Source: Candidatus Iainarchaeum sp. | GTDB taxonomy: Archaea > Iainarchaeota > Iainarchaeia > Iainarchaeales > JAZDEL01 | Assembly (NCBI GenBank): GCA_043808785.1 | Contig: JAZDEL010000002.1 | Coordinates: forward strand, 90,001-122,000 | DNA: 32,000 nucleotides | Direction: 5' to 3' | Shown here: positions 1 to 32,000 of the stretch, piece by piece | How positions within the stretch are numbered: position 1 is the first letter of the stretch | Layout: each line of letters begins with the position of its first letter | Translations under genes and position numbers: made by a program | The notes under the pieces: generated by a model | Databases searched by the model: none | The model's input: the letters and a program-made list of their open reading frames with translations, nothing else | What the model was told of the DNA's origin: nothing

Positions 1-1
1 A

Positions 2-391
2 ATCGCCGCCGTCTCCCTTGTTGTCGGCGCAATAGGCGTTGCGAACAGCATGTTCACATCCGTGCTTGAGAAAACCCGGGAAATAGGGATACTGAAAGCG
101 CTGGGCTCCACAAACCGCGAAATCCTCGCGCTGTTCATAATCGAGTCGGGCATGTTCGGCCTTATCGGCGGCATTATCGGAGTTGCACTTGGCGCGCTTG
201 TTTCATTCGGCCTCGGTTCTCTGGGGATAATTTCCCTGCCGATGGTGCGCGGCGGCTCCTCAACGCTTGTTACGCCGCAGCTCGTCATAGTTGCAGTCCT
301 GCTGTCCACTGTGATAGGCATAGTTGCGGGCGTGCTTCCCGCAAGGGTTGCAGCAAAGCTTAACCCTGTGGATGCGCTGCGTTACGAGTAG
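2..391 (+). CDS. ABC transporter permease, FtsX/MacB-type, C-terminal part (5' end outside window)
   Basis: The frame is open from the window edge. EKTREIGILKALGSTNREIL...VLPARVAAKLNPVDALRYE matches the conserved FtsX-family C-terminal TM bundle and tail. Confidence 0.8.
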   Translation: MAAVSLVVGAIGVANSMFTSVLEKTREIGILKALGSTNREILALFIIESGMFGLIGGIIGVALGALVSFGLGSLGIISLPMVRGGSSTLVTPQLVIVAVLLSTVIGIVAGVLPARVAAKLNPVDALRYE

Positions 392-416
392 GGCGCTTGA
401 GGCATGCAGGCTTGCG

Positions 417-1064
417 CTAAGCCGCTACGCCAAAAAACGCAAGAATTGCCCTGAAAAAGAAAACCCCTATTCCTGCCGTTGCAAACATCACGCCCCATAT
501 CCAGGGCTCCCAGAGCATCACCTTCTTGCCGTCAAGCGGGCCGACAGGCAGGAGATTAAATAGCGCGAGGAAGAAATTTATCTGCGCAATGAACATGAAA
601 ATTGTGCCAAGCGTCTGGTTCCATGAAAACAGCACCGTGAGCAGCATGAAAACGAAGGCCACAACGATGTTTGTCGCCGGCCCCGCTGCTGAAATAATCC
701 CGTTCTGCCTCCTCGTTATGTGCGGCCCGTATATGTAAACCGCCCCGGGCGCGGCAAAAAGGAAGCCGAAAAATGCGGAAACAAGCGCGAACATCAGCCC
801 GAGGCTCCACGCCCTGTATTCGGCGTGCGCCTTGAACATCCTCGCAACCTGCCTGTGCGCAAGCTCGTGGAAAACGAAGCCCGTGCCGACGGCAATAAGC
901 GATACCGGGAGCAGCACGATAGTTGACGCGATGTTGAACAGCCCGTCCCCGAACAGGAACGAGAATGCGATGCTTATCGTGAGCCAACTAACTATCAAAT
1001 CTACTTTTTCATTTTTTCCGAGCAGTGGCATTCCATCACGCACAAATCCTGATGCAAAAACCAT
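417..1064 (-). CDS. Site-2 protease family (M50) intramembrane zinc metalloprotease
   Basis: HELAH (HExxH) lies in a TM helix, an LLPVGPLDG motif follows, and the protein is polytopic and hydrophobic. The ATG is at 1064; the ORF-track start at 1076 is TTG. Confidence 0.85.
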   Translation of the reverse strand: MVFASGFVRDGMPLLGKNEKVDLIVSWLTISIAFSFLFGDGLFNIASTIVLLPVSLIAVGTGFVFHELAHRQVARMFKAHAEYRAWSLGLMFALVSAFFGFLFAAPGAVYIYGPHITRRQNGIISAAGPATNIVVAFVFMLLTVLFSWNQTLGTIFMFIAQINFFLALFNLLPVGPLDGKKVMLWEPWIWGVMFATAGIGVFFFRAILAFFGVAA

Positions 1065-1092
1065 AAAAACAAGCAACCCTTGTCGCGGGTTT

Positions 1093-1114
1093 GCAAAAAT
1101 GCCGCAAAAATGCC
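1093..1114. repeat. Exact tandem 11-mer GCAAAAATGCC x2, with a degenerate third copy at 1121-1135
   Basis: Read directly in the divergent intergenic region between the S2P gene and the first pilin-like operon. It is flanked by the inverted arms CGCGGG and CCCGCG. Confidence 0.9.
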
Positions 1115-1143
1115 CGCGAAGCGCAAAAAAACGCCCTGCGCAT

Positions 1144-1175
1144 TACTTCGTCAATCAACGAAATATTTAACTAAC
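1144..1175 (+). promoter_or_regulatory. Imperfect palindrome TTCGTCAATCAACGAA fused to the TATA-like box ATATTTAA; putative promoter/operator of the 1203-2968 operon
   Basis: 27 of 32 nt match the module on the minus strand at 3596-3628. The ATG at 1203 is 32 nt past the TATA-like box. Confidence 0.6.
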
Positions 1176-1202
1176 CCTGCGAACAGGTTATTTTTGGTTT
1201 TT

Positions 1203-1781
1203 ATGCACAGGCGCGGGATTTTCACATTCGTCCTTGTCCTTCTCTTTATCCAGTCCGCCGCGGTAATGTCCGGCATTGCCGCGGAACAGCAGCGCTCCAT
1301 TTCCGATGCGCGCAGCCTTGCCCTGCAGATGGAGCGCGCAAGGCTTGTTAGGGAGGAGGTAGAGGTTGCGGTTGACCGCACGATTGGGCAAACAATGCTC
1401 GCTGAAATTTCCTCAGGCAACAAAAACCCCGCGGCAATCCGCGCAAAAATCGCGGAAAACCTTGTTTCGGTTTTCGGGCAGTTCGAGGATGCATACCCCG
1501 AAAACCCGAAGGTTGATTTTTTTGCCGGAAATTATTACGGGGGAGGGTACCTGCGCCTCCTGGGCACGGAAGGGGGCAAGCCGAAGGCGCGTGAACTGGA
1601 AAATTATTTCAGGGTTCTTGTATTGCATGCCGGCAGTAAGGCATATGCAGCGGAATTCACATACACGGGCGGGGAAATGAAAAGCAGGGTTCTTTATGCA
1701 AAGATAAGCACGGAGAGCTTCTCGCAGGTTTTCGTTATCCCCATCGGGTACAAGATTGCAATTAACGGAGTTGTGCCCTGA
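1203..1781 (+). CDS. Hypothetical pilin-like protein (N-terminal MHRRG/IFTFVLVLLF, class III signal-peptide-like)
   Basis: An internal ATG at 1203 was verified. It has a short basic leader, a Gly, then a hydrophobic helix. Its stop overlaps the next start (TGATG). Confidence 0.6.
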   Translation: MHRRGIFTFVLVLLFIQSAAVMSGIAAEQQRSISDARSLALQMERARLVREEVEVAVDRTIGQTMLAEISSGNKNPAAIRAKIAENLVSVFGQFEDAYPENPKVDFFAGNYYGGGYLRLLGTEGGKPKARELENYFRVLVLHAGSKAYAAEFTYTGGEMKSRVLYAKISTESFSQVFVIPIGYKIAINGVVP

Positions 1782-2125
1782 TGACGCTCGAGGCAATGCT
1801 TTCCTTCGCGCTCTTCCTCGCGCTCCTCGGAGCTTTTGCGGGAATAGAGGCGATGCAGTCCGCGAAGGCTTCCGAAGCCGCGTACAAATTCTCCGCGGAA
1901 CTCGAGAGCTGCAGGTGCGCGCTTGTTATAGATTCCTTCTATGCGAATTCCGGCGGCGCGCTGCAGGGCTTCGGTTCCTCGTGCTATATGAAAGGCACAA
2001 ATTCTGTTGCCGCGCAGGTGCGCGGCTTCGAGAAGGAGAGCGCAATCCTCAACTCAGGCACCAAATTAATTCAGACTCCGCGCGGCACGCGGATGGAGGT
2101 GCAAGTGAATGAGCATTACAGGTAG
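1781..2125 (+). CDS. Hypothetical small protein with a pilin-like hydrophobic N-terminus (MTLEAMLSFALFLALLG)
   Basis: It is translationally coupled on both sides and has a single N-terminal hydrophobic helix with an early Glu. Confidence 0.5.
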   Translation: MTLEAMLSFALFLALLGAFAGIEAMQSAKASEAAYKFSAELESCRCALVIDSFYANSGGALQGFGSSCYMKGTNSVAAQVRGFEKESAILNSGTKLIQTPRGTRMEVQVNEHYR

Positions 2126-2615
2126 GCGCGGCATCGTGTTCTCCTTCGACCTTCTAATCGCGTTCATAGTTATGTGCCTCATCCTTTGCCTCATCCTCGT
2201 GAACATGAACCTGCGCGCGGATTCCGCGGTTTCCGCGCAGCGCTCTTTCGCGCTGCAGCATGCCGCGCTCTCCGTTGCCGACACGCTTGTGCAGAACGCC
2301 GACCTGAACAATCCCGCGCTCGGTTCCGCATATTTCGGCGAGGATAAGCGCAGGGTTTTCGGGAATGTTATTGACGGCACGCTGCTTGCAAAGGCGGACT
2401 TCGCAGGCATTAGCCTTGGCAAAGGCATTTTTCTGAAGGAAGTTTCACTGCGCTACAAAAGCGGGGAGTACGGGCAAATTCACCGTTCCCCTTTGCCCGC
2501 GGGGAGTTGCACCGCTGCGGAGCGGTTCGTTGTTGTGAAAGGCGCGGCAATTGCAAAAGGCGCTACGGAGGAAAAGGCGATTCTCACGGTTGTCGCCTGC
2601 GAGGGGGGCATCTGA
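2109..2615 (+). CDS. Hypothetical pilin-like protein (MSITGRRG/IVFSFDLLIAFIV)
   Basis: It has an RRG motif followed by a hydrophobic helix. It overlaps the upstream gene by 17 nt and the downstream gene by 1 nt. Confidence 0.6.
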   Translation: MSITGRRGIVFSFDLLIAFIVMCLILCLILVNMNLRADSAVSAQRSFALQHAALSVADTLVQNADLNNPALGSAYFGEDKRRVFGNVIDGTLLAKADFAGISLGKGIFLKEVSLRYKSGEYGQIHRSPLPAGSCTAAERFVVVKGAAIAKGATEEKAILTVVACEGGI

Positions 2616-2968
2616 TGAACGCAAGCGCCTTCCACCTGGGCATTGAGGCTGTGTTCAGCCTCCTCGTGCTCGCACTGCTCCTGTCCGCACCTGTTCCTGC
2701 AGCTGACTCCTCCCTCTCGCGCCTCCAGCTCCTGCAGAAACAGCAGGATTTGCTTGCAGTATGGGTTGCCTTCGGGAACCCTGATGCGGAAACCATGCGT
2801 GCGGATTTTGTTTTTGTTTTCCCCGGGAGGGCCGGCATTATCGGATTTGCGGGGGATAAATTTGAAATCAATTTGCCTCCCGAGGGTTGCACGCGCAGCA
2901 CTGCAAGTGCCCGCTATCTCGACGGCACGCTTCGCCTGCGGGAAATAACCCTGACCGTATTTTGCTGA
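2615..2968 (+). CDS. Hypothetical pilin-like protein (MNASAFHLG/IEAVFSLLVLALLL)
   Basis: An ATG at 2615 was verified and overlaps the preceding TGA. It has an N-terminal hydrophobic helix with Glu near the putative cleavage site. Confidence 0.55.
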   Translation: MNASAFHLGIEAVFSLLVLALLLSAPVPAADSSLSRLQLLQKQQDLLAVWVAFGNPDAETMRADFVFVFPGRAGIIGFAGDKFEINLPPEGCTRSTASARYLDGTLRLREITLTVFC

Positions 2969-2980
2969 TGTTCCGCGCGC

Positions 2981-3409
2981 CTACCCGAATTTTGCCAGGA
3001 TTTTACCCGAACTTTTCACAAGCGCGATTTTGAATTTCCTTTCCATTGTTTTCGCGCCGCCGCTGAAAATTATTTCGACAGGCATCTCCGCGGAAAGTTC
3101 CTTTCGCTTGCCGAGTTCTTCGCTTTCAACAGCAACGAAAATTTCCCTCCCTCTTGCCGAAATTTCCCACTTTCCCAAAGGTTCCGCCTCTAACCCCCTT
3201 GACGACCCTTCCCCGAAGTTCTGCAGTTCTCCGGCCGCGGCCTCCGCCTTCCAGAGGAAAAGTTCCGCAGCCCTTGCATCCATCGCGAAAATCCCTGCGG
3301 CATAAACCCCGCCTAATGAGGGCAGGATGAAAGCAAGGAACGAGAAAAAAACCGCGAGTACGAGGAGATACTCTATGCTCGCCTGCCCGCGAACCCGCGG
3401 CGCGCTCAT
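2981..3409 (-). CDS. Archaeal type IV pilin-like protein with a class III signal peptide (MSAPRVRGQ/ASIEYLLVLAVFF)
   Basis: It shows the canonical archaeal prepilin N-terminus: basic leader, GQ, S-x-E-Y-L, then a hydrophobic helix. Its start overlaps the stop of the upstream small pilin gene (ATGA). Confidence 0.75.
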   Translation of the reverse strand: MSAPRVRGQASIEYLLVLAVFFSFLAFILPSLGGVYAAGIFAMDARAAELFLWKAEAAAGELQNFGEGSSRGLEAEPLGKWEISARGREIFVAVESEELGKRKELSAEMPVEIIFSGGAKTMERKFKIALVKSSGKILAKFG

Positions 3410-3576
3410 ATGTCGTCTATCTCCTTGAATATGTCGCCTGTTTTCTTCTCGATTACCTGCGAGCCTTTCGCCGTCGTTTTCTGCAGCTGCGTCACGAGGA
3501 GAAGCACTATTGCAACAACAGCGGCAAGCACTATTATGAGTTCAACTGAAATCTGGGCTTTTTCTTCATTAAGCAT
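3406..3576 (-). CDS. Small (56 aa) class III signal-peptide pilin-like protein; not in the supplied ORF track
   Basis: Manual minus-strand translation gives MLNEEKAQISVELIIVLAAVVAIVLLLVTQLQKTTAKGSQVIEKKTGDIFKEIDDI*. The KAQ/ISVELIIV N-terminus is typical of short archaeal class III signal-peptide proteins. Confidence 0.7.
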   Translation of the reverse strand: MLNEEKAQISVELIIVLAAVVAIVLLLVTQLQKTTAKGSQVIEKKTGDIFKEIDDI

Positions 3577-3595
3577 GCAGATAATTGACCGCGAA

Positions 3596-3628
3596 CCTTA
3601 TTTAAATATTTCGTCAATTGACGAACTA
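3596..3628 (-). promoter_or_regulatory. Perfect 16-nt palindrome TTCGTCAATTGACGAA (3610-3625) fused to a TATA-like box (minus-strand ATATTTAA, 3602-3609); putative promoter/operator of the small-pilin operon
   Basis: The palindrome directly abuts the stop codon of the ArsR-like gene. The ATG at 3576 is 25 nt past the TATA-like box, which fits a leaderless transcript. Confidence 0.65.
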
Positions 3629-4324
3629 ATCAGGAACGAGTTTTTTGCAGTATTTTATAAGCGCATTTATGTCCTGCAAAGTGAAGTTCCTGTCAATCGC
3701 AGAAGCCGCACTTTCTATGGCTGAGCAGTCATCCTCTGTAAACAGCCTTCCGCCTATGGTTCCTGTGCCCTCAGCAATGCCAGTTGCAATGCCGCCTTCG
3801 GTTGCAGAGCCGCCCGCGTCCGGCACTGTTTCCCCCTTTCCCCCGCCCTGCACGACTTCGCTTGTTTCCTCCGCCTCCCTGTTGCCCGCGCCCTTTTCCG
3901 CGGCAGCAGGCACGGCAAATGCAGGTTCGGTTCCGCCAGCATCCGTGAGGGCAGGGCCCTGTGCTGCGGGAATCCCCTGCATGCCCATATTCGAGAACAT
4001 TATCGCCATAATCCCCACAAGCGCTACAAGCGTTGCGCCAAGGACAATCAGTATATGCGTCTGGTTCTGCTCCGCATCAGCTATGCCTATTCCCTTGCCA
4101 GTGAGCGCGTAATATTTCCACTTCCTTCCTTCGTCCACGCGCTCTATGAAGCCCTTGTCCTGCAGCATCTGCAGGTGCTGTTTCGCGCTCGGCGCGGCAA
4201 TCCCCATTTTAGCGGAAATCTCGCTAAGGGTATGCCTGCGTTCCTTAAGCAGTTTGAGTATCTTTACGCGCGCGTCCGAACTGAGCGCCTTAAACTCTCC
4301 GGATGAAATAGTTATGTCCGCCAT
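3626..4324 (-). CDS. Membrane-tethered ArsR-family winged-helix transcription regulator
   Basis: The N-terminus LSSDARVKILKLLKERRHTLSEISAKMGIAAPSAKQHLQMLQDKGFIERV...KYYALT is an ArsR-type wHTH. One TM helix follows (ILIVLGATLVALVGIMAIMF), then a Gly/Ala/Glu-rich linker and a small C-terminal domain with 2 Cys. Confidence 0.8.
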   Translation of the reverse strand: MADITISSGEFKALSSDARVKILKLLKERRHTLSEISAKMGIAAPSAKQHLQMLQDKGFIERVDEGRKWKYYALTGKGIGIADAEQNQTHILIVLGATLVALVGIMAIMFSNMGMQGIPAAQGPALTDAGGTEPAFAVPAAAEKGAGNREAEETSEVVQGGGKGETVPDAGGSATEGGIATGIAEGTGTIGGRLFTEDDCSAIESAASAIDRNFTLQDINALIKYCKKLVPD

Positions 4325-4339
4325 TGCAACAACCCGCGC

Positions 4340-4654
4340 CTAAAATACTATTATAAGCAAAATAAGCAGCGCAAAAACCGCGAGCGCAAACGCCCTGCTG
4401 TAATACGCCATCAGCCCGAGCACTGCAGGCGCGATGAGCAGCCATACGCCGAGCTCGTGCTGCCTCGCGGTTATAACCGAGCCGTAAACCGCCCCTGCGG
4501 AAAACAGCAGGAAAAGGAAAGCCACAAAGCTGCTTATCTGCTTGGTTACGTATTCGAGGACCTTCTCGACCCAGCCGTCGACCCTGCCCTTGCCCGAAGC
4601 CTTGCCTTCCGCGGCATGCGCATCCCCGTGAGCCTCTGCAGCGTGTTCAGACAT
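4340..4654 (-). CDS. Hypothetical small membrane protein (about 3 TM helices, His/Ala-rich N-terminus)
   Basis: ATG verified. It has hydrophobic segments and lies 15 nt upstream of the ArsR-like gene on the same strand. Confidence 0.6.
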   Translation of the reverse strand: MSEHAAEAHGDAHAAEGKASGKGRVDGWVEKVLEYVTKQISSFVAFLFLLFSAGAVYGSVITARQHELGVWLLIAPAVLGLMAYYSRAFALAVFALLILLIIVF

Positions 4655-4760
4655 ATGCCTTACCCATCTAATCGCGGATGTGAAACATTAAAAACCTTTC
4701 ATTTTTGGAAGGGCAAGCCCTGCTGCGCATAGCCAGGCTGTGCTGCAAAGCCTGCGCGCG

Positions 4761-5594
4761 TCATTTCAGCCCTGTGTAATATTTCTGCATAAGCAGTGCA
4801 TCCCCCTCCAGATTCGGGCTCTCGCATATCACAACGCCCGAAACCCCGAAACCTTTCAGCGCGGAAAGCATTGCCTTGTATTTGAAATCCGAATCCTCGA
4901 GGTTCAAATGGTTCCTTTCCCCCTTTTGCGAATAGTTTATTCCCGAAACATGCATCTGCAGGTTTTGGAGGAATTTTTTGTCCGCGGAAGCGATGTTCTG
5001 CAAAACATGCTCAAAATCTTTTTCGGTTTTCATGCATCCGTTGCCCCGCGCATGCAGATGCGCGAAATCTATCATAGGCTCCAAACCCTTCACGCGTTCG
5101 CAAAGTTCCAGCGTTTCCTCCAATGAACCCAACTGCGAACCCTTTCCCGTTGTTTCAGGGGCGAGCGTTATTTTTATTTTTTCCTTGCGCATTTCCTCGA
5201 TTATTTCCTCTAGCGCCCGCACAACGTTGCCAAGCGCCTCCCCCTTCTCCATGCCTCCGTAAAACGCGGGGTGAAATGTTACCTTCCTTGCGCCCGCGAG
5301 CGCGCCAATGCGCGCGCTGTCGAGTATGCGCTTCTTGCTTGCCTCTATCTTTGCCTTTTCCTTAGAATTCAAATTTATATAATAAGGCGCGTGCACGCTG
5401 AGCACGATGTTGTTTTTCTCCGCCGCCCTGCGCACCTCTTCCGCCGCAGCCTTCCCCATGTGCACGCCGTAAACGAACTCAAGTTCCATTGCACCCAGCC
5501 CGAGCGAGCGCACCCGCGCTATCGCCTCGGCAGAACCCCTGCCTTTCGCGCTGTGCGGAGCGCCCGCCGTGCCGAACAGTATTTTTCCAGGCAT
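4761..5594 (-). CDS. nfo: Endonuclease IV (AP endonuclease family 2, TIM barrel)
   Basis: Contains the SVHAPYYINLNS signature, later HVSGINYS...NHLNLEDSD, and His/Asp/Glu metal ligands. The ATG is at 5594; the 5639 start is GTG and would cover the shared promoter. Confidence 0.88.
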   Translation of the reverse strand: MPGKILFGTAGAPHSAKGRGSAEAIARVRSLGLGAMELEFVYGVHMGKAAAEEVRRAAEKNNIVLSVHAPYYINLNSKEKAKIEASKKRILDSARIGALAGARKVTFHPAFYGGMEKGEALGNVVRALEEIIEEMRKEKIKITLAPETTGKGSQLGSLEETLELCERVKGLEPMIDFAHLHARGNGCMKTEKDFEHVLQNIASADKKFLQNLQMHVSGINYSQKGERNHLNLEDSDFKYKAMLSALKGFGVSGVVICESPNLEGDALLMQKYYTGLK

Positions 5595-5648
5595 GCGAAT
5601 ATGCAATGCACCAAAAGCCTTTAATCCCCTTTCGCGCACCTAATTGAT

Positions 5649-6791
5649 ATGCCAAAGAACATCTTCTCCCGCACCAGCAGGGAGAGGCACATATTCCGCA
5701 ACGAGCAGTATCTCGCGCCGGAATTCCTGCCCGAAAAACTGCCGCACAGGGATTCCGAAATCGACACTATGGTTTACGCATTCAATCCTGTCCTGCGGGG
5801 CTCGAAGCCGCAGAACCTTTTTGTTTTCGGCCCCCCTGGGACGGGAAAAACCGCTTCCGTGAAATTCGTCCTCGCGCAGCTGGAGGAGCACTCCGACCGC
5901 GCAAAAATGCTCTACATAAATTGCTTCCAGCACGAGAGCAGGCATTCGGTTCTTGCCAAACTCACGAATTTTCTGGGAATGCCTGTGCCAAGGCGCGGCC
6001 TGGCAACGGATGAAACCTACTCTAAAATGGTGGAGGCAATGCGCAAGGCATCCTTTGCACCAATAATCATCCTTGACGAGGTGGACAATATCGCTGGCGC
6101 GGAGGAGCAGAGCCGCCTCCTGTATGACCTGCTGCGCGTTGCGGAGCAGGAAAAGAAGCAGCTCGGCTTAGTGCTTGTTTCAAATGACGCCGCATTCACA
6201 GCGCGCCTCGATGCGCGCGTGAAAAGTTCGCTCGCTGCCGAGAACCTTGCCTTCGAGCCCTACTCGCCGCAGCAACTGAAGGACATTCTGCGCGAGAGGG
6301 CGGGGTACGCGTTTGAACAGCGTGTTCTCGAGGATGATGTAATTAACGTTGCCGCAGCGCACGCTGCAAAGCTCGGCGGCGATGCGCGCATCGCAATAGA
6401 GTGCCTCCTGAAGGCGGGAAGGAATGCCGAGCGTGATAACGCGGCAAGCGTAACCATCGCGCACCTGAAGCGTGCCTTCGAAAGCATTGATTCCCTCCCT
6501 ACCCTCAAAAAAATCCGCGGCCTGAACGAAAACGAAAAAAACCTGCTAAGGGTTATTGTGCAGGCGCAGGAGGAAAGCATACTTTCAGGCGACCTTTACA
6601 AAAAGTACAATTCATCGGTTCCCAAGGGTTCAAAAGCGCTGACCGAGCGCAGGGTGCGCGACTTCCTGAACAACCTTGAAAAGCAGGGTCTTGTTGAGAT
6701 AAGCGCGGTTGATTTGGGCAACAAGGGCAAGACCCGCAGCATACGCCTGAGGGTTGCGAAGCAGCTTGCACTGCGGGAACTTGGGAACTGA
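5649..6791 (+). CDS. cdc6: Orc1/Cdc6 replication initiator
   Basis: Contains Walker A GPPGTGKT, Walker B IIILDEVD, a SNDxxF sensor region and a C-terminal winged helix. The 380-aa length is typical. Confidence 0.95.
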   Translation: MPKNIFSRTSRERHIFRNEQYLAPEFLPEKLPHRDSEIDTMVYAFNPVLRGSKPQNLFVFGPPGTGKTASVKFVLAQLEEHSDRAKMLYINCFQHESRHSVLAKLTNFLGMPVPRRGLATDETYSKMVEAMRKASFAPIIILDEVDNIAGAEEQSRLLYDLLRVAEQEKKQLGLVLVSNDAAFTARLDARVKSSLAAENLAFEPYSPQQLKDILRERAGYAFEQRVLEDDVINVAAAHAAKLGGDARIAIECLLKAGRNAERDNAASVTIAHLKRAFESIDSLPTLKKIRGLNENEKNLLRVIVQAQEESILSGDLYKKYNSSVPKGSKALTERRVRDFLNNLEKQGLVEISAVDLGNKGKTRSIRLRVAKQLALRELGN

Positions 6792-6840
6792 ACACGCAAA
6801 ACATACCTTTTTATACTACATTGTGCACATTGTATTACAT

Positions 6841-7344
6841 ATGGTGCTTGTCGTTAAGGATTCAATGGTGCTAATCCACCTTGCTAAAATAAGCCTGCTT
6901 GAAAGCAGCTGCGATTATTTCGGCAAAGTAATTATTCCGCAGGCGGTTTTCGAAGAAACGGTCGATGCTGGCAAGAGTAAGGGGTCCGAGGACGCATTCC
7001 TGATTGAGGCGGTTATCGGTAGGGGAAATATCCGCGTTAAAAAGGTGCTGAAGAAGCAGTTCATGGAGAAGGCAAACCAATTGAATATTTTCGGCGGGGA
7101 AGCGGAGGCAGTGGCATTGTATTGGCAGGAAAGTGCGGAATTCTTGGCCACGGATGACGACAATGTGAGGGCAAAAAAGGATGTTCTTGGCGCCAAACTT
7201 ATAGGGACGCCGGCAATAATATTGGCGCTGCACAAAAAAAAATTTATCGGCTCCGAAAAAACAAAAGAAGCGCTGAGCAGGCTGAGGAAAATAGGCTGGT
7301 TCAGTTCGGAAATAATCGACAGGGCGCTTATGGAGGTGAGTTAA
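6841..7344 (+). CDS. PIN-domain protein of the DUF3368/COG2405 type (putative toxin)
   Basis: GGEAEAVALYWQESAEFLATDDDNVRAKKDVLGAKLIGTPAIILALHKKKFI matches the DUF3368 PIN pattern. ATG at 6841 verified, with a TATA-like TTTTTATA 17-24 nt upstream. Confidence 0.75.
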   Translation: MVLVVKDSMVLIHLAKISLLESSCDYFGKVIIPQAVFEETVDAGKSKGSEDAFLIEAVIGRGNIRVKKVLKKQFMEKANQLNIFGGEAEAVALYWQESAEFLATDDDNVRAKKDVLGAKLIGTPAIILALHKKKFIGSEKTKEALSRLRKIGWFSSEIIDRALMEVS

Positions 7345-7345
7345 G

Positions 7346-7666
7346 ATGAATGCGCGCACAGTGCAGGCAGTCGGCATAAGGCTGGATAGCAAAATGCTGG
7401 GCAAGCTTGAAACTCTCGGCAAGGAAGAAAATATGGACCGTTCAACCGTAGCCCGGATGCTCCTTGATGAAGGGCTTAAGAACTATGTGAAACGGAAGGC
7501 TGCAGAAAATTACAAGGCAGGCAGGACAACCATTAGCGGTGCGGCGAAAAAAGCAGGCATTACGATTTGGGAGATGGAGCAATATCTGGTAAGCAATGGT
7601 TACAGGTCGCAGTATTCCACGGAAGAGCTACAGGAAGAATTCAGGCTGCTGGTGAAACAGAAATGA
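7346..7666 (+). CDS. RHH plus UPF0175-like HTH protein (putative antitoxin)
   Basis: VGIRLDSKMLGKLETLGKEENMDRSTVARMLL is ribbon-helix-helix-like. AAKKAGITIWEMEQYLVSNG is UPF0175-like. A strong GGAGGTGA Shine-Dalgarno sequence precedes the ATG. Confidence 0.7.
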   Translation: MNARTVQAVGIRLDSKMLGKLETLGKEENMDRSTVARMLLDEGLKNYVKRKAAENYKAGRTTISGAAKKAGITIWEMEQYLVSNGYRSQYSTEELQEEFRLLVKQK

Positions 7667-7938
7667 TGCAGGTGCAAAAAACCGAGGAAAATGGCGTTCA
7701 TTTCCCGACCCTCAACACGGTTATCATGGTCGAGAACACGCTCAGGAAACTGAACGAAAGCATCGTCACTGTGGCGGAACTCAAGAGAAAATTGCCGAAG
7801 CAGGTGAACCACAACACGCTGATGGTTATCCTGCGCTATCTTGAGGAAAGCAACAAAATAGCGGTCAGCCTTCGCGGAATTACGTGGATTTACAACCCGA
7901 ACCTGCGGGCAGCAGTGGCAAGGGGCGTAGAGTTATAA
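7663..7938 (+). CDS. Hypothetical small winged-helix-like protein
   Basis: Its ATG overlaps the upstream stop (ATGA). The VTVAELKRKLPKQVNHNTLMVILRYLEESNKIAV pattern resembles a wHTH. Confidence 0.5.
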   Translation: MMQVQKTEENGVHFPTLNTVIMVENTLRKLNESIVTVAELKRKLPKQVNHNTLMVILRYLEESNKIAVSLRGITWIYNPNLRAAVARGVEL

Positions 7939-7980
7939 CAAGTATCTTTGCAACCCGCCACAGATGATTTTCCCGCGCAC

Positions 7981-9180
7981 TCAGTTCTTCAGCTGTATCT
8001 TCACGACATCGTTGTTCTGCAGTTCGTGCTCCTTCCCAAGTTTCTTCCCGCTCCTGCAATCTACAGCCGCAATGAACCTCGGCCCGAAATCCGTGTGCAC
8101 GGCAACGGCAAGGTCGTATGCGTTCGAGCCTTTCGGAAGAAGGTATGCATCCGGCAGAACATTCCCCTTTGCCGAGCACCATTTGTTCGCGTCCTGCACC
8201 GGGTAAACCACAATGAGATTCAGCAGTTCGAACGCCGTCCTGTTTATTGCCTCCTGAACTCCCGTTGAACCATATGCATCGAGAACCTTTTTTTGTATGA
8301 ACCCGAGCGCGTTTTTTTGTTTTTCCCCGAGCGTGCCTTCGTTTGCAACCTCGAACTTCCCCTCCCCTGGCACGTATTTTATTGCCCCTCCCCTCTCCGC
8401 CTTCCTCAGCGCGAGTTCAGCCTCGCTGCACGTGGGGACAATTATCCTGTCGGGGAATTTTTGCTTAAGTTTTTCATAATTCTCCTTAGCGCCAGGCACA
8501 TCAATCTTGTTCGCGACAATAACAATCGGCTTCGACTTTGCGCGCACGGCTTTGCTGAACTCAAGTATTTCCTCCTCGCCCCACATATCTGGCCTTTCCG
8601 AGAATTCGCCCTCCTTGAGCACGTGCTTCGCTTCGGCCTCGGTTATCCCTAGCCCCGATAACTGCTCCGCAAGCGCCGCCGCCGGGCCGCGTGCATCGAG
8701 CCCGGCCTTCTTGCTCAGGCTGCGCCAGTTTTTCTCCAGAATTCCCTTAATCCACCACGCGATTTCATTCTCAAGGAATTCGACGTAATCGCAAGGGTCG
8801 GCAGAGCCCCTTTCGACAACATTCCCTTCCAAATCCACGGAGCCGCTGGCATCCAGCACATGAATAAGCGCTTTCGCCTGCATTAAATCCGAGAGGAACT
8901 GGTTTCCGAGCCCCCTGCCTTCATGTGCCCCCCTGACAAGCCCCGCAACATCTATAAGTTCAATCGGCACCAGCCTCCACCCGTCCATACATTTGCTGTT
9001 CACGGGCTGGCACTTAACTCCCTTCTCATCATGTATGCACTTCGTCTTTACCCAGCTTACCGCGCGGTTCGGCTTAATTGTCGTGAACGGCCTGTTTGCA
9101 ATAGGCACATCGACAAGCGACGCCGCGCTGAAGAACGTGCTCTTGCCCGTGTTCGGGAAGCCTACGATCCCTATGAGCAT
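7981..9180 (-). CDS. ychF: YchF/OLA1-family P-loop GTPase/ATPase with a C-terminal TGS-like domain
   Basis: Contains G1 GFPNTGKST, G4 NKID, and a C-terminal beta-grasp tail (DVVKIQLK). Confidence 0.9.
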   Translation of the reverse strand: MLIGIVGFPNTGKSTFFSAASLVDVPIANRPFTTIKPNRAVSWVKTKCIHDEKGVKCQPVNSKCMDGWRLVPIELIDVAGLVRGAHEGRGLGNQFLSDLMQAKALIHVLDASGSVDLEGNVVERGSADPCDYVEFLENEIAWWIKGILEKNWRSLSKKAGLDARGPAAALAEQLSGLGITEAEAKHVLKEGEFSERPDMWGEEEILEFSKAVRAKSKPIVIVANKIDVPGAKENYEKLKQKFPDRIIVPTCSEAELALRKAERGGAIKYVPGEGKFEVANEGTLGEKQKNALGFIQKKVLDAYGSTGVQEAINRTAFELLNLIVVYPVQDANKWCSAKGNVLPDAYLLPKGSNAYDLAVAVHTDFGPRFIAAVDCRSGKKLGKEHELQNNDVVKIQLKN

Positions 9181-9843
9181 TCAGTTCGCCCCCGCTTTTT
9201 TCTTCCCCGCTTTCCGCGGAATTTCTATGTAATAAATTTTCTCCCTACCGTCCTTTCCAATGACTTCTATCTTTTGCCATTTTCTAAGGTTATCGTAGTG
9301 CCTGCCTTTTATAGTTCCAGAATATTTCTTCATGCCATTTCTGCCCTTCCCCTTGTACTTCATGCCGATTTTTTCGAAAAATTTTCCCGTCCCGCGTTTT
9401 GCGGTTTTAAGGGTGTGCCCGTAAATCGTTCTTGTGCCTTTTGCGCCAAGTTTGCCCATTTGTGCAGCCCAATTCGGCATCTGCAGTTTCAGAAGTATGC
9501 GGCTGCCTAAACCACGCTGCCCCAGCTCCCCCCTGAACTTCCTGTATATCTCCCTGTGGTGCATTTCTGGTTCAAACTGGCCGACCGATTTCTTTTCAAC
9601 CCCGCCTTCTAACTCATAAACAATGAGTGTGTGTGATGTCCACCTCCTTATTGTAAACAGCCTGCCGCCGAGTTCATAAACGCCATTCAGGCTGCCCTGT
9701 GCATTCTCGAGGGGTATTTCGCGAATTTGCCCGCTGGCAGTTTTCAGGGCGATGCATCCCCTGTTTCTTGCCTCAAGGTTCTCCTTGTGCGCCAGCGCAA
9801 GCGGCTTGAATTTCTCCCTTGGCTTGCTTCGTAACCCTGCCAT
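9181..9843 (-). CDS. Hypothetical, very basic protein (Lys/Arg/Gly-rich C-terminal half)
   Basis: ATG at 9843 verified; the 9921 start is TTG and would overlap rfcL. Its stop directly abuts the ychF start. No family recognised. Confidence 0.55.
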   Translation of the reverse strand: MAGLRSKPREKFKPLALAHKENLEARNRGCIALKTASGQIREIPLENAQGSLNGVYELGGRLFTIRRWTSHTLIVYELEGGVEKKSVGQFEPEMHHREIYRKFRGELGQRGLGSRILLKLQMPNWAAQMGKLGAKGTRTIYGHTLKTAKRGTGKFFEKIGMKYKGKGRNGMKKYSGTIKGRHYDNLRKWQKIEVIGKDGREKIYYIEIPRKAGKKKAGAN

Positions 9844-9890
9844 TACAGCCCCCAACCCATTTAAATCGGTTTTTGTTTTTAACCATATGT

Positions 9891-11375
9891 ATGGCTGCAC
9901 GCGCACACGAACCTGCCCCAATCTGGACCGAAAAATTCCGCCCTTCCTCGTTTGCCGAGTTCATAGGAAACCCGCAGGCAGCGGAGCAGGCGCAGAAGTG
10001 GGCGCAGGAGTGGGTGAGTAGGGGAAGAACCGGCGGGGGCGCCGAAGGGGCAAGCCGCGGCGAGGGTGGGAATAAGCCGAAGCCACTACTCCTCTTTGGG
10101 CAGAGCGGCTCTGGAAAGACAGCCCTTGCCTACTTACTCGCGCGCTCGCAGGGCTGGGATGTTTTCGAACTCAATGCTTCCGATTTCAGGAACGAGGAAA
10201 TGATCGAGCGCCTTGCGGGCGCGGCGTCGCAGGGCGCATCCTTCTCGGGGAAACCGCGCCTCGTCCTCCTTGACGAGGTTGACGGTCTTCAGGCAGTTGA
10301 CCGCGGCGGCGCAGCGGCAATGGTGAAAATAATCCGCGAGGCGCAGAACCCCGTAATCCTCACCGCAAACGACATTTACTCGAACAGGAAACTCGCGCCA
10401 ATGCGCACGGAATGTACGCTTGTCGAATTCAAGAAGATAAATTACCTTTCAATAGCAAAGCGCCTGCGCGAAATTTGCGTTGCGGAAGGAATCAAGTTCG
10501 ATGACGAGGCGATAGCCCTCCTCGCGAAAAATTCCTCGGGAGATTTCAGGGCGGCGCTGCTTGACCTCCAATCTCTTGCGCAGAAAGGGAGCATTGAAAA
10601 GGAGGACGTGGAAACCCTCGGCACAAGGGAACGCACGGAGAAAATCTTCACTGTGCTTGACAAGATTTTCAAGGGCAAAACCCTGAAGGAAATACGCAGT
10701 GCGCGCATGGGCTCCGAAATAAGCGGCGAAATGGTGATGAACTGGGTGGATGAGAACATACCTCTCGCGTTTCCTTTGCCTGAAGATACTGCTGGCGCAT
10801 ATGAAAGCCTCAGCCGCGCTGATGTTTTCAACGGCAGGATAATGAAAAGGCAGAACTGGGGTTTCCTGAGGTATAGCAGCGAACTCGCAACAAGCGGGGT
10901 TTCCATAGGGAGAAAGAACGCACCACACGGATTTATTATGTATAAGTTCCCCTCTATGATAAGCAGGATGGGCAGGAGCAAGGGCGTGCGTGCAACGAAA
11001 AAAAACATCGCGCTCAAGGTGGGGAAGCAAACTCATTCCGGCGTGAAGAGCGTGATTAAGGATGACTTGCCTTACCTCCGGGCTATTTTTGAAAACAAGC
11101 CGCGCGCAGCGGAATTAACCGCGCAGTTCTGCTTCGACGAGAATGAAGTCGCGTTCCTCATGGGCACGAAGCCCGAAACTAAAAAAGTGCAGAAGGTTTT
11201 GGAGGAGGCGGAAGTGCTGCGCACGCAGAGGGTTGCTGAAAAAAGGAAGGTTAAGGGTGCATTCGCGGCTGTTTCGGAGGAGGATGCAACCGCCGAAATT
11301 CCCGAGAAAAAGGAAACCGAAATTCCCGCGCCGCCGCATGACCATGCCGACAGCAGCCAAACAAAGCTGTTCTGA
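9891..11375 (+). CDS. rfcL: Replication factor C large subunit
   Basis: Contains WTEKFRPSSFAEFIGN, Walker A GQSGSGKT, Walker B LVLLDEVDG, and a charged C-terminal tail typical of the PCNA-interacting end. Confidence 0.9.
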   Translation: MAARAHEPAPIWTEKFRPSSFAEFIGNPQAAEQAQKWAQEWVSRGRTGGGAEGASRGEGGNKPKPLLLFGQSGSGKTALAYLLARSQGWDVFELNASDFRNEEMIERLAGAASQGASFSGKPRLVLLDEVDGLQAVDRGGAAAMVKIIREAQNPVILTANDIYSNRKLAPMRTECTLVEFKKINYLSIAKRLREICVAEGIKFDDEAIALLAKNSSGDFRAALLDLQSLAQKGSIEKEDVETLGTRERTEKIFTVLDKIFKGKTLKEIRSARMGSEISGEMVMNWVDENIPLAFPLPEDTAGAYESLSRADVFNGRIMKRQNWGFLRYSSELATSGVSIGRKNAPHGFIMYKFPSMISRMGRSKGVRATKKNIALKVGKQTHSGVKSVIKDDLPYLRAIFENKPRAAELTAQFCFDENEVAFLMGTKPETKKVQKVLEEAEVLRTQRVAEKRKVKGAFAAVSEEDATAEIPEKKETEIPAPPHDHADSSQTKLF

Positions 11376-11411
11376 TAACTTTGAAATGAGTGTTAAATTG
11401 GGGGCGTATTT

Positions 11412-11678
11412 TTGGCCGGCAAATTTGCATTAAAAAAGCCAAATGGTGTTCTTAACAGGGCGCTTACTGTTAAAGGCGCCGCTGTTAGTGCGGTTTCTTA
11501 CGGGCGGTCTGTAAAAACTCTTGGCGGCGGCTGGGAAGCCAAAGTGTGGAAACGAGACGGCAATCTTGCGTATGTTGTTGCCAGCGGACCGAAAGGCGAA
11601 AAGCGATATTATCTTGCCGTCCTTGATGTGCTTGGCAATTTTCGCAGCATAAGAAAAACGAAAGTGCCGGCCGATTAA
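11412..11678 (+). CDS. Questionable small ORF (88 aa, TTG start only)
   Basis: There is no in-frame ATG. The amino-acid composition is protein-like (GWEAKVWKRDGNLAYVVASGPKGEKRYYLAVL). It fills an otherwise empty 300-nt gap between rfcL and pheT. Confidence 0.3.
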   Translation: MAGKFALKKPNGVLNRALTVKGAAVSAVSYGRSVKTLGGGWEAKVWKRDGNLAYVVASGPKGEKRYYLAVLDVLGNFRSIRKTKVPAD

Positions 11679-13318
11679 ATCTCCATCTCAAGCACGGCAA
11701 CAGGCATCTCCAGCCCGAAATTCTTCAGGGTTTCCTTATTTAATTCCCCGATTATTCCGCGCTTGTTTCCCGCGTGGATTTCCGCCGACCTGCCCTTCTC
11801 AAGGAAAGGCTCAGCGCGCTCCTTGAGTGAATATTTCCTCCCCATTGCTTTGCACACCGCGTCAAGGTGCGATTTTATTTTCGTGAAATCCGCATCCTTT
11901 CCGCAGAGCACTATGCACAGGTGCTCCTGCTCGTCAACCCCTGTTTCAGAAGCATTGTCAAGCAGAACCGCCTTCCCAACCTCGAAAATATCCTGTGGGT
12001 AAGCATACCTCTTGTTCCTGTTCAGGAACTCCAGAAGTTCGGGAAGTATGCGCCTCCTGAAAATCTGGTAACTGAGGCTCATGTAATTCTCTATTTCCGC
12101 AAACTCCTCCCCGTGCAGGCCGAGCATTTTCCCCTGCTTCTCTTTGGAAGTCATTGTGAACGTCAGCACTTCCTGCAATCCGAGGCCTATGCACGCCTCC
12201 CTCGCCATGTCGTTTATCGCCCCCTGCGCAAGAGCGGAGCCGCGCACGGGCATCTTTATTTCCGTGGGCTCGATTTTATTGTAGCCGCATGAAATAACAA
12301 CATCCTCGGCAATGTCCGCGGCGTGCAGCACATCGTTCCTGTATGCGGGATAATAAACCTCCATTTCCCCGCCCTTAATGTGGGGTTCGCAGCGCGCACT
12401 TTTCAGGAGTTCCTTTATTTCCGCGGCACTGAACTGCATGCCCGCAATCTTCCGCACGTAATCAATTCCAACGGAAATCTTCTTCGGCCTGAAATCAGGG
12501 GTGTGCCAGCTTTTTCCCCCTGCGTAAGAAACCTCGATAGTTTCCAGCCTTGCACCGCGCTCGGCAAGCGCTGCAGCCATTACATTAAGCGCTGTGATAA
12601 CATTTTCGGGCTTCATTCCCGTTACCTCGACAAACAGGTTGCGCGTTCCCGTGCCGACCTTCCCAGTTGCTTCCGAATTTATCACGGGAGGCATGCTCGC
12701 AACAGTGCCCGCGCTGTCGATTACAATCGGATATTCCTTCGCCCCCTTGAGCAAGTTTGCGTATTCCTTCCCCTTCGGGTGCAGTTCCAAAATTTCATCC
12801 AAATCCATTTCCTGCCTGAATTCAAGCGGGACAAATTTCAGTTCCCTCGGCTTGCATGCGCGGTAATAAATCGGCGGCTTCATTTTATCGAAATCGTAAA
12901 TCCCTATTGCAACCTCAGCCCTGCGCCTGCCGAAGTTCTCGCCCACCTTCTCCTGCAACTGTATCATCTGCACGAGGAAATTTTCGGTGACCTTCACATT
13001 GCGCGCGACACATGCTGCAATCAGCGGCCTGACATCCTTCACGCTTCTCTCCACGAACAGTTTCGTTTTCCCGCGGCTTACGCGGATTTTCGGCAGGCCC
13101 CTCTCTATGCCGAGCCTTGCGCGAAGCTCGCGCGCAATTCCCTCCGCAGACCACAGGTCGGGCCTGTTCGTGTCTTTCACATCAATCCTCAGCGCATCCC
13201 CCTCGCAGGCGTCAAGTTCGGACTTTGAATAGAGCAATGCGTCCTCCAGCTGCGCCCTGTTTAGCCTGCGCCCTACGAGGGCTTGCAAATCCTTAAGCGA
13301 TGCGTCAACAGTCGGCAT
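11675..13318 (-). CDS. pheT: Phenylalanine--tRNA ligase beta subunit (archaeal type)
   Basis: MPTVDASLKDLQALVG is a typical archaeal PheT N-terminus. B3/4 and B5 domains and a catalytic-like domain are recognisable, and the gene is adjacent to pheS. Confidence 0.92.
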   Translation of the reverse strand: MPTVDASLKDLQALVGRRLNRAQLEDALLYSKSELDACEGDALRIDVKDTNRPDLWSAEGIARELRARLGIERGLPKIRVSRGKTKLFVERSVKDVRPLIAACVARNVKVTENFLVQMIQLQEKVGENFGRRRAEVAIGIYDFDKMKPPIYYRACKPRELKFVPLEFRQEMDLDEILELHPKGKEYANLLKGAKEYPIVIDSAGTVASMPPVINSEATGKVGTGTRNLFVEVTGMKPENVITALNVMAAALAERGARLETIEVSYAGGKSWHTPDFRPKKISVGIDYVRKIAGMQFSAAEIKELLKSARCEPHIKGGEMEVYYPAYRNDVLHAADIAEDVVISCGYNKIEPTEIKMPVRGSALAQGAINDMAREACIGLGLQEVLTFTMTSKEKQGKMLGLHGEEFAEIENYMSLSYQIFRRRILPELLEFLNRNKRYAYPQDIFEVGKAVLLDNASETGVDEQEHLCIVLCGKDADFTKIKSHLDAVCKAMGRKYSLKERAEPFLEKGRSAEIHAGNKRGIIGELNKETLKNFGLEMPVAVLEMEI

Positions 13319-13370
13319 GTCACTCAGCCCCCCCGCACGAAGCCTGCGCTTTGCACAATTCCCGCCGGCA

Positions 13371-14867
13371 TCATTCAACCCCCAGCAGCGGCGCATTCCT
13401 CAGCCAGTTGATATCGTCGCTGAACAAATGCCTTATGTCCTTTATCCCGAGCTTGAACATAGCAAGCCTGTCAATCCCCATTCCCCATGCAATAACTGGT
13501 TCTTTTATTCCGAGGTTCTCCGTTATCTCGGGCCTGAAAATTCCCGCGCCCGCAAACTCAATCCAGCCCATCTCGGGGTGCAGTGCCGACAACTGCACCG
13601 AGGGTTCCGTGAATGGATAATAATCGGGCAGGAATTTCACCTTCTCCGCCCCAGCAACCTCGAGAGCGAACTGCTTCAGCACGCCGAGAAGGGAGCGGAA
13701 GTTTAATCCTTCCCCGGCAATGAAACCGTCGCACTGGTTGAACTCCACAAGGTGCGTAGCATCAACAACATCGGGCCTGTAACAGCGGTTAATAACGAAA
13801 TATTTTCCCGGTATTTCAATGCCCTGCGCCATCTGCCTTGCGTCAGCGGTTGTGCCGTGCGCGTTTGGCATAAGCCTTGAAGCGATTTTCTCGCTCCACT
13901 CATATCCCCAGCCTTTGCTTTTGCTCAAGCCGCCGTTCTCGTGCGCCTTCCTTATTGCATCAACCGTCTTTTTCGCGGGAAGCGTGCCTGCCTTTGGCTG
14001 CTTCATTGTATAACTATCCGTCCACGCCCTTGCAGGATGGTTCTGCGGCTGGAACAAAACGTCGAAGTTGTAAAACTCCTGCACAATCAGCCTTTCCCTC
14101 ATTTCCTTGAAGCCGAGTTCAACCATGTTCCGCCTTATCCTGTTCAGGAACTGCACATACGGCTGCCTCTTTCCTGCGAAAATTTCGGGCACAGGGGCGT
14201 GGATATCGTACGCGCGCGTAGCCGGGGCTGAAGCAATTGCCTTTTCAACTTCCGCTAGTGCCAGTTGCCCTTTTTGACCAATCATTTTTGCTGATTTAAT
14301 CAGCCCGCGCTCCAAAAAATCCTCAGCGATAAGTTTTTGTTCCTCAGCCAGCCCATCTTTTTTTAGCGGCTTGTGCCGCATTCCCCTCAAGAATTCTTCA
14401 GGAGCGTAAGGTTTTTCGAGCGCTTCTTTTTCTAATCCAGTAAACTCCAAAATCAAACCGTTGTCGTCTTTGTGTATCGAAACCCATGCTTTCTTTTTTG
14501 CGCGCCCTAGCGTAATATTCAGTTCAGCATCGTCCGCCTTAAGGTCTTGCTTAAGTTCTTCAAGGGCTGCCCTGCCTCCTGACTGCTTAAGCAGGCGGAG
14601 CAGTCTAAGTTCTGGCAATCCTTTGCGCGCAACTTCTTCACCTTTCGGGGTAATGTAATATTCGTCGCTAAATGTTCTTTCCACCTTAATTAACCCCTTC
14701 TCATGCAGCCACTCGAAAGCGCGCCTTGCCGAATCAGTGTTCATATGCACTCTCTCGGCAATTTCCTCAACTGTAAGCCACACCTTTAGGTCATTCCCGA
14801 ACGCACCGAGCGCCTGCCTCTCTATAGCGCTCAGCGCCGCAACAGTGCGCTTCATATCCCCGTCCAT
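13371..14867 (-). CDS. pheS: Phenylalanine--tRNA ligase alpha subunit (archaeal type)
   Basis: N-terminal winged-helix repeats are followed by class II aaRS motifs (FQPQNHPARAWTDSY, RCYRPD, GAGIFRPE...GMGIDRLAM). ATG at 14867, with 14855 as an alternative. Confidence 0.92.
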   Translation of the reverse strand: MDGDMKRTVAALSAIERQALGAFGNDLKVWLTVEEIAERVHMNTDSARRAFEWLHEKGLIKVERTFSDEYYITPKGEEVARKGLPELRLLRLLKQSGGRAALEELKQDLKADDAELNITLGRAKKKAWVSIHKDDNGLILEFTGLEKEALEKPYAPEEFLRGMRHKPLKKDGLAEEQKLIAEDFLERGLIKSAKMIGQKGQLALAEVEKAIASAPATRAYDIHAPVPEIFAGKRQPYVQFLNRIRRNMVELGFKEMRERLIVQEFYNFDVLFQPQNHPARAWTDSYTMKQPKAGTLPAKKTVDAIRKAHENGGLSKSKGWGYEWSEKIASRLMPNAHGTTADARQMAQGIEIPGKYFVINRCYRPDVVDATHLVEFNQCDGFIAGEGLNFRSLLGVLKQFALEVAGAEKVKFLPDYYPFTEPSVQLSALHPEMGWIEFAGAGIFRPEITENLGIKEPVIAWGMGIDRLAMFKLGIKDIRHLFSDDINWLRNAPLLGVE

Positions 14868-14910
14868 ATGATTAAAGTAATTAATTGAAGAGATTATTAA
14901 AGGTTTGCAG

Positions 14911-15393
14911 ATGCCGAAAAAGCAGAAAACAGGCGAACAGGGGAAAACCCTGCTCCTTGATTCAAGCGCAATACTTAATGATTTCAGTTTTGAATTCACG
15001 CCCGGCGTGAAATATTTCATGGTTCCCGAAGCGGTTTCTGAAATTCGTGACCTTCGTTCCCGCGCACTTTTGGAGAACGGCTTTGCACAGCGCGCACTTT
15101 CGGTAAGGGAGCCCTCGGCAGGCGCGCTCGAAAAGGCGCAGGAGAAAGCACGCTCTTTGGGCGTTCGCCTGAGCAGTGCAGACCTTGCGCTTGTTGCGCT
15201 TGCAATAGATTTCAGGGAAGCAAAGGAGCGCTTCGAGGCTGTTACGGATGATTACTCCCTCCAGAACGTCCTCAAAGCCCTAAATCTGCCCTTTTCAGGC
15301 ATAATCCACGGGGAAATAAAGGCTGTAAAGAACTTCAAGGAACAGTATGAAAAAGCCCGTAAGAGGGCGGAAAACGGGCAAAAAACCGATTAA
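14911..15393 (+). CDS. Nob1-like PIN-domain endoribonuclease lacking the usual zinc ribbon
   Basis: Contains LLLDSSAIL, EIRD and TDDYSLQNVLKALNL motifs as in archaeal Nob1. There are no Cys residues anywhere. ATG at 14911. Confidence 0.65.
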   Translation: MPKKQKTGEQGKTLLLDSSAILNDFSFEFTPGVKYFMVPEAVSEIRDLRSRALLENGFAQRALSVREPSAGALEKAQEKARSLGVRLSSADLALVALAIDFREAKERFEAVTDDYSLQNVLKALNLPFSGIIHGEIKAVKNFKEQYEKARKRAENGQKTD

Positions 15394-15486
15394 TTTCACG
15401 ATTTTCAGTTAAATAGTTATCCTTTTAAACCCCGCAAGAGCCAATTATTACATGACTGCGTATTCCTGCAGCGCACAGCCGGAGGC

Positions 15487-15858
15487 ATGGAAATGCTGAT
15501 GAATGCACTTAGCCACCTGCTTGCCCTTGACATAGCCTGGTTCATAGGGCTGATTGCAGGGAACTGGGTCATGTTTTTTGCGCTCCTTGCTTTCGCCCAT
15601 TACTTCTCCCCAAAGCGCTGGCTTGCCTTTTTCGCGCTGTTCGTGCTCATACTGTGGGGCTGGATGGATGTTGCAACGCTCACAGGCTGGGCGTTCCTCA
15701 TTGCTGGCTTTATCCTGCTGAACTACCTCTGGAAGGTTGTGCTTGTGGGCTATATAGAGAGCACATCCCTGCCTTCGAACTACATAGTCATAATAAACGA
15801 GCTTTCGGTCACGGCGATGTGGGTACTGTACGGCATGTTTGTCATAGGTGGTGCATGA
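15487..15858 (+). CDS. Hypothetical polytopic membrane protein (paralog of 16032-16397)
   Basis: A GGAGG Shine-Dalgarno sequence lies upstream. It has about 4 TM helices and shares the N-terminal pattern L-x-x-x-x-(A/S)-LDIA-(W/Y)-F with the paralog. Confidence 0.6.
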   Translation: MEMLMNALSHLLALDIAWFIGLIAGNWVMFFALLAFAHYFSPKRWLAFFALFVLILWGWMDVATLTGWAFLIAGFILLNYLWKVVLVGYIESTSLPSNYIVIINELSVTAMWVLYGMFVIGGA

Positions 15859-16028
15859 TGGGCTTCCTGAAAATACTTTCAACAGCATGTTTCGTGTTCT
15901 TTGTGACTTACTCAATCATGCTTGCCGGCTTCCACATATTCCCGCGCCCGGAGTTCATCTCCCAGGCGGGCATGGTTGCGGTGTTCGTGTTCCTTATTTT
16001 CGAGATAGCGTTCGTGACTTTCAAATAG
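15855..16028 (+). CDS. Hypothetical small membrane protein (57 aa)
   Basis: Its ATG overlaps the upstream stop (ATGA). It has two hydrophobic helices. Confidence 0.45.
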   Translation: MMGFLKILSTACFVFFVTYSIMLAGFHIFPRPEFISQAGMVAVFVFLIFEIAFVTFK

Positions 16029-16031
16029 GCG

Positions 16032-16397
16032 ATGCACATGATGCTTGAAGTGCTGCAGGCGTTCATTTCCCTTGACATCGCATATTTCCTGCACATGATA
16101 GAGGCGAACCTTTTCTGGATTTTCGGCCTTGCGGCAGGCGCATATTACCTCAGCAACGGCAAGGGCATATGGCGCGACTTCGCGCTCATAAGCATAATAA
16201 TTTTCGGCAGCCTTGCTATACAGGAATATTTCGATGTTTCCATTTACATTGCGGAAGTGCTGCTGTTCATGTACATCTCGAGGGTTGTTGCGCTGCTGCT
16301 CCTTGAGAACACCCCCGGCTGGAGCAAATATATACCGCACGCGTGGGTATTCACATGGTGGGCAACATGGATTGGGTATAACCTTTTCATGAAGTGA
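16032..16397 (+). CDS. Hypothetical polytopic membrane protein (paralog of 15487-15858)
   Basis: ATG verified. It has about 4 TM helices and the N-terminal motif VLQAFISLDIAYF. Confidence 0.6.
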   Translation: MHMMLEVLQAFISLDIAYFLHMIEANLFWIFGLAAGAYYLSNGKGIWRDFALISIIIFGSLAIQEYFDVSIYIAEVLLFMYISRVVALLLLENTPGWSKYIPHAWVFTWWATWIGYNLFMK

Positions 16398-16456
16398 TTT
16401 TACGGCATGGGCAAAAACGGTTTCATGAAGTGATTTTATGGTCTGGCTAAAAAGAA
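16385..16456. repeat. Tandem 36-nt duplication of a gene junction (first 18 nt identical, about 28 of 36 overall)
   Basis: TTTCATGAAGTGATTTTA occurs at 16385-16402 and again at 16421-16438. The second copy supplies the ATG at 16438; the first copy has ACG in its place. Confidence 0.85.
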
Positions 16457-16614
16457 TTTTCTGGTCAGTGGCGCTTTCCGCGCTTGTTTATGCAATCGCG
16501 CTCTTTGCCGGAGGAAGCGGCCTGCACGCATTCCCGCACGTAATATTTTCGCCTGCGGTGATAATTGCGATGTTGCTGACGAACTTGGCATCGGTGGCAA
16601 TGATAATAAAATAG
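16438..16614 (+). CDS. Hypothetical small membrane protein (58 aa); not in the ORF track
   Basis: Manual translation gives MVWLKRIFWSVALSALVYAIALFAGGSGLHAFPHVIFSPAVIIAMLLTNLASVAMIIK*, with two hydrophobic helices. Confidence 0.45.
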   Translation: MVWLKRIFWSVALSALVYAIALFAGGSGLHAFPHVIFSPAVIIAMLLTNLASVAMIIK

Positions 16615-16677
16615 CGCGCGAAAATAGGGAACCACGGCGCGAAAATGTGGGCTGAACCGCGCATCAGGCAGGCGCGC

Positions 16678-17460
16678 TCACGCCTCCAGCTCCATCTCTT
16701 CCGGCTCCCTGTGCTCTATCTCCGAGTGCTCGATTATGTAGCCCTCGATTCTCTCGCCTATCTGTTTCCTGTAAAACACAACCAGTGCAAGCACGGCAAC
16801 AATTGGCACAAGCACAACCGCATTTCCGGGCACGGAAAGGAAATCCATAACCGCCTCGGCATAGCCCGGCCCCGCGGTTATGGGCGGCTTAGGTATCTTG
16901 TAGCGCAGGTTTATGAAATTCGTGGAAATGCCGCCGAGGCTTATCACGTTGCCCGTGACTTTCACGTCGGGCGAAATCTGCCCTGCAACAACCTCCGCGT
17001 TCGGCGGCAGGGTTATCTCTATTGACGTGCCTTTCGGCACCACTATCAGGCTGCCCTGCCTGAACTCGAGCAGCTCGCGGTCCGGGATTTCCCAGAGCGT
17101 TGCGCGAGGCTCATCGCTTATCACGGTTGCGAAAGGGGTGAGCAGTTCGTATGAAAGCGTCAGTACGCCGAGTTCGCTGTCAAAGCTCACCGAACTCCTC
17201 TTCAGGTTGCCCCTTCCGAAGTGCGGGTAAAAGAAATTGTAATCCACCGCCCAGACATCGAGCGACGAGCCGTTCTTTGCGGCATCCGCGGCGAACTCAT
17301 CCTGCTCGAACCCGTGCGCGAACTTGAGGTAATACTTCTCCTCGAATGCAGCGTACCCGTCCTTTGCGACATTTATGCTTACCGCGTACTGCGAAACTCC
17401 CAGCGCGGAGGCATGCGCGGCAAAAATCAGCAACGCAAGCGCCGCAAAAGCACGTTTCAT
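16678..17460 (-). CDS. Hypothetical secreted protein with an N-terminal signal peptide and a C-terminal TM anchor
   Basis: The signal peptide is MKRAFAALALLIFAAHASA. The C-terminus has AVVLVPIVAVLALVVFY followed by an acidic tail. A TATA-like AAAATATATAAT lies about 27 nt upstream of the ATG. Confidence 0.65.
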   Translation of the reverse strand: MKRAFAALALLIFAAHASALGVSQYAVSINVAKDGYAAFEEKYYLKFAHGFEQDEFAADAAKNGSSLDVWAVDYNFFYPHFGRGNLKRSSVSFDSELGVLTLSYELLTPFATVISDEPRATLWEIPDRELLEFRQGSLIVVPKGTSIEITLPPNAEVVAGQISPDVKVTGNVISLGGISTNFINLRYKIPKPPITAGPGYAEAVMDFLSVPGNAVVLVPIVAVLALVVFYRKQIGERIEGYIIEHSEIEHREPEEMELEA

Positions 17461-17619
17461 GCTACAATATGCGCCCTCCCTGATTATATATTTTTTGATT
17501 GGTTCCCCGAAAAGCCGGAAACAAAATCTTTTCCAGCGGTTATGCCGAAAAAGAGCCGTTGGAAAGGTTTAAATTCAGCGGAAACTTATCTAGTATGCCC
17601 TTTGCCTTTGGTGTATAAA

Positions 17620-18306
17620 ATGGAACTTCAATTTCTAGGCCACTCATTTTTCAGGGTTGCGGGGGAAGGCACCACAGTGCTGTTCGACCCTCTCCTGAAT
17701 TTCAGGCCGAGGGCGGACGGTTTGAAGCCCTCGCTGAAACAGCAGGCGCAGAAATCCAAACTGCTCGACGATGTTTCCCTTCTTGTAATTTCCCATGAAC
17801 ATACGGACCATTTCGACAAGGCGGCGATAGAGGAGGCGGCATCAAAAAACAACGCATGCATTGTGGCGCACGATTCCGTGCTCTCGCAGTTAAGCCTGCC
17901 GAAGCCCATGCTGCGCGCCGTTTCCGCGGGGGACAAAATAAGCCTGCGCGGCTGCGAAATTGAGGCAATACCCGCGCACCATCCGCAGGCTTTTTATCCC
18001 TTGAGTTTCCTGCTCACCCTCGGCGGCAAAAGAATATTTTTCGCGGGCGACACGGACCTTACAGACACGCTCACGCGGGTAAAGGCGGACGTTGCACTGC
18101 TCCCCATAGGCGGCACTTACACGATGGATTTGGTGGACGCGGTGCGCGCGACAAAGGCAATAAAGCCGCAGTACGCGATACCCATGCACTACAACACATA
18201 CCCCGAGATAAAGGCGGACCCGCACGAGTTCAGGCAGAGGATTGAGAAGAGCATACTGAAAACAAAGGCAGTTGTGCTTGAGCAGGGGGAATGTTTCAAG
18301 TTTTAG
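17620..18306 (+). CDS. Metallo-beta-lactamase-fold hydrolase (UPF0173-like)
   Basis: Contains the HEHTDH (HxHxDH) motif plus downstream His/Asp ligands. ATG at 17620; the ORF-track extension to 17221 lies antisense to the neighbouring gene. Confidence 0.85.
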   Translation: MELQFLGHSFFRVAGEGTTVLFDPLLNFRPRADGLKPSLKQQAQKSKLLDDVSLLVISHEHTDHFDKAAIEEAASKNNACIVAHDSVLSQLSLPKPMLRAVSAGDKISLRGCEIEAIPAHHPQAFYPLSFLLTLGGKRIFFAGDTDLTDTLTRVKADVALLPIGGTYTMDLVDAVRATKAIKPQYAIPMHYNTYPEIKADPHEFRQRIEKSILKTKAVVLEQGECFKF

Positions 18307-18320
18307 CCTTACAGCATCTT

Positions 18321-19031
18321 TCACGGCAGTTCGCTTTCGTTCGCCTTTTTCAGGTCATCCAAATCGCCGATATCAATGCACGCCCCTGCGTAATGCACAA
18401 CAGCAACTTTCCCCCCCGCGCGCATGAGGATTTTTATGCTGTCCACGATCTCGAACTCCCCGCGCGCGCTTTTTTTTGTTTTCCCTATCGCGCCGAATAT
18501 CTTCTGGTTGAACCTGTAAATGCCGGCGTTTATCAGGTTGCCGGGCTCCTCCCCATAGTTCGGCTTCTCGACGATATCCCTGAGGGTGCCGCCCTCCTCC
18601 ACAAGCACGCCGTAGCGCCAGGGGTCATCAACTGTTCTTCCCACAACTTTGACATCAAAATCATCAAACTCGTCAATGGTTGCGAGTTCGCGGAACAGCG
18701 CGCTTTCGACAAGCACGTCCGCGTTCACAACTAAAAAATTCCCTTTCACGCGCCCGCGCGCGAGCGCAATTGCGTGCGCGGTGCCCAGCTGCTCCGCCTG
18801 GAAAAGGTAATTTACCGGCACGCCGGCAAAGCTTTTGCCGAAGTGCTTTTCAATTTCCTCGCGCCTGTATCCCACGACAATCTCAAACCCGCCAATCCCC
18901 GCTTCCGCAAGCCGCGCAAGAACGTGCTCGAGCAATGGCTTGCCCTTTACCTTGACCATCACTTTTGGGATTTTTTCAGTGAGCGGCCTGAGCCTGACTC
19001 CCCTGCCCGCCGCAAGAATAACCGCTTTCAT
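18321..19031 (-). CDS. Sugar-phosphate nucleotidyltransferase (glucose-1-phosphate thymidylyl/uridylyltransferase-like, short form)
   Basis: MKAVILAAGRGVRLRPLTEKIPKVMV is the GxGxRxxPLT signature. A Rossmann-like fold follows, with no C-terminal LbH domain. ATG at 19031. Confidence 0.88.
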   Translation of the reverse strand: MKAVILAAGRGVRLRPLTEKIPKVMVKVKGKPLLEHVLARLAEAGIGGFEIVVGYRREEIEKHFGKSFAGVPVNYLFQAEQLGTAHAIALARGRVKGNFLVVNADVLVESALFRELATIDEFDDFDVKVVGRTVDDPWRYGVLVEEGGTLRDIVEKPNYGEEPGNLINAGIYRFNQKIFGAIGKTKKSARGEFEIVDSIKILMRAGGKVAVVHYAGACIDIGDLDDLKKANESELP

Positions 19032-19038
19032 ATCCAAG

Positions 19039-19201
19039 CCCCGAAAACAAAAAAACAAAACGCGCGCTAATTGGCTGTTGCCAATTGCGCCCATTTTGGC
19101 GCAAGCCAAAATAGGGCGGTTACGCGGCGGGTTCGCAAACCGCGCGGCAAACCTGCCGCGGCTCCACAAACCCCGCAAACCGCGTTTTGTTTTTATTTTT
19201 C
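19039..19201. repeat. About 160-bp structured intergenic element bounded by imperfect inverted A/T-rich termini
   Basis: The left end is GAAAACAAAAAAACAAAACGCG (19043-19064). The reverse complement of the right end is GAAAAATAAAAACAAAACGCG (19181-19201), matching at about 19 of 22 positions. The interior holds at least three hairpins. Confidence 0.6.
19061..19118. repeat. Two-hairpin module, copy 1
   Basis: Hairpin 1 is AATTGGC-tgtt-GCCAATT (19069-19086). Hairpin 2 is CGCCCATTTTGGC-gcaa-GCCAAAATAGGGCG (19088-19118), 13 bp with one bulged A. The module is near-identical to 27268-27326. Confidence 0.7.
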
Positions 19202-19206
19202 TGCGT

Positions 19207-20133
19207 TCACAAATCAATCTCCATCAAATCATCAGCAACTGTAACGTCCCCGAACTCCCTTCTTGCCTCGTGCTCTATCGCCTTCGCGTCCTTGTGCCTC
19301 GGCGAAATGTGCATGAGCACAAGCCTCTTCGCGCCTGTAAGTGCGGCGGCCTTTCCCGCTTCAAGCGCCGTGCTGTGTTTCGTCTCCAGGGCGCGCCCCC
19401 CCAACTTGTCCATGAACGAGCACTCGTGTATCAAAAGGTCGGAGCCCTTAATCACATTGTGGTATGATTTGTTCGGCAGCGTGTCCCACACTATGGAAAC
19501 CTTTTTGCCGCTGCGCGCTTTCGAGTAATCCATAACCTGCTCGGGCTTAAACGTTTTCATTTTACCTTTTACCTTAACTTTCACGCTCTCCCCCTTCTGC
19601 AGTTTTCCCCACACGGGGCCTTCCGGAATGCCGAGTTCCAGTGCCTTCGCGCGCTGGAACTCCCCGCTCTTCCCCTGCTCCTCGAACACATATCCGTGGC
19701 AGGGCACATCGTGGTCGAGCGGGAACGCGTGCACCGCGAAATCCTTGCCCTCCAGAACCTGCCCCTTCCCCTGCACTTCCTTGCACCTCACTTCAAAATT
19801 CACGCGCAGCATGCTCATCTCTATCGCCTTCTTCACCCATGACGCAATTCCGCGCGGGCCGTAAATGAAAAGCGGATAATCGCGCCCGTGCATGCTCATT
19901 GTCGCAAGCAATCCGGGGAGGCCGAGAAAGTGGTCCCCGTGAAAGTGCGAAATGAAAATATGCGAAATGCGCATGTAGGAAACGCCGGCCTTCATCATCT
20001 GCCTCTGCGTTCCCTCGGGGCAGTCGAAGAGCAGCCACTCCCCGCCCTCTCGTATCGCCACGCTGCTCAGGTTCCTCTCCTTTGTAGGGGTACTGCAGCT
20101 CGTGCCGAGGAATATTATTTTCAGGTGTGCCAT
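19207..20133 (-). CDS. rnz: Ribonuclease Z (tRNA 3' endonuclease)
   Basis: Contains LKIIFLGTSCSTPTKERNLSS and HISHFHGDHFLGLPGLL (HxHxDH). The flexible-arm region and length are typical of the short form. ATG at 20133. Confidence 0.92.
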   Translation of the reverse strand: MAHLKIIFLGTSCSTPTKERNLSSVAIREGGEWLLFDCPEGTQRQMMKAGVSYMRISHIFISHFHGDHFLGLPGLLATMSMHGRDYPLFIYGPRGIASWVKKAIEMSMLRVNFEVRCKEVQGKGQVLEGKDFAVHAFPLDHDVPCHGYVFEEQGKSGEFQRAKALELGIPEGPVWGKLQKGESVKVKVKGKMKTFKPEQVMDYSKARSGKKVSIVWDTLPNKSYHNVIKGSDLLIHECSFMDKLGGRALETKHSTALEAGKAAALTGAKRLVLMHISPRHKDAKAIEHEARREFGDVTVADDLMEIDL

Positions 20134-20261
20134 AAAAACCACGTTCGCAATTGCACAATTGCCTGCACAACTATTTAACTAATATCTTGTATTTAAAACG
20201 AACTACCTGTTGTTTTTTGGGGGGTTTTTTGGGTACGCGTTTGTGTTTTTGGTTATTTAAT

Positions 20262-20297
20262 CCGCAAACCGCGTTTTTGTTTTTTTATTTTTCGGGG
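20262..20297 (+). repeat. Third copy of the T-rich terminal motif (CCGCAAACCGCGTTTTTGTTTTTTTATTTTTCGGGG)
   Basis: It matches 19073-19201 (CCGCAAACCGCGTTTTGTTTTTATTTTTC) and the reverse complement of 19039-19066 (CGCGCGTTTTGTTTTTTTGTTTTCGGGG). Confidence 0.7.
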
Positions 20298-20365
20298 TGC
20301 GCATTCCGCACTTCCCCCCTGTAAAACAATCAGCCTTTTAACTCTTATTATAGTGAATAATCATC

Positions 20366-22354
20366 ATGCCCTCCCCTAAGAAAAAACCCAAGCCGCAGGC
20401 GGATGAAGCCAAGGCACAGCCCGCGGGCGCGGATTTCAGTTACAAATCAACCGCCGAGATAAGGGTGCCGGAAAAACTCATTGACCAGGTCGTGGGGCAG
20501 GAGAACTGCGTGGAATTAATCCGCAAGGCTGCCGCGCAGAAGAGGAATGTCCTGCTTATCGGAATCCCCGGCACGGGCAAATCAATGCTCGCGCAGGCAA
20601 TGGCGGAGATAATGCCCGTGAGCAGGCTTTACGACATAATGATTTACCACAATGATGAGGACCCCAACAACCCGAAGGTGCAGGCTGTTGCAGCGGGCGA
20701 AGGGAAAAAAATCACCGAGCAGGCGCGCATAGAGAGCAAGGCACAGGATGACAACATGCGCCTTGTGGGCCTCGTGCTTCCCATAGGGTGGTCGATACTT
20801 TGCTGGGCGCTCTGGCAGTTCGGCTTCCTGCCCGATGTTGTTTATGCGGCAAGCCTCATACTCAGCGGCTTCCTTATCATAGGGTTTTCACTCGGCTCGC
20901 AGATGCGCGTCAGGATGGGCGGCACAGCGCCGAAATTGCTGATAAATAACGCCGGCAAGAAGATTGCGCCCTTTGTGGAGGGCACGGGCGCAAGGGCTGG
21001 CGCTTTGCTCGGCGACGTTCGCCATGACCCGCTGCAGAGCGGCGGACTGGGGACGCCCGCACACCTGCGCGTTGAGCCGGGCATGATACACCGCGCTTCG
21101 GGCGGGGTTTTGTTTCTGGATGAGATAGCAACCCTCGGCCCGAAAAGCCAGCAGGAACTCCTGACAGCAATGCAGGAAAAGAAATATTCAATCACGGGCC
21201 AGAGCGAAATGTCCAGCGGCGCAATGACGCGCACTGACCCCGTGCCCTGCGATTTCGTGCTTGTTGCCTCGGGCAATTATGACGACCTCAGGCGCGTTCA
21301 TCCCGCATTGAGGTCGCGCATAAGGGGCTATGGCTACGAGGTTTACATGAACATGGACACGCCCGACACGGAAGAAAACAGGAACAAGCTCGTGCAGTTC
21401 GTTGCGCAGGAAGTGAAGAAGGACGGAAGCATACCGCACTTCGCAAAGGACGCGGTTGATGTGCTGATCTTCGAGGCGCGCAGGCGCGCGGACAGGAAAA
21501 ACCGCCTCACCCTCAAGCTGCGCGATTTGGGCGGCCTGATACGCGCCGCGGGCGACATTGCAAAAGCCAAAGGCCATGCGCTTGTTGACGCGCAGGACGT
21601 TTACGAGGCAAGGCTGAGCGCACGCACCCTGGAACAGCAGATGGTGAACAAGATGCTTGAGGAAAAGAAGGATTACGACGTTTATCTGTTCAAGGGCACG
21701 GCAATAGGCAGGGTCAACGGCCTTGCAGTGAGCGCCGACGGGGATGCGGGGCTTATCCTGCCCATCGAGGCCGAGGTTGCGCCTGCGCAGAGCTCAGCGG
21801 AGGGAAAGCTGATTGCCACAGGAAAACTCGGGGAAATCGCAAAGGAGGCAGTGCAGAACGTTTCCGCGATAATAAAGCGCCTCTCGGGAAAGGACATAAG
21901 CAGGCACGATTTGCACATACAGTTCCTGCAGAGTTACTCGGGAGTGGAGGGGGACAGTGCAAGCGTTTCTGTTGCAACTGCCGTGGTTTCCGCGCTTGAG
22001 GGCATACCCGTAAAGCAGTCCCTTGCTATGACGGGCTCCCTCAGCGTGAGGGGCGAGGTTCTGCCTGTCGGCGGCGTCAGCGCAAAGGTTTCCGCCGCAA
22101 TAACCGCGGGCTTCGAGGAAGTTATAGTGCCGAGGGCGAATGTCGACGACATAGTCATAAAGGCCGACCGCCTTGCGAAAATAAAGATAATACCTGTTTC
22201 AACCATTGCCGATGTGCTGGAGCACGCCTTTGTTGCGGGGAGCGCGAAATCCAAACTCCTCGCCAACCTTAAGAAAATCCTGCATGCGGGCGTTCAGTCG
22301 GATGAAAAAATCCCGCTTGCGGAGAAGCCCGTTCCTGAAAAGGCGGCGTGCTAG
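20366..22354 (+). CDS. lon: Archaeal membrane-bound Lon protease (LonB)
   Basis: Contains Walker A GIPGTGKS, two TM helices inserted in the AAA+ domain, Walker B VLFLDEI, the protease Ser motif GVEGDSAS and a downstream Lys. Confidence 0.95.
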
Positions 22355-22369
22355 TTGATTGGCTGCTGC

Positions 22370-23773
22370 TCAGGGCTCCATGCACATTCTCTTCATTACA
22401 TCTTCCCTGTCGGGTATTTTCCCGCAGAGCGATTTGTCGCCGTGGTGCGGCCCGGTCCCGACTACAAGGAAGTAATAGCAGCTCCCTTTCCCCGAGGAGC
22501 TGTCGCTCATCAAATCGCACTCTGCGGCATTCCGTTCGGTTATTGCCTTGTTGAAATGTAACTGGTCCTTGCACTTCTGCTTATAGCCCGCATCGGATAT
22601 CTTCCCGCACTCCGCCATATCTTCTTTTGAAATTGCATTCGAATAAATTTCCTTGTCTTCCGTGCTCTGGTTCCTCCCGAGCAGGCTTTCGGTACAGTCC
22701 TGCCTTCCCTCTGCGCTTTCTATCTTATTGCACATTGCCAAGTTATACCGTTGCACGCACCCTTCTCTGAACTGCTGCGAACTTATGTTGTTGCACATCG
22801 TAACATCTCCTTCCTTAACCGCAATTGTTATGAAACAATTTGCCTGGCCGGATTCTCCAAGCACGGTGCTTGTGTCCATCTTCCTGCAGAGCCCTTCATC
22901 ATTGCCCCTTTCCGCAATGTCGTTGTAGCAGGTGTTCCTCGAATGTGCCATTGTTTGGATGGTGCTCTCTTTTGGCAGGGCTTCGCAGTATGAACTATCC
23001 CCCGTTGCCAGGGCTTTGCAGTGATTTCTCGCGTCCTCATCAGAAACCCATTTGCAGAGGCTGCCGTCCCCCGACTCGGAGGCAACATCGTAATAGCAGC
23101 TTTCTGCCCACCCATAGCCGCTGTCATCAGATAGGAGGTCGCAGATTGCGGGGTCTTTTTTCGCATTTGCAACGTCCCTTATGCAGCTGTTCCTGTACGT
23201 GCTTTCACTTAATTCCTTGTCAAATTCTATCTTTTCGCATATGGATGCATCAAGCATTGCAACAGCCCGGGCAGTGAAAACCTCCTTTTTGCAGAAATCC
23301 GACTTGCTTTTCCCCATTTCTTTCATATATCCCTCGCCCTGGTATGCCTTATCCTTCAATATCCTTTCGCAGATTTCCTCGTCCAGTTCCGCAACGGCAA
23401 TTGCGCTTACACAGTTGTCCCTCTTTGAGTTATCGCTGAGCTGTTCGCACATTGCCGGGTCGCGCGCGGCAAGCGCCTTTTCAGGGATGCCTGTATCCTT
23501 TGCCTCCCAGACTGCCTCATAGCAGTGCTGCTTTTTCACCGCGTCTTCAGGGGCGCTGACTGCAATTTCGTTGCAGATTGCCGTGTCTTTCGCTGCAACA
23601 GCCCTTGCCGTTATTTTCTCCTCGTCAGTCATTTGTGCGCTTCCGCCCGCGGGGCTGCCGGTGCCCCGCCCTCCCTGCTGCTGCCCCGCAAGTTCCTGCG
23701 GCTGCGGGCAGCCTGAAAGCAGGATAATTGCGGCAAGCGCGGCAAAAAAAAGCAAAGCACAATTTCCCTTCAT
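22370..23773 (-). CDS. Cysteine-paired repeat lipoprotein (hypothetical)
   Basis: It has a signal peptide with the lipobox-like LLSGC and a Gln/Gly-rich linker. About 13 degenerate repeats of roughly 30 aa follow, each with two Cys (pattern D-x3-C-x9-20-C). Confidence 0.75.
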   Translation of the reverse strand: MKGNCALLFFAALAAIILLSGCPQPQELAGQQQGGRGTGSPAGGSAQMTDEEKITARAVAAKDTAICNEIAVSAPEDAVKKQHCYEAVWEAKDTGIPEKALAARDPAMCEQLSDNSKRDNCVSAIAVAELDEEICERILKDKAYQGEGYMKEMGKSKSDFCKKEVFTARAVAMLDASICEKIEFDKELSESTYRNSCIRDVANAKKDPAICDLLSDDSGYGWAESCYYDVASESGDGSLCKWVSDEDARNHCKALATGDSSYCEALPKESTIQTMAHSRNTCYNDIAERGNDEGLCRKMDTSTVLGESGQANCFITIAVKEGDVTMCNNISSQQFREGCVQRYNLAMCNKIESAEGRQDCTESLLGRNQSTEDKEIYSNAISKEDMAECGKISDAGYKQKCKDQLHFNKAITERNAAECDLMSDSSSGKGSCYYFLVVGTGPHHGDKSLCGKIPDREDVMKRMCMEP

Positions 23774-23777
23774 AAAA

Positions 23778-25025
23778 TCACCCCACTACAAGCACGCGCC
23801 CTTCGCGCAGCACGAACTGCTTCTTCTTCAGCGCAATGACATCCTTGCTCTTGATGTCCCTGTAATCTATCGTGTTCTTTGCGGGCGCGACATTCTCCAC
23901 TTTGCCGAGCCATGTCCCGTCGCGGTTGTAAACCGGAAGCCCTATGAGGAGTTTAGTCACCTTCTTTCTCACGTCAAGCACTCCAGAAACGTAATATGCC
24001 GCAAGCGCGAAAACGAAAGCGAACAGCACATTGGTGCTGAACCAGATGAGGTCCGCGTGCGCCTCCCCTGCAATAACCTGCCTTCCCGAATCCACGATGA
24101 ACCACAGCACCAGCGCCGCAACCGCGTACATGAAATACCTGCGCAGGTAGAACGCCTTCTTGAAGTGCAGTGCGTCTATTGCGCGCCCGATAATGAATGC
24201 GAGGGCGGCAATGGTTGCGAAATCTATTGCCTGCCTCGAGGCGGCGCCGGCCTGCGTGAAAATATTCAGGTTCTCCCCGCTCATCACTTCCCCCACGGCG
24301 GAAAGAACGCCGAAAATAAGGAGCAGCAGTGCGGCAAGGTATGCGGGAAAGCTTACGCGCTGCAGGGAGAATGAGCGCGTCGCGGATTTTATCCCGCCGG
24401 CAATAATTTCCTCAAGCCCCGTTCCCCTGAGCACGAGGTAAATGCCGACAACAAAAAGTATGGCCTGGAACAGCACGACCTCCATATCCAGTATTGAGAG
24501 CACGCCCCAGAGCAGCACAACAACGCCCGGCATGAGGAAAACAATCCGCGCTATTGCGGGATCCTTGAGCGCCTCCTTTATCGTGTAATAAGTGCTTTCA
24601 ACCTCCTTCGCCTGCTTCACAATCACGAGTTCCTTTGAAATTATCCGCACCCTGCCCTGGAGTATGGGTATTGTGGAATCGTCCTCCGCGCCGTCGGTAA
24701 CAAGGATTATCCCGTCCGCAGGAAACTTCTCAAGCACTGCATCCAGCTGCTCGTTAATCATCCTGTCGCTCTCGAAGCCCTTCTTGCTGTGCCCTGTAAG
24801 CGTAACGACCTCGACATTCGCAAAGTGCCCCTTTACCTCGTCATACTTCTTGACCGCGGCGAAAATGCTGTTTGCGTCGCTCTCGCCGGGGTCCGCAAGT
24901 GCCAATTTTGCGGCAATATTGAGGTTCTTTTGCCTCCCCACTATGGGGCCCTGTACATTTATCTTCCTGCCCAGATCGTTGTCCCTGTCTACGCAAACAA
25001 TCAGGGCGCTTTTTACTTCCCTCAT
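23778..25025 (-). CDS. DUF373-like polytopic membrane protein with a C-terminal PRC-barrel-like tail
   Basis: The N-terminal cytosolic domain LIVCVDRDNDLGRK...ALADPGESDANSIFAA resembles archaeal DUF373. About 6 TM helices follow. The C-terminus GLPVYNRDGTWLGKVENV is PRC-barrel-like. ATG at 25025; 25034 is GTG. Confidence 0.7.
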   Translation of the reverse strand: MREVKSALIVCVDRDNDLGRKINVQGPIVGRQKNLNIAAKLALADPGESDANSIFAAVKKYDEVKGHFANVEVVTLTGHSKKGFESDRMINEQLDAVLEKFPADGIILVTDGAEDDSTIPILQGRVRIISKELVIVKQAKEVESTYYTIKEALKDPAIARIVFLMPGVVVLLWGVLSILDMEVVLFQAILFVVGIYLVLRGTGLEEIIAGGIKSATRSFSLQRVSFPAYLAALLLLIFGVLSAVGEVMSGENLNIFTQAGAASRQAIDFATIAALAFIIGRAIDALHFKKAFYLRRYFMYAVAALVLWFIVDSGRQVIAGEAHADLIWFSTNVLFAFVFALAAYYVSGVLDVRKKVTKLLIGLPVYNRDGTWLGKVENVAPAKNTIDYRDIKSKDVIALKKKQFVLREGRVLVVG

Positions 25026-25135
25026 TTCGTACACCTGCGGGCGATTGTAAAGGTATTTATACTTACTTATATGGATATTCTTATATATAAACCATAACCG
25101 AAACGCCGTAAATCGGCGTTTTCAGGGTGTTTGTT

Positions 25136-26185
25136 ATGCTCGCCGAAACCTTGAAACAGCTGGTTTTCATAGCGGTAATTGCGTTCATTGTCTTCATACT
25201 TTTCGCCATGGTACAGTACCAGGATTTCATAACCCGCAACGCGCTCTGGATTATTGCCGCGGGAGTGCTGCTCTTCGCCGTATGGAAATACGACTTCATA
25301 ATAATGATGAAGGAATACGAGCGCGCCGTGATTTTCCGTTTCGGCAAGGTTATCCGCGTCGGCGGCCCCGGCTGGGCGGTGGTTTTGCCGCCGATAGAGG
25401 GCTACACAAAGGTGGACCTGCGCACGCACACAATCGATGTGCCGAAGCAGGACGTCATAACCAGGGACGGCATCCAGCTGAGTATTGACGCGATTGTCTA
25501 CCTCAAGGTAAGGAGCGACGACCGGTGCGTGATAAATTCCGTTGTTGAGGTCGAGGACTACGAGCGCGCGGTAATGCTGTACGTTGTGGCGACAATCCGC
25601 GACCTGATAGGCAGCATGACGCTCGACGAGGTCATTTCCAAGACAGAGGTGCTGAGCGAAACCCTGAAGAAGGAGACCGAGGAAATCTCGAAGGAGTGGG
25701 GGGTGCAGGTGGAAACTGTGGAACTGAAAGACGTCGACATCCCCCCCAAAGTCATAGAGGCGATGCACGAGCAGAAGGCGGCCGTGCAGAGGAAGCTTGC
25801 AAGGATGGAGGAGGCGGAAGCGCACAGGGTTGAAATCGACGCGGTGAAATCCGCGGCGGAACAGCTCAGCGACAAGGCGCTGTCATACTATTACATCCGC
25901 GCGCTCGAGCGCATAGGCGACGGCAAGGCCACGAAAATAATTTTCCCGCTGGAGTTCAGCAGCCTGCTTGGGGCAATTGCAGGCAGGCAGGCGATAAACA
26001 AAACCCCGCAGGGCATAGAGGTAAAGGGGGAAGCGATAAAGGAATATGCCCCGCTGATTGCGGAATACCTGCGCATGGAGAAGGAGAACAGGGAGCGGGA
26101 AGGCGCGGGAGAGAAGGCGGGAAAGGAGAGCAGGGGCAAGGGCAAAGACGAGAAATCCGATAAGGGGCGCGGAAAAAAGGAATAG
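25136..26185 (+). CDS. SPFH/band-7 (stomatin/prohibitin-like) membrane protein with a Lys/Glu/Gly-rich tail
   Basis: An N-terminal TM anchor is followed by YERAVIFRFGK...GPGWAVVLPPIE...IDVPKQDVITRDG, a coiled coil, and a KGKDEKSDKGRGKKE tail. Confidence 0.9.
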   Translation: MLAETLKQLVFIAVIAFIVFILFAMVQYQDFITRNALWIIAAGVLLFAVWKYDFIIMMKEYERAVIFRFGKVIRVGGPGWAVVLPPIEGYTKVDLRTHTIDVPKQDVITRDGIQLSIDAIVYLKVRSDDRCVINSVVEVEDYERAVMLYVVATIRDLIGSMTLDEVISKTEVLSETLKKETEEISKEWGVQVETVELKDVDIPPKVIEAMHEQKAAVQRKLARMEEAEAHRVEIDAVKSAAEQLSDKALSYYYIRALERIGDGKATKIIFPLEFSSLLGAIAGRQAINKTPQGIEVKGEAIKEYAPLIAEYLRMEKENREREGAGEKAGKESRGKGKDEKSDKGRGKKE

Positions 26186-26192
26186 TCCTGAT

Positions 26193-27119
26193 TCATCCCC
26201 CGACTATTAACCACGCCTCTATAAGCGCGCCGAACGCAAGCACCGCATAAGCCAGAAGAACAAGCACCGCGGCATCCTTCGTTATAATCCAGAACTCCTT
26301 TGTGTGGAATCTCCTCTTCGTCACCTCTACCGAGATAACGCCGCCCGCAATCGCCCCGATGAAATACCCCATAATCTCGGGTATGCCGTGCGGCAGGTAT
26401 CCTATCGCCCTTGCAAGCCCCGCAAATACATGCACGTTAAGCATCTCCTTCCCTATGAAAACCCCTATTACCGAGGCGTTCCAGCCTATGAGGAAAATCG
26501 CCCCCGCGCCGTATATGAAAGAAAGCAAAATTGCAAGCCCTAGCACAATCGCGTTGTTGTTGAAAATCAGGCCGAAGCATCCGCCCAAGCTTCGCGTTTC
26601 AGGGTCCTTGCACTCGGTAACCCCCACGCCCCCTGTGCTTGCAGCGGCATCCCCTGTTGTTGCGGTCGCCTTGCCGGTTATCGTGGAAAATGTTTTCTCC
26701 TGCTCGGCAAACACCGAGTCCCTTGCGGGAATAATGCACTCAATCTCTGAGGAGCCGCCTGTGCAGTATGTGGGCGTCTCCGCAGGCAGCACAACATACC
26801 ATAAACTGAAACTCGCGACCAGCCCTATTGTGAGCCATGCATAAACCCTGACAATGCAGAAATGCCTTGCAAGGAACCCTATTGCCCAGCCGGGCTTTGA
26901 CGCCTCCTCCTGGGTTTCCATGCAGAGCAGCTTGTTTATAAGCGGCGCAACCCCTATTGTCACGAATGCAATCGCGAGCACGCTTGTGTGTGCGGGAAAA
27001 ATATAGTGTACCGTCCATATCCCGACCGTGGAAAGGAGCACGCCCTCAAGGAACATGAGGAAACTGTGCTTTTTTGCAAGCCCCACTCCCGGCAGGTTTT
27101 CAAGGACCATCCAAACCAT
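26193..27119 (-). CDS. SpoIIM/DUF95-like integral membrane protein
   Basis: Contains NASVIGVFIG and YLPHGIPEIMGYFIGAIAGG motifs. The start is uncertain: ATG at 27119 or 27110, or GTG at 27197. Confidence 0.72.
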   Translation of the reverse strand: MVWMVLENLPGVGLAKKHSFLMFLEGVLLSTVGIWTVHYIFPAHTSVLAIAFVTIGVAPLINKLLCMETQEEASKPGWAIGFLARHFCIVRVYAWLTIGLVASFSLWYVVLPAETPTYCTGGSSEIECIIPARDSVFAEQEKTFSTITGKATATTGDAAASTGGVGVTECKDPETRSLGGCFGLIFNNNAIVLGLAILLSFIYGAGAIFLIGWNASVIGVFIGKEMLNVHVFAGLARAIGYLPHGIPEIMGYFIGAIAGGVISVEVTKRRFHTKEFWIITKDAAVLVLLAYAVLAFGALIEAWLIVGG

Positions 27120-27233
27120 CTCGCCCCGCGGTTTTGTGCCTGCGCGTTCCCGCAGCTGCCCTGCAGAGGTGCGGGGTTTGTTGTGCGCGCCCCGCACTCT
27201 CCCTAACCCTCTGTAACCATAACGATACGATGG

Positions 27234-27241
27234 TTTAAATA
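27234..27241. promoter_or_regulatory. TATA-like box TTTAAATA in a divergent intergenic region
   Basis: It is the only strong TATA-like element between the SpoIIM-like gene and csl4. It lies about 30 nt upstream of two-hairpin module copy 2. Confidence 0.45.
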
Positions 27242-27267
27242 GATTTCTTTGTTAAGTTTCCTTTGTA

Positions 27268-27332
27268 AACGCGCTATTCGGCTTGTGCCGAATGCGCCCA
27301 TTTTGGCTGAAAGCCAAAATAGGGCGTTTTTT
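27268..27332 (+). repeat. Two-hairpin module, copy 2, followed by T6
   Basis: Hairpin 1 is ATTCGGC-ttgt-GCCGAAT (27276-27293). Hairpin 2 is CGCCCATTTTGGC-tgaaa-GCCAAAATAGGGCG (27295-27326). TTTTTT follows at 27327-27332, and the csl4 ATG is at 27346. Confidence 0.7.
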
Positions 27333-27345
27333 GGGGCGTATTTTT

Positions 27346-27915
27346 ATGGCTAAAGAAAAGGATAGCATTGTTTTCCCCGGCTCTTTCCTGAGCGCCGAGG
27401 AGGAATTCAGCGCGGGCAGGAACGCCTTTGCCAGCGGCGGCACCGTGCTTTCCGAATGCACGGGGGTTTGCGAACTGGATAAGGCGGCGCGCGAAGCGAA
27501 TGTTTCCTGCAACCGCAGGGTTGCCGCGCCTCTTGACATGGGTTCGGTTGTTGTAGGGGTAGTTGCAATGGTAAAGGAAAATGCCGCGGTTATAGAGATG
27601 ATGCAGGCAAGCAACAGGGGCGAGCCGCGCGTGATACTTGCCTCGTACGCAAGCCTGCCGATATTCAATATAAGCAACGATTATGTCGAGCAGATACGCG
27701 ACGCCGTGAAAATAGGCGATGTTGTAAAGGCGGTTGCGGTGAAAGTCCTGCCGCACGGAGTCGACCTCTCGATAAAGGACCCCGAGTTCGGGGTTGTGAA
27801 AGCGTTCTGCGCAAAGTGCAGGCAGCCGATGCAGCTCTTCGGGCAGAAGCTCATGTGCTCCGCCTGCGGGCGCACGGAGGCAAGGAAAATTTCCAGGGAT
27901 TACAGGCTTAAATAG
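27346..27915 (+). CDS. csl4: Exosome complex RNA-binding subunit Csl4
   Basis: The N-terminal domain is IVFPGSFLSAEEEFSAGRN. An S1-like central domain follows, then a C-terminal zinc ribbon CAKC...CSAC. It is adjacent to rpoL, as in many archaea. Confidence 0.88.
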   Translation: MAKEKDSIVFPGSFLSAEEEFSAGRNAFASGGTVLSECTGVCELDKAAREANVSCNRRVAAPLDMGSVVVGVVAMVKENAAVIEMMQASNRGEPRVILASYASLPIFNISNDYVEQIRDAVKIGDVVKAVAVKVLPHGVDLSIKDPEFGVVKAFCAKCRQPMQLFGQKLMCSACGRTEARKISRDYRLK

Positions 27916-27959
27916 TTCGCGCGGTTCACAAGGCAGGCGCAGTTCACGGAGGAATTCAA

Positions 27960-28235
27960 ATGGAGCTTGAAGTCACGAAAAAAGAATCCAATTATCTCGA
28001 GTTCACCATAAAGGGCGAGAGGCACACTTTCCCGAACCTTCTCAAGGCAGCGCTCCTCAACCAGGACGGGATTGAATTCATTTCATACGTGCTCGACCAC
28101 CCTTTGGGCAACAACGCCAAGTTCGTGCTGCGCACAAAGGGCAAAAGCCCCGAGAAGGCCTTGTCATCCGCGTGCACCGAGATAGAGAAGAACATTGCCG
28201 ATTTCCAGAAAGCCGTGAAGAAGGCGCTGAAGTAG
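27960..28235 (+). CDS. rpoL: DNA-directed RNA polymerase subunit L (Rpo11)
   Basis: Contains LEFTIKGERHTFPNLLKAALL...FISYVLDHPL. It is 91 aa long, with a GGAGG Shine-Dalgarno sequence upstream. Confidence 0.88.
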   Translation: MELEVTKKESNYLEFTIKGERHTFPNLLKAALLNQDGIEFISYVLDHPLGNNAKFVLRTKGKSPEKALSSACTEIEKNIADFQKAVKKALK

Positions 28236-28352
28236 GGGCAAGTTGCGTTTGCGAAGGCTGTGCACGGAAGGCGGAAAATGCACCGAAGCGGGTTTGCAGC
28301 GCCGCTGCAGAGGCAGCAAACCGCTGCGGGCAGTGAGAAGGCTGTGAAACCA

Positions 28353-29114
28353 ATGCTCTCCAAACTCCGCAAAAACCTGAAATGGCTCGACCCGTTCACA
28401 TATGTGGACCTTTTTGTGATGCCGCGCCTGAACCCGAAAGACAACGAATACCTTGGCTGGGCAATTTACATATTCTTTGCCTTTGTTTTTGCGCTCGCTT
28501 TTTACACGCTCCTCGGCCTTGCCCTGAACACAAATTCCCCGCTGATGATTGTGGTTTCCGCCTCGATGGAGCCCGTGCTCTACCGCGGCGATGTCGTGCT
28601 TTTGCAGGGCGTTCCCCCGCAGAGCCTGAACGCGCCGCTTGTTGAACTTGATGCGCAAACCCTGCGCAACACAGCGCTTATTGATTTCGCGCAAATCGGA
28701 TATGAACTCGGCGATGACGGCGTGCTCAGGTCGAAAATCCTGGATTTCGGAAACGGCAAAAAAACCGAGATAACAACAAACGGCGATATTGTGGTTTATT
28801 TCTCGGAACTGCGCAACGAGCCGATAATCCACCGCGCCGTGGCAAAGCTGCACGCAAAGGACGGATATTACATAATCACAAAGGGCGACAATTACACGAA
28901 AAACACGACCGTCGACCAGGACTGCGGAAAGGTTTTCAGCGGCATGCCCTCAAAGCCCTGCATAAACCTCTATCCCCAGCCAGCCGAGAAACTCGACGGG
29001 AGAATGATTCTCAAAATCCCCTTCCTCGGCTGCGCAAAGCTCTGGCTTATGGATGATTTGGCAACACTGCTCACGCAGGGGAAACTGCCCGCGAACTTCG
29101 GCGGGGTTTGCTGA
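28353..29114 (+). CDS. Signal peptidase I, archaeal/eukaryal Sec11 type (S26B), with an insertion of about 50 aa
   Basis: It has a TM anchor, the Ser box VVSASMEPVLYRGDVVLL, the His box EPIIHRAV, and ITKGDNYTKN...DQD. Alternative in-frame starts are ATG 28278 and GTG 28260. Confidence 0.85.
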   Translation: MLSKLRKNLKWLDPFTYVDLFVMPRLNPKDNEYLGWAIYIFFAFVFALAFYTLLGLALNTNSPLMIVVSASMEPVLYRGDVVLLQGVPPQSLNAPLVELDAQTLRNTALIDFAQIGYELGDDGVLRSKILDFGNGKKTEITTNGDIVVYFSELRNEPIIHRAVAKLHAKDGYYIITKGDNYTKNTTVDQDCGKVFSGMPSKPCINLYPQPAEKLDGRMILKIPFLGCAKLWLMDDLATLLTQGKLPANFGGVC

Positions 29115-29182
29115 AGGCGCGTCAAAACGAACAGCGGACTTTTGGTTTATGTCGTGGCGATTAATAATCCAAGGCACACAAA

Positions 29183-29779
29183 TCAAAAAAGCCGAATCCC
29201 GAGATTTAACAGCCATTTGGCAAACTCGCCCTCTACTTTCCCATTCATTTCTGTCAATTTAACATCGACTATGTATGGCTTGCCGATGTCTTCTTTTACA
29301 ACAACGAGCCATTCACGACCTGTGAAAGTAATGCCATGTTTTTTGGCAATCTCAGTCTCCCTCCCTATTTTTTCTTCAATTTCCTGATAGTTGCTTAGCC
29401 TTTTAATTTCAGGGTTTTCCTGATAGGACTCCAAATTATGCTCAATGACCTTAAGACTGCCGCCACGGGAAAGGTCTGTCATTATTTGCCTCGAATCAGA
29501 AACTGTTTTGTGCTGGGCGGATTTTTCCACAGCAAGCCATGCTATCGGAATTACGCTCAGTTTGAGTTCCTTTAATTTGTTCAGGATAAAAACATTTCTT
29601 GGCTTGTAGGTGCTCTCTTGGATAATTTTCTCCGCCATGTTCAGCGCCCTTTTGCCGAACACAACTTTTATTTTTTTTGCCGAACCGTGTGCCCCTTCGC
29701 CTAAATGCCCTTCATGCCCCCCCAAAGTCGCTAAAAATGGTTTTTTGCCGTATCTGTGGAATTCGTATTTTGGCGCCAT
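29183..29779 (-). CDS. Hypothetical protein in a low-GC island
   Basis: ATG verified, with a TATA-like AATAAATA 22-29 nt upstream. Hand counts on two 60-nt lines give about 37-40% GC, against about 68% for one line in the flanking gene. No family recognised. Confidence 0.6.
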   Translation of the reverse strand: MAPKYEFHRYGKKPFLATLGGHEGHLGEGAHGSAKKIKVVFGKRALNMAEKIIQESTYKPRNVFILNKLKELKLSVIPIAWLAVEKSAQHKTVSDSRQIMTDLSRGGSLKVIEHNLESYQENPEIKRLSNYQEIEEKIGRETEIAKKHGITFTGREWLVVVKEDIGKPYIVDVKLTEMNGKVEGEFAKWLLNLGIRLF

Positions 29780-29863
29780 ATTTTAGTTACGGCTTCGGGG
29801 TATTTATTGGTTTCTGCACGTGGTTTCGGCGGGTTTGGTTCGCCGCAGAAACAAACCAAACCA

Positions 29864-29898
29864 GCCAAACCAACCCGCCCAACCAAACCAACCCGCCC
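29864..29898. repeat. Tandem direct repeat CCAAACCAACCCGCCC x2 (18-nt period) within a CA-rich tract
   Basis: The copies are at 29865-29880 and 29883-29898. More CAAACC units lie upstream and a hairpin lies at 29810-29852. Confidence 0.85.
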
Positions 29899-29963
29899 GA
29901 ACCCGCGCGCGTTCGGTTTTTTTGTAAATCACTTTAAAAACAATACCCAACAGAAACCATACT

Positions 29964-30713
29964 ATGCTTTCGATGGTTTTGGACGACGCGGTTTCTTTCA
30001 GGAAGTGCATCGACGCGCTCTCAGTTCTCATAGATGAGGCGGAGTTCGTCGCGGATTCCTCGGGGCTTGTGCTGAAGGCCACGGACCCTTCGCAGATTTC
30101 CATGGTCGATTTCAGGATGCCGAAAAAGGCGTTCAGGGAAATGAATGTTGATGAAACCCAGAAGTTCGGCATCGACCTTTCATACCTTTCGCAGGTTATG
30201 TCGCGCGCGCAGGCAAAGGACAGGCTGAAAATGGAGATTGCGAAGGACAAGGCGCATCTCATAGTGACTTTCGAGGGTTCGGCAAAGCGCAGTTTTTCAA
30301 TACCCCTCCTCGACCTCACAACAGCGGAACTCCCCACGCCAAAGATTGAGTTCGACGCGGAACTGAAGGTTATCGCCTCCGAACTCCAGGGCGGGTTCAA
30401 GGATGCCGCGCTCATAAGTTCGCACCTCACTTTGGGGGTTGACGCTGAAAAATTCTTCATGCGCGCGAACTCCTCAAAGGGCACGTTCAGCCACGAGTTA
30501 ACAAAGAAGGACGCCGCGCTCTCGGAACTGAAGGCAAAGAACGAGGCGAAAAGCATTTTCCCGCTTGATTACCTTGCCAACATGCTGAAAGGCGCACCCT
30601 CCGACACGCAGGTAAAGCTTTTCCTGAAAAAGGACGCGCCGATAAAGGTCGAATACTCAATCTGCGGTGCTGACCTTGTTTACTTCCTCGCCCCGCGCAT
30701 AGAAGGCGATTAA
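29964..30713 (+). CDS. pcn: PCNA sliding clamp, paralog 1
   Basis: It is 249 aa long and contains LKATDPSQISMVDFRM, FSIPLLDL and FPLDYLANMLKG. A TATA-like CTTTAAAAAC lies 24-30 nt upstream. Confidence 0.93.
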   Translation: MLSMVLDDAVSFRKCIDALSVLIDEAEFVADSSGLVLKATDPSQISMVDFRMPKKAFREMNVDETQKFGIDLSYLSQVMSRAQAKDRLKMEIAKDKAHLIVTFEGSAKRSFSIPLLDLTTAELPTPKIEFDAELKVIASELQGGFKDAALISSHLTLGVDAEKFFMRANSSKGTFSHELTKKDAALSELKAKNEAKSIFPLDYLANMLKGAPSDTQVKLFLKKDAPIKVEYSICGADLVYFLAPRIEGD

Positions 30714-30772
30714 ACTCGCGCCAAGGATAGAACACGGCTAACTTGCGCCAATGGCATGCTGTGCAATAACAC

Positions 30773-31240
30773 TTACCCCATCGCTCCCTGCGATTCAATC
30801 TTGCTTATTCTCCTCAGGTGCCTTTCCTCGTTGCAGAAACCTGTTGCGAGGAAGGCGAGCATTATTTTTTCCGCCTCATTTGCTTTGAGCACGCGCGCAC
30901 CCAGGCAGAGCACGTTCGCATTGTTGTGCTCCCTTGCGATTTTCGCTATCTTCACGTTCCAGCACGCCGCAGCGCGAACGCCCCTGCACCTGTTCGCGGA
31001 AATGCACATTCCTATGCCACTGCCGCATATGAGTATTCCGGCAATATTTCTGCCCTTTGCAACCCATCCCGCCGCCTTCTGCGCGTAATCCGGGTAATCA
31101 ACATCTTCCTTGCCCTGCGTTCCCAAATCTTCGAATTCTATGCCCGCCTTTGAAAGCGCCCTCTTGAGGCGCTCCTTAAGCGCAAAGCCCGCGTGGTCGC
31201 ACGCAATAACGACCTTCTCGAAAGCCAGAACCCTTGCCAT
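30773..31240 (-). CDS. rpiB: Ribose 5-phosphate isomerase B (RpiB/LacAB family)
   Basis: Contains VVIACDHAGFALKE, ILICGSGIGMCISANR and AREHNNANVLCLGAR. ATG at 31240. Confidence 0.92.
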   Translation of the reverse strand: MARVLAFEKVVIACDHAGFALKERLKRALSKAGIEFEDLGTQGKEDVDYPDYAQKAAGWVAKGRNIAGILICGSGIGMCISANRCRGVRAAACWNVKIAKIAREHNNANVLCLGARVLKANEAEKIMLAFLATGFCNEERHLRRISKIESQGAMG

Positions 31241-31419
31241 GTATGCCAAACCCCAGCAAATTGGGCGCAAAACAGTTTTAATAACATATTCATACTACTG
31301 ATTATAGTGCGTTGCCCCGGGTTCGGGGTAAACCACGGCAATGCCCGAACTGCGGGCGTTTGTGGGTTTGTTTGGGGAATTGTTCGGAACCGTTGTTTCG
31401 TGTGTGGGGGTTTTTGGCA

Positions 31420-32000
31420 TGATATCTCTCAAGAACGTCGAGCATTGGAAAAGGGGCGTCGATGCGATAGCATCGTTCATTTCCGAGGGGAATTTCCGCT
31501 TCAACGATGCGGGCGTGCACTTCCGCGCAATGGACCCGAGCCAGATTGTTCTCGTGGACCTTGCGATTGAAAAGAGCGCATTCGACGGATTTGAAATCGA
31601 GCCCACTTTCGCGGGCGTTGACATTGTGGAACTCAGCAAGATAATGTCCCGCGCCCTGCCCAACGACAGCATGTCAATGGACCTTTCCGATTCCGAAATA
31701 ATGGTTAAATTCCACGGGGAAATGAACCGCGCATTCAGGCTGCCGCTCATTGATGTGAGCGAGGACGAGGTTTCCCTGCCGAACCACAAGTTCGATGCAA
31801 CGGTTCAGATAACCGGGCGCCTGTTAAAGGAAGCATTGAAGGACGCCTCGCTCTTCGGCAGTTCCGTTATCCTGAAAGTAAAGGACGGCAAGTTCATGAT
31901 TGAGGCACGCGGCTCGCAGGGCGGCCTGAACACGGACGCGGCGAAAACAAAGGGCATAGACGTGCAGGGGAGCAAGGAGGTTGTCAGCAAATACTCCCTG
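31420..32000 (+). CDS. pcn: PCNA sliding clamp, paralog 2 (3' end outside window; not in the ORF track)
   Basis: Manual translation gives MISLKNVEHWKRGVDAIASFISEGNFRFNDAGVHFRAMDPSQIVLVDLAIEKSAF...FRLPLIDVSEDEVSLP...KFMIEARGSQGG...VSKYSL. The frame stays open for 193 codons to the window edge. Confidence 0.85.

Follow-up and report, generated by a model that had tools for sequence, protein, structure and literature searches.

The stretch of Candidatus Diapherotrites/Iainarchaeum (DPANN) DNA analysed here (the window, 32 kb) contains a nine-gene cluster that recurs in about 50 species-representative genomes. It comprises TM104, the gene of a candidate regulator with a winged helix–turn–helix domain and a transmembrane helix (wHTH-TM), the pil56–pil142 operon, the op1–op4 operon and an M50 protease gene (Table 1), the translation of which likely starts at the ATG at 1031.

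Table 1 Genes and promoter elements of the cluster, in window coordinates
Feature	Position	Strand	Description
M50/site-2-protease-like intramembrane metalloprotease	417..1076	minus	HELAH, NLLPVGPLDG; divergent from Operator 2
Operator 2 (putative)	1147..1162	plus	imperfect dyad TTCGTCAATCAACGAA; upstream of op1–op4 operon, M50 gene divergent on other side
TATA-like box, op1–op4 operon	1166..1173	plus	TTTAACTA
op1	1194..1781	plus	192/195 aa; prepilin-like N terminus MHRRG/IFTF and hydrophobic helix
op2	1781–2125	plus	small protein, N-terminal hydrophobic segment
op3	2109–2615	plus	small protein, N-terminal hydrophobic segment
op4	2615–2968	plus	small protein, N-terminal hydrophobic segment
pil142	2981..3409	minus	142-aa class III signal peptide protein (..RG/QASIEYL..), second gene of operon
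pil56	3406..3576	minus	56-aa class III signal peptide (prepilin-type) protein, MLNEEKA/QISVE...
TATA box, pil56–pil142 operon	3599..3606	minus	TTTAAATA; assigned from established archaeal promoter geometry
BRE position, pil56–pil142 promoter	3607–3612	minus	GAAATA; 3-bp overlap with proximal operator arm; predicted
Operator 1 (putative)	3610..3625	minus	perfect 16-bp dyad TTCGTCAATTGACGAA; 3′ of wHTH stop codon, upstream of pil56 promoter
Candidate regulator (wHTH-TM)	3626..4324	minus	ArsR-like winged HTH, one TM helix, disordered spacer and small C-terminal domain
TM104	4340..4654	minus	104 aa, three predicted membrane helices; immediately upstream of regulator gene

The two operons are each preceded by a copy of the same promoter module. 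The minus-strand copy, read from 3628 to 3596, is tagTTCGTCAATTGACGAAATATTTAAataagg; the original prediction gave this sequence correctly but counted 32 nt for what are 33 nt. The second module is tacTTCGTCAATCAACGAAATATTTAActaac (plus strand, 1144–1175), and direct reading confirms the reported identity at 27 of 32 positions. The 24-nt cores, TTCGTCAATTGACGAAATATTTAA (3625–3602, minus) and TTCGTCAATCAACGAAATATTTAA (1147–1170, plus), differ at two positions. A search of the whole window for the 24-mer with up to three mismatches finds exactly these two sites, as had been claimed, compared with none in 100 dinucleotide-preserving shuffles. The bare pattern TTCG-N8-CGAA also occurs at 27277–27292 (TTCGGCTTGTGCCGAA), which is at chance level (three in the window versus 1.1 expected). 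The perfect 16-nt palindrome described at 3610–3625 is present, and the TTCG...CGAA arms are indeed kept at 1147–1162. Perfection itself, however, is not what is conserved; the conserved determinant consists of the TTCG/CGAA arms and the central pyrimidine–purine steps. In two relative loci (L001 and L003), the sequence of Operator 1 is identical and the imperfect centre of Operator 2 is unchanged.

Both promoters have an A/T-rich 8-bp box at a spacing that fits archaeal promoters with leaderless transcripts, in which the TATA box is centred about 26–27 bp ahead of the transcription start. From the start of the pil56 TATA box it is 30 nt to the ATG at 3576, a spacing found in most homologous promoters (28–31 nt in most promoters of related loci). 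Measured from the TATA-like ATATTTAA, the distances to the ATG codons at 3576 and 1203 are 25 and 32 nt, in agreement with the original prediction. The TATA box and start codon of op1 are less clear-cut than those of pil56: from TTTAACTA, it is 28 nt to an in-frame TTG at 1194, which is the NCBI start (195-aa protein), and 37 nt to the ATG at 1203. Transcription would begin some 23 nt downstream of the TATA box, either at the start codon or just in front of it, and the transcripts of both operons are thus predicted to be leaderless. Because the dyad in this genome ends 3 bp before the canonical TATA box, its promoter-proximal arm overlaps the BRE. The palindrome had been said to occupy the BRE position; this holds for its last 3–4 bp here, with TTTAAATA as the TATA box, but the dyad of other lineages is shifted upstream by 5 or about 10 bp. 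On its other side, Operator 1 directly adjoins the TAG stop codon of the regulator gene, and in many genomes this codon likewise adjoins or overlaps the dyad.

The dyad is strongly conserved in front of the same genes. Using a generalized core (CGT-YR-AW-YR-ACG), we scanned 80 loci (1.01 Mb) from species-representative genomes and found 55 unique sites, compared with about 2.7 in shuffles. The start codons of pil56, op1 or M50 lie within 140 nt downstream of 50 out of 53 sites, and the approximately 1,040 other open reading frames (ORFs) of these loci lack the dyad. Of 89 regions upstream of pil56 and op1, 62 carry a dyad with at most one arm mismatch (2.6% of random windows). When 3,840 dyads were enumerated without bias, TTCG-N8-CGAA ranked first (32/89 versus 33/8000, p=1.6e-52). 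Sites homologous to Operator 1 occur upstream of pil56 in about 40 species, and sites homologous to Operator 2 upstream of op1 in about 45. Both modules are retained in L001 and L003, in which the regulator is 71% and 50% identical, respectively; in this comparison the pil56 module is identical over 30 nt while its flanks diverge. Conservation of the palindrome in related genomes that keep the operons had been posed as a test, and both sites are kept where the regulator is only 36–57% identical; the dyad persists across species with proteins that are only 20–50% identical. The dyad thus shows two features expected of a transcription-factor operator, conservation above its flanks across species and a fixed position relative to the core promoter.

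Sites follow the target genes in inverted blocks and when these genes are unlinked from the regulator gene (AR10). In 24 of 35 genomes the divergent M50 gene shares the dyad, which is 15–20 bp upstream of the M50 TATA box. The regions upstream of TM104 and of the wHTH gene are background-like, and we therefore reject autoregulation through the dyad. Loci that have wHTH family members but no pilin block contain no dyads in 86 kb; the site thus goes with its targets and not with the gene of the regulator. A metagenome scan for TTCGTCAATNNACGNAATATTT returned 17 stretches, about half of them chance matches with non-YR centres, and added one new target type. A literature search on the dyad motif and on pilus regulation in Iainarchaeum returned nothing relevant.

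The distance between dyad and ATG falls into discrete classes of 33–34, 38–39 and 42–44 nt, and the TTCG/CGAA arms are invariant across the site classes. Class-1 promoters, including those of the window, have 3 bp between dyad and TATA box, and the dyad extends into the BRE. Roughly half of the species have it 5–10 bp further upstream, where it touches neither BRE nor TATA; TTCGTTGAACAACGCA is an example of a class-2 site. In other lineages it lies midway between two divergent TATA boxes, clear of BRE and TATA.

The product of the gene that adjoins Operator 1 is the candidate binder. It comprises a wHTH (residues ~8–75), a transmembrane helix (~90–112), a Gly/Ala/Glu-rich disordered spacer and a Cys-containing C-terminal domain. 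It matches the Pfam family HTH_5 (arsR family) with 35.5 bits (cut-off, 22 bits) and scores 48.2 against an NCBIfam metalloregulator subfamily (cut-off, 55), which places it in the broad ArsR family and outside the metalloregulator subfamily. The AlphaFold2 (AF2) model has pLDDT >90 over the wHTH and the helix at 76–114, with the four helices and β-hairpin wing of the wHTH fold. Fold matches include CzrA, DNA-bound NolR, DNA-bound AspA and Phr, with target-normalized Foldseek TM-scores of 0.7–0.8 for CzrA, NolR and AspA. Past the wing, the model continues as one helix into the membrane segment, which argues for a membrane-anchored protein rather than a soluble dimer of the α5 type.

We found 247 relatives of the regulator in species-representative genomes, and no other gene of the conserved cluster of nine encodes a DNA-binding protein. 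Across all site classes, the regulator keeps an invariant recognition helix (A/S-P-T/S-x-K-Q-H) and wing (DEGRKWKYY), and no covariation between recognition helix and site class was found. With reading head and arms both invariant, this is co-conservation rather than covariation and does not discriminate between candidate binders. TM104, a possible partner of the regulator, always lies directly upstream of the wHTH gene, an adjacency kept in 48 loci, including loci without the pilin block, and has no family match in Pfam or NCBIfam. The M50 protein matches Pfam Peptidase_M50 (48.8 bits; cut-off, 27.2 bits) and is of the site-2 protease type. Its gene is present in 46 loci, and HExxH and NxxPxxxLDG are kept in 47 of 47 cluster copies. 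TM104, wHTH and M50 are contiguous in three loci.

Both operons had been described as pilin-like, and for the minus-strand operon the label is supported by class III signal peptides. PF04021 is matched by 26 of 29 pil56 homologues (best E, 1e-7), in which Q8, S10 and E12 are invariant, and by 21 of 28 pil142 homologues, in which Q9 and E13 are invariant. The window copy of pil56 scores 19.6 bits (E=8.8e-4), below the gathering score of 23.7. Pil56 is probably the major filament subunit. For op1–op4 the pilin label is unproven. Conserved in 50 loci, op1 keeps an N terminus of the form M-x-x-K/R-G-F-F, with a nearly invariant G5, followed by a hydrophobic helix; this N terminus is the basis of the tentative prepilin-like reading. 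None of 28 op1 homologues matches PF04021, and Pfam, NCBIfam, a PDB profile search and Foldseek with the AF2 model yielded no significant match. That model, a long N-terminal helix followed by a β-domain, is of moderate confidence because the alignment holds four homologues. The start and stop codons of op2–op4 overlap, and each gene is kept in 46–49 loci in unchanged order; none has a family match in Pfam or NCBIfam.

On the basis of this comparative evidence, we propose (probability of about 0.7) that the two modules are promoters with one common operator, and that the membrane-anchored, ArsR-like wHTH protein encoded alongside binds it as a dimer and thereby co-regulates both operons and usually the divergent M50 gene. 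This agrees with the original prediction, in which a dimeric regulator, with the wHTH protein encoded next to the site as the candidate, binds in front of two convergent operons, and phylogenetic footprinting strongly supports it. We infer the pairing of regulator and dyad from gene neighbourhood. The ArsR/SmtB relatives of the fold are homodimers on dyad-symmetric DNA, which favours the regulator as the binder. A dimer of the 3626–4324 product would occupy the 16-bp dyad TTCG-N8-CGAA with one recognition helix and wing per TTCG arm. Through this shared operator, a single protein would therefore control the pil56–pil142 prepilin operon, op1–op4 and, in most relatives, the M50 gene. The extracytoplasmic tail of the regulator is the likely input.

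Binding could activate or repress, and we consider activation, by aiding the recruitment of TFB/TBP, somewhat more likely. The characterized membrane-bound regulators of pilus-type genes, ArnR and ToxR/TcpP, are activators, which we count in favour of this mode. Against it, ArsR-type proteins are classically repressors, and the overlap with the BRE in this genome would suit repression. The 38–39-nt class is half a helical turn from the other classes, which weakens a strict face-of-helix argument. As a repressor on the same operator, a wHTH-TM dimer would cover the BRE with the proximal CGAA arm and block TFB until an envelope signal arrives. Such an arrangement is possible, albeit rather unlikely: the dyads of the window and all other class-1 dyads do end 3 bp from TATA over the BRE, and the fold relatives CzrA, SmtB and NolR, as well as Phr, are repressors. 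However, about half of the species have the dyad off BRE and TATA, and the divergent M50 promoter is also served by it, from 15–20 bp upstream of the M50 TATA box. At those positions, and midway between divergent TATA boxes, steric repression is implausible, so that close orthologues would need different mechanisms.

Alternatively, the dyad may be a real operator of another transcription factor encoded elsewhere, and the wHTH-TM protein may have different targets. The case for wHTH-TM is one of synteny, the dyad follows the pilin promoters and not the wHTH gene, and there are distant homologues of wHTH-TM that have neither pilin clusters nor dyads. We nevertheless think a second factor decidedly unlikely, given that TM104–wHTH adjoins the block in about 50 species and in either block orientation, that the neighbourhood holds no other conserved DNA-binding gene and that reading head and arms are equally invariant. 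It is very improbable that the modules are primarily recombination sites that invert the 2.4-kb block in a phase-variation-like manner. They do face each other as inverted repeats around the block, and both block orientations occur, the rarer one scattered across the tree. However, the cluster has no recombinase, and inversion would be functionally neutral because the same promoter stands at each end. Module similarity is 0.68 within genomes, barely above 0.62 between genomes, indicating little concerted evolution. In one lineage, a third, single copy of the dyad stands at the promoter of an unrelated secreted protein, and the conserved feature is the position of the dyad relative to TATA and ATG. 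Even less credible is an RNA or DNA hairpin, for example one that terminates the wHTH gene or forms at the 5′ end of the pilin mRNA. Although the perfect copy lies directly 3′ of the wHTH stop codon and could form a 6-bp stem, the operon copy has a stem of only 5 bp and follows no gene on its own strand, and neither fold energy reaches significance (z = -1.8 and -1.0). Only 12 of 36 class-1 sites have complementary inner dinucleotides, with no compensatory changes seen across species, so pairing is not maintained; moreover, the predicted transcription start is downstream of the site, which would leave it outside the pilin mRNA. We rejected this reading on account of the weak fold energies and the unmaintained pairing. 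Least credible of all is that the similarity stems from a strong-promoter consensus general to this genome (extended BRE plus TATA) or from a local duplication that occurred recently. CGAAA does look like a BRE rich in purines, and the window is mildly enriched in CGAAATATTTAA-like strings (9 versus 3.1 expected). However, other window promoters with TTTAAATA-like boxes have variable BRE regions and no TTCG-N8-CGAA, and a generic consensus was rejected given this absence and that from the ~1,040 ORFs of related loci. The persistence of the dyad between such divergent species also argues against both versions, and the within- and between-genome module identities leave little contribution for recent duplication or gene conversion.

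The gene content of the cluster also admits a more speculative and doubtful extension, in which TM104, wHTH-TM and M50 form a self-contained archaeal switch based on regulated intramembrane proteolysis. M50 would cut the membrane helix of the regulator and thereby release or destroy the wHTH domain, and TM104 would act as a gate or protector, like TcpH or BofA. The switch would act on both surface-filament operons with dyads and on the gene of the protease, creating a feedback loop.

DPANN archaea are uncultivated and their gene regulation is almost unknown; their surface filaments are the likely means of attachment to hosts or substrates. The unit proposed here can be tested in vitro without culture, as it consists of a 16-bp operator with defined critical positions, a candidate regulator with an 85-residue soluble DNA-binding module and three target promoters conserved in about 50 species. 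That lineages differ by 5 or 10 bp in where the site lies provides a natural experiment on the contact between an archaeal regulator and TFB/TBP. The linked M50 protein makes the regulator a concrete candidate substrate for archaeal site-2 proteases (S2P), the substrates of which were so far unknown according to a 2022 review (PMC9263693). The proteolysis switch, if true, would supply their first natural substrate and a DPANN route of envelope-to-promoter signalling for appendages that are probably used in host contact.

Several known systems resemble parts of this cluster. Regulated intramembrane proteolysis by site-2 proteases (SREBP–S2P, RseA–RseP and pro-σK–SpoIVFB/BofA) has a parallel in this cluster, where an M50 protease with intact HExxH and LDG motifs is encoded with a single-pass membrane protein that has a transcription factor as its N-terminal cytoplasmic domain, and with a small multi-pass membrane protein; the parallel is one of gene association, and we identified neither a cleavage site nor a site-1 protease or PDZ/CBS regulatory domain. 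The ArsR/SmtB family (CzrA, SmtB, NolR and HlyU; archaeal Phr and PH1932; AspA of pNOB8) shares the DNA-binding fold. Whereas its known members are soluble homodimers on dyad-symmetric operators, the regulator described here has a linker into the membrane helix in place of the dimerization helix α5. Beside haloarchaeal pilin genes, arCOG00381 is similarly a predicted membrane-bound regulator next to predicted major pilins in an archaeal type IV pilus (T4P) locus (Makarova et al. 2016, PMC4858521), but it is a pfam11748 protein of another phylum without a described operator. That census of archaeal T4P makes no mention of DPANN, wHTH or M50.

The ToxR/TcpP–TcpH–RseP(YaeL) system of Vibrio cholerae (PMC11323476) has the same topology, with a cytoplasmic wHTH at the N terminus, a single membrane helix and an external domain, together with a small membrane partner, an M50 gene and pilus genes as output. 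The parallel is by gene content only. In Vibrio, a site-2 (M50) protease acts on a transmembrane regulator upstream of the toxin-coregulated type IV pilus (PMC11323476). The Vibrio system differs in being bacterial, with an OmpR-type wHTH that binds direct repeats.

Within archaea, ArnR and ArnR1 of Sulfolobus acidocaldarius are membrane-bound one-component activators of the archaellin gene flaB, and ArnR additionally binds the aapF and upsX pilus promoters (PMC6396743; PMC4858521). Like the regulator described here, ArnR is an archaeal membrane-anchored HTH protein encoded beside filament genes of the type IV pilus family (PMC6396743; PMC4858521). The systems also share inverted repeats upstream of BRE/TATA and several surface-structure promoters per regulator, the action of the regulator being predicted in our case. 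The HTH of ArnR belongs to pfam13463 and is accompanied by a HAMP-like sensing domain and two membrane helices at the C terminus; ArnR is confined to Sulfolobales and Desulfurococcales. By contrast, the DPANN regulator has an ArsR-like wHTH that leads directly into one membrane helix and an extracytoplasmic tail, and its cluster adds a linked M50 protease, a small protein with three transmembrane helices and a single sharply defined dyad operator. PF13463 is absent among the best 25 of 30 Pfam matches of the regulator, which is analogous to ArnR and not a member of the ArnR type. If the proposed pairing holds, membrane-bound one-component control of type-IV-pilus-like genes would extend from ArnR of Sulfolobales and ToxR/TcpP of Vibrio to a third, unrelated family.

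The window carries two near-identical copies of a palindrome-plus-TATA module, one before each of two convergent operons, as the original prediction held. The 24-nt cores of operator 1 (the dyad before pil56–pil142) and operator 2 (the dyad before op1–4) differ at 2 positions, and 27 of 32 positions are identical when the flanks are included. Operator 1 contains a perfect 16-nt palindrome (3610–3625), which the TAG stop codon of the regulator gene immediately adjoins, and the copy at 1147–1162 retains the TTCG...CGAA arms. A search of the window with ≤3 mismatches returned these two sites only, and at this tolerance the 24-nt module appeared in 0 of 100 dinucleotide-preserving shuffles. The bare dyad TTCG-N8-CGAA was found three times in the window, against 1.1 expected. 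A TTTAAATAG box precedes its remaining copy, TTCGGCTTGTGCCGAA (27277–27292), by about 37 nt; this copy coincides with the 5' end of a 27283–27915 ORF, has an unrelated centre without the YR-AW-YR pattern and fits chance.

Genes and operators around the two modules
Feature	Position	Strand	Description
M50	417–1076		metalloprotease of site-2-protease type; divergent from op1–4; Pfam match
Operator 2	1147–1170	plus	TTCGTCAATCAACGAAATATTTAA
op1–4	1203–2968	plus	four small proteins with hydrophobic N-termini; convergent to pil56–pil142
pil142	2981–3409	minus	142 aa; predicted class III signal peptide
pil56	3406–3576	minus	56 aa; predicted class III signal peptide
Operator 1	3625–3602	minus	TTCGTCAATTGACGAAATATTTAA
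Regulator (wHTH-TM)	3626–4324	minus	232 aa; ArsR-type wHTH (Pfam HTH_5, 35.5 bits; cut-off, 22 bits)
TM104	4340–4654	minus	104 aa; three-helix membrane protein

Archaeal housekeeping genes in the window include Orc1/Cdc6, RFC, PheRS, Lon and PCNA, and the regulator matches a protein from a Candidatus Diapherotrites MAG at every residue, which puts the source among the DPANN archaea of the Iainarchaeum group. In an AF2 model, the wHTH is followed by a single membrane helix, then a disordered spacer, and lastly a small domain at the C-terminus. Elsewhere, the window encodes a 467-aa Cys-rich repetitive protein with a lipoprotein-like N-terminus (MKGNCALLFFAALAAIILLSGC...; 22370–23773, minus strand), and an AT-rich divergent intergenic region (25035–25126; ...TATATATAAGAATATCCATATAAGTAAGTATAAATACC...) between genes for a 418-aa membrane protein and an SPFH/band-7-like protein apparently holds two back-to-back TATA-like boxes.

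By family matches, pil56 and pil142 belong to the class III signal peptide (prepilin-type) proteins: PF04021 is hit by 26 of 29 homologues of pil56 and by 21 of 28 of pil142, with invariant Q/S/E positions. The description of both operons as pilin-like thus stands for the minus-strand operon but is unproven for the plus-strand operon, because op1 gave no match to a Pfam family or to a sequence or fold in the PDB. The op1 N-terminus (M-x-x-K/R-G-F-F) is conserved, and the protein is modelled with moderate confidence as a long N-terminal helix and a beta domain. No assembly ATPase or platform gene was found in the nine-gene cluster.

Both sites and the complete arrangement of genes persist in two relatives, whose regulators share 71% and 50% identity with this one; in each, the pil56 copy shows no difference over 30 nt and the op1 copy has the same 'imperfect' centre, TCAATCAAC. 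Scanning one genome per species with a regulator profile identified 247 relatives, and 80 loci were retrieved, about 50 of which contain the nine-gene cluster. These 1.01 Mb contain the core CGT-YR-AW-YR-ACG as 55 unique sites (about 2.7 in shuffles). Of 53 core sites, 50 are no more than 140 nt upstream of the start of pil56, op1 or M50, in loci that hold about 1,040 other ORFs. Lineages missed by the strict core have variants (TTCGTTGAACAACGCA, TTCGTTTTTTGCCGAA and TTCGCTTTTCAGCGAA) at the same promoters. The arm pair is the universal part, present with at most one mismatch in 62 of 89 upstream regions compared with 2.6% of random windows. To guard against circularity, all 3,840 inverted 4-mer dyads were enumerated with spacers of 0–14; TTCG-N8-CGAA ranked first (32/89 versus 33/8000, p = 1.6e-52), followed by its own nested sub-dyads. 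The dyad is retained in most relatives that keep the operons, and within the retrieved loci its core sites lie mostly at promoters. We infer from these comparisons that the module is a deeply conserved operator-plus-promoter unit of a DPANN surface-filament gene cluster.

A lineage like RIFCSPLOWO2_01_FULL_58_19 has a third full module, TTCGTCAATCAACGAAATATTTAAAC, before a gene for a secreted protein of about 500 aa (MTLQPSKHFLPLIFPVLLGLALF...; L007 7246–7261, L090 7658–7673 and L099 11552–11567), a possible extra regulon member and perhaps an adhesin.

The modules face inwards as inverted repeats of each other and flank a 2.4-kb block (1147–3625) with both convergent operons. This block occurs in both orientations among species (L001, L003, L006–L074 and the window): the regulator adjoins pil56 in the window, L001, L003, L007, L009, L012 and L037, and op1 in about 40 others. 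In a neighbour-joining tree inferred from a concatenation of four cluster proteins, species with the rarer orientation turn up in at least 3–4 separate places, a sign that the block may have inverted repeatedly between the modules.

Downstream of the minus-strand palindrome come ATA, TTTAAATA (3599–3606), 22 nt and the ATG at 3576, which lies 30 nt after the start of the pil56 TATA box. Archaeal TATA boxes are centred about 26–27 bp before the transcription start, so this spacing would suit a leaderless transcript. The TATA-like box of op1, TTTAACTA (1166–1173, plus strand), has two possible start codons after it: an in-frame TTG at 1194, 28 nt from the start of the box, and the ATG at 1203, 37 nt from it; leaderless spacing fits the TTG better. 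NCBI starts op1 at this TTG (195 aa) and not at the ATG. The palindrome, originally described as occupying the BRE position, does so for its last 3–4 bp but not for the rest. Dyad-to-start-codon distances fall into discrete classes of 33–34 nt (the window), 38–39 nt and 42–44 nt. Many genomes have one dyad between two divergent TATA boxes, for pil56 or op1 on one side and M50 on the other, and a dyad precedes 24 of 35 M50 genes, mostly 45–50 nt before the ATG. Class-1 promoters (dyad ending 3 bp from the TATA box) of many relatives (L006, L008, L009, L016, L018, L023, L028, L029, L037, L071, L074 and others) also keep a T-rich element, roughly (G/T)(G/T)TTTT, which follows the TATA box at a distance of 5–10 nt, at about −17 to −12 relative to the ATG. 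Neither window copy has this element, which may be promoter-proximal.

Other window promoters have TTTAAATA-like boxes 25–30 nt before start codons and variable BRE regions, and TTCG-N8-CGAA was not found at any of them, so the dyad is no generic promoter feature. A hairpin or terminator is likewise ruled out. Across 36 class-1 promoters (consensus wTCGTCAAT-YR-ACGwA-ATA-TTTAwA), both inner dinucleotides are always pyrimidine–purine steps and are mutually complementary in 12 only, which indicates that base pairing is not the selected property, and RNA folds of the sites are non-significant (z = −1.8 and −1.0). Conservation is stronger in the TATA-distal half (TTCGTCAA) than in the proximal half. 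This grammar points to a protein that would recognize the arms around a deformable centre. Such a protein could repress, as the overlap of the site with the BRE in this genome would suit, but in about half of the species the site touches neither BRE nor TATA, and from 15–20 bp upstream it serves a divergent promoter as well, which makes occlusion implausible and recruitment of TFB/TBP by the bound regulator plausible. The characterized membrane-bound regulators of pilus-type genes ArnR (PMC6396743) and ToxR/TcpP (PMC11323476) are activators. Given these positions and precedents, we favour activation over repression at about 60:40.

The adjacent membrane-anchored wHTH protein most likely reads the module. 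It is the sole DNA-binding gene product of the conserved cluster, and in many species the dyad adjoins or overlaps the stop codon of its gene. Across all site classes, there is essentially no variation in its recognition helix (A/S-P-T/S-x-K-Q-H), in its wing (DEGRKWKYY) or in the arms of the dyad. The nearest relatives of the wHTH in sequence and fold are Phr, PH1932, CzrA, NolR–DNA and AspA–DNA, homodimeric ArsR/SmtB-type proteins on dyad-symmetric DNA. Footprint conservation and synteny support the proposal of a dimeric-regulator site with the neighbouring wHTH as candidate binder. The link is by association: the dyad tracks target promoters and not the regulator gene. In the complete Iainarchaeum genome AR10, the regulator is 7 kb from the block and both sites are still present; no dyad occurs in 86 kb around family members that lack the pilin block, and nothing indicated that the regulator controls its own gene through this site. 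Those homologues that have a second membrane helix carry a strongly basic tail at their end, which indicates a cytoplasmic N-terminal wHTH and an extracellular variable region. In distant homologues from genomes labelled Woesearchaeota or 'Methanosarcinales' (L062, L065, L068, L072, L077, L079, L080 and L082), the wHTH stop codon is directly followed by a different conserved string, GATATTTATTAACGCTC, and then a gene for a small lipoprotein-like product (MKKT...LTAC), with neither dyad nor pilin block; this branch probably has another target.

HExxH and NxxPxxxLDG are both intact in each of the 47 M50 proteins from the cluster. Three species have TM104, wHTH-TM and M50 side by side without a pilin block or dyad between them (L038 7671–9515, L040 7615–9464 and L073 37–1361), so the three membrane proteins form their own unit. 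Site-2-protease substrates are typically N-in and single-pass, a topology also predicted for the regulator. On this linkage, regulated intramembrane proteolysis of the regulator by M50 is conceivable and rather unlikely; M50 might instead process small pilin-like peptides. The M50 protein also weakly matches NCBIfam RiPP/epipeptide-maturation intramembrane metalloproteases (daptide HExxH, 3e-4; YydH/LiaK, 6e-3). A 2022 review lists archaeal S2P targets as unknown (PMC9263693).

Literature searches turned up nothing on the motif, nor on how Iainarchaeum regulates its pili. A census of archaeal T4P predicts another membrane-bound regulator family beside haloarchaeal pilins and does not mention DPANN, wHTH or M50 (PMC4858521). 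The regulator described here falls outside the ArnR family: its HTH is of another family, it lacks a HAMP-like domain, and its single membrane helix comes directly after the wHTH. The module, which is directly testable in vitro, appears to belong to a theme of membrane-bound one-component control of pilus-type genes, and a regulator gene accompanied by those of a small membrane protein and an M50 protease brings to mind the TcpP/TcpH/RseP trio of Vibrio cholerae.

Follow-up and report, generated by a model that had tools for sequence, protein, structure and literature searches.

The window analysed here is a 32,000-nucleotide stretch of the 1.42 Mb genome of Candidatus Iainarchaeum sp. An open reading frame (ORF) at positions 3626–4324 on the minus strand, stop codon included, encodes a 232-amino-acid protein (ORF list of the window) that was annotated as a putative membrane-tethered ArsR-type regulator from its ORF, Pfam matches and orthologues in relatives, and a search of the genome yielded one copy of this gene. 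As the original prediction had stated, a gene encoding a protein with three hydrophobic segments lies upstream on the same strand at a distance of 15 nt (4340–4654, minus strand; 104 amino acids, His-rich N-terminus). A putative TATA-like box, GAAAGGTTTTTAAT (4687–4700, minus strand), can be read about 36 nt ahead of the ATG of this gene at 4654. On the other side of the regulator gene is pil56 (3406–3576, minus strand), which encodes a 56-amino-acid pilin with the class III signal peptide KAQ/ISVEL, and which overlaps by 4 nt a gene for a 142-amino-acid pilin-like protein (RGQ/ASIEYL; 2981–3409, minus strand) that is also recognizable in relatives. The Pfam model Class_IIIsignal matches the 56-amino-acid pilin at E = 8.8e-4, under its cut-off, and the pilin has orthologues of 55–73% identity that adjoin an M50 protease gene in many families. 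Four overlapping pilin-like genes (192, 114, 168 and 117 amino acids; 1203–2968, plus strand), for which an orthologous block exists in relatives, converge on this operon. Divergent from the pilin block, and likewise found in relatives, is a gene for a minimal M50 site-2 protease (S2P) with HELAH and LDG motifs (417–1076, minus strand; Pfam Peptidase_M50, E = 7.3e-13). Around the FtsX gene, which precedes the start of the window, the genes identified were cdc48, FtsX and M50, and no membrane-anchored wHTH was found. Pfam and NCBIfam searches returned no matches for the 104-amino-acid protein or the four pilin-like proteins.

The regulator had been predicted to carry an ArsR-like winged helix, a single transmembrane (TM) helix, a Gly/Ala/Glu linker of about 90 residues and a tail with two cysteines, and all of these parts were recovered. 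Both ArsR/SmtB-type winged helix-turn-helix (wHTH) profiles score above their curated cut-offs, with Pfam HTH_5 (ArsR) matching residues 17–61 (E = 9.5e-9, 35.5 bits, cut-off 22) and HTH_20 scoring 31.3 bits (cut-off 27). The NCBIfam metalloregulator subfamily model NF033788 scores 48.2, under its cut-off of 55. In the AlphaFold2 (AF2) model, the wHTH spans residues 8–74 (4103–4303, minus strand) with pLDDT >90, and the predicted elements (H8–13, H17–28, H33–40, H44–56, E60–64, E70–74 and H76–116) supply the helices, HTH, β-hairpin wing and C-terminal helix of the ArsR/SmtB fold. Foldseek matches of this domain include NolR, CzrA, CadC, HlyU, SmtB, Phr and AspA (target TM-score 0.7–0.81), and the best sequence match among solved structures in a PDB sequence search is Phr (2p4w, E = 1.6e-5). 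Residues R19, K48, H50 and G66-K68-W69-K70-Y71-Y72 are invariant in the homologue alignment. The metal or thiol ligand sites of the family (a Cys pair in helix 3; an Asp/His/Glu set in helix 5) were not found in the sequence, in that residues 1–88 contain no Cys and helix 76–95 lacks a His/Asp/Glu ligand pattern. These features indicate that the protein is ArsR-like by fold and, as judged from its residues, no classical metal sensor.

The single hydrophobic segment, at residues 89–112 (3989–4060, minus strand; Kyte-Doolittle peak 2.82), runs on from the helix that leaves the wHTH. It begins 14 residues past the wing with no domain between, and AF2 predicts one unbroken helix through residues 76–116 (pLDDT 92–96). 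The low-complexity linker that follows (residues 113–195; 3740–3988, minus strand) comprises 83 residues, including 20 Gly, 15 Ala, 9 Glu and 8 Thr, and residues 117–196 are predicted to be disordered. The C-terminal tail (residues 196–232; 3629–3739, minus strand) contains Cys200, Cys226 and a sequon, N213-F-T, and is modelled as two short helices (197–206 and 216–229) with pLDDT 60–79 from a tail alignment 3 sequences deep. A fold search with the whole model gave matches to the wHTH and none to the tail. We infer that the wHTH is cytoplasmic and that the linker and tail lie outside, because the wHTH has a cytoplasmic role, the net charge is biased (+4 for the N-terminal domain versus −10 for the C-terminal part), and basic tails follow the second TM in homologues. 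The protein thus combines a DNA-binding domain with a predicted TM, which matches the definition of a transmembrane transcription regulator used in PMC10269533 (a DNA-binding domain plus one or more predicted TMs in the same polypeptide). From sequence and model together, the protein is most likely such a regulator with an ArsR-type wHTH, and a functional analogue of ArnR.

The regulator stop codon (TAG, 3626–3628) directly adjoins a perfect 16-nt palindrome, TTCGTCAATTGACGAA (3610–3625), which we regard as a putative pil56 operator on the basis of its sequence, motif counts and conservation in relatives. Next comes the BRE/TATA-like element ATATTTAAATAAGG (3596–3609, minus strand) read from the sequence, and then the pil56 ATG at 3576. 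Since the ATG lies 33 nt past the palindrome, the pil56 mRNA is likely leaderless or nearly so. The palindrome has the arms TCGTC and GACGA and is centred near −42, and the first four bases of the likely pil56 BRE, CGAAATA, are common to it (an overlap of about 4 bp). A motif search located a second putative operator copy, TTCGTCAATCAACGAA (14 of 16 positions; 1147–1162), 40 nt ahead of the ATG at 1203. This copy is followed by ATATTTAAC, and the TATA-like element of the four-gene pilin-like operon is ATATTTAACTAACC (1163–1176, plus strand). The M50 gene and this operon share the divergent region that holds the copy. No palindrome was found upstream of the regulator's own operon.

The palindrome motif exceeds chance. 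Two matches are observed in the window against 0.16 expected, and the whole 1.42 Mb genome contains 7 forward matches (4 perfect 16-mers and 3 near-perfect ones) against 1 for the reversed control. Each copy lies a few bases from an AT-rich box. In addition to the two pilin promoters, copies are present upstream of a gene for a 1,419-amino-acid lipobox surface protein, at two genes forming the 3' end of a pilus assembly locus, and ahead of the unrelated PIN-like and GIY-YIG-like genes. Such a site could also be bound by further wHTH proteins of this genome, one of which is a soluble paralogue with tandem wHTHs.

To place the locus in context, 201 sampled related genomes (Diapherotrites/Iainarchaeota-type MAGs) were compared. 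A single-copy regulator orthologue is present in 165 of these, and in 56 of the 58 high-quality genomes. The anticipated co-occurrence with pilin genes is borne out, as a same-strand pilin-like gene comes next after the orthologue at 17–18 of 26 informative loci. The complete block, sTM-regulator-pilA..D / pil142-pil56-M50 with its two convergent pilin operons, occurs in families f1, f3, f4, f5 and f14, and a looser form of it in f2 and f18. The regulator gene lies outside the pilin block in f8, f10, f13 and f17. The original prediction also drew attention to the gene ending exactly at the palindrome before the small pilin gene. This is true here, but the spacing from stop codon to palindrome in relatives ranges from 0 to 49 nt and in most of them the other pilin operon comes after the regulator; exact abutment therefore reflects genome compaction.

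Conservation within the protein is uneven. Mean column identity reaches 0.70 in the wHTH against 0.19 in the linker and 0.26 in the tail, and the first half of the TM, which would be on the cytoplasmic side, is conserved at 0.55–0.86 (motif TxILIxL..IxLxG). A TM follows the wHTH in every one of the 105 homologues whose wing carries the RKW motif. At the C-terminus, about two-thirds of homologues carry another TM together with a basic tail, and 24 carry a Cys-rich domain of a different kind; the tail type seen here, which P0002 and P0003 share, occurs in only 3 homologues. Because the outside part is not conserved and the cytoplasmic-side half of the TM is, these alignments argue against the proposal that the exodomain is a sensory module, and make sensing of a signal within or at the membrane more likely than ligand binding by an exodomain.

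Operator conservation was assessed by scoring promoter windows against local background, for which the 95th percentile is 10–12 of 16 positions. This approach was adopted because, in AT-rich relatives, genome-wide counts at 2 mismatches were close to those of the reversed control or did not exceed them. In 12 regulator-bearing genomes from across the families, both pilin promoters retain the palindrome at 11–16 of 16 positions. For example, at the promoter of the second operator copy, 25 bases of operator and TATA are identical in a genome of family f18 (G060). In f8 and f13, the regulator gene lies hundreds of kilobases from these promoters and yet the palindromes are kept, which fits a trans-acting factor. 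Upstream of the surface protein gene, the operator is conserved in 4–5 families; it is kept for the orthologues of about 1,410 amino acids in G001, G012 and G060, and in G002 the arms alone remain.

Other relatives provide examples of joint loss. In two genomes of family f12 (G051 and G167), no gene occupies the position between the small TM gene and pilA, and no regulator orthologue was found in G097 (f21). Both pilin promoters in these three genomes score 8–9 of 16, equal to background, and a profile search of them recovered soluble ArsR paralogues only and no regulator. These are incomplete MAGs (74–89% complete) that represent two or three lineages. The lineages without regulator and operator retain pilin genes with intact TATA boxes. 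In f10, where the regulator has a changed wing (DDGHKWKYIELT), no operator can be recognized. These patterns of joint presence and absence, drawn from related genomes that are not independent samples and in which adjacency could be inherited synteny, support a pairing of regulator and operator.

Similar palindromes flank the block of HMG-CoA synthase, HMG-CoA reductase and ZIP transporter genes in f8. The present 1.42 Mb genome, for which the original prediction presumed an episymbiotic lifestyle, encodes both HMG-CoA enzymes, and no palindrome was found at their genes (C6:90625-92971). SREBP-like control of lipid synthesis was set aside for this reason.

We propose, with a probability of roughly 0.6, that the membrane-tethered ArsR-type regulator binds the 16-bp palindrome and governs a surface regulon from the membrane. 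Its ArsR/SmtB-type wHTH would face the cytoplasm, the TM helix that continues its exit helix would anchor the protein at the membrane, and the linker and small two-Cys tail would project outside the cell. A dimer would sit on TTCGTCAATTGACGAA, abutting the TATA element and overlapping the likely BRE. The original prediction had the regulator wired to the pilin promoters. The operator is indeed conserved at both, but its presence at the lipobox surface protein gene and at the 3'-terminal genes of the pilus assembly locus indicates a regulon wider than pilins. The candidate targets are therefore the two pilin operons, the 1,419-amino-acid surface protein and the last two genes of the pilus assembly locus, and expression of this cell-surface regulon would be set from the membrane.

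That the regulator is the protein that binds the palindrome is our inference from sequence comparison. The palindrome might instead be the operator of another, soluble factor, in which case the regulator would neighbour the pilins through inherited gene order only. The other wHTH proteins encoded in the genome offer candidates for such a factor, four families have the regulator gene outside the pilin block, and some palindromes stand before genes that have no relation to the surface. In addition, G200 (83% complete) keeps a 12 of 16 site at its pil56 promoter with no regulator found. We nevertheless consider a soluble binder unlikely, given that regulator and operator occur together in 12 genomes and are both missing in 3, and that a dimeric ArsR-type wHTH suits a 16-bp palindrome. 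The soluble paralogue is a poor candidate because it persists in genomes that have lost the operator.

If the membrane-tethered regulator does bind the palindrome, then repression through occlusion of the BRE is slightly favoured over activation. ArsR-family proteins and Phr are mostly repressors. This background contributes to our leaning, as do the overlap of the operator with a near-consensus BRE beside strong TATA boxes and the retention of pilin genes with intact TATA boxes in the lineages that lack regulator and operator.

To our knowledge, hardly any work has addressed how DPANN-type archaea control transcription, and we know of no characterized family of archaeal membrane-bound regulators other than ArnR. 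The system proposed here would be a compact unit made of a wHTH of about 88 residues, a 16-bp putative operator, and a regulon of two pilin operons plus a giant surface lipoprotein, for which the lineages without both regulator and operator serve as natural 'knock-outs'. Confirmation of binding would show how a minimal archaeon links its membrane to surface expression, and would provide a handle on the conserved S2P next door.

One possible signal is the pool of unassembled pilin, as for PilS. In Pseudomonas aeruginosa PilS-PilR, as described in PMC6058289, which cites Kilmury and Burrows 2016, a membrane protein detects the pilin pool through its TM segments and adjusts pilin transcription accordingly. 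By analogy, a PilS-like model is possible for a regulator whose TM is conserved while its outside part varies. PilS-PilR is a two-component histidine kinase system that acts with sigma-54, whereas here one polypeptide would perform both jobs.

The closest functional comparison is with ArnR/ArnR1 of Sulfolobus acidocaldarius (PMC6396743), which are also archaeal membrane-bound one-component HTH regulators, target type IV filament genes and affect several surface structures. The ArnR box (TCGAC-N5-GTCGA) and the palindrome described here (TCGTC-N4-GACGA) are both short inverted repeats upstream of the core promoter. However, ArnR boxes lie at −43 to −84, whereas here a single palindrome overlaps the BRE. 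ArnR also carries cytoplasmic HAMP-like and sensor domains between its HTH and two C-terminal TMs. These domains are lacking in the regulator, which has one TM, although about two-thirds of its homologues have a second. The ArsR-type domain, the TM directly after it and the variable part outside set the regulator apart by architecture.

Predicted regulators, some of them membrane-bound, were previously noted through comparative genomics in or near archaeal pilin or archaellin loci (Makarova et al. 2016, PMC4858521). They include arCOG00381 and arCOG03067/pfam12840, and pfam12840 is HTH_20, which also matches the regulator. The earlier examples come from haloarchaea and other euryarchaea and have no defined operator or regulon, and the text of that paper makes no mention of DPANN or Diapherotrites. 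The wHTH fold itself is common to Phr, the Pyrococcus furiosus heat-shock regulator (2p4w), and to CzrA, CadC, NolR and HlyU. Phr and the ArsR/SmtB repressors are dimeric palindrome binders and all are soluble, whereas the regulator has a TM and an outside part and lacks the metal/thiol sensing sites of ArsR/SmtB proteins.

A different mode of action would make the regulator latent until its outside part is clipped, whereupon M50 would cut the TM and the freed wHTH would bind the operators (regulated intramembrane proteolysis, RIP). Proteolytic release of this kind is exemplified by TcpP with RseP (YaeL), ATF6 and SREBP, and the topology of SREBP resembles the two-TM hairpin form of most regulator homologues. 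The block might then be an archaeal RIP circuit in which M50 either cuts the regulator TM or is titrated by tiny pilins that share the topology of the regulator, such that the wHTH would be freed, or its level set, by pilus assembly or envelope state. With its predicted N-in/C-out, single-pass topology the regulator would resemble site-2 protease substrates, and its TM is conserved and contains Gly. In at least 45 genomes belonging to about 14 families, an intact M50 (HELAH, LDG) and the regulator are encoded on one contig at a distance of 2.4–4.4 kb, and here M50 and a pilin operon diverge from a common region that bears the operator. A 2022 review (PMC9263693) lists no archaeal S2P substrates. 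However, M50 is present as a single copy in 197 of the 201 genomes, including lineages without the regulator. It adjoins the pilin block in every examined family that has such a block and keeps its place next to pil56 in genomes where the regulator gene has moved or disappeared, and its linkage is therefore to the pilin block. Pilins are equally plausible substrates, especially the 56-amino-acid one with its very short outside part, and no site-1 protease was identified. Furthermore, ArnR and many bacterial transmembrane regulators work without release (PMC6396743, PMC10269533). Release of the regulator by the neighbouring S2P is thus possible but weakly supported, and we judge both it and the larger circuit to be improbable. 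If real, the circuit would give an archaeal S2P its first natural substrate and first physiological role, and would be the prokaryotic equivalent of SREBP/ATF6 logic.

AspA is an ArsR-like centromere binder that organizes DNA. Its place among the structural matches of the wHTH, together with the type IV pilus context of the gene, might suggest that the protein has no transcription role and tethers surface-gene loci or incoming DNA to the membrane, but this is very improbable given that only about 7 palindromes occur per genome, that they are positioned precisely at the BRE/TATA of specific genes and conserved there, and that the wHTH is predicted to be cytoplasmic, whereas incoming DNA first arrives outside.

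The membrane-tethered transcription regulator that we favour also resembles the bacterial proteins ToxR, TcpP and CadC (PMC10269533) in its predicted arrangement of an N-terminal cytoplasmic DNA-binding domain, a single TM and an outside C-terminal part; of these, TcpP is cut by a site-2 protease (TcpP/TcpH, PMC11323476). The bacterial proteins are activators with OmpR-type winged helices, whereas the regulator has an ArsR-type fold and would act at archaeal TBP/TFB promoters. They are often accompanied by a small membrane partner encoded next door, and the 104-amino-acid protein was considered as a TcpH/ToxS-like partner. Its gene is a conserved upstream neighbour of the regulator gene. This candidacy is weakened since the small neighbour tracks the pilin genes, staying with the pilin block where the regulator has moved (f8) or been lost (f12).

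The minus-strand open reading frame at window positions 3626-4324 encodes a 232-amino-acid protein whose residues 17-61 match the Pfam HTH_5 (ArsR) model (E = 9.5e-9), and HTH_20 also scores above cut-off. The closest solved structure by sequence is that of Phr (2p4w), an ArsR-family heat-shock regulator (E = 1.6e-5). An AlphaFold model based on an alignment of 42 homologues comprises a winged helix-turn-helix (wHTH) domain at residues 8-74 (pLDDT >90), a single unbroken helix at 76-116, a disordered stretch at 117-196, and two short helices (197-206 and 216-229) that carry Cys200 and Cys226 in a low-confidence tail model (pLDDT 60-79). As judged from the model and from hydropathy, the unbroken helix includes the sole hydrophobic segment (~89-112). 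Foldseek groups the N-terminal domain with the ArsR/SmtB proteins NolR, CzrA, CadC, HlyU, SmtB, Phr and AspA, at target TM-scores of 0.81 or less. Inspection of the sequence revealed none of the metal-ligand residues of sensing ArsR/SmtB proteins, and its score with the NCBIfam metalloregulator model falls under the cut-off. The net charge is +4 for the N-terminal domain and -10 after the transmembrane (TM) helix, and homologues with a second TM helix terminate in basic tails. Both features fit a predicted orientation with the wHTH domain inside and the linker outside. The original prediction described this locus accurately in all details checked, including the 15-nt gap to the upstream gene for a 104-amino-acid membrane protein.

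A search of 5.8 billion proteins yielded 108 homologues of the regulator, most of them in 'Candidatus Diapherotrites' metagenome-assembled genomes (MAGs). Exactly one match is present in 165 of the 201 sampled genomes of the phylum and in 56 of 58 high-quality genomes, and the gene is likewise single-copy in the genome under study (G000). Here the sole other weak match is a soluble 179-amino-acid protein with two ArsR-like wHTH repeats (C1:151289-151492, locus L007), which is conserved in genomes G051, G167 and G200. Within the regulator family, the wHTH domain is strongly conserved, with an invariant wing (G66-K-W-K-Y-Y72) and with K48/H50 in the recognition helix. A TM helix follows this domain in all 105 of 105 homologues, and its first, cytoplasmic-side half is moderately conserved (TxILIxL..IxLxG, 0.55-0.86), while neither the linker (0.19) nor the tail (0.26) is conserved. 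A second C-terminal TM helix with a basic tail is found in approximately 65-70 of the 105 proteins and an unrelated Cys-rich end in 24; the FTEDDC...YC tail occurs in only three (the regulator of G000 and its homologues P0002 and P0003). Because the outside part is so poorly conserved and its tail so rare, the 'exodomain' that had been proposed as a sensor is, judged by conservation, a lineage-specific decoration rather than a conserved sensor. Conservation of the TM helix without the outside part suggests instead that the regulator might sense a signal within the membrane. The PilS-PilA precedent for intramembrane sensing, as presented in PMC6058289, serves as a model for this possibility and not as evidence.

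Directly after the regulator stop codon lies the palindrome TTCGTCAATTGACGAA (3610-3625), followed by ATATTTAAATAAGG and then by the ATG of the 56-amino-acid pilin gene (pil56), 33 nt past the palindrome. A second copy (1147-1162), matching at 14 of 16 positions and followed by the same ATATTTAA, is located 40 nt ahead of a four-gene pilin-like operon (1203-2968, plus strand). The motif occurs seven times in the whole 1.42-Mb assembly, compared with once for a reversed control, and four of the seven copies are perfect 16-mers. All seven reside outside plausible genes, each with an AT-rich box a few bases away. This sequence evidence marks the palindrome as a genuine promoter element that recurs in the genome. 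Perfect copies elsewhere are present at C2:60903 (at the 3' end of the main locus for pilus assembly, ahead of an OB-fold gene and then a TctA-like gene), at C8:29815 (with a TATA box, 36 nt upstream of the start codon for a 1,419-amino-acid surface protein) and, the last of them, at C9:24817 (ahead of a PIN-like gene). One of two copies with a single mismatch is at C1:6802, ahead of a GIY-YIG-like gene. A likely BRE (CGAAATA), read from the sequence, has its first four bases in common with the palindrome. This overlap would place the operator centre near -42, and the transcripts are likely to be leaderless or nearly so.

Three comparative observations suggest a link between the regulator and this element. 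First, in 12 genomes that have the regulator, drawn from nine families, the palindrome is kept at the two pilin promoters, with 11-16 of 16 positions matching where the local 95th percentile is 10-12. Second, it persists at these promoters in families f8 and f13 even though the regulator gene is hundreds of kilobases away, as expected for a trans-acting factor. Third, regulator and palindrome are absent together. In G051 and G167 (f12) the regulator gene is missing from its position between the gene for the small TM protein and pilA, the first pilin-like gene, and no regulator orthologue was found in G097 (f21); in these three genomes a profile search recovered soluble ArsR paralogues only, and both pilin promoters score just 8-9 of 16, which is background. 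The natural deletions in f12 (L064 of G051, 8905-8973; L065 of G167, 3807-3889) leave only ~70-80 nt from the small TM gene to pilA. Family f10 has an altered regulator wing and an unrecognisable operator. An exception is G200, where a 12/16 site is present and the regulator was not found in a genome that is 83% complete. With related genomes, incomplete MAGs and only two or three independent losses, we place the probability that the regulator uses the palindrome as its operator at roughly 60%.

At 17-18 of 26 informative loci, the gene next to the regulator orthologue on the same strand encodes a protein with a pilin-type N-terminus. The conserved block starts with the gene for a small His-rich TM protein and continues with those for the regulator and four pilin-like proteins; then come the convergent pair pil142-pil56 and a divergent, minimal M50 site-2 protease. 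In at least 45 genomes from ~14 families, the regulator and M50 genes share a contig at a distance of 2.4-4.4 kb. In most relatives pilA, not pil56, directly follows the regulator. In G000 and a few other lineages, the six-gene pilin block (1147-3625) is flipped, such that pil56 follows the regulator and the M50 gene faces pilA192. Inverted operator/TATA copies form both ends of the flipped segment, which suggests that recombination between them inverted the block. Each orientation is seen in several families: f1, f5, f15 and f18 for one, f3, f4, f5 and f14 for the other. Locus L012 (G048, 2199-2826) has an insertion that separates the regulator from the pil56/pil142 pair: a PIN-domain gene plus a small partner gene, both on the opposite strand. 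The small TM protein, represented in the window by the 104-amino-acid protein (4340-4654, minus strand), has three hydrophobic segments, no family match, and a His-rich N-terminus (HGDAH) that reaches about ten His residues in relatives (e.g. HGGHGDAHGG...). It still heads the pilin block in f8, in which the regulator gene lies at another site, and in f12, which has lost the regulator.

The best reading of these data is that the protein would be a transmembrane transcription regulator acting on a small cell-surface regulon. ArsR/Phr proteins are habitually repressors. This habit suggests that the regulator might repress its promoters, as do the overlap of the operator with a BRE that is close to consensus and adjoins strong TATA boxes, and the fact that lineages that have lost both regulator and operator still possess pilin genes whose TATA boxes are intact. 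A role as an activator like ArnR or EarA would also suit, given that an operator centre near -42 is compatible with activation of this type. In archaea, ArnR and ArnR1 are established examples of membrane-bound regulators that control type IV filaments (PMC6396743). Further such regulators have been predicted from gene neighbourhoods in PMC4858521, and a search of its main text gave no mention of DPANN or ArsR. Transmembrane regulators are common across archaea, at ~4 per genome (PMC10269533). ArnR has two TM helices, HAMP and sensor domains and a different DNA-binding fold, whereas the present regulator has one TM helix and neither of these domains. It is therefore outside the architectural criteria of ArnR, although membrane-bound filament regulators as such are already known.

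The M50 gene (417-1076, minus strand) encodes a minimal but intact site-2 protease of 219 amino acids with HELAH and LDG motifs, whose only NCBIfam matches are weak ones to intramembrane metalloproteases involved in small-peptide maturation (daptide, YydH/LiaK). As a conserved neighbour, it could release the regulator by proteolysis, and the inferred topology of the regulator is that of site-2 protease substrates. However, the pilins share this topology, and M50 is single-copy in 197 of 201 sampled genomes, including lineages without the regulator. Moreover, M50 and the small pilin gene are divergent in nearly every case, even in the absence of the regulator, and M50 remains beside pil56 in all cases where the regulator gene has relocated or disappeared, as does the 104-amino-acid protein. 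It is thus the pilin block to which M50 is linked. Proteolytic release of the regulator is an improbable reading. In its topology and its short outside part, the 56-amino-acid pilin matches a site-2 protease substrate.

Palindromes also occur away from the pilin block. In family f8, two similar palindromes are spaced ~4.2 kb apart; their sequences are TCGACAATTGACGA and ACGTCAATTGACGA in L057 (G016, 1820-6074), and the copies in L058 (G031, 1892-6064) are more degenerate. These flank a block encoding HMG-CoA synthase and HMG-CoA reductase, a ZIP transporter, and GltD-like and small RHH-like proteins. G000 encodes both HMG-CoA enzymes, and no such site accompanies their genes. The 1,419-amino-acid protein (C8:25521-29830, beyond the window, its N-terminal part lying in L004) is Ser/Ala/Leu-rich, has a lipobox-type signal peptide (LTAGC), a C-terminal TM anchor and no Pfam match, and may be an S-layer or main surface protein. 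The operator is conserved ahead of its orthologues in G001, G012 and G060, and in G002 as arms only. The main type IV pilus assembly locus (C2:59275-69794), ~30 kb upstream of the window, encodes a 1,109-amino-acid ATPase, two TadC-like proteins, a 61-amino-acid pilin, an A24 prepilin peptidase, two more pilins and a DUF2101 protein. Its ATPase appears to carry a LAGLIDADG-type intein.

Follow-up and report, generated by a model that had tools for sequence, protein, structure and literature searches.

REP, REPIN, BIME and MITE sequences are well studied in bacteria, where they influence mRNA stability, termination and genome plasticity. In the IS608/TnpA system, imperfect hairpins with an extrahelical base are recognised as single-stranded DNA. 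REP dimers inserted within palindromes, as well as intragenic REPs, have been described in bacteria (PMC3733652). According to the literature, RAYTs and REPINs come from bacteria only (bioRxiv 10.1101/2021.07.10.451892; PMC6006769), REPINs having reportedly escaped detection in archaea (bioRxiv 10.1101/2021.07.10.451892), and the Y1 transposases reported from archaea are of the IS200 type only (PMC6006769). REP-like palindromes, loosely defined, are described from Euryarchaeota and Crenarchaeota in a 2025 tool paper (PMC12306157), and MITEs are reported at high density in some DPANN genomes (PMC11602168).

The 32-kb window, by which we mean the whole stretch of DNA analysed here, has a G+C content of 53% and an archaeal gene content (LonB, DUF373, Cdc6/Orc1, PheRS, RpoL and Csl4 among others, from Pfam). 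On its forward strand it holds two copies of a module made of two abutting hairpins, copy 1 at 19065–19116 and copy 2 at 27272–27324; inspection of the sequence bore out the first-pass annotation, which had placed two copies of a repeated two-hairpin module at these sites. The individual hairpins, or units, were called from the sequence, a bulged-hairpin scan, and RNA and DNA folds. Hairpin 1 of copy 1 (19065–19089, +) reads CGC-T-AATTGGC-TGTT-GCCAATT-GCG, with a CGC/GCG outer stem, a bulged T at 19068, an AATTGGC/GCCAATT inner stem and a TGTT loop. It is followed by hairpin 2 (19090–19116, +), CCC-ATTTTGGC-GCAA-GCCAAAAT-A-GGG, in which a CCC/GGG outer stem and an ATTTTGGC/GCCAAAAT inner stem enclose a GCAA loop and the bulged A lies at 19113. 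The corresponding units of copy 2 are CGC-T-ATTCGGC-TTGT-GCCGAAT-GCG (hairpin 1, 27272–27296, +) and CCC-ATTTTGGC-TGAAA-GCCAAAAT-A-GGG (hairpin 2, 27297–27324, +). Both the two compensated positions of hairpin 1 (A:T to T:A and T:A to C:G) and the loop differences between the copies are as first described. When both strands of both copies were folded, as that annotation had suggested, all of them beat their shuffles, with z-scores of −3.3 to −6.5 as RNA and −4.3 to −6.3 as DNA. A covariance model run over the 32 kb with filters off matched 19061–19119 (80.6 bits) and 27268–27327 (75.6 bits); no third copy was found in the window, where the next-best match scored 13.5 bits. The repeat is not due to chance, because the expected number of occurrences of the hairpin 2 pattern in shuffles of the window was 0.00.

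Across all copies the module spans ~52–60 nt, and its two hairpins are inverted copies of one ~25–30-nt unit set head to head. Each unit comprises a 3-bp outer stem, a 1-nt bulge, a 7–9-bp inner stem and a 3–5-nt loop. The consensus is YGC-T-[inner stem, A/T-rich then G/C-rich, 7–9 bp]-loop of 3–5 nt-[inner stem]-GCR for unit 1, and CSC-[ATTTTGSC]-loop-[GSCAAAAT]-A-GSG for unit 2. Hairpin 1 repeats the design of hairpin 2 in reverse complement, which makes the whole module dyad-symmetric, with the bulged T in the 5′ arm of unit 1 mirroring the bulged A in the 3′ arm of unit 2. Owing to this inverted arrangement, the same pair of bulged hairpins is available on either strand; indeed, the opposite strand of modules scores 42–55 bits with the covariance model. 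The outer ends are conserved as GCTA...TAGS, the foot being (Y)GCTA on unit 1 and TAGS(G) on unit 2.

The layout first proposed for the two copies was correct as to the two hairpins, but it had also given the outermost CG/CG pairs to hairpin 2, for which the other copies offer no support. We reassigned these two pairs to hairpin 1 because perfect covariation links the R of TGCRC to the Y preceding GCTA (C:G in 9 modules, U:A in 5). In L002 the next outer pair of hairpin 1 is compensated too (GCAC/GTGC), and in the TGCAC variants the position concerned would give an A:C mismatch if paired within hairpin 2. A bulged-hairpin scan (window, 12 module-bearing loci including L083, L084–L086) revealed no solitary units; at those loci, units of this design occur solely as doublets.

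The base pairing of the module is under selection. In a paralog alignment of 14 modules from three sources, 98% of pair cells held standard pairs, with no mismatch in the two main helices, and changes on both sides had occurred at 9/21 pairs (hairpin 1, 6/9). The covariation score was 0.323 compared with 0.113 in shuffles, and 0/500 shuffles reached the observed values. As a control, the 3′ partners were slid by 1–3 columns, and pairing fell to 28–45%. RNAalifold, to which the structure was not supplied, predicted an identical two-hairpin fold. The alignment contains three G:U pairs, all on the module sense strand and amounting to ~2 independent events, and no A:C cells, while loop sequences vary freely between paralogs. 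The invariance of hairpin 2 is partly owed to the search patterns used; compensated variants of this hairpin, found independently of those patterns, are GCATTTTGCC/GGCAAAATAGC in L001b and in the outer modules of L003 and L006, and L076 has a CAC/GTG outer stem. The earlier suggestion, made from two copies, that selection acts on pairing and not on sequence thus gained strength on the larger set, and at least 16 further copies lie in other genomes, again with compensated changes.

One genome per species was scanned for the hairpin 2 core. The scan gave 10 matches, 8 of them in a single MAG, ‘Candidatus Iainarchaeum archaeon’ JBDRDO01, in which pattern scan, covariance model and hairpin scan together found at least 11 modules at 8 loci. 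The hairpin 1 arms within this MAG read TTCGGC, ATTGGC, TTTGGGC, GTTGGGC, TTCGGGC and ATTGGGC, and a change in one arm is always accompanied by a change in the other. Of 71 matches in a metagenome scan, 5 are modules. Four of these (L034, L046, L059 and L072) have TTTTTGCC/GGCAAAAA or TTTTTCC/GGAAAAA as hairpin 1 and lie on contigs with a G+C content of 44–49%; the fifth, L076, is a more distant copy. The remaining 66/71 were unrelated hairpins, many of them CATTTTGGCC...GGCCAAAATAG stems situated directly 3′ of bacterial tRNA genes or intragenic. Viral contigs yielded no module and a single chance match, and relatives at 55–88% protein identity had no module in 73 kb. Genes adjoining the modules are unrelated to one another (rpl3, rps19e, secY, MCM, proteasome alpha, a Bro-N protein, csl4 and NTP-transferase), and both orientations relative to neighbouring genes occur.

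Copy 1 of the window lies in an intergenic spacer of 175 nt (19032–19206) between an NTP-transferase gene (18321–19031, −) and a tRNase Z-like gene (19207–20142, −), both identified by Pfam. It is antisense to both, with its 5′ end ~33 nt from the NTP-transferase ATG. At 4/4 orthologous sites examined (L085, L086, L087 and L090) the copy is absent. The two genes are separated there by 3 nt in L090, by 25 nt in L086 and L087, and by ~160 nt in L085, with no module in between; L084 has another gene order at the copy 1 site and likewise lacks a module there.

Modules also lie inside one another. In L003 and L006 a complete module sits inside the hairpin 2 loop of an outer module, whose own hairpin 2 (GCATTTTGCC/GGCAAAATAGC) is compensated relative to that of the inner one, and in L005/L010 a complete module sits inside the hairpin 1 loop. 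The outer hairpins of these nested composites keep perfect pairing around the insert, and the composites fold with z = −5.5, −8.1 and −7.2. L003 and L006, which lie in different gene contexts, are paralogous composites with 90% identity over 89 nt; their stems differ by paired insertions. Flanks of the module are often CG on either side, short and self-complementary; nested junctions have G before and CA after the insert, or AG before and CG after, with no duplication.

At a further locus (L001, 6691–6750) the module is in frame in the 3′ tail of rpl3. A contig from another sample, L088, is without the rpl3 module and most of the adjoining repeat and has a shorter uL3 tail; its aligned flanks are identical to those of L001 on both sides of the gap, with 100% identity over 391 nt upstream of rpl3. 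Both this locus and the empty copy 1 sites show insertion polymorphism between related genomes. Near some modules of JBDRDO01 we found a separate repeat, R2, which is also found apart from modules and within the coding sequences of uL3, eL31 and a membrane protein. We considered and rejected the idea that the module belongs to a larger conserved RNA, as the ...GGTCCAC... and GGATC-ACGCGCG-GATCC sequences downstream of some copies are R2. The first-pass annotation had set against its own proposal the case of mobile-element duplicates subject to random drift. Half of that case fits: nesting, presence/absence and in-frame insertion point to a repeat that is dispersed and probably mobile. Random drift, however, does not account for the differences between copies, because pairing is kept throughout.

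With moderate confidence, we interpret the module as a non-autonomous palindromic repeat of the REP/REPIN or MITE kind, present in a few lineages of the DPANN class Iainarchaeia and sometimes co-opted by the host. The module is dispersed, occurs only as a doublet and in both orientations, is nested in loops, has an in-frame copy and differs in presence between close relatives. Like REP, REPIN and BIME sequences, it consists of short imperfect palindromic units of ~25–30 nt in inverted doublets, has a conserved tetranucleotide at the outer hairpin foot together with a variable stem tip and loop, and is mostly intergenic and dispersed, with pairing kept between copies. As with REPs and BIMEs, it forms mosaics with other small repeats (here R2 in JBDRDO01), and REP dimers inside other palindromes (PMC3733652) parallel its nesting.

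In several respects, however, the module departs from REPs and REPINs. Its host is an archaeon; its tag is GCTA/TAGS, and neither GTAG nor CGTC is present; its units abut without a spacer and form two hairpins of their own instead of pairing with one another; and each unit has a conserved 1-nt bulge. The copies found number ~11 or more per MAG and probably tens at most, whereas classical REPs number hundreds. No RAYT, and no ORF with an HUH-Y1 motif, was found in 156 kb of relevant loci, which is a small part of each genome. Because GTAG/CGTC and a spacer are lacking, the bulge is conserved and the copy number is apparently low, we treat the module as REP-doublet-like and not as a REPIN–RAYT member.

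The likeness to MITEs lies in its small size, non-coding nature, intergenic bias, presence/absence between relatives and lineage specificity, and in imperfect terminal inverted repeats of 11–12 nt (YGCTATTnnGGC ... GCCAAAATAGSG). Compared with MITEs, a module of 52–60 nt is near the lower size limit reported, its interior consists of nothing but the two palindromes, no clear target-site duplication can be seen, and the loci examined contain no autonomous insertion sequence that shares its ends. Among the larger ORFs of the window, Pfam scans found no transposase families. A TA duplication at CTAG, in the style of IS630/mariner, is unlikely, and we rejected it because the flanking 5′ YGC pairs and covaries with the internal GCR.

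Imperfect hairpins with an extrahelical base and insertion without evident target duplication also bring the module close to IS200/IS605 elements, a transposase family that is present in archaea (PMC6006769). In those elements, however, the hairpins of the left and right ends point the same way on one strand, whereas those of the module are mirror images, and neither tnpA nor tnpB lies near the modules. The copy in the uL3 tail recalls Rickettsia palindromic elements (RPEs), in-frame palindromic repeats that are translated as an extra peptide, and R2 does so likewise in uL3, eL31 and a membrane protein. RPEs are longer, at ~100–150 nt, and bacterial, and only one module copy is intragenic. The rpl3 copy is similar, too, to intragenic REPs, in which a palindromic repeat lies within a coding gene (PMC3733652).

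By analogy with REP–RAYT and IS200/IS605, a repeat of this kind may spread at the DNA level through a folded single-stranded hairpin intermediate. Recognition would then be at the conserved GCTA/TAGS foot and the bulge, as the HUH/Y1 analogy suggests, and not at the variable stem tip. Only copies still able to fold would propagate, which would produce the covariation, and single-stranded loops would serve as targets for new copies. Such an intermediate would explain the sequence-conserved foot, the kept pairing, the copies in loops and the apparent lack of target duplication together. Copies inside transcripts would add stable hairpins to the mRNAs concerned, and some copies may have been recruited by the host, for example in the csl4 promoter region.

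A bolder form of this interpretation, which we put forward only tentatively, is that the module might be the first REPIN-like system in Archaea: a doublet of bulged hairpins that a hairpin-recognising enzyme copies via single-stranded DNA, inserted preferentially into loops, tolerated in frame in ribosomal protein tails and recruited by the host at csl4 as a core promoter or regulatory element. Recursive nesting would, on such a REPIN-like account, result from preferential insertion into single-stranded hairpin loops. Self-nesting, covarying hairpin doublets in very small DPANN genomes would extend REP/MITE biology to a second domain, and the module provides a concrete sequence with which to seek an archaeal hairpin-specific transposase or nuclease. 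It also exemplifies repeats written into ribosomal protein tails, and at one site a promoter may have recruited a repeat.

The candidate for recruitment is copy 2, which lies in a divergent intergenic region (27111–27345) between a SpoIIM-like gene (26193–27110 or –27197, −) and csl4 (27346–27915, +), both assigned by Pfam. Copy 2 has the same sense as csl4, and 21 nt separate its end from the csl4 ATG. The 3′ arm of its hairpin 2, CCAAAATAGG, occupies −32 to −23 from this ATG, which is the expected TATA position, the TATA-like boxes of genes in this window being found ~24–32 nt before start codons; the arm may have been taken over as the csl4 TATA box. A second TATA-like sequence, TTTAAATA at 27236–27243, is centred ~26 nt before the start of copy 2, and TTTTTT follows directly 3′ of hairpin 2. 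TTTAAATA may belong to the divergently transcribed SpoIIM-like gene; alternatively, it might promote a transcript that begins at the module and runs into TTTTTT. In L083, a syntenic contig with ~78–84% DNA identity to the window (78% over the whole 9.5 kb), copy 2 is unchanged, loops included, and positions 27206–27395 are at least 95% identical (~98%), the longest such patch in the 9.5 kb. The identity of copy 2 in a relative whose genome is only ~80% identical points to host-level constraint rather than selfish turnover.

Conservation of this kind would also suit a second reading, which we consider rather unlikely: a structured RNA motif, either cis-acting (a protein-binding, stability or processing element in 5′ UTRs and intercistronic spacers) or, at some loci, a small RNA with a ~65-nt transcript of its own. 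The strong covariation and freely varying loops are what such a motif would show. That 3/3 G:U pairs are on the sense strand, with no A:C, hints at a strand-specific fold, 2/3 events being independent. Several copies must be sense-transcribed in mRNAs, at the rpl3–rpl4 junction and, judging by position, upstream of rps19e and csl4; the dyad symmetry would give an antisense transcript the identical two-hairpin architecture. Copy 2 itself is flanked by TTTAAATA and TTTTTT in the region that is ~98% conserved in L083, and at 7/10 loci a start codon lies within 60 nt downstream of the module, a position that also fits a regulatory role, although such proximity is weak evidence in compact genomes.

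A match to a known RNA family is absent, however, as had been judged by eye: Rfam 15 gave 0 matches in the window at the gathering threshold, permissive E-values (≤5 for window positions 18000–28500; ≤1 for 7 loci) gave only chance miRNA matches elsewhere, and ARAGORN reported no tRNA or tmRNA. When every copy was inspected for a TATA box 22–30 nt upstream and a downstream T-run, no consistent signal or constant distance emerged. Suitably placed A/T-rich boxes accompany only some copies (copy 2 of the window and L009) and are absent from L001b, L002, L005 and L007. Copy 1 of the window, L001a, L003 and L072 are antisense to flanking genes, and the G:T pair of L072 would become an A:C mismatch in the read-through mRNA. 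Nesting, an in-frame coding copy and an indel between near-identical strains are unexpected for a family of regulatory motifs, and the host genes share no common function. The discrete RNA element envisaged in the first-pass annotation is, on these grounds (no Rfam match, no constant promoter or terminator, both orientations, unrelated genes), not supported. Its further suggestions, a DNA cruciform or a protein-binding hairpin, may apply.

We regard as improbable that the module is a double-stranded DNA operator, that is, two neighbouring palindromes bound by a dimeric transcription factor, or a promoter module. In favour of this, each unit is an inverted repeat, the module lies 20–60 nt upstream of a start codon at 7/10 loci, CCAAAATAGG stands at −32 to −23 of csl4, a TATA-like position among the window genes, and the csl4 promoter region is nearly invariant in L083. 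A single base-reading factor would not tolerate the six hairpin 1 arm sequences of JBDRDO01, however, and the symmetric co-change of both arms argues for single-strand base pairing and not for base-specific reading of the duplex by one factor. The loop, which would be the operator’s spacer, varies in length from 3 to 5 nt, and neither the nested copies nor the rpl3 copy are promoter sites. A conventional-looking candidate operator in the window (TTCGTCAATTGACGAA beside ATATTTAA) looks quite different. Chance or trivial duplication without a selected structure, which would suit the presence of only two copies in 32 kb with an identical hairpin 2, as in a recent duplicate, is extremely improbable given 0.00 expected matches, at least 16 further copies in other genomes that are all paired via compensated changes, and shuffle and slide controls that do not reproduce the pairing.

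Other known elements were compared with the module and rejected. Mirrored bulged hairpins, variable stems and 3–5-nt loops do not fit a CRISPR repeat, a dif/Xer site, an ORB origin box or a bulge-helix-bulge motif, nor do they fit a K-turn or H/ACA and C/D boxes. For the integron attC site (RYYYAAC...GTTRRRY), only GTTGGGC/GCCCAAC of L005 fits, by accident, the remaining copies reading ATTGGC, TTCGGC or TTTTTGCC; the module, moreover, has two hairpins, not one.

In practical terms, the module is a recognisable marker. It breaks assemblies, as at the contig ends of L005/L010, and could mislead the prediction of ncRNAs or ORFs in these MAGs. A case in point is L088, where uL3 as called includes an N-terminal extension that runs through a module.

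The module, two abutting bulged hairpins, also occurs as part of a longer repeat. In the Ga0190313 metagenome it forms the 3' 65 nt of a ~240-nt repeat, three copies of which lie at different loci on three module-bearing contigs (L034, 606-845; L046, 297-535; L072, 7141-7375) and share 83-93% identity. The same ~240-nt unit contains a 14-bp A/T-rich hairpin (AAAATTTTGTTGTA...TACAACAAAATTTT), TATA-like boxes and, on the opposite strand, a 23-codon ORF.

A distant module was found on another metagenome contig, L076 (845-903), in a locally G+C-rich stretch of a contig with 37% G+C. Its hairpin 1 is TTTGAGC/GCTCAAA, the outer stem of its hairpin 2 is CAC/GTG, and after the module comes GGTCCAC..., a feature shared with L005 and L006 of the Ca. 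Iainarchaeum metagenome-assembled genome (MAG) JBDRDO01. Two contigs of that assembly, L005 and L010, both terminate in, and overlap across, a nested module of 141 nt that is 100% identical between them (L005, 2551-2691; L010, 1970-2110); this nested module appears to break the JBDRDO01 assembly.

The same MAG carries a second small repeat, R2 (GGCGCACGGATCACGCGCGGATCCTTCCGCGCA), whose copies are 100% identical (L001, 6752-6782; L002, 4764-4800; L003, 423-460 and 6777-6803) and contain overlapping hairpins. Three of the four R2 copies lie in coding sequence and are translated in one common frame (HGSRADPSAQ), as part of the C-terminal tail of uL3, of eL31 or of a membrane protein. Relative to the module, R2 is adjoining in some cases (L003 and L001b, the module in the rpl3 3' tail) and solitary in others.

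Many bacterial metagenome contigs share a recurrent hairpin, CATTTTGGCC-loop-GGCCAAAATAG(AGCAG...), which lies immediately 3' of an apparent tRNA gene 3' end (...GGTTCGA.TCC...; L018, L020, L023-25, L029, L038, L039, L041, L044, L051, L055, L058, L065, L073 and L081). This bacterial hairpin is unrelated to the archaeal module.

Around the tRNase Z-like gene of the window, a T-rich motif, CCGCAAACCGCGTTTT(T)GTTTTT(TT)ATTTTT, is present on both sides (19173-19205 and 20262-20294; 82% identity between copies), and one copy forms the end of the spacer hosting module copy 1. The motif could be a terminator or a promoter-type signal. In L085 (1235-1310), a relative without the module at this site, the tRNase Z-like gene ends in a stretch of ~16 nt (GGAAATTGAGGTG) that recurs ~55 nt downstream, with the second copy falling in the spacer that precedes the NTP-transferase gene.

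Elsewhere in the window, an inverted pair of TTCGTCAAT(C/T)(A/G)ACGAA, a 16-bp palindrome, occurs at 1141-1175 and 3598-3633, 2.4 kb apart. Both palindromes adjoin ATATTTAA, and an ArsR/TrmB-like HTH gene (3626-4324) extends into one of them with its 3' end; together, palindrome and ATATTTAA look like a shared candidate operator with a TATA box. The Cdc6/Orc1 gene (5649-6791) is only 9 nt from a divergent AP-endonuclease-like gene, so that an origin of replication with ORB boxes would not fit upstream of it. An intergenic tandem repeat at 16371-16442 consists of two 36-nt units (...TTTCATGAAGTGATTTTA.GG.) that are 78% identical.
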